Assembly: GCA_045863335.1 (NCBI GenBank)
Contig: BTVY01000020.1
Span: 91,722 to 108,670, forward strand
Source: Candidatus Hydrogenedentota bacterium
GTDB lineage: Bacteria > Hydrogenedentota > Hydrogenedentia > Hydrogenedentales > SLHB01
Reading direction: 5' to 3'
Length of the DNA stretch: 16,949 bases
Shown: positions 1-16,949 of the stretch, piece after piece
Layout of the letters: every line of letters begins with the position of its first letter
Position numbering within the stretch: the first letter of the stretch is position 1
Notes under the pieces: generated by a model
The model's database searches: none
What the model saw: the letters and a program-made list of their open reading frames with translations, nothing else
Told to the model about the DNA's origin: nothing
Made by a program: the position numbers and the translations under genes

Positions 1-153
1 CCCCGGGCTCTTTTTTTTCTCTGGTGGCGCCCCGCGGGCCGCGGGCCCCCCCCCGGCCCCGCGGCCCTTGGGGGTAGAACTGACCCTACCTTGACTTGGG
101 ACCGGAAGTCTGGCCTGCTTCGCGGACCGTGTACCCGGCGCAGCGCAGGAATC

Positions 154-365
154 CACGTGCTGTCTGATGCGCGCATTCCTGTCCCAACGGGACTGTGAGA
201 CCTTAGCCCCAGGTTGCACGGCGGAGTCAAGCATTGGAACACGCCAGACGGGCATCCGTTTTCGAGAACGCTCAGAAAACCGAAAACATGTGCTGCCTGA
301 GGCGCGCTTTCCTGTCCCAGCGGGACTGTGAGCCCTTAGCCCCAGGTTGCACGGCGGAGTCAAGC
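154..365 (+). repeat. 79-bp direct repeat, two copies (154-232 and 287-365)
   Basis: CAcGTGCTGtCTGAtGCGCGCaTTCCTGTCCCAaCGGGACTGTGAGaCCTTAGCCCCAGGTTGCACGGCGGAGTCAAGC recurs 133 bp later with 6 mismatches (73/79 identical, counted by eye). Confidence 0.9.
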
Positions 366-433
366 CTTGTGAGACGGAGGCGTGCTACCTGGGGTACGCT
401 GACCAACACTGACATGGTCTAGCCCGAAGGGCT
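314..433. repeat. Tri-hairpin REP-like element (copy A)
   Basis: Hairpin GTCCC-AGC-GGGAC (314-326); long stem CCCCAGGTTGCACG (340-353) pairing with CGTGCTACCTGGGG (381-394, 13/14); hairpin AGCCC-GAA-GGGCT (421-433). Same geometry as the element at 14931-15031. Confidence 0.7.
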
Positions 434-516
434 TGTGGCCTTCCGCAGCGCGGTTTGAACGTCGCGCGGCGGGTTCGTAAGGTAATGCGGGTCCAACGGC
501 AGAAGGTGTTTCAACC

Positions 517-2349
517 ATGTACGAACTCGTTGCGCGCGCGGGAATGACGCGGGGCGTTACCTGGAGCGTCGGCGAGACTCCCCTGGTCATCGGCCGGGAC
601 CCGGACTGCGGGATCCGTATTACCGATGCGACCGTGTCGCGGCGGCACTGCAAGATAACGCTGCGCAAAGACGCCGTGTGGATCGAAGACCTGGGCAGCG
701 CGAACACCACGCTGGTGAATGGCCGTCCCGCACGTAGCCGCAAACTCGATACGGGCGACGAAATCGCGGTCGGTTCGGTGCGCCTGATGCTTCGGGTTCA
801 CGAACCGGACATGGAGGCCGCCCCCTTCGAGGCCCGCACCGACGGCTCCACCATTGTCATGGCTCAGAAGGCGGTCGCCTTTCTCAAGCACGAAAGAGCC
901 GCCATCTTCGAGCGCGACCTGTCGCGCACCGTGGCGGACCTTGCCGACCTCTTTCAGTTGTCGCAGCGGCTCTGGGAGGTAAGCAGTTCGTTCAAGGCGG
1001 TCGATGAGTTTCTCGACTGGAGCCGGCAACGGCTGCGCTGGAAGTGTTGCTCCGTCTACCTCGTGCGGGGGGACGACGAGCCGCCGGAGGAATTGCGGAC
1101 CGAAGGGCCGTGTCCTGACATGGGGGATGCGGTCGCCCGGGCCGTATCCAGTTTTTCGGGAATGCTGGTTCCCCTCCAGAAGAGCCAGGGCGAAGGTTTG
1201 CCGTTTGAGACCCTCGCCGTGGCCCCCATCGTCCTCGGCGACCGCGTACTCGGGGCTATCGCGCTCGTTTCGGGACCGGAAACGACGGTGTACGACGAGA
1301 GCGATCTGCAACTGCTCATGGCGGCGGCCAATTCGTTCGCGCCGTTTCTCCACTCCTTCTCCCTCATCGAGGAGATGCGCGAAGAGAACGAACAGTTGCG
1401 CCTGGCCCATCCCGACAAGCCAGTCCTGGTGGGCACGAGCCGTGCCATGGGCCGTTTGCGTTCCGCCGTTCGCAAGGCCGCCCAGAGTTCCCTCCCGGTA
1501 ATCATCCAGGGGGAAACGGGCACGGGCAAGGAACTGGTCGCCCATCTCATCCATGAGTTGTCGGCGAGGCGGGACATGCCCTACTTCGCGATCAATTGCG
1601 CGGCCATTCCGCGCGAGTTGTTCGAGAGCGAAATGTTCGGTTACGAGCGGGGCGCCTTCACGGGCGCGACGACCGCGAAGCCGGGGATCGTGCGCACCTG
1701 CGACGGCGGCTCGCTCTTTCTCGATGAGATCGGCGACTTGTCGTTGGAGAACCAGGCGAAACTGCTTCGGTTCCTCGACAGCGGAACCTTTCGCCCGGTG
1801 GGCGGGGTGCAAGAGGTGGCCGTGGATGTGCGCTTGATCGCGGCCACCAACCGGGACTTGCGCGAGGCCGTTTCCGCCGGCGCCTTCCGCAAGGACCTGT
1901 TCTATCGCTTGGAAGGCGTGTCCCTCCGAACGCCCTCCCTTGCCGAACGTCCTTCGGATATTCCGGTGCTCCTGCGCCACTTCGTCGAAATGGCGCGCCG
2001 TCACCCCAGCACGCGGATTCAATCCATACACCCCGATGCCCTGGACGAACTGGTGCAAAGGTCGTGGCCGGGCAACGTGCGCGAACTGCGCAACGCGGTG
2101 AATCGGGCAATTGCCAATAGCACCGGCACAGAGCTGACCCTGAAAAACTTCGACTCGGCACCGTCGATCGAGCCGTGGGATACGTCGAGGACCTTAGAGC
2201 AGCATGAATCGGAGTACATCGCCCGGGTGCTGCAACACCACGGGGGGCGCGTCGTCGCCGCAGCGGCAAGCCTGGGCATCGCCCGCTCCACGCTCTACGA
2301 AAAGCTGGCGAAATACGGAATCAAAGCCCCCGTCGAGCCCGCCCGGTAG
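517..2349 (+). CDS. Sigma54-dependent enhancer-binding transcriptional activator (FHA + GAF-like + AAA+ + Fis HTH), 610 aa
   Basis: FHA motifs IGRDPD..VSRRH..EDLGSANTTLVNG; GAF-like segment LAVAPIVLGDRVLGAI..YDESDLQLL; Walker A GETGTGKE; ESEMFGYERGAFTGA; Walker B LFLDEIGDL; AATNRDL; FRKDLFYRL; WPGNVREL; C-terminal HTH AAASLGIARSTLYEKL. Confidence 0.95.
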   Translation: MYELVARAGMTRGVTWSVGETPLVIGRDPDCGIRITDATVSRRHCKITLRKDAVWIEDLGSANTTLVNGRPARSRKLDTGDEIAVGSVRLMLRVHEPDMEAAPFEARTDGSTIVMAQKAVAFLKHERAAIFERDLSRTVADLADLFQLSQRLWEVSSSFKAVDEFLDWSRQRLRWKCCSVYLVRGDDEPPEELRTEGPCPDMGDAVARAVSSFSGMLVPLQKSQGEGLPFETLAVAPIVLGDRVLGAIALVSGPETTVYDESDLQLLMAAANSFAPFLHSFSLIEEMREENEQLRLAHPDKPVLVGTSRAMGRLRSAVRKAAQSSLPVIIQGETGTGKELVAHLIHELSARRDMPYFAINCAAIPRELFESEMFGYERGAFTGATTAKPGIVRTCDGGSLFLDEIGDLSLENQAKLLRFLDSGTFRPVGGVQEVAVDVRLIAATNRDLREAVSAGAFRKDLFYRLEGVSLRTPSLAERPSDIPVLLRHFVEMARRHPSTRIQSIHPDALDELVQRSWPGNVRELRNAVNRAIANSTGTELTLKNFDSAPSIEPWDTSRTLEQHESEYIARVLQHHGGRVVAAAASLGIARSTLYEKLAKYGIKAPVEPAR

Positions 2350-2642
2350 TTTAGAAACTCCGTGTGCGGTCGCCCTGCGTTCCCATCGCCGTCGGCCCGC
2401 GGATGATTCCGTCCGCACATCGGATGGCTACCACGCTCTTCCGCAAAAGGGAATGCCCGCCTCACGCGGCGGTGTTTCACCACTACGAGGGAACGCGCCC
2501 CGCGTCGGCATGGAGGATTTCTCTTCGCAACTTTCAATTGGGTCTGGTCTTTCGTATGCTCACGGGGTGGCTGGCAGAGGGCCCCGCTTTTCCGGTTTTT
2601 GGGCTCCCGTTCATTGGAACATCACCATGAAAGGAATCTGTT

Positions 2643-3587
2643 GTGGCAACCGTCAATCTGGTAACCGGTGGCGCAGGCTTCATCGGATCGCATCTCTGCG
2701 AAGAACTGCTGAAACGGGGCGACCAGGTCATTTGCCTTGACAATTTTTTCACGGGCCGTAAACGCAACGTCGAACACCTCATCGGCAACCCGAGTCTCGA
2801 GCTGATCCGGCACGACGTGATCGAGCCCATCCTGCTCGAAGTGGACCGCATCTACAACCTGGCCTGCCCCGCGTCCCCGATTCACTATCAATACAATCCC
2901 GTCAAGACGATCAAGACCAACGTGATGGGCGCGCTGAACATGCTGGGGCTCGCCAAGCGTGTGAAGGCGCGAGTGCTTCAGGCGTCCACGTCTGAAATCT
3001 ACGGCGATCCACAAGTACATCCGCAACCGGAGTCGTACTGGGGTAACGTCAACACCATCGGCGTCCGCAGTTGTTACGACGAAGGCAAGCGCGTCACCGA
3101 AACCCTCTTCTTCGACTACCACCGTCAAAACGACGTCGACATCCGCGTCGTCCGTATCTTCAACACCTACGGACCCAAGATGCTGATCAACGACGGCCGC
3201 GTCGTCAGCAATTTCATCGTGCAGGCCTTGCGCGGTGAACCGATTACGATCTACGGGGACGGCAGCCAGACCCGTTCGTTCTGTTATGTCGACGACCTCG
3301 TCGATGGAATCATTCGCATGATGGATGCCGATGGATTCACCGGACCCGTCAACCTCGGAAACCCGGGCGAATTCACGATACGCGAGTTGGCCGAACTGGT
3401 CATCGAACTCACCGGCAGCAAATCGAAGATCGAAACCCGCCCGCTGCCCGCGGACGATCCCACGCGAAGGAAACCCGTTATCGATCTGGCAAAAGAGCGT
3501 TTGGGGTGGGAACCCAAGATCCCGCTGTCCGAAGGCCTGCCCCTGACCATCAAGTACTTCGACCACGCGATCAAGACGACCAAGTAA
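2643..3587 (+). CDS. uxs: UDP-glucuronate decarboxylase (UDP-xylose synthase), extended SDR family, 314 aa
   Basis: VTGGAGFIG Rossmann motif, [28 protein letters not shown] (YxxxK), [27 protein letters not shown]; GTG start preceded by AAAGGAA. Confidence 0.92.
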
Positions 3588-3642
3588 CGCGTTCGTCATT
3601 GGCGTACAGATGGACCCATCCATCCCTGCGCTCCGCCTCCAG

Positions 3643-3671
3643 TTGAAGTGCCCCGGCCGCTCGGTTACCGT
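3643..3671 (+). promoter_or_regulatory. Putative sigma70-type promoter for the symporter
   Basis: TTGAAG (3643-3648), 17-nt spacer, TACCGT (3666-3671), about 105 nt upstream of the GTG at 3778. Pattern match only. Confidence 0.35.
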
Positions 3672-3777
3672 GTAGCGCGTCATTGCACGGGCACGCTCGC
3701 TCGAATCTCGCAGAGCGAGATCGAGACGCTGCCCAGGGGGAGCCGGCCAACGCCGGCATGACTGGCGGGAGGTCGGC

Positions 3778-5355
3778 GTGGGCATCTTCACCGATAGCTT
3801 GTACGGCACCGAGTGGGCCATGGTCGCCGTGTTCATCGGGGCCGTGGTCTATTGGGGCTGGCGCATGCACAGCAAGGCCGACACCATGGAATCGGCCTTC
3901 CTCGCGGGGCGCAACGTCAACGGCATCATCGCGTCCTTCTCCACCGTCGCCACCAACCTCAACGCGAACGACTTCCTCGGCCTCACCGGCGCGGTCTACG
4001 CCGTCGGCATCGTCATGTCTCACGGCGTCTTCATGGGCAGCCTCGTGCTTCTGATTGCGGCGCTTATCCTCATGCCGCGCCTTCGCGCGCTCAACGTCTA
4101 TTCCCTCGGCGGCTGGCTCGAGCGCCGCTACAACAAACCCATCGGCGTCGCCTACAGCGTCGTCTGGACCTTCGTATGGATGCTGTTCAATCTCGGCCTC
4201 TACATCTACGCAGGCTCGAAGGTGTTGGAAACGCTCCTGGGCTGGGACCTGGAAGCTTGCATCTTTCTGCTCACGATTGTCGCCGCGCTCTACACGCTGA
4301 TGGGCGGTTTCGGCGCCGTCGTGGCCACGGACGTGCTTCAACTGGCGCTCATGTTCTTCCCGCTTGTGATCCTGTCCGGATGTTGCCTCGTGGAGATGGG
4401 CGGATTGTCCGGTCTCGCCGCACGGCTGCCCGAAAGCCATAGCAATTTCTGGGCGATGCGATCGGATCTGGGCTATCTCCCAGTTGCCCTCTTCGGCATG
4501 TTCTTCATGGGCATGAGTTACTGGTCCTGCGAGGCCCAGGTTGTGCAGCGCCCCCTCGCATCCAAAGATCCGGAAAACGCCAGCATCAGTTATCTCGGCG
4601 CATCCATGTGGTACGCGGTACTCGTGCCAGTCGTCATCATCGTTCCCGGTTTGACGGCACGCGTCCTTTATCCGGAACTCAGCAACAACGACCACGCTAT
4701 GCCGGAATTGATCAAGCACTACCTGCCCACGGGATTGTACGGCGTGGCGGTCGTCGGCCTCATCGCCGGTTTCCTGTCCAGCGCCGACTCCCAAATCAAC
4801 GCCTTCTGCACCATGTTCACTGCGGATCTCTACCAGCGCTTCGTGAGCCCGGGCCGCTCCGAGTCGCACTACGTGGGCGTTTCGCGCATCGCCGGCGTCA
4901 TCGGCACCTGCGTCGCCGTCGGCGCGGCCTTCGCCTTCAAGTACGCGGAAGAAGGGATGTTCCTCTTCGCCGTTGGCGTACTGGCCGTCATCATGCCACC
5001 CTTCGGCGCCATCACTATCCTTGGCGCCACCATGAACCGCATCAACAACCGCGGCGCCATGTCCGGCCTCGTCGTGGGTGGTATTGTCGCGATTGCCCTT
5101 TTCGTTGCGTCGCGACTGGGAATGCTCAAAACGATTGCCGAAAACGACCTCTACTTCCGCGGCACCGTGACCTTCGCGCTGACCGCCGCCATCGCGCTGA
5201 TCGTGAGCTATCTGTCGCCGCCCGGCGCCTTCACCAGCCGCTCGGATGCTGCCTCGGCCGCCTACGTTTCCACGCCACGCGTGAAACGCACCGCCGCCGC
5301 GCTGTTTTTCGTCACTTTCGCCGCCTATGTATTCTGGACGTCCGTGTTTTCGTAG
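3778..5355 (+). CDS. Sodium:solute symporter (SSS/SLC5 family), substrate unknown, 525 aa
   Basis: Many hydrophobic segments; family motifs FLAGR, STVATN, WLERRY, YTLMGGFGAVVATDVLQ, QVVQRPLASK, IAGFLSSADSQINA..DLY; GTG start with RBS GGGAGG. Confidence 0.92.
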   Translation: MGIFTDSLYGTEWAMVAVFIGAVVYWGWRMHSKADTMESAFLAGRNVNGIIASFSTVATNLNANDFLGLTGAVYAVGIVMSHGVFMGSLVLLIAALILMPRLRALNVYSLGGWLERRYNKPIGVAYSVVWTFVWMLFNLGLYIYAGSKVLETLLGWDLEACIFLLTIVAALYTLMGGFGAVVATDVLQLALMFFPLVILSGCCLVEMGGLSGLAARLPESHSNFWAMRSDLGYLPVALFGMFFMGMSYWSCEAQVVQRPLASKDPENASISYLGASMWYAVLVPVVIIVPGLTARVLYPELSNNDHAMPELIKHYLPTGLYGVAVVGLIAGFLSSADSQINAFCTMFTADLYQRFVSPGRSESHYVGVSRIAGVIGTCVAVGAAFAFKYAEEGMFLFAVGVLAVIMPPFGAITILGATMNRINNRGAMSGLVVGGIVAIALFVASRLGMLKTIAENDLYFRGTVTFALTAAIALIVSYLSPPGAFTSRSDAASAAYVSTPRVKRTAAALFFVTFAAYVFWTSVFS

Positions 5356-5381
5356 ACTCGAACCGGGAGCAACCGAAACGT

Positions 5382-5582
5382 ATGGACATCAAACTTCTGA
5401 ACGGAGCCGTAATCGCCGTGCTCGGAGTACTGGTCATCCTGACGCCGTTGGTCAAAGAGATGAGTGAACGCGACACGCGGCTAAACCTCATCGCCGGCGG
5501 AGTTCTCGTAATGGGAGGTGCATTACTCCTCGCGCTCTACATTCGCGAGCGCCGGCAGTCCCCTCCGTCGAAGGACGGCTGA
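5382..5582 (+). CDS. Small two-TM membrane protein, 66 aa
   Basis: ATG at 5382, 26 nt after the symporter stop, with GGGAG upstream. Sequence MDIKLLNGAVIAVLGVLVILTPLVKEMSERDTRLNLIAGGVLVMGGALLLALYIRERRQSPPSKDG has two hydrophobic helices and a basic tail. It is the 3' part of the ORF-track entry 4608..5582. Confidence 0.75.
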   Translation: MDIKLLNGAVIAVLGVLVILTPLVKEMSERDTRLNLIAGGVLVMGGALLLALYIRERRQSPPSKDG

Positions 5583-5593
5583 TCCAGGGACAT

Positions 5594-6547
5594 CTACTCT
5601 GCCTTCTGGAGTTCCGTCCTCAACGTGTTCGCCGCGTCGATCGCCAGCGCGCGTTCCGCAACAAACGTCACGCCCCCAACATACGGCCCCTCCGCAAACA
5701 CGACATCGTAATATCCCCCGCCCATATCCGCCACATGAAGCGATGTCTCCCCGTCGACCAATTCCTCCGCATCATCGCCGTACTTCTTCATGTAGTCGAC
5801 GAACGCGTCGCGCGTTTCTCGCGCATTCGCTTCGGCCTCCCGCTTCGCCACAAACGCCGTGACCTCCGCTTCGCCGTAGCGATACTGCGCGGTGAACGTG
5901 TCCTCCATAAAGCTGAGGCTCATCGCATCAACCATGAAATACTGAATCGAGCCCGGCACCAGGTTCTTTTCCGGCAGCACCGTCAAACCCCAAAGCGATT
6001 CCCCGGAATCCGGCAACGCGTTCGCCAGCCCGCCCGCAATCCGTTGCTGGGCTTCGCGTACTTCCGGCGCTTCGCTGGACCCCAGGACCGTCGCGTAGTA
6101 CGCACCCTTCCAGAAGAACGCGTCCGTATCCGTCCGGTACCCTTCCCTCCCCCACGCCGCCGCTTCCCAATCCCCCCATCGCTCGACGCTGTACACGCCG
6201 AACCCGCCAGCCACGCTTCCCATGTCGTAGAGGAAGACATCAACAAAATCTGTGGGATGCCCGGTACGCGTATACGTGGCAAACACCATCCCGCGCACGC
6301 CGTAGGACATGTACAACTCAGATCGGCCGTTGATCTTGTCGTAGAGGTTCTCGACCACGTACCGCTCGACGGGCGAACGCTCCCACCCTTCCACGTCGAC
6401 GCCCGATAACGCGGCAGCAATCGTGGAGGTAAGCTTATCGAGCTGCACAGGTTCCACTGCGGTCCCGCCGCCGCCATCATCCTCTTGGCCAAGCGCCACC
6501 AAGCCTGTGAATACAACGGCACAAACGACGATCGTGCGAAGATACAT
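5594..6547 (-). CDS. Secreted DUF6599-like protein of unknown function, 317 aa
   Basis: ATG at 6547 with RBS GGAAGGA; Sec-type signal MYLRTIVVCAVVFTGLVALG; motifs ENLYDKINGRSELYMSYG and VFLYDMGSVAGGFGVYS, which I recognise as DUF6599-like and which are shared with the 12007..13122 product. Confidence 0.8.
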   Translation of the reverse strand: MYLRTIVVCAVVFTGLVALGQEDDGGGGTAVEPVQLDKLTSTIAAALSGVDVEGWERSPVERYVVENLYDKINGRSELYMSYGVRGMVFATYTRTGHPTDFVDVFLYDMGSVAGGFGVYSVERWGDWEAAAWGREGYRTDTDAFFWKGAYYATVLGSSEAPEVREAQQRIAGGLANALPDSGESLWGLTVLPEKNLVPGSIQYFMVDAMSLSFMEDTFTAQYRYGEAEVTAFVAKREAEANARETRDAFVDYMKKYGDDAEELVDGETSLHVADMGGGYYDVVFAEGPYVGGVTFVAERALAIDAANTLRTELQKAE

Positions 6548-6599
6548 CTGAACAGTTCCTTCCAAAGCGCCCAGCATAGCGCGGAGTTACGCAAACGTC

Positions 6600-6628
6600 T
6601 TGACCGCAGTCGCATCTTGCGATACTGT
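6600..6628 (+). promoter_or_regulatory. Putative sigma70-type promoter overlapped by an imperfect inverted repeat
   Basis: TTGACC (6600-6605), 17-nt spacer, TACTGT (6623-6628) in the divergent intergenic region; the dyad CAGTCGCA-TCT-TGCGATACTG overlaps it. Confidence 0.4.
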
Positions 6629-6693
6629 GAAGCCTTAGTCTAGCTGCAAGTCCGGTTCGAAATGCAAGGTCCTACGACGTGGGAGACCCTATC

Positions 6694-7731
6694 ATGAAAC
6701 CGTCCGATCGATCCGCAGGGATAAACCGCCGCACCTTCATGCAAACCTCGGCCGCTTCGTTGGCCGCAGCCGCCGCGCTTCCGGGACGCGCTCACGCGCA
6801 AGATGCCGAACTCGACCGGCGTCACGAAGTCGAAGGCATGCCCTACCAGAAGCTCGGCAAGACCAACTTCATGTGCAGCCGGCTCGTCTTCGGATGCGGC
6901 GCCGCGCTCGCGGGCGGCAAGGCGGTGCGCTTGCTCGATCGCGCATTGGAAGCGGGCATCAACTTCTATGACGTCGGGTCGAACGTCTACTACAAGGGGA
7001 GCGAGCAACACCTCGCCCCCTTCATGAAAGCCAACCGCGACGCCATCTGGGTTACCTCCAAAGCCCCCGTCCGCGCGCCGGAAGGCCACGAGCCCGGCAC
7101 GCCGCTTACGGTCGCGCAGGGCAAGGAAGTCGCCGCGTACTGGACCGGCCTCCTCGAGAACAGCCTGCGCGACCTTGACACCGACTACATCGACGCCTAT
7201 TACCTGATGGCCGTCGGCGAACCCGCCATCGTCCGCAGCGAAGAAGTCCATCAAGCCTTTCTCGACGCGAAACAGGCCGGCAAGATCGGCCACTTCGGCG
7301 TCAGCACGCACAAGCAGGCGCACGAAGTCCTGGAAGCCATGATCGAAACCGGCTGGTACAGCCTCGCGATGATCGCCATCACGCCCGCCGGCTGGTACGA
7401 CTGGGATTCCAAGAGCATCCTGGCCGGCACCGCATCAATGCAAAACCTCCGTCCCGTGCTCGATCGCGCGCGCGAAGCGGGCATCGGCCTCGTCGGCATG
7501 AAGGCAGCCCGGTTCCTCGCCAGTCCCGGCGCAGGTGGCAAGAACGACGCGACCGCCTTCGACCGCTACTACGACCAGAAGGTGCTGGACGCCCCGTTGA
7601 CGCCGTTCCAACGAAGCTACGCCTACGTCCTCGCCAATGGCGTGGACGTTGTCAACTCCGACATGCAAAACTTCGAGCACTTCGAAGCCAACCTCTCGGC
7701 CGTGAAAGAAGCGCCTCGCTACTTCACATAA
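6694..7731 (+). CDS. Tat-signal aldo/keto reductase family protein without Fe-S tail, 345 aa
   Basis: ATG at 6694 with RBS GGGAG; Tat signal INRRTFMQ...AHA; AKR motifs MPYQKLGKT..SRLVFG, GINFYDVGSNVY, VTSK, ENSLRDLDTDYID, AKQAGKIGHFGVSTH, IGLVGMK. Confidence 0.88.
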   Translation: MKPSDRSAGINRRTFMQTSAASLAAAAALPGRAHAQDAELDRRHEVEGMPYQKLGKTNFMCSRLVFGCGAALAGGKAVRLLDRALEAGINFYDVGSNVYYKGSEQHLAPFMKANRDAIWVTSKAPVRAPEGHEPGTPLTVAQGKEVAAYWTGLLENSLRDLDTDYIDAYYLMAVGEPAIVRSEEVHQAFLDAKQAGKIGHFGVSTHKQAHEVLEAMIETGWYSLAMIAITPAGWYDWDSKSILAGTASMQNLRPVLDRAREAGIGLVGMKAARFLASPGAGGKNDATAFDRYYDQKVLDAPLTPFQRSYAYVLANGVDVVNSDMQNFEHFEANLSAVKEAPRYFT

Positions 7732-7740
7732 TGTTCCCAA

Positions 7741-7821
7741 ATGTAGCGCAGGCGTCCTCGCCTGCATTCTTTTGAGTCGCACCTTATTCTCAGAATGCAG
7801 GCGGGGACGCCTGCGCTACAT
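7741..7821. repeat. GTAG-type REP doublet (REPIN-like) between convergent genes; possible bidirectional terminator or mRNA stabiliser
   Basis: ATGTAGCGCAGGCGTCCTCGCCTGCATTCT (7741-7770) and its reverse complement at 7792-7821 (29/30). Each arm is GTAG followed by an internal palindrome GCAGGCG..CGCCTGC. Confidence 0.85.
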
Positions 7822-7832
7822 ATTTCAACGAT

Positions 7833-9035
7833 TTATGCCGTCAAGACCGCCCGCGCTTTGCGCAGCCGCTCGTCAATACGAATCCCCTGCGGGCACGCCT
7901 TGATGGCCTCGGCCAGATCGACCCGCTCATAATCCCGTTCTTCCACGCCCAGTGCGTTGTACAGCAAACGGGCCGTCTCGGGATCGCCGTAGCACTCGTG
8001 ATACATGAGGTACCGGAGCGCATCCGCAACCTTGAGCTTCCCGGCGATTTTGCCTTCGCAGATTTGATTGCACCCCAGGCACGCGTACGACGCCGTCATG
8101 CGCGCCAGCCGGTTCAACTGATGAAACTCGTTCATCGTCAGGTTCACCGGCGACATTGCGGCCGTCGCGTTTTCTTCCAGTATCTGCAAGTTGTCCATCT
8201 GGCTGACACAACCGTCGATCCGCTCGTCGGCCCACACCGCCTTGAGTTTCGCCTGCGGCAACGTGAAGTCCTTGGACTGGAACTCGACGACCTTCTCCAA
8301 ATCCTCCGGTACGGACGATTGGGTCTTCATCGCGAGCAGTCCGATCCCCGCCTTCTTTGCGGCGTCCATCGCCTTGTTCAATTCCACGTCCCCATACTGC
8401 CGGAAGTTATACCGGAACATGATCGCGTCGATACCCCCGACACTCGCCGCTTTGGAAATCATCTCCGGCACGTTGCCGTGGTGACAGGAAAAACCGAAGA
8501 ACTTCGTTTTCCCGCTCTTTTTCATGTCGTCGCCGGCCTTGATGAACTCGGGATCGAGATAACGCGGGTCCTGGATCATGTGCATGAAGAACATGTTGAC
8601 GTAGTCGGTCTCGAGATTGGCGAGACAGTCGTCCAGACCCTTCTTCAATCCTTCGCCCGTGGTGCGCTCCCCTTCCATCTCGACTTTGGTCGTGATCCAG
8701 ACCTTGTCCCGGCCGACCTGCTTGTGGAAGACCGCCACGCCCTTCTGGGACTGGCCGCCGCCGTATTTCTCCGCCGTATCGATGTACTCGATGCCGAATC
8801 CATGCGCGCGATGCAGCGACCGGTCGTACTTCATGTCGAACGTCCGCGATCCTCCCATGAAGATGATCGGAATCGTTTCGCCCGTCGTGCCGAGTTGTCG
8901 TCGCGGCACCGTCGTAGCCGCCGCGTCCGCGTTCTGCGCTTCTGCCGTGGTTGCCGCGAGGCCCGAAACACCGGCGCCAACCCCGCCCATGGCAACCCCT
9001 TTCATGAACGATCGTCTGTCCATTGCACTCTTCAT
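7833..9035 (-). CDS. Tat-signal aldo/keto reductase with C-terminal Fe-S domain, 400 aa
   Basis: ATG at 9035 with RBS AGAAGGA (the ORF-track start at 9173 is likely too long); Tat signal MDRRSFMK...AEA; catalytic tetrad DTAEKY / TTK / FFMH; FFGFSCH; GIGLLAMK; C-terminal CLGCNQIC...CPQG. Confidence 0.9.
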   Translation of the reverse strand: MKSAMDRRSFMKGVAMGGVGAGVSGLAATTAEAQNADAAATTVPRRQLGTTGETIPIIFMGGSRTFDMKYDRSLHRAHGFGIEYIDTAEKYGGGQSQKGVAVFHKQVGRDKVWITTKVEMEGERTTGEGLKKGLDDCLANLETDYVNMFFMHMIQDPRYLDPEFIKAGDDMKKSGKTKFFGFSCHHGNVPEMISKAASVGGIDAIMFRYNFRQYGDVELNKAMDAAKKAGIGLLAMKTQSSVPEDLEKVVEFQSKDFTLPQAKLKAVWADERIDGCVSQMDNLQILEENATAAMSPVNLTMNEFHQLNRLARMTASYACLGCNQICEGKIAGKLKVADALRYLMYHECYGDPETARLLYNALGVEERDYERVDLAEAIKACPQGIRIDERLRKARAVLTA

Positions 9036-9200
9036 GCGAAGGTTCCTTCTTTCCCGGTTAGTGCCTCGAATTCCGGCTTTCACGTCGAACAACAAGCAAC
9101 TTCTATACGGTATGTCACGTCTCAGCGCGGCTGATAAGAAGTTCCAGATCAGCCGGGGCGAAACCCGTCCCACCAGGAACTCCCTTCGCTCCGGCGTGTG

Positions 9201-9262
9201 ATTCGAATTTAGAACATTAGAATTTGTTTCGGATTTCGTGCTTCGGATTTCGAATTTCGTTC
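9201..9262. repeat. Heptameric tandem-repeat element (TTCGGAT/TTCGAAT-type)
   Basis: AT-rich run TTCGAAT TTAGAAC ATTAGAAT TTGT TTCGGAT TTCGTGC TTCGGAT TTCGAAT TTCGTTC in a GC-rich background; a degenerate inverted copy is split by the IS at 13380-13397 + 14735-14750. Confidence 0.8.
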
Positions 9263-9296
9263 CGTACCGAGTCCTCGAAAAATCCGACGACAGTCT

Positions 9297-10970
9297 TTAC
9301 GCCTGTGTTTCGCCACGTTTCTTCAGCAGCAGTTTCCGTTCGTTGGACCGGCTCTCTCCGACGGCCGTGACATAAACCGCGCGGTCATCTTTTACCGGAC
9401 ACTCATGCTCACAAATTCCGCACCCAATGCACAGGTCTGGAACCATGAACGGCTTGTTCAGTACCACGATATTGCCGTACACGTCCTTGGCTTCAACGTC
9501 TTTCGTTTGAATGGCCTTCGGCGAAGTCGGACACACCTCCTCGCACACCACGCACGGAATCTCCATCGCATGCGGCAGGCACCGGCCTGTGTCAAAAAAC
9601 GCAGTACCCAACTGAATGGGCCCCTGCTCCTCGAATTGTCCTTTGCCCAGCTTCTCTTCGACCGTGATCTTCCGGATCGCGCCTGTGGGACAAACCTCCG
9701 AACACATGGTGCATTTGAGCTGGCAGTGCCCAAGCTCGAAGTTCATCACCGGCGTCCACAATCCCTCCAGCCCCGCTTCTTTGAATGTGGCGGGCTGAAG
9801 CACGTTGGTCGGACACGAGTTGATGCACTGATCGCACTTGATGCACTTCGCGAGAAAGTCGCTCTCTTCCACCGACCCGGGCGGACGCATCAGACTCGGT
9901 TCGAAATGATCGTCCGTATTCACCCCGTGGTTCCGGATGAACGGCACGGCCAACACGCCTGCCACCCCCGCGAAGATCCACTTGCGCCGCGACACGTCAG
10001 GGCCTGGCTTGACCTGTTTCGTATCAAGCTTGAACGCCGTGAACGACAACGCGTCCTCCGGACAATCGTCGATGCAGTTCATGCAGGAAAAGCACTCGCT
10101 CTGCCGCAGAATCCCCTGCGGATCGGAAGCGCCTTCGCAGCGCGTCAAGCACAGGTTGCAATCCGTGCACTTGTGCACGTCGCGGTTAATGCGGAACACC
10201 GCGAATCGCGAAAAGACGCCGAGCAACGCACCCAAAGGACACAACACGCGGCAAAAGAACCGCGGTATGTACAGGTTCATCGCGACGAGCCCAAAGATCA
10301 TCACGCCGATCCAGAAGGAGCCGACAAAGACCCGGCTTGTCACGCCCGGCGCAAACTTCAGGTTGTCGATCCAGAGCGTGTCGAGATTCAGCCCGTGCGC
10401 CGTAACGGACGCCTGCGTGACACCCATGTCAAACATGGGCGCGAACACCGTCGCGAAACTGCGGTACATAAGACAAATCGGATCGAGCAGGCCAATCTGC
10501 AGCGCGCCCATCCAGGCCATGATTAGAAAGACCGTCAGTATGAGGTACTTGACGTAATAGAGGTTCTTGTACCGGTTCTGGTCAATGCGATCCGTCGCCT
10601 TGTGAACGTTGAACAGCCACCCCACGAACTGGTGCAAAGTCCCGTAGGGGCAAATCCAGTTGCAGAACACGCGCCCAAACAACAGCGTGATCGCAAGAAT
10701 GAGCAGTCCCCACCCGAGATAGCGGTAGACGTATCCCGTGGACAACATGGTCGAGATCATGACCAGCGGGTCCATCTCGAGAATGCGGGACACCGGGTAA
10801 CCGCCCAGCCGCGTGGTCCACGTCGCCCAAACAGAAAACATGAAGACGGCGAAGAAGAAAATCTGCGACAGAATCCGGATGTTCGTGATGCGAAGTGCCT
10901 TGCGGACGGAGAAATTCTCCCACTTCGCCTTGCCGCTCTTGACCAGCTTTACTGCCTTGCTCTCAGCCAT
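9297..10970 (-). CDS. Membrane polyferredoxin: NapH/MauN-like membrane domain fused to a NapG/MauM-like 4Fe-4S domain, 557 aa
   Basis: About four N-terminal TM helices; two CxxxCP motifs ([16 protein letters not shown]); [11 protein letters not shown] and [12 protein letters not shown]; then SRRKWI plus a hydrophobic helix; LMRPPGS; [47 protein letters not shown]. Confidence 0.92.
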
Positions 10971-10976
10971 GACGTC

Positions 10977-12023
10977 TTACACCTGGGTCTCGCGCACGCG
11001 CCCGTACCAATCCAACGACCCGCTCCCCTTTTCCTCCGCCTTGTAAAGGTATTGGGGATAATCGCGGCCCCGTTCGAGCAGGTATTCGAAGGCCCACGCG
11101 TCGCAGGCCACCGGATCAACGGAGGCTAGGACGGCATCGCCCTTCTTCACGTTCGACGGATCGCCGCCGGTCGGACCGTTCTGCATGAGCACATGGGTTC
11201 CGTCGAGGATCGTCAGCGTGGGTTTCATCATGATCGACAGATCGGACACGATCCCATGGATGTCCTGATGAAATTGGTTCCGCGTTCCGCCCAGAAGGCC
11301 GTACCAGTTCTTCATCCCCATCGACGCCCCGCAAAGGTTGTGGTCCTTAACCGGAGACAGGCCGATGACCTTGTCCACGTTCGTGAAGGGCCGATGGAAG
11401 AACCACCAGTTCTCTATCAATTCCGCGCCCGGCGTGTTCAGCATCTTGAAGGCATTGGAATCGGGCAGGTACACCCGCCCCCCCGCTTCGACCGTCGCCG
11501 CGTCGATCTTGCTCTTCGCAAAACAGTCCGGCGGAGACTCAATCGGGTTATCCGCGACACGCACTTCCTGCGCCCGGCAATCGACGAGGAGCATGTGAAT
11601 GAGTTCTTTGAGCAGTTTCGGATTCGACGTGGCGCCCAGGTTCGGCGCGCGGTCGAACGCGACGTTCGGCTTTACCAGCACGATGTCGCCGGGCTTGATG
11701 TAATGGTCAAGACCTCCCACGCCGTCCAGCGCCGCGCGCAACATCGTCGCGGGTTCCTCGCCCCGGCCAATGCCCACGTCGGACGCGCTCGCCGGTTTGG
11801 CGACTTGATAGGTTCCCGGCAATTGAAGCGGCTTCACGACCGGCACGCTGCGAAGGCCGGTCGGATCCTTTAACGACAGCGGCCAGTCCGACGGCGCCCA
11901 TGCCAGATACCCGGCGGCGGCACTAATGCCTCCCACCGTGCCCAGGCGGCCGAAGAAGGCGCGCCGGTCCATCGGCGCCTTCTCGTATTCCGGATGCTGG
12001 ATTGTCTTAGGCTTCTTCTTCAT
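10977..12023 (-). CDS. Tat-signal DUF362 domain protein, 348 aa
   Basis: MDRRAFF twin-arginine motif plus hydrophobic stretch; DUF362-type motifs IKPGDIVLVKPN, ATSNP, VKDH..SMGMKNWYG, NGPTGG, DPVACDA. Overlaps the upstream gene and ends 6 nt before the polyferredoxin start. Confidence 0.88.
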   Translation of the reverse strand: MKKKPKTIQHPEYEKAPMDRRAFFGRLGTVGGISAAAGYLAWAPSDWPLSLKDPTGLRSVPVVKPLQLPGTYQVAKPASASDVGIGRGEEPATMLRAALDGVGGLDHYIKPGDIVLVKPNVAFDRAPNLGATSNPKLLKELIHMLLVDCRAQEVRVADNPIESPPDCFAKSKIDAATVEAGGRVYLPDSNAFKMLNTPGAELIENWWFFHRPFTNVDKVIGLSPVKDHNLCGASMGMKNWYGLLGGTRNQFHQDIHGIVSDLSIMMKPTLTILDGTHVLMQNGPTGGDPSNVKKGDAVLASVDPVACDAWAFEYLLERGRDYPQYLYKAEEKGSGSLDWYGRVRETQV

Positions 12024-13122
12024 CGCTCAGGAAAGCCTCCTGCAATGTTGCGAGGGTCCCTTCCGCGTCGAGTTCCGCGGACGCGCCGTCGAACCCGAAC
12101 ACCCATGGGCCTACCTGCTTCATGGCGAGTCGGGTCTCGAGGAACTTGTGGGTCAGAATGACGCTGTCTTCGGTGCGAAGTACCTCGTCGTAGTCGTAGA
12201 GATTGTTTTCTACCAGTTGGTCGAATAGTTCCCTTGCAGCATCGTCACTATCGGCCTTATGAACATAGTACCTGAAATCTTCGTGGATGTCAGGAGTCCC
12301 GAACCAGAAATCTTGGGCAAACTGGAACTGGAACACGTCGTTCTTCTCGAACCCTATGCCCGCAAAGGGGATATTGAGCACCTCCCGGAAGACGGTAAAC
12401 GCCCGGGGCGGCTCCGTATCCCCTCCCGGCAAAGCCGAAAACGTGTCCAGAATCTGCATGGCCTTGTCAGTTATGGCCGGCGCCTCCTCGTTGCCGGTCA
12501 ATTTGAAGTAGTATTGATTGACGATGCCAATGGCCCCAATCGTCGTTGGGTAATAGTGAGCGTTCCCCGACTGCTCCAACTCCCGGTCCTGGTCGCGCTG
12601 CGCGGCGAAGATGCCCAAGGCATTCTCGAAGGCGCCCATGTCGTAGAGTTCGATGTTGAGTTCCAGCCCTTCCGCCGCCCGCTCCAGACCGATGAAATGA
12701 AGCCGGACGAAACCGAACTGAAAATACTGAGGCGCGGCGCCGTTGATCTTCTCGTATAGATTGGATTCGTCAAACTCCTGAATCCGTGTCGCGGGCGTCC
12801 AACCGCCGTCCAGGATCTCCGGTGGAAAGATCCCCACGTCTACGGTCGCCGCGGACGCAGTACCACCCCCCTGCCCGGGCTCGGACCAGCGTTGGAGCGG
12901 CGTCCGGTAGAGGTTGTCCTCAACGCTCCCCTCTTCCATCAACTCCATGGAAATGTCGCGCTCGGTCGGATCGAAATCGTCCCGCTTGGCCAGGAACCAC
13001 CAACCCATCCCGATCACGATGAGCACGAACACCGCGCCAAACGCAATCTCGCCGGTCGGGATCTGCGTCCGAAACACACGACGCTTCCGCTGATTGAAAA
13101 TGGGATCTTTCTTCTTGGCCAT
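12007..13122 (-). CDS. Membrane-anchored DUF6599-like protein, 371 aa
   Basis: Basic N-terminus, single TM (IAFGAVFVLIVIGMGWWFLA), motifs SNLYEKINGAAPQYFQFGF and IELYDMGAFENALGIF paralogous to 5594..6547; 17-nt overlap with the DUF362 gene suggests translational coupling. Confidence 0.82.
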   Translation of the reverse strand: MAKKKDPIFNQRKRRVFRTQIPTGEIAFGAVFVLIVIGMGWWFLAKRDDFDPTERDISMELMEEGSVEDNLYRTPLQRWSEPGQGGGTASAATVDVGIFPPEILDGGWTPATRIQEFDESNLYEKINGAAPQYFQFGFVRLHFIGLERAAEGLELNIELYDMGAFENALGIFAAQRDQDRELEQSGNAHYYPTTIGAIGIVNQYYFKLTGNEEAPAITDKAMQILDTFSALPGGDTEPPRAFTVFREVLNIPFAGIGFEKNDVFQFQFAQDFWFGTPDIHEDFRYYVHKADSDDAARELFDQLVENNLYDYDEVLRTEDSVILTHKFLETRLAMKQVGPWVFGFDGASAELDAEGTLATLQEAFLSDEEEA

Positions 13123-13196
13123 GGATACTACCTGCCTGTTGCCTTGCCAGCGGGATTAGTTGTACTTCACACCAGGGGATCCGGTCAATCCAACCA

Positions 13197-13220
13197 GTAG
13201 GTCGGGAATGATTCCCGACC
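13197..13220 (+). repeat. GTAG-type REP, second family (copy 1)
   Basis: GTAG-GTCGGGAAT-G-ATTCCCGAC-C, a GTAG head plus a perfect palindrome; an inverted relative lies at 15079-15101. Confidence 0.75.
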
Positions 13221-13397
13221 AGGAAGTTCTAGAGAAATCCGTCTCGACAAACACCTTCAATCCTGTTCAGGCAAACGGATTTGCCATCTCCGATACACGC
13301 TGCCAACGCGGATTCGTCGGCAAGGTCCACAACCAGAGGTTGCACGCGACCGCCTCAGATCCCGAGCACCACCACAACCAAATTTGAAACTCGAAGC

Positions 13398-14725
13398 CAC
13401 TACTGTCCGGTTGAGTTTTTGAAATTCAATTGGAAGCATAGTATTTACAGCATCTTGTATAGAAGAATGATCGTTTCCGATTTCGCGATGGTTTCGGTTT
13501 GTGACCATACTCCGAGGAGACTTTCACTCGGGGGGATGGCCTATGCACACCGGACGGCTTGTGTTCGCTCAACTTCTCGACTTCATTCCACGACACGAAT
13601 TCAATCGATGCGCTCGACGATATCGCGGCAACCATCGAGTTCGTTCGTTCTCCTGCTGGGACCAATTTTTGTGTATGGTCTTCGCCCAATTGACGGGGCG
13701 AGAGAGCCTGCGCGATATCGAGACCTGTCTGCGCGCCATGCACCCCAAGCTCTACCATGCAGGCATTCGGGGACACGTCTCGCGCAGTACCTTGGCGGAT
13801 GCAAACGAAACACGCGACTGGCGCATCTATGCAGACTTCGCTCAGACACTCATCACCACCGCACGAACGCTTTACGCGCGCGAAGAGTTTGGTGTCCAAC
13901 TCGCTCACACCGCCTATGTGTTCGACTCGACGACCATAGACCTGTGTCTTGCGTTGTTTCCATGGGCCCATTTCCGTCGGCACAAAGGAGCCGTGAAACT
14001 TCACACGCTGCTCGATCTGCATGGCGGTATTCCTTGCTTTATCCGCGTAACGCATGCCAAAACGCACGATGTCACTGCTCTCGACTATCTCGTCTTGGAG
14101 CCGGGCTCTTATTACATCATGGACCGCGGCTACATCGACTTTGCACGACTGTATCGCTTCAACGAAGCCCTGTCATTCTTTGTGGTGCGCTCCAAGAAGA
14201 ACCTCGACTATCAGCGCCGAGCATGCCGCCCCGTCGACAAGACAACTGGACTGCGTGCCGATCAAACCATCGTACTCTGCGGTCCCAAAACCTCTCAGCA
14301 GTATCCGGTTCCTCTACGACGCATCACCTACTTCGACTCCGTGAACCACACGCACTTCGTGTTTCTTGCCAACAACTTCGACTTGCCCGCCCTGACCATC
14401 GCTCAGCTTTACCGGTGCCGATGGCAAGTCGAACTCTTCTTCAAATGGGTCAAGCAGCACTTGCACATCAAGTCGTTTTATGGGACTTCCGAGAACGCGG
14501 TCAAGACCCAAATCTGGATTGCCGTCGCGACATACCTCTTGGTGGCGATTATCAAGAAAAGACTCAACCTCGCTTGGAGTCTGAACGAAATCCTGCAAAT
14601 ACTGAGCATCTCTCTTTTCGAAAATACCCCGATTTTACAGGCGTTTTCGCCCGATGAACGACAAACGCAAAGTAACCTCCTGCGTAACCAGATGGAACTA
14701 TTCAACTTTTAACCGGACAGCAGTG
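13398..14725 (+). mobile_element. Complete IS4-family insertion sequence, 1328 bp (CA...TG ends, probably IS4Sa-like)
   Basis: IRL CACTACTGTCCGGTT (13398-13412); IRR AACCGGACAGCAGTG (14711-14725, 14/15 match); perfect 9-bp target duplication ACTCGAAGC at 13389-13397 and 14726-14734; visibly lower GC than the flanks. Confidence 0.95.
13543..14712 (+). CDS. IS4-family DDE transposase (DUF4372-type N-terminus), 389 aa
   Basis: MHTGRLVFAQLLDF..FSCWDQFLCMVFAQLTGRESLRDIE; catalytic FDSTTI and MDRGY; IS4 signature Y-(2)-R-(3)-E-(6)-K in YRCRWQVELFFKWVK; the stop codon overlaps the right IR; reading frame intact. Confidence 0.95.
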   Translation: MHTGRLVFAQLLDFIPRHEFNRCARRYRGNHRVRSFSCWDQFLCMVFAQLTGRESLRDIETCLRAMHPKLYHAGIRGHVSRSTLADANETRDWRIYADFAQTLITTARTLYAREEFGVQLAHTAYVFDSTTIDLCLALFPWAHFRRHKGAVKLHTLLDLHGGIPCFIRVTHAKTHDVTALDYLVLEPGSYYIMDRGYIDFARLYRFNEALSFFVVRSKKNLDYQRRACRPVDKTTGLRADQTIVLCGPKTSQQYPVPLRRITYFDSVNHTHFVFLANNFDLPALTIAQLYRCRWQVELFFKWVKQHLHIKSFYGTSENAVKTQIWIAVATYLLVAIIKKRLNLAWSLNEILQILSISLFENTPILQAFSPDERQTQSNLLRNQMELFNF

Positions 14726-14930
14726 ACTCGAAGCACAGAATCCAAAACAACTCTCAATACTTCAACGACCGGCCGATGTGCTAAGTCGACACAAAGGCGA
14801 TCGCGACATTGCATCCCCGGAAGCACGACCTGGGAGCAACCCCGAATCGCCGCATTTCGTGATCCGAATTGGCCCCGAAGGTAATCCCTTGAGCGTCGCT
14901 CAGAATCGCCGTAGGCCCTGCTACGTATAA

Positions 14931-15031
14931 GCCCCGAAGGGGCGCGAGGTTGTAGCCCAGGGTGGAGCGAGGCACGAGCGAAACCCTGGGTCACGCAGCC
15001 GCCTTCCCTCACTCAGCCCCCGAACGGGGGC
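14931..15031. repeat. Tri-hairpin REP-like element (copy B)
   Basis: GCCCC-GAA-GGGGC (14931-14943); GTAG then CCCAGGGT (14956-14963) pairing with ACCCTGGG (14983-14990); GCCCCC-GAAC-GGGGGC (15016-15031). Confidence 0.75.
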
Positions 15032-15078
15032 GGCAGAATCTGCGAGGATGCCCAAATCTGCGCGGCGAAAAAGCCTAT

Positions 15079-15101
15079 GCTGGGAAACATTCCCGACCTA
15101 C
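15079..15101 (-). repeat. GTAG-type REP, second family (copy 2, inverted)
   Basis: The minus strand reads GTAGGTCGGGAATGTTTCCCAGC, 20/23 identical to 13197-13219; its TAG is the stop codon of the hydrolase gene. Confidence 0.7.
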
Positions 15102-16006
15102 GATTTCGCCAACGCCTTCCGGAAGAACTCTACCATCCGCGCCATGGGATCCCCCCCGTCTTTCGGCTGGCACCCGTGCCCGCCCGTCTTGTAGATCTCG
15201 ATCTCCGCATCGACCCCGGCCTCCCGCAACCTCGCATACATCTGCTGCGACTGCGGCCACGGGACCGTCGAATCGTCTTTGCAATGGATAAAGAGCACCG
15301 GCGGGTCCGCCGCGTCCACGTGGTTGATGGCGGACGCATCACGCCACGCCGCGCTGTCCGCGGAAAAATCCTCGCCAATCCATTCGCCATTCGTGTCGGA
15401 CTTCGTCTCGTGGCGAGGTTGCAACGCGATTTGCTCCGCGTCCGTGAACCGCGCGACGAAGTCATACACCCCTGCAAAACCGGCCGCCGCCTGGATCCGG
15501 CTCGACTGCGTCGGCCCGTCGCCGCCGTCTTCCGGCTCATCCATCACCGCCAGCAACACGGCCAAGGTGCCGCCCGCCGACCGTCCCATCGCCCCGATCC
15601 GGTCCGGTTCGATGCCGTACTCGCCGCTCACGCTCCGCACGTAACGCACCGCCGCCCGCACATCGGCCATCGTGTCCTTGTAGGTATGCTTGGGCCGTCC
15701 CCGGTACGCAATCGTCGCCGCCGCGAACCCATGCTCCGCCAGGTACTCCGCGAAGGACCGGAACCGCTTCCCATCCTGCGGACTGAATCCCCCGCCCTGG
15801 ATCACAATCACACACGGCACAGCCTCATCCGTCGACGCCGGCAGAAACAAGTCCAGCGCCAGCTTCTCCCCCGGTTCCGCAAAGACCAAGCCTTCGTGGA
15901 TCTTCAAAGCTGGTGCAGCTTCCCCGGCCGCACGAGGAGACTCCTCATCAGCGAGTGAAATCGCCCAACCACTAACGATCATCGCAATCGTCAAACAGAT
16001 TCGCAT
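15098..16006 (-). CDS. Secreted alpha/beta hydrolase (HSL/BD-FAE-like esterase), 302 aa
   Basis: Signal peptide MRICLTIAMIVSGWAISLA; LALDLFLP; IQGGGF (oxyanion loop); nucleophile GRSAGG; PPVLFIHCKDDSTVP (Asp); GGHG (His). ATG at 16006 with AGGA upstream. Confidence 0.9.
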   Translation of the reverse strand: MRICLTIAMIVSGWAISLADEESPRAAGEAAPALKIHEGLVFAEPGEKLALDLFLPASTDEAVPCVIVIQGGGFSPQDGKRFRSFAEYLAEHGFAAATIAYRGRPKHTYKDTMADVRAAVRYVRSVSGEYGIEPDRIGAMGRSAGGTLAVLLAVMDEPEDGGDGPTQSSRIQAAAGFAGVYDFVARFTDAEQIALQPRHETKSDTNGEWIGEDFSADSAAWRDASAINHVDAADPPVLFIHCKDDSTVPWPQSQQMYARLREAGVDAEIEIYKTGGHGCQPKDGGDPMARMVEFFRKALAKS

Positions 16007-16027
16007 GGCCAATCCTGAAAGCAGGGT

Positions 16028-16297
16028 CTACTTCTGCTTATGGTTATTGATTCGCCACATCACATAGGCGAATCCGATCGCCACCCCAACCGCCAAAATG
16101 CCGAGTTGTTGTCGGCTGTTCATGATGCGGTATTCGTCGTTCTCAACCTGGACAAGCCGCGAGAGGTCATCCTGCCCAGACATTTCCACTACGCCCCTCG
16201 CCCGCTCCTGTTTCAAGTTCCCGAACTGGAAGAATAACGCAATCAATACGACAAGAATACCGGCCAGAATAATGTATGGACGCAGGTTCCTGGACAT
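16028..16297 (-). CDS. Small two-TM hypothetical membrane protein, 89 aa
   Basis: ATG at 16297 with purine-rich AAGGGGGG upstream; two hydrophobic helices (YIILAGILVVLIALFFQF; LGILAVGVAIGFAYVMW); fills the gap between co-oriented genes. Confidence 0.7.
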   Translation of the reverse strand: MSRNLRPYIILAGILVVLIALFFQFGNLKQERARGVVEMSGQDDLSRLVQVENDEYRIMNSRQQLGILAVGVAIGFAYVMWRINNHKQK

Positions 16298-16333
16298 AAA
16301 CACCCCCCTTTCATCGACTTAGGATTTGATATG

Positions 16334-16816
16334 CTACTCCCACCCCACCTGCTGCTTCACGGCGGCCGCTTCTTCGGGCGACATCTTCGTCAGCAGCACG
16401 CGCAAGGTCCGGTTCCCGACCATCCGGCCGTTGCTCAGGTACATCCAATCGCTCACCTCGTCCCGCTTGGCCCGGACTCGTTGACCAAGCCGGACCGACC
16501 TTACGATGTTTGGATCGTTGTTGATGGTCGCGGTAAAACCCGGCCCCACCACTTCAACATTGTTCGCCCAGAAATGCTCCGTGCCGTTCGGGTCCGTGAC
16601 CGCCACCTTGATGGCGAAATCGCTGTCGCCCGGCTCGGGGTTTTCCATCCGCGCCACGAACTCATCAAGCGTCGCCCGCGCCTCCGCGATCGCCGCGTTC
16701 ATAACCGCGTCGTCTTCCGTGACACCGATTGTCCTGTCACGATCCCTAGCGTCACACCCCGCCAGCACGAACAACGCACTAACCAACAACACGCACACGA
16801 TGCCGATGGCTCTCAT
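16334..16816 (-). CDS. yegJ: YegJ/DUF2314 family lipoprotein, 160 aa
   Basis: Lipobox LAGC after a hydrophobic signal; EDDAVMNAAIAEARATLDEF, FAIKV, EHFW, INNDP, VSDWMY..GRMVGNRTLRVL typical of DUF2314; ATG at 16816 with GGGAG. Confidence 0.85.
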   Translation of the reverse strand: MRAIGIVCVLLVSALFVLAGCDARDRDRTIGVTEDDAVMNAAIAEARATLDEFVARMENPEPGDSDFAIKVAVTDPNGTEHFWANNVEVVGPGFTATINNDPNIVRSVRLGQRVRAKRDEVSDWMYLSNGRMVGNRTLRVLLTKMSPEEAAAVKQQVGWE

Positions 16817-16949
16817 GACCCACTCCCGTATGAACACGACGACTTCACAACGCTACCATAGGCTCACGAAGATCCTACCGCACCAGTGACCGCAATGAAA
16901 AATGGGGACACCCATTAGGTGCTCTTTCGTCAAGTGGCAATGCTCTCTT

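Follow-up and report, generated by a model that had tools for sequence, protein, structure and literature searches.

Periplasmic enzymes are fed by NapGH, the quinol dehydrogenase of nitrate reductase, and by MauMN, in which a membrane protein of the NapH type is combined with a Tat-exported four-cluster ferredoxin of the NapG type. Fusions of both halves, the dual Sec/Tat NapH-NapG class, have been shown to be Tat-dependent (Tooke et al., 2017; PMC5449189); that article deals with membrane insertion only, names no partners or function and contains the strings 'neighbo' and 'operon' zero times. Two further relevant families are the cytoplasmic NAD(P)H-dependent aldo/keto reductases (AKRs) and the LarA superfamily, which consists of 2-hydroxyacid racemases and epimerases that depend on the nickel-pincer nucleotide (NPN). 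A literature search found no paper on the function of the module described here.

The window, a stretch of 16,949 nucleotides from a Candidatus Hydrogenedentota bacterium (contig BTVY01000020.1), contains six neighboring genes that the original prediction had read as one exported redox system. ORFs, Pfam, RR motifs and hydropathy agree with the genes, families and export signals named in it: an ORF check recovered all six genes exactly where predicted, all six proteins match the named Pfam families, the RR motifs NRRTFM, DRRSFM, DRRAFF and SRRKWI were all found in the encoded proteins, and tatC is present in the genome. However, the six genes are two units and not one. The first is a four-gene operon on the minus strand, in the order DUF6599b (12007..13122; Pfam PF20244, 65.2 bits), DUF362 (10977..12023; PF04015, 133.5 bits), NapH-NapG polyferredoxin (9297..10970; many Fer4 families) and AKR2 (7833..9035; PF00248, Aldo_ket_red, 71.5 bits). 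DUF6599b and DUF362 overlap by 17 nt (12007-12023) and a gap of 6 nt (10971-10976) separates DUF362 from the polyferredoxin, both exactly as predicted. The second unit is the divergent pair of AKR1 (6679..7731, plus strand; Aldo_ket_red, 63 bits) and DUF6599a (5594..6577, minus strand; Pfam, 164 bits). Between the convergent AKR1 and AKR2 genes a consensus scan detected a terminator-like GC-rich hairpin with a T-rich tail (7748..7765, plus strand); the region contained no more sites of this kind than shuffled sequences did. Our best reading of the locus, to which we assign a probability of about 0.55, is a periplasm-facing, membrane-bound oxidoreductase with an NPN-type subunit, accompanied by a smaller neighboring module of related design. 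The observation of a conserved, uncharacterized, export-directed redox system is confirmed, and its original interpretation is partly supported.

Gene order was compared in two sets of loci, 80 found through DUF362 and 80 found through lipoprotein-type DUF6599. In the first set, 63 of 69 testable loci have a DUF6599 gene upstream of DUF362 and on its strand, 72 of 77 have the polyferredoxin downstream of DUF362, and in 54 of 64 the polyferredoxin is in turn followed by an AKR. The complete set, in the order seen in the window, was present in 45 of the 57 loci in which it could be tested, and these come from many phyla, showing that the predicted co-occurrence of the families holds across phyla and that what is conserved is the four-gene operon. 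The record titles mention Hydrogenedentota, Planctomycetota, Acidobacteriota, SAR324, Gammaproteobacteria, Gemmatimonadetes, Verrucomicrobiia, Rokubacteria and Cloacimonadota. This clustering far exceeds chance, and no fifth family recurs near the operon in more than 6 loci. The AKR1/DUF6599a pair joins the operon only in close relatives (3/80 loci).

The NapH-like part of the polyferredoxin (window 9990-10970) comprises four TM helices, two CX3C pairs and two cytoplasmic CxxCxxCxxxC motifs, and the NapG-like part (9300-9914) has four outward-facing Cys motifs. Analysis of Cys motifs and hydropathy places RR328-329 and a weakly hydrophobic TMD5 between them (9915-9989). Among 64 homologues R329 is found in all and R328 in 51, and 28 of the 29 Cys are invariant. 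NCBIfam models recognize both halves far under their curated cut-offs (napH 85 versus 213 bits, NapG 82 versus 269 bits). Judged by its sequence the protein belongs to the dual Sec/Tat fusion class, which agrees with the NapH-NapG-like polyferredoxin originally proposed. As far as its published description goes, the PFD of delta proteobacterium MLMS-1 (Q1NSB0) resembles the window protein in having five TM segments, an RR motif immediately preceding a weakly hydrophobic TMD5 that is followed by positive charges, and cytoplasmic plus external [4Fe-4S] motifs; seven clusters are predicted for PFD, and the window protein contains six CxxC-type motifs and two CX3C pairs. Unlike in NapGH and MauMN, NapH and NapG are fused in one chain here, the window has no Nap or Mau catalytic subunit, and the partners are DUF362, an Fe-S-tailed AKR and DUF6599. 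The encoded proteins probably form a complex on the outer side of the cell membrane that is wired to the cell by this iron-sulfur protein.

No other protein of the set is as conserved as DUF362, which shows 60-86% identity between phyla and has invariant Lys, His and Asp residues. Its twin-arginine signal or anchor (aa 17-45, window 11889-11975) contains an RR motif that is unchanged in 25 of 25 homologues; since the signal ends in A-x-A-P, it may stay uncleaved and serve as a membrane anchor. In the structure model (pLDDT 90.5) DUF362 has the fold of the LarA N-domain: comparison with LarA and Mar2 gave VIA Z values of 15.2-16.9 over about 207 aligned residues, against 5.5 for the next unrelated fold. 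According to PMC11770544, which also describes the roles of the LarA residues His174-x9-Lys184-x15-His200 and Arg75, both proteins belong to the same Pfam clan. The probable counterparts in DUF362 are the motif H228-x9-K238-x13-H252 (window 11268-11342), which is invariant in 25 homologues and has nearly the LarA spacing, and the near-invariant R125. Weak hhalign solutions pair H228 with the His174 equivalent (E 0.33) and bring R125 to within 1-2 residues of the Arg75 equivalent; these matches are based on motif spacing, overall structural-alignment offsets and weak hhalign hits (E 0.04 and 0.33), and a second solution (E 0.62) matches other regions of the two proteins. DUF362 differs from LarA in having no C-terminal domain, no match to the Lar_N model and Asp/Asn at the position of LarA His108. 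Its export and its position next to an Fe-S wire furthermore point to net redox chemistry and away from racemization.

AKR2 most likely starts at 9035 (MKSAMDRRSFM) rather than at 9173, to which the longest ORF reaches. It carries a Tat signal (aa 1-33, window 8937-9035), the RR motif of which is unchanged in 28 of 28 homologues, and a C-terminal CxxCxxxC...CP tail (aa 319-381, window 7893-8081) in which C319, C322 and C326 are invariant and C381 is nearly so; this tail is predicted to bind one [4Fe-4S] cluster. The Tat signal model TIGR01409 (cut-off 16.7 bits) scores 21.1 bits with AKR2 and 16.7 bits with AKR1, and only about the first two thirds of the Aldo_ket_red profile are matched. AKR2 has the (beta/alpha)8 barrel in common with the cytoplasmic AKRs (nearest solved structures 6kik and 5dan from Thermotoga, and 1ynp) and an intact tetrad D86/Y91/K117/H152, as seen from alignment to 6kik and conservation in 52 and 28 homologues. 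It differs from them by its Tat export, by the [4Fe-4S] motif and by changed residues at the cofactor carboxamide: the canonical Asn position is occupied by Cys184, next to the invariant His185, and the canonical Gln position by the invariant Phe207. We take these two positions to bind the nicotinamide carboxamide in canonical AKRs, and their alteration argues against canonical nicotinamide binding in AKR2. AKR1 keeps the Asp, Tyr and Lys of the tetrad and has Met at the His position (alignment to 1ynp). Of the two AKRs only AKR2 has the Fe-S tail, which is missing in AKR1.

These features bear on an alternative that takes up the original idea of a nicotinamide-bearing AKR and in which the AKRs are catalytic with tightly bound NAD(P)(H), comparable to the Tat-exported glucose-fructose oxidoreductase, the Fe-S tail recycles the cofactor via the polyferredoxin and DUF362 is an accessory protein. 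We regard it as unlikely. The Tat signals of both AKRs are typical of cofactor-loaded proteins, AKR2 retains tetrad and cluster motif, and the full four-gene set including the AKR is present in all 40 loci with a DUF362 at least 58% identical; however, the carboxamide positions of AKR2 and the absence of both catalytic His and Fe-S tail from AKR1 do not fit, and the strong conservation of DUF362 is unlike that of a mere accessory protein. In addition, 9 of the 17 distant loci that could be tested have the DUF6599-DUF362-polyferredoxin trio but no AKR, so the AKR is not the indispensable catalytic subunit.

DUF6599b, whose family comprises 1045 cluster representatives (E<=1e-3), consists by hydropathy of a short basic N-tail, one TM helix (aa 26-44, window 12985-13053) and the extracytoplasmic DUF6599 domain; DUF6599a begins with a hydrophobic signal or anchor. 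In the structure model of DUF6599a (pLDDT 89), residues 48-191 match 4esq and residues 195-327 match 1vr8, each with a VIA Z of 12.4. As modeled, DUF6599 folds as two PsbP/Mog1/PknH-sensor-like domains without a catalytic look, the fold of 4esq, 7cu8, 1vr8, MucB/RseB and PsbP being seen in both. Extracytoplasmic binding or docking proteins are frequent among the matches, and the fold would suit the predicted scaffold or substrate-binding subunit. A PDB sequence search with DUF6599 revealed no similarity (best E-value 0.26); what distinguishes DUF6599 from PsbP/Mog1-like proteins is its tandem domain arrangement and its constant association with AKR or DUF362 genes. Complex prediction for AKR2 with DUF6599b, a multimer run as originally suggested, gave 0.54 (runs 0.53, 0.54 and 0.56; best control 0.00), with at least 27% of contacts in common between runs and a partner pLDDT of at least 79, and weakly supports their interaction. 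In the calibration the mark was reached by 58 of 80 solved complexes and 2 of 110 mismatched pairs, only 7 of the 80 and both mismatches lying at or below 0.60, counts that apply only roughly to this pair because custom alignments and a riding 4Fe-4S cluster were used.

In the second set of loci an AKR lies directly upstream of DUF6599 in 74 of 77 testable cases, and the two are adjacent in 16 of 20 loci from relatives; AKR1 is likewise paired with a DUF6599a-type gene in L033, L034, L036, L037 and L040. DUF6599 is therefore described here for the first time as a general partner of exported AKRs, and this dedicated partner sets the AKRs of the window apart from cytoplasmic ones. DUF362 and/or the polyferredoxin are also present in 20 of the 80 loci, 16 times in the order AKR-DUF6599-DUF362-polyferredoxin, and are absent within 3.5 kb in the other 60. 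Since AKR-DUF6599 mostly occurs alone and the trio occurs without an AKR, a single obligate four-subunit complex is not proven. We nevertheless consider it quite unlikely that exported AKR plus DUF6599 and DUF362 plus polyferredoxin are two independent, often neighboring systems with no common complex or pathway. The 60 solitary pairs, a second DUF362-polyferredoxin pair without DUF6599 or AKR on contig C27 of the same genome and the separate AKR1/DUF6599a pair would agree with independence, but in the four-gene form DUF6599 adjoins DUF362, often with 4-nt overlaps, and not the AKR; the four families also meet in at least two gene orders in different phyla, and the AKRs of both orders have Fe-S motifs and therefore need a redox partner.

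The module is linked to genes of NPN biosynthesis. larC adjoins it in 10 loci: 3 of the 80 found through DUF362 (L080, L098 and L099) and 7 of the 80 AKR-DUF6599 loci, all 7 among the 20 with DUF362 and/or polyferredoxin and none among the other 60. In L080, AIRC (LarB-type), LarC and a weak PP-loop match (LarE-like) come after the operon in the same orientation, and in L098 AIRC and LarC are located upstream of the operon. LarC is encoded in the genome of the window and in 5 of 5 distant genomes that bear the module; in 2 of these no LarA was detected. Among 151 gammaproteobacterial genomes it occurs in 3 of 4 with genuine DUF362 versus 2 of 147 others, counts that overstate the signal because kin are non-independent. 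No LarC was found in the DUF362-containing gammaproteobacterial genome G096 or in the control genome of Bacteroides thetaiotaomicron, which has DUF362. All 31 of 31 relatives encode LarA homologues, as does the genome of the window, and LarC in this lineage is therefore explicable without DUF362. Taken together with the LarA-like fold, the linkage fits the predicted role of DUF362 as catalytic or cofactor-carrying partner, and DUF362 is the candidate NPN-binding subunit. Because the link points to a dedicated hydride-transfer enzyme, we think it very improbable that the module is a maintenance or maturation device using polyferredoxin electrons for periplasmic reductive repair, reactive-carbonyl detoxification or metal/cofactor processing, presumably in the manner of MsrPQ and CcoG-type reductases, even though the cassette is self-contained with no conserved transporter, regulator or catabolic neighbor, AKRs commonly detoxify aldehydes and NapH relatives include assembly-related reductases.

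For the periplasm-facing oxidoreductase that we favor, the families, the signals and topology motifs, the folds, the conserved gene linkage and the linkage to larB, larC and a larE-like gene are established; that the subunits form a physical complex, that NPN is bound, and the path and direction of the electrons and the substrate are inferred, as follows. The polyferredoxin would be a transmembrane iron-sulfur wire, with the NapH-like half in the membrane, its two clusters on the cytoplasmic side, and the NapG-like half with four clusters carried outward by Tat. Outside, two Tat-targeted proteins would act, DUF362 and AKR2. DUF362 would be a LarA-N-fold enzyme most likely bearing NPN, a hydride-accepting cofactor, the loading of which in the cytoplasm would account for its Tat export. 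AKR2 would provide a barrel with intact acid-base tetrad and pass electrons through its [4Fe-4S] cluster to or from the NapG-like domain, and DUF6599b would be a TM-anchored, non-catalytic docking or ligand-binding subunit holding the AKR at the membrane. Such a complex would act outside the cytoplasm on a hydroxy or carbonyl compound, oxidizing or reducing it, and exchange electrons with the quinone pool or the cytoplasm, and AKR1 with DUF6599a would be a second, Fe-S-free case of the exported AKR-DUF6599 pairing. We know of no precedent for a flavin-free transfer of hydride from NPN or an AKR to one-electron Fe-S clusters, which counts against the proposal. If DUF362 binds NPN, it would seem to be the second type of user of the rare nickel-pincer cofactor, one that has long been sought.

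All six contiguous genes that the original prediction had placed at 5594-13122 were found, and the twin-arginine motifs as well as the lengths it had given for the overlap (17 nt) and the gap (6 nt) proved to be exact. The DUF6599a gene (5594-6577, reverse strand) matches Pfam PF20244 with 164 bits, and DUF6599b (12007-13122, reverse strand) matches the same model with 65.2 bits (gathering cut-off 27 for both). The aldo/keto reductases (AKRs) AKR1 (6679-7731, forward strand) and AKR2 (7833-9173, reverse strand) match PF00248 with 63 and 71.5 bits, respectively (cut-off 24), over profile positions 20-166 and 24-192 of 291 only; AKR2 probably starts at 9035 rather than at 9173. The DUF362 protein (10977-12023, reverse strand) matches PF04015 with 133.5 bits (cut-off 24) along profile positions 1-199 of 200, and the gene at 9297-10970 (reverse strand) encodes a multi-Fer4 protein according to Pfam, the polyferredoxin. 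The flanking genes encode a sigma-54 activator, a UDP-sugar decarboxylase-like protein, an SSF transporter, an IS4 transposase, an esterase and a DUF2314 protein, and they are not kept with the cluster in other lineages among 80 DUF362 loci. Scans for promoters and terminators yielded no more matches than in shuffled sequence. A single-copy IS4-family element (13395-14728; 18-nt inverted repeats at 13395-13412 and 14711-14728; transposase with DDE_Tnp_1 and DUF4372 at 13501-14712) lies about 270 bp upstream of the first gene of the operon. A 97%-identical relative (locus L056) carries 186 bp in place of window positions 13275-14929, and the element may have displaced or supplied the operon promoter.

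The Tat-signal model TIGR01409 (cut-off 16.7) detected AKR2 with 21.1 bits and AKR1 with 16.7 bits and gave no match to the DUF362 protein. The RR pair is kept in 28/28 AKR2 homologues and is invariant in all 25 DUF362 homologues, and the window's own genome carries tatC. With their twin-arginine signals and a Tat system in the genome, AKR1, AKR2 and DUF362 are predicted Tat substrates. A proline at position +1 blocks signal peptidase. Because the DUF362 signal ends with A-x-A-P, which puts a proline at this position, the signal peptide may stay in place as a membrane anchor. The stretch ahead of the RR pair (IQHPEYEKAP, within amino acids 1-16, window 11976-12023) is conserved across phyla, which is unusual for the n-region of a signal peptide; it could be where a Tat proofreading chaperone binds or, with the signal left uncleaved, form a tail in the cytoplasm.

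To investigate the conservation of the cluster, 20 of 42 DUF6599 places in relatives were searched with the window's proteins in up to 20 kb around each. The original prediction had treated the six genes as one system; this part was not borne out, since they fall into two units. The order DUF6599b-DUF362-polyferredoxin-AKR2 recurs at four of these loci (L034, L036, L045 and L051), and an AKR1-type gene stands beside a DUF6599a-type gene at L033, L034, L036, L037 and L040. At eight of the 20 loci, including L032, a third type of DUF6599, with a lipoprotein-like signal, immediately follows an AKR that shares about 30% identity with AKR2. Altogether, an AKR gene adjoins DUF6599 at 16 of the 20 loci, and none was found beside it at L035, L048, L049 and L050.

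A scan of genome contigs with a DUF362 alignment matched 209 stretches, 97 of them encoding relatives, of which the best 80 were kept. According to their record titles, these loci come from Hydrogenedentota, Planctomycetota, Acidobacteriota, SAR324, several gammaproteobacterial groups, Gemmatimonadetes, Verrucomicrobiia, Rokubacteria, Cloacimonadota and others. L056 and other loci titled 'uncultured Nitrospiraceae' or 'Nitrospirales' are near-identical or close to Hydrogenedentota sequences, and these taxonomic labels look unreliable. Synteny was counted by tblastn among these best 80 of 97 relatives, at loci with enough room on the contig only. A same-strand DUF6599 gene lies upstream of DUF362 at 63/69 loci, the polyferredoxin downstream of it at 72/77, and an AKR follows the polyferredoxin at 54/64. 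Co-occurrence of the families in other genomes had been named as a check of the original prediction, and the four-gene set was indeed present across many phyla, at 45 of 57 loci. All four genes are found at 40/40 loci with a DUF362 at least 58% identical to that of the window and at 5/17 loci below this value, where a trio of DUF6599, DUF362 and polyferredoxin without AKR is common. Any fifth gene family recurs at six of the 80 loci at most, and thus the four-gene cassette is self-contained; AKR1 and DUF6599a are joined to it only at L056, L057 and L065. Chance clustering of the six genes is ruled out by the synteny counts from the DUF362 scan and the DUF6599 scan described below.

Two further loci differ from the common arrangement. 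In an Isosphaeraceae MAG (L127, 9042-10426 and 12599-14302), two Uma2-family genes lie between DUF362 and the polyferredoxin, and a Dak1/Dak2 dihydroxyacetone kinase gene follows the operon; the Uma2-type genes are insertions that tell nothing about function, and the kinase gene is present at this one locus only. The window's own genome contains a second DUF362-polyferredoxin pair (contig C27, 54258-56542; L136:181-3035), which has no DUF6599 or AKR gene alongside and an outer-membrane efflux protein gene upstream, and its polyferredoxin is 40% identical to that of the window. A fusion of polyferredoxin and DUF6599 was found neither among eight long ORFs analyzed with Pfam nor with a DUF6599 HMM over all ORFs of L056-L134.

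A corresponding scan for the lipoprotein-type DUF6599 matched 310 stretches, of which 234 encode relatives and 80 of these were kept, mostly from Syntrophales/Smithellaceae and Nitrospirota/Thermodesulfovibrionales, with some from Hydrogenedentota. A same-strand AKR gene lies directly upstream, within 500 bp, at 74 of the 77 loci with room among these 80 of 234 relatives; two of the three misses have an AKR 500-700 bp away, and L189 has none. The AKR paired with this type carries Fe-S motifs (Fer4_9/Fer4_17 in the protein of L032). This locus (contig C7 of the window's own genome, 148833-151183; L032:8334-10684) contains the genome's third DUF6599 gene, which is of the lipoprotein type and comes right after the gene of a Tat-signal AKR that ends in a Fer4_9/Fer4_17 tail. 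Two-gene loci of this form are widespread in Syntrophales and Nitrospirota. DUF6599 is a general partner of exported AKRs. At 20 of the 80 loci, DUF362 and/or the polyferredoxin is present as well.

The predicted model of DUF6599a (pLDDT 89) consists of two domains. Residues 48-191 resemble the extracellular sensor of PknH (4esq, Z 12.4, rmsd 3.2, 133 residues aligned), TiME, LpqN and TP0453, and residues 195-327 resemble TM1622 (1vr8, Z 12.4, rmsd 3.0, 118 residues aligned), MucB/RseB, Mog1 and PsbP. Judged from this model, both folds are of the non-catalytic binding or docking type found outside of membranes. At the sequence level, the best match of DUF6599a in the PDB has an E-value of 0.26, and no published work on DUF6599 was found in the literature. 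DUF6599b has a single transmembrane helix (amino acids 26-44). Complex prediction for mature AKR2 and the outer part of DUF6599b gave a score of 0.54 (runs 0.53, 0.54 and 0.56; best control 0.00), with at least 27% of the contacts in common between runs and a partner pLDDT of at least 79. In the calibration, the mark was reached by 58/80 solved complexes and 2/110 mismatched pairs, and at scores up to 0.60 by 7/80 and both mismatches; custom alignments and a riding 4Fe-4S were used here, so these counts apply roughly. The prediction thus lends weak support to a contact between AKR2 and DUF6599b.

The polyferredoxin combines a NapH-like N-terminal half with a NapG-like C-terminal half. According to hydropathy and cysteine motifs, it contains four transmembrane helices, two CX3C pairs, two cytoplasmic CxxCxxCxxxC motifs and four external cluster motifs. 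It therefore shares the architecture of NapH/MauN plus NapG/MauM, including the Tat-led four-cluster domain, but both halves score far below the curated NCBIfam cut-offs (napH 85.3 against 213; PRK09477 83.9 against 234; NapG PRK09476 82 against 269; mauM_napG 61.5 against 179). In 64 homologues, 28 of its 29 cysteines are invariant, R329 is present in all and R328 in 51. Polyferredoxins of this architecture class have been reported to need both Sec and Tat (Tooke et al., 2017, PMC5449189), and the accessible part of that report gives them neither a partner nor a function. As far as the class is described there, the window's protein appears to belong to it: RR328-329 lie just ahead of the fifth transmembrane domain (332-350), whose hydropathy is low (1.4, against 1.6-2.2 for the first four) and which is followed by positively charged R and H residues.

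The predicted model of DUF362 (pLDDT 90.5) matches only the N-domain of the LarA family (7s91 with a VIA Z of 16.9, 9eia 16.3, 5huq 15.7, 9q3j 15.2 and 4nar 14.7), the next unrelated fold having a Z of 5.5. On 7s91, 9eia and 5huq, 207-208 residues are aligned with an rmsd of 2.8-3.1, and Foldseek likewise gives a probability of 1.00. On this model, DUF362 shares the fold of the cofactor-binding N-domain of the LarA superfamily. In contrast to LarA, it lacks the C-terminal domain (the protein has 348 amino acids, and its match in structure reaches no further than about LarA residue 270) and does not match Lar_N (PF09861), the Pfam model of the LarA N-domain, which the true LarA homologues of the window's own genome do match. 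In the accessible parts of the literature, DUF362 is appended to CBM9 or serves as an outgroup to LarA, and no function is assigned to it there.

The nickel-pincer nucleotide (NPN), which LarA uses as its cofactor, is described as held by Lys184, His200 and Arg75, with His108 and His174 being catalytic (PMC11770544, accessible part). Across 25 DUF362 homologues, H228, K238 and H252 do not vary and R125 hardly does, and the spacing H228-x9-K238-x13-H252 nearly equals His174-x9-Lys184-x15-His200 as reported for LarA. The overall offsets of the structural alignment (DUF362 model 87-319 on LarA 35-270) put these residues on one another. In weak hhalign solutions, H228 falls on the residue equivalent to His174 in a LarA homologue of the window's genome (E 0.33), and R125 comes to lie at most one or two residues from the equivalent of Arg75 (E 0.04; rival local solution E 0.62). 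The position of LarA His108 is apparently occupied by Asp158/Asn159. The global mode of hhalign found nothing between DUF362 and LarA; searches of the PDB gave no match with the single DUF362 sequence and a chance match only with its profile (E 0.47). The residue match to LarA is therefore suggestive.

Gene context is the stronger link to NPN. LarC, which together with LarB and LarE belongs to NPN synthesis, is encoded beside the module at 3 of 80 DUF362 loci (L080, L098 and L099). It is also found beside the module at 7 of the 80 AKR-DUF6599 loci, all seven being among the 20 with DUF362 and/or polyferredoxin and none among the other 60. At L080 (Acidobacteriota MAG, 12060-14861), same-strand genes for an AIR-carboxylase-type (LarB-like) protein, LarC and a weak LarE-like PP-loop match (23.4 bits) follow the operon; the LarE-like match is confined to this locus. 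At L098 (Arenicellales MAG, 4807-6872), a LarB-like AIRC and LarC lie ahead of the operon, with a divergent LarA homologue. The window's own genome has LarC (E 3e-148), and its larC gene (L256:4659-6619, contig C6) is followed by a cytidylyltransferase-like gene, possibly for a nicotinate-nucleotide adenylyltransferase; neither larB nor larE was found beside it. Nicotinate-nucleotide adenylyltransferase makes NaAD, the precursor of NPN. Just downstream of a DUF362-polyferredoxin-AKR module, where a gammaproteobacterial contig (G155:C59) ends, there is a LarA-like (Lar_N) fragment (L168:4892-5284).

LarC was detected in 5/5 distant genomes bearing the module, two of them without a Lar_N match. 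Among 151 gammaproteobacterial genomes, DUF362 was matched in five, LarC in five and Lar_N in two; one of the DUF362 matches (G087) was rejected as a cross-hit on a LarA gene. In this sample, LarC is present in 3 of the 4 genuine DUF362 genomes compared to 2 of the 147 others, related genomes not being independent. Two of them (G043 and G046) have LarC and DUF362 without Lar_N, and G096 has DUF362 without LarC. The sample had been centred on G043, whose possession of LarC and DUF362 was known beforehand. LarA is present in 31/31 genomes from the window's own order, and thus LarC is no discriminator there. In the control genomes of Synechococcus elongatus and Haloferax volcanii, LarC and DUF362 are accompanied by no Lar_N match. 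In about 15% of surveyed genomes, among them those of most cyanobacteria, larB, larE and larC are reported to be present and larA absent, and an NPN-binding protein other than LarA is expected, especially in cyanobacteria (PMC11796402).

In our working model, the polyferredoxin would connect the membrane's outer face with either the quinone pool or the cytoplasm, and DUF362 would take up NPN in the cytoplasm before being exported by Tat. AKR2 with its cluster would act outside as well, on a hydroxy or carbonyl substrate, and DUF6599b would tether and organise DUF362 and AKR2. Judged from general redox potentials, oxidation of an alcohol or a 2-hydroxy acid towards menaquinone is thermodynamically easy, and to reduce a carbonyl, the cytoplasmic clusters would have to provide a low-potential input. 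We assign this model as a whole a probability of roughly 0.55, and for the occupancy of DUF362 by NPN alone the odds are about even. A further step is tentative and rather doubtful: DUF362 would be the missing non-LarA NPN family, and in the module NPN would be used outside the cytoplasm for net redox, taking in a hydride and passing single electrons into a membrane-crossing [4Fe-4S] chain. The hydride donor might be a substrate bound within the barrel of the AKR, in which the nicotinamide site is altered, and the step from NPN to [4Fe-4S] would convert hydride transfer into single-electron transfer without a flavin.

The original prediction had read the AKR as an enzyme with bound NAD(P)H. 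In AKR2, the tetrad D86, Y91, K117 and H152 is invariant in 28 homologues. At what we take to be the Asn and Gln positions that hold the nicotinamide carboxamide in canonical AKRs, AKR2 has Cys184, beside an invariant His185, and an invariant Phe207, and this reading seems unlikely to us. The Fe-S tail belongs to AKR2 only, with C319, C322 and C326 invariant and C381 almost invariant, a set that by its sequence is enough for one [4Fe-4S] cluster. AKR1 has no cysteine tail, and in an alignment to 1ynp it keeps Asp, Tyr and Lys of the tetrad with Met at the His position.

Alternatively, the genes could make up two independent pairs, with AKR and DUF6599 frequently found on their own. At the 20 lipoprotein-type loci with DUF362 and/or polyferredoxin, the order is AKR-DUF6599-DUF362-polyferredoxin in 16 and DUF362-polyferredoxin-AKR-DUF6599 in one; in two the genes diverge, and in the last one DUF362 is matched only weakly. 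The four families thus occur together in different gene orders, which favours a shared function over inherited order, and we consider independent pairs quite unlikely. That the module is a repair or maturation device is highly improbable.

Taken together, the module is real and conserved, and neither a study of what it does nor a characterised complex with this set of subunits turned up in the papers searched. The module is a new form of the periplasmic enzyme type fed by NapGH-like proteins, and the chance that a new family of NPN enzymes comes to light with it is credible. A role is given to DUF6599, that of a partner dedicated to exported AKRs, and likewise to thousands of 'hypothetical' genes in anaerobes of sediments, groundwater and the deep sea. 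If the working model is true, a polyferredoxin class previously without any known partners would be given some, and NPN and AKR-fold enzymes would be at work outside the cytoplasm, wired to the membrane by the polyferredoxin. A second protein family for the nickel-pincer cofactor would then be named, which bears on the question raised in the accessible part of PMC11796402 about genomes with larB, larE and larC but without larA. Should Fe-S clusters be coupled to hydride chemistry with no flavin involved, this would be new redox enzymology.
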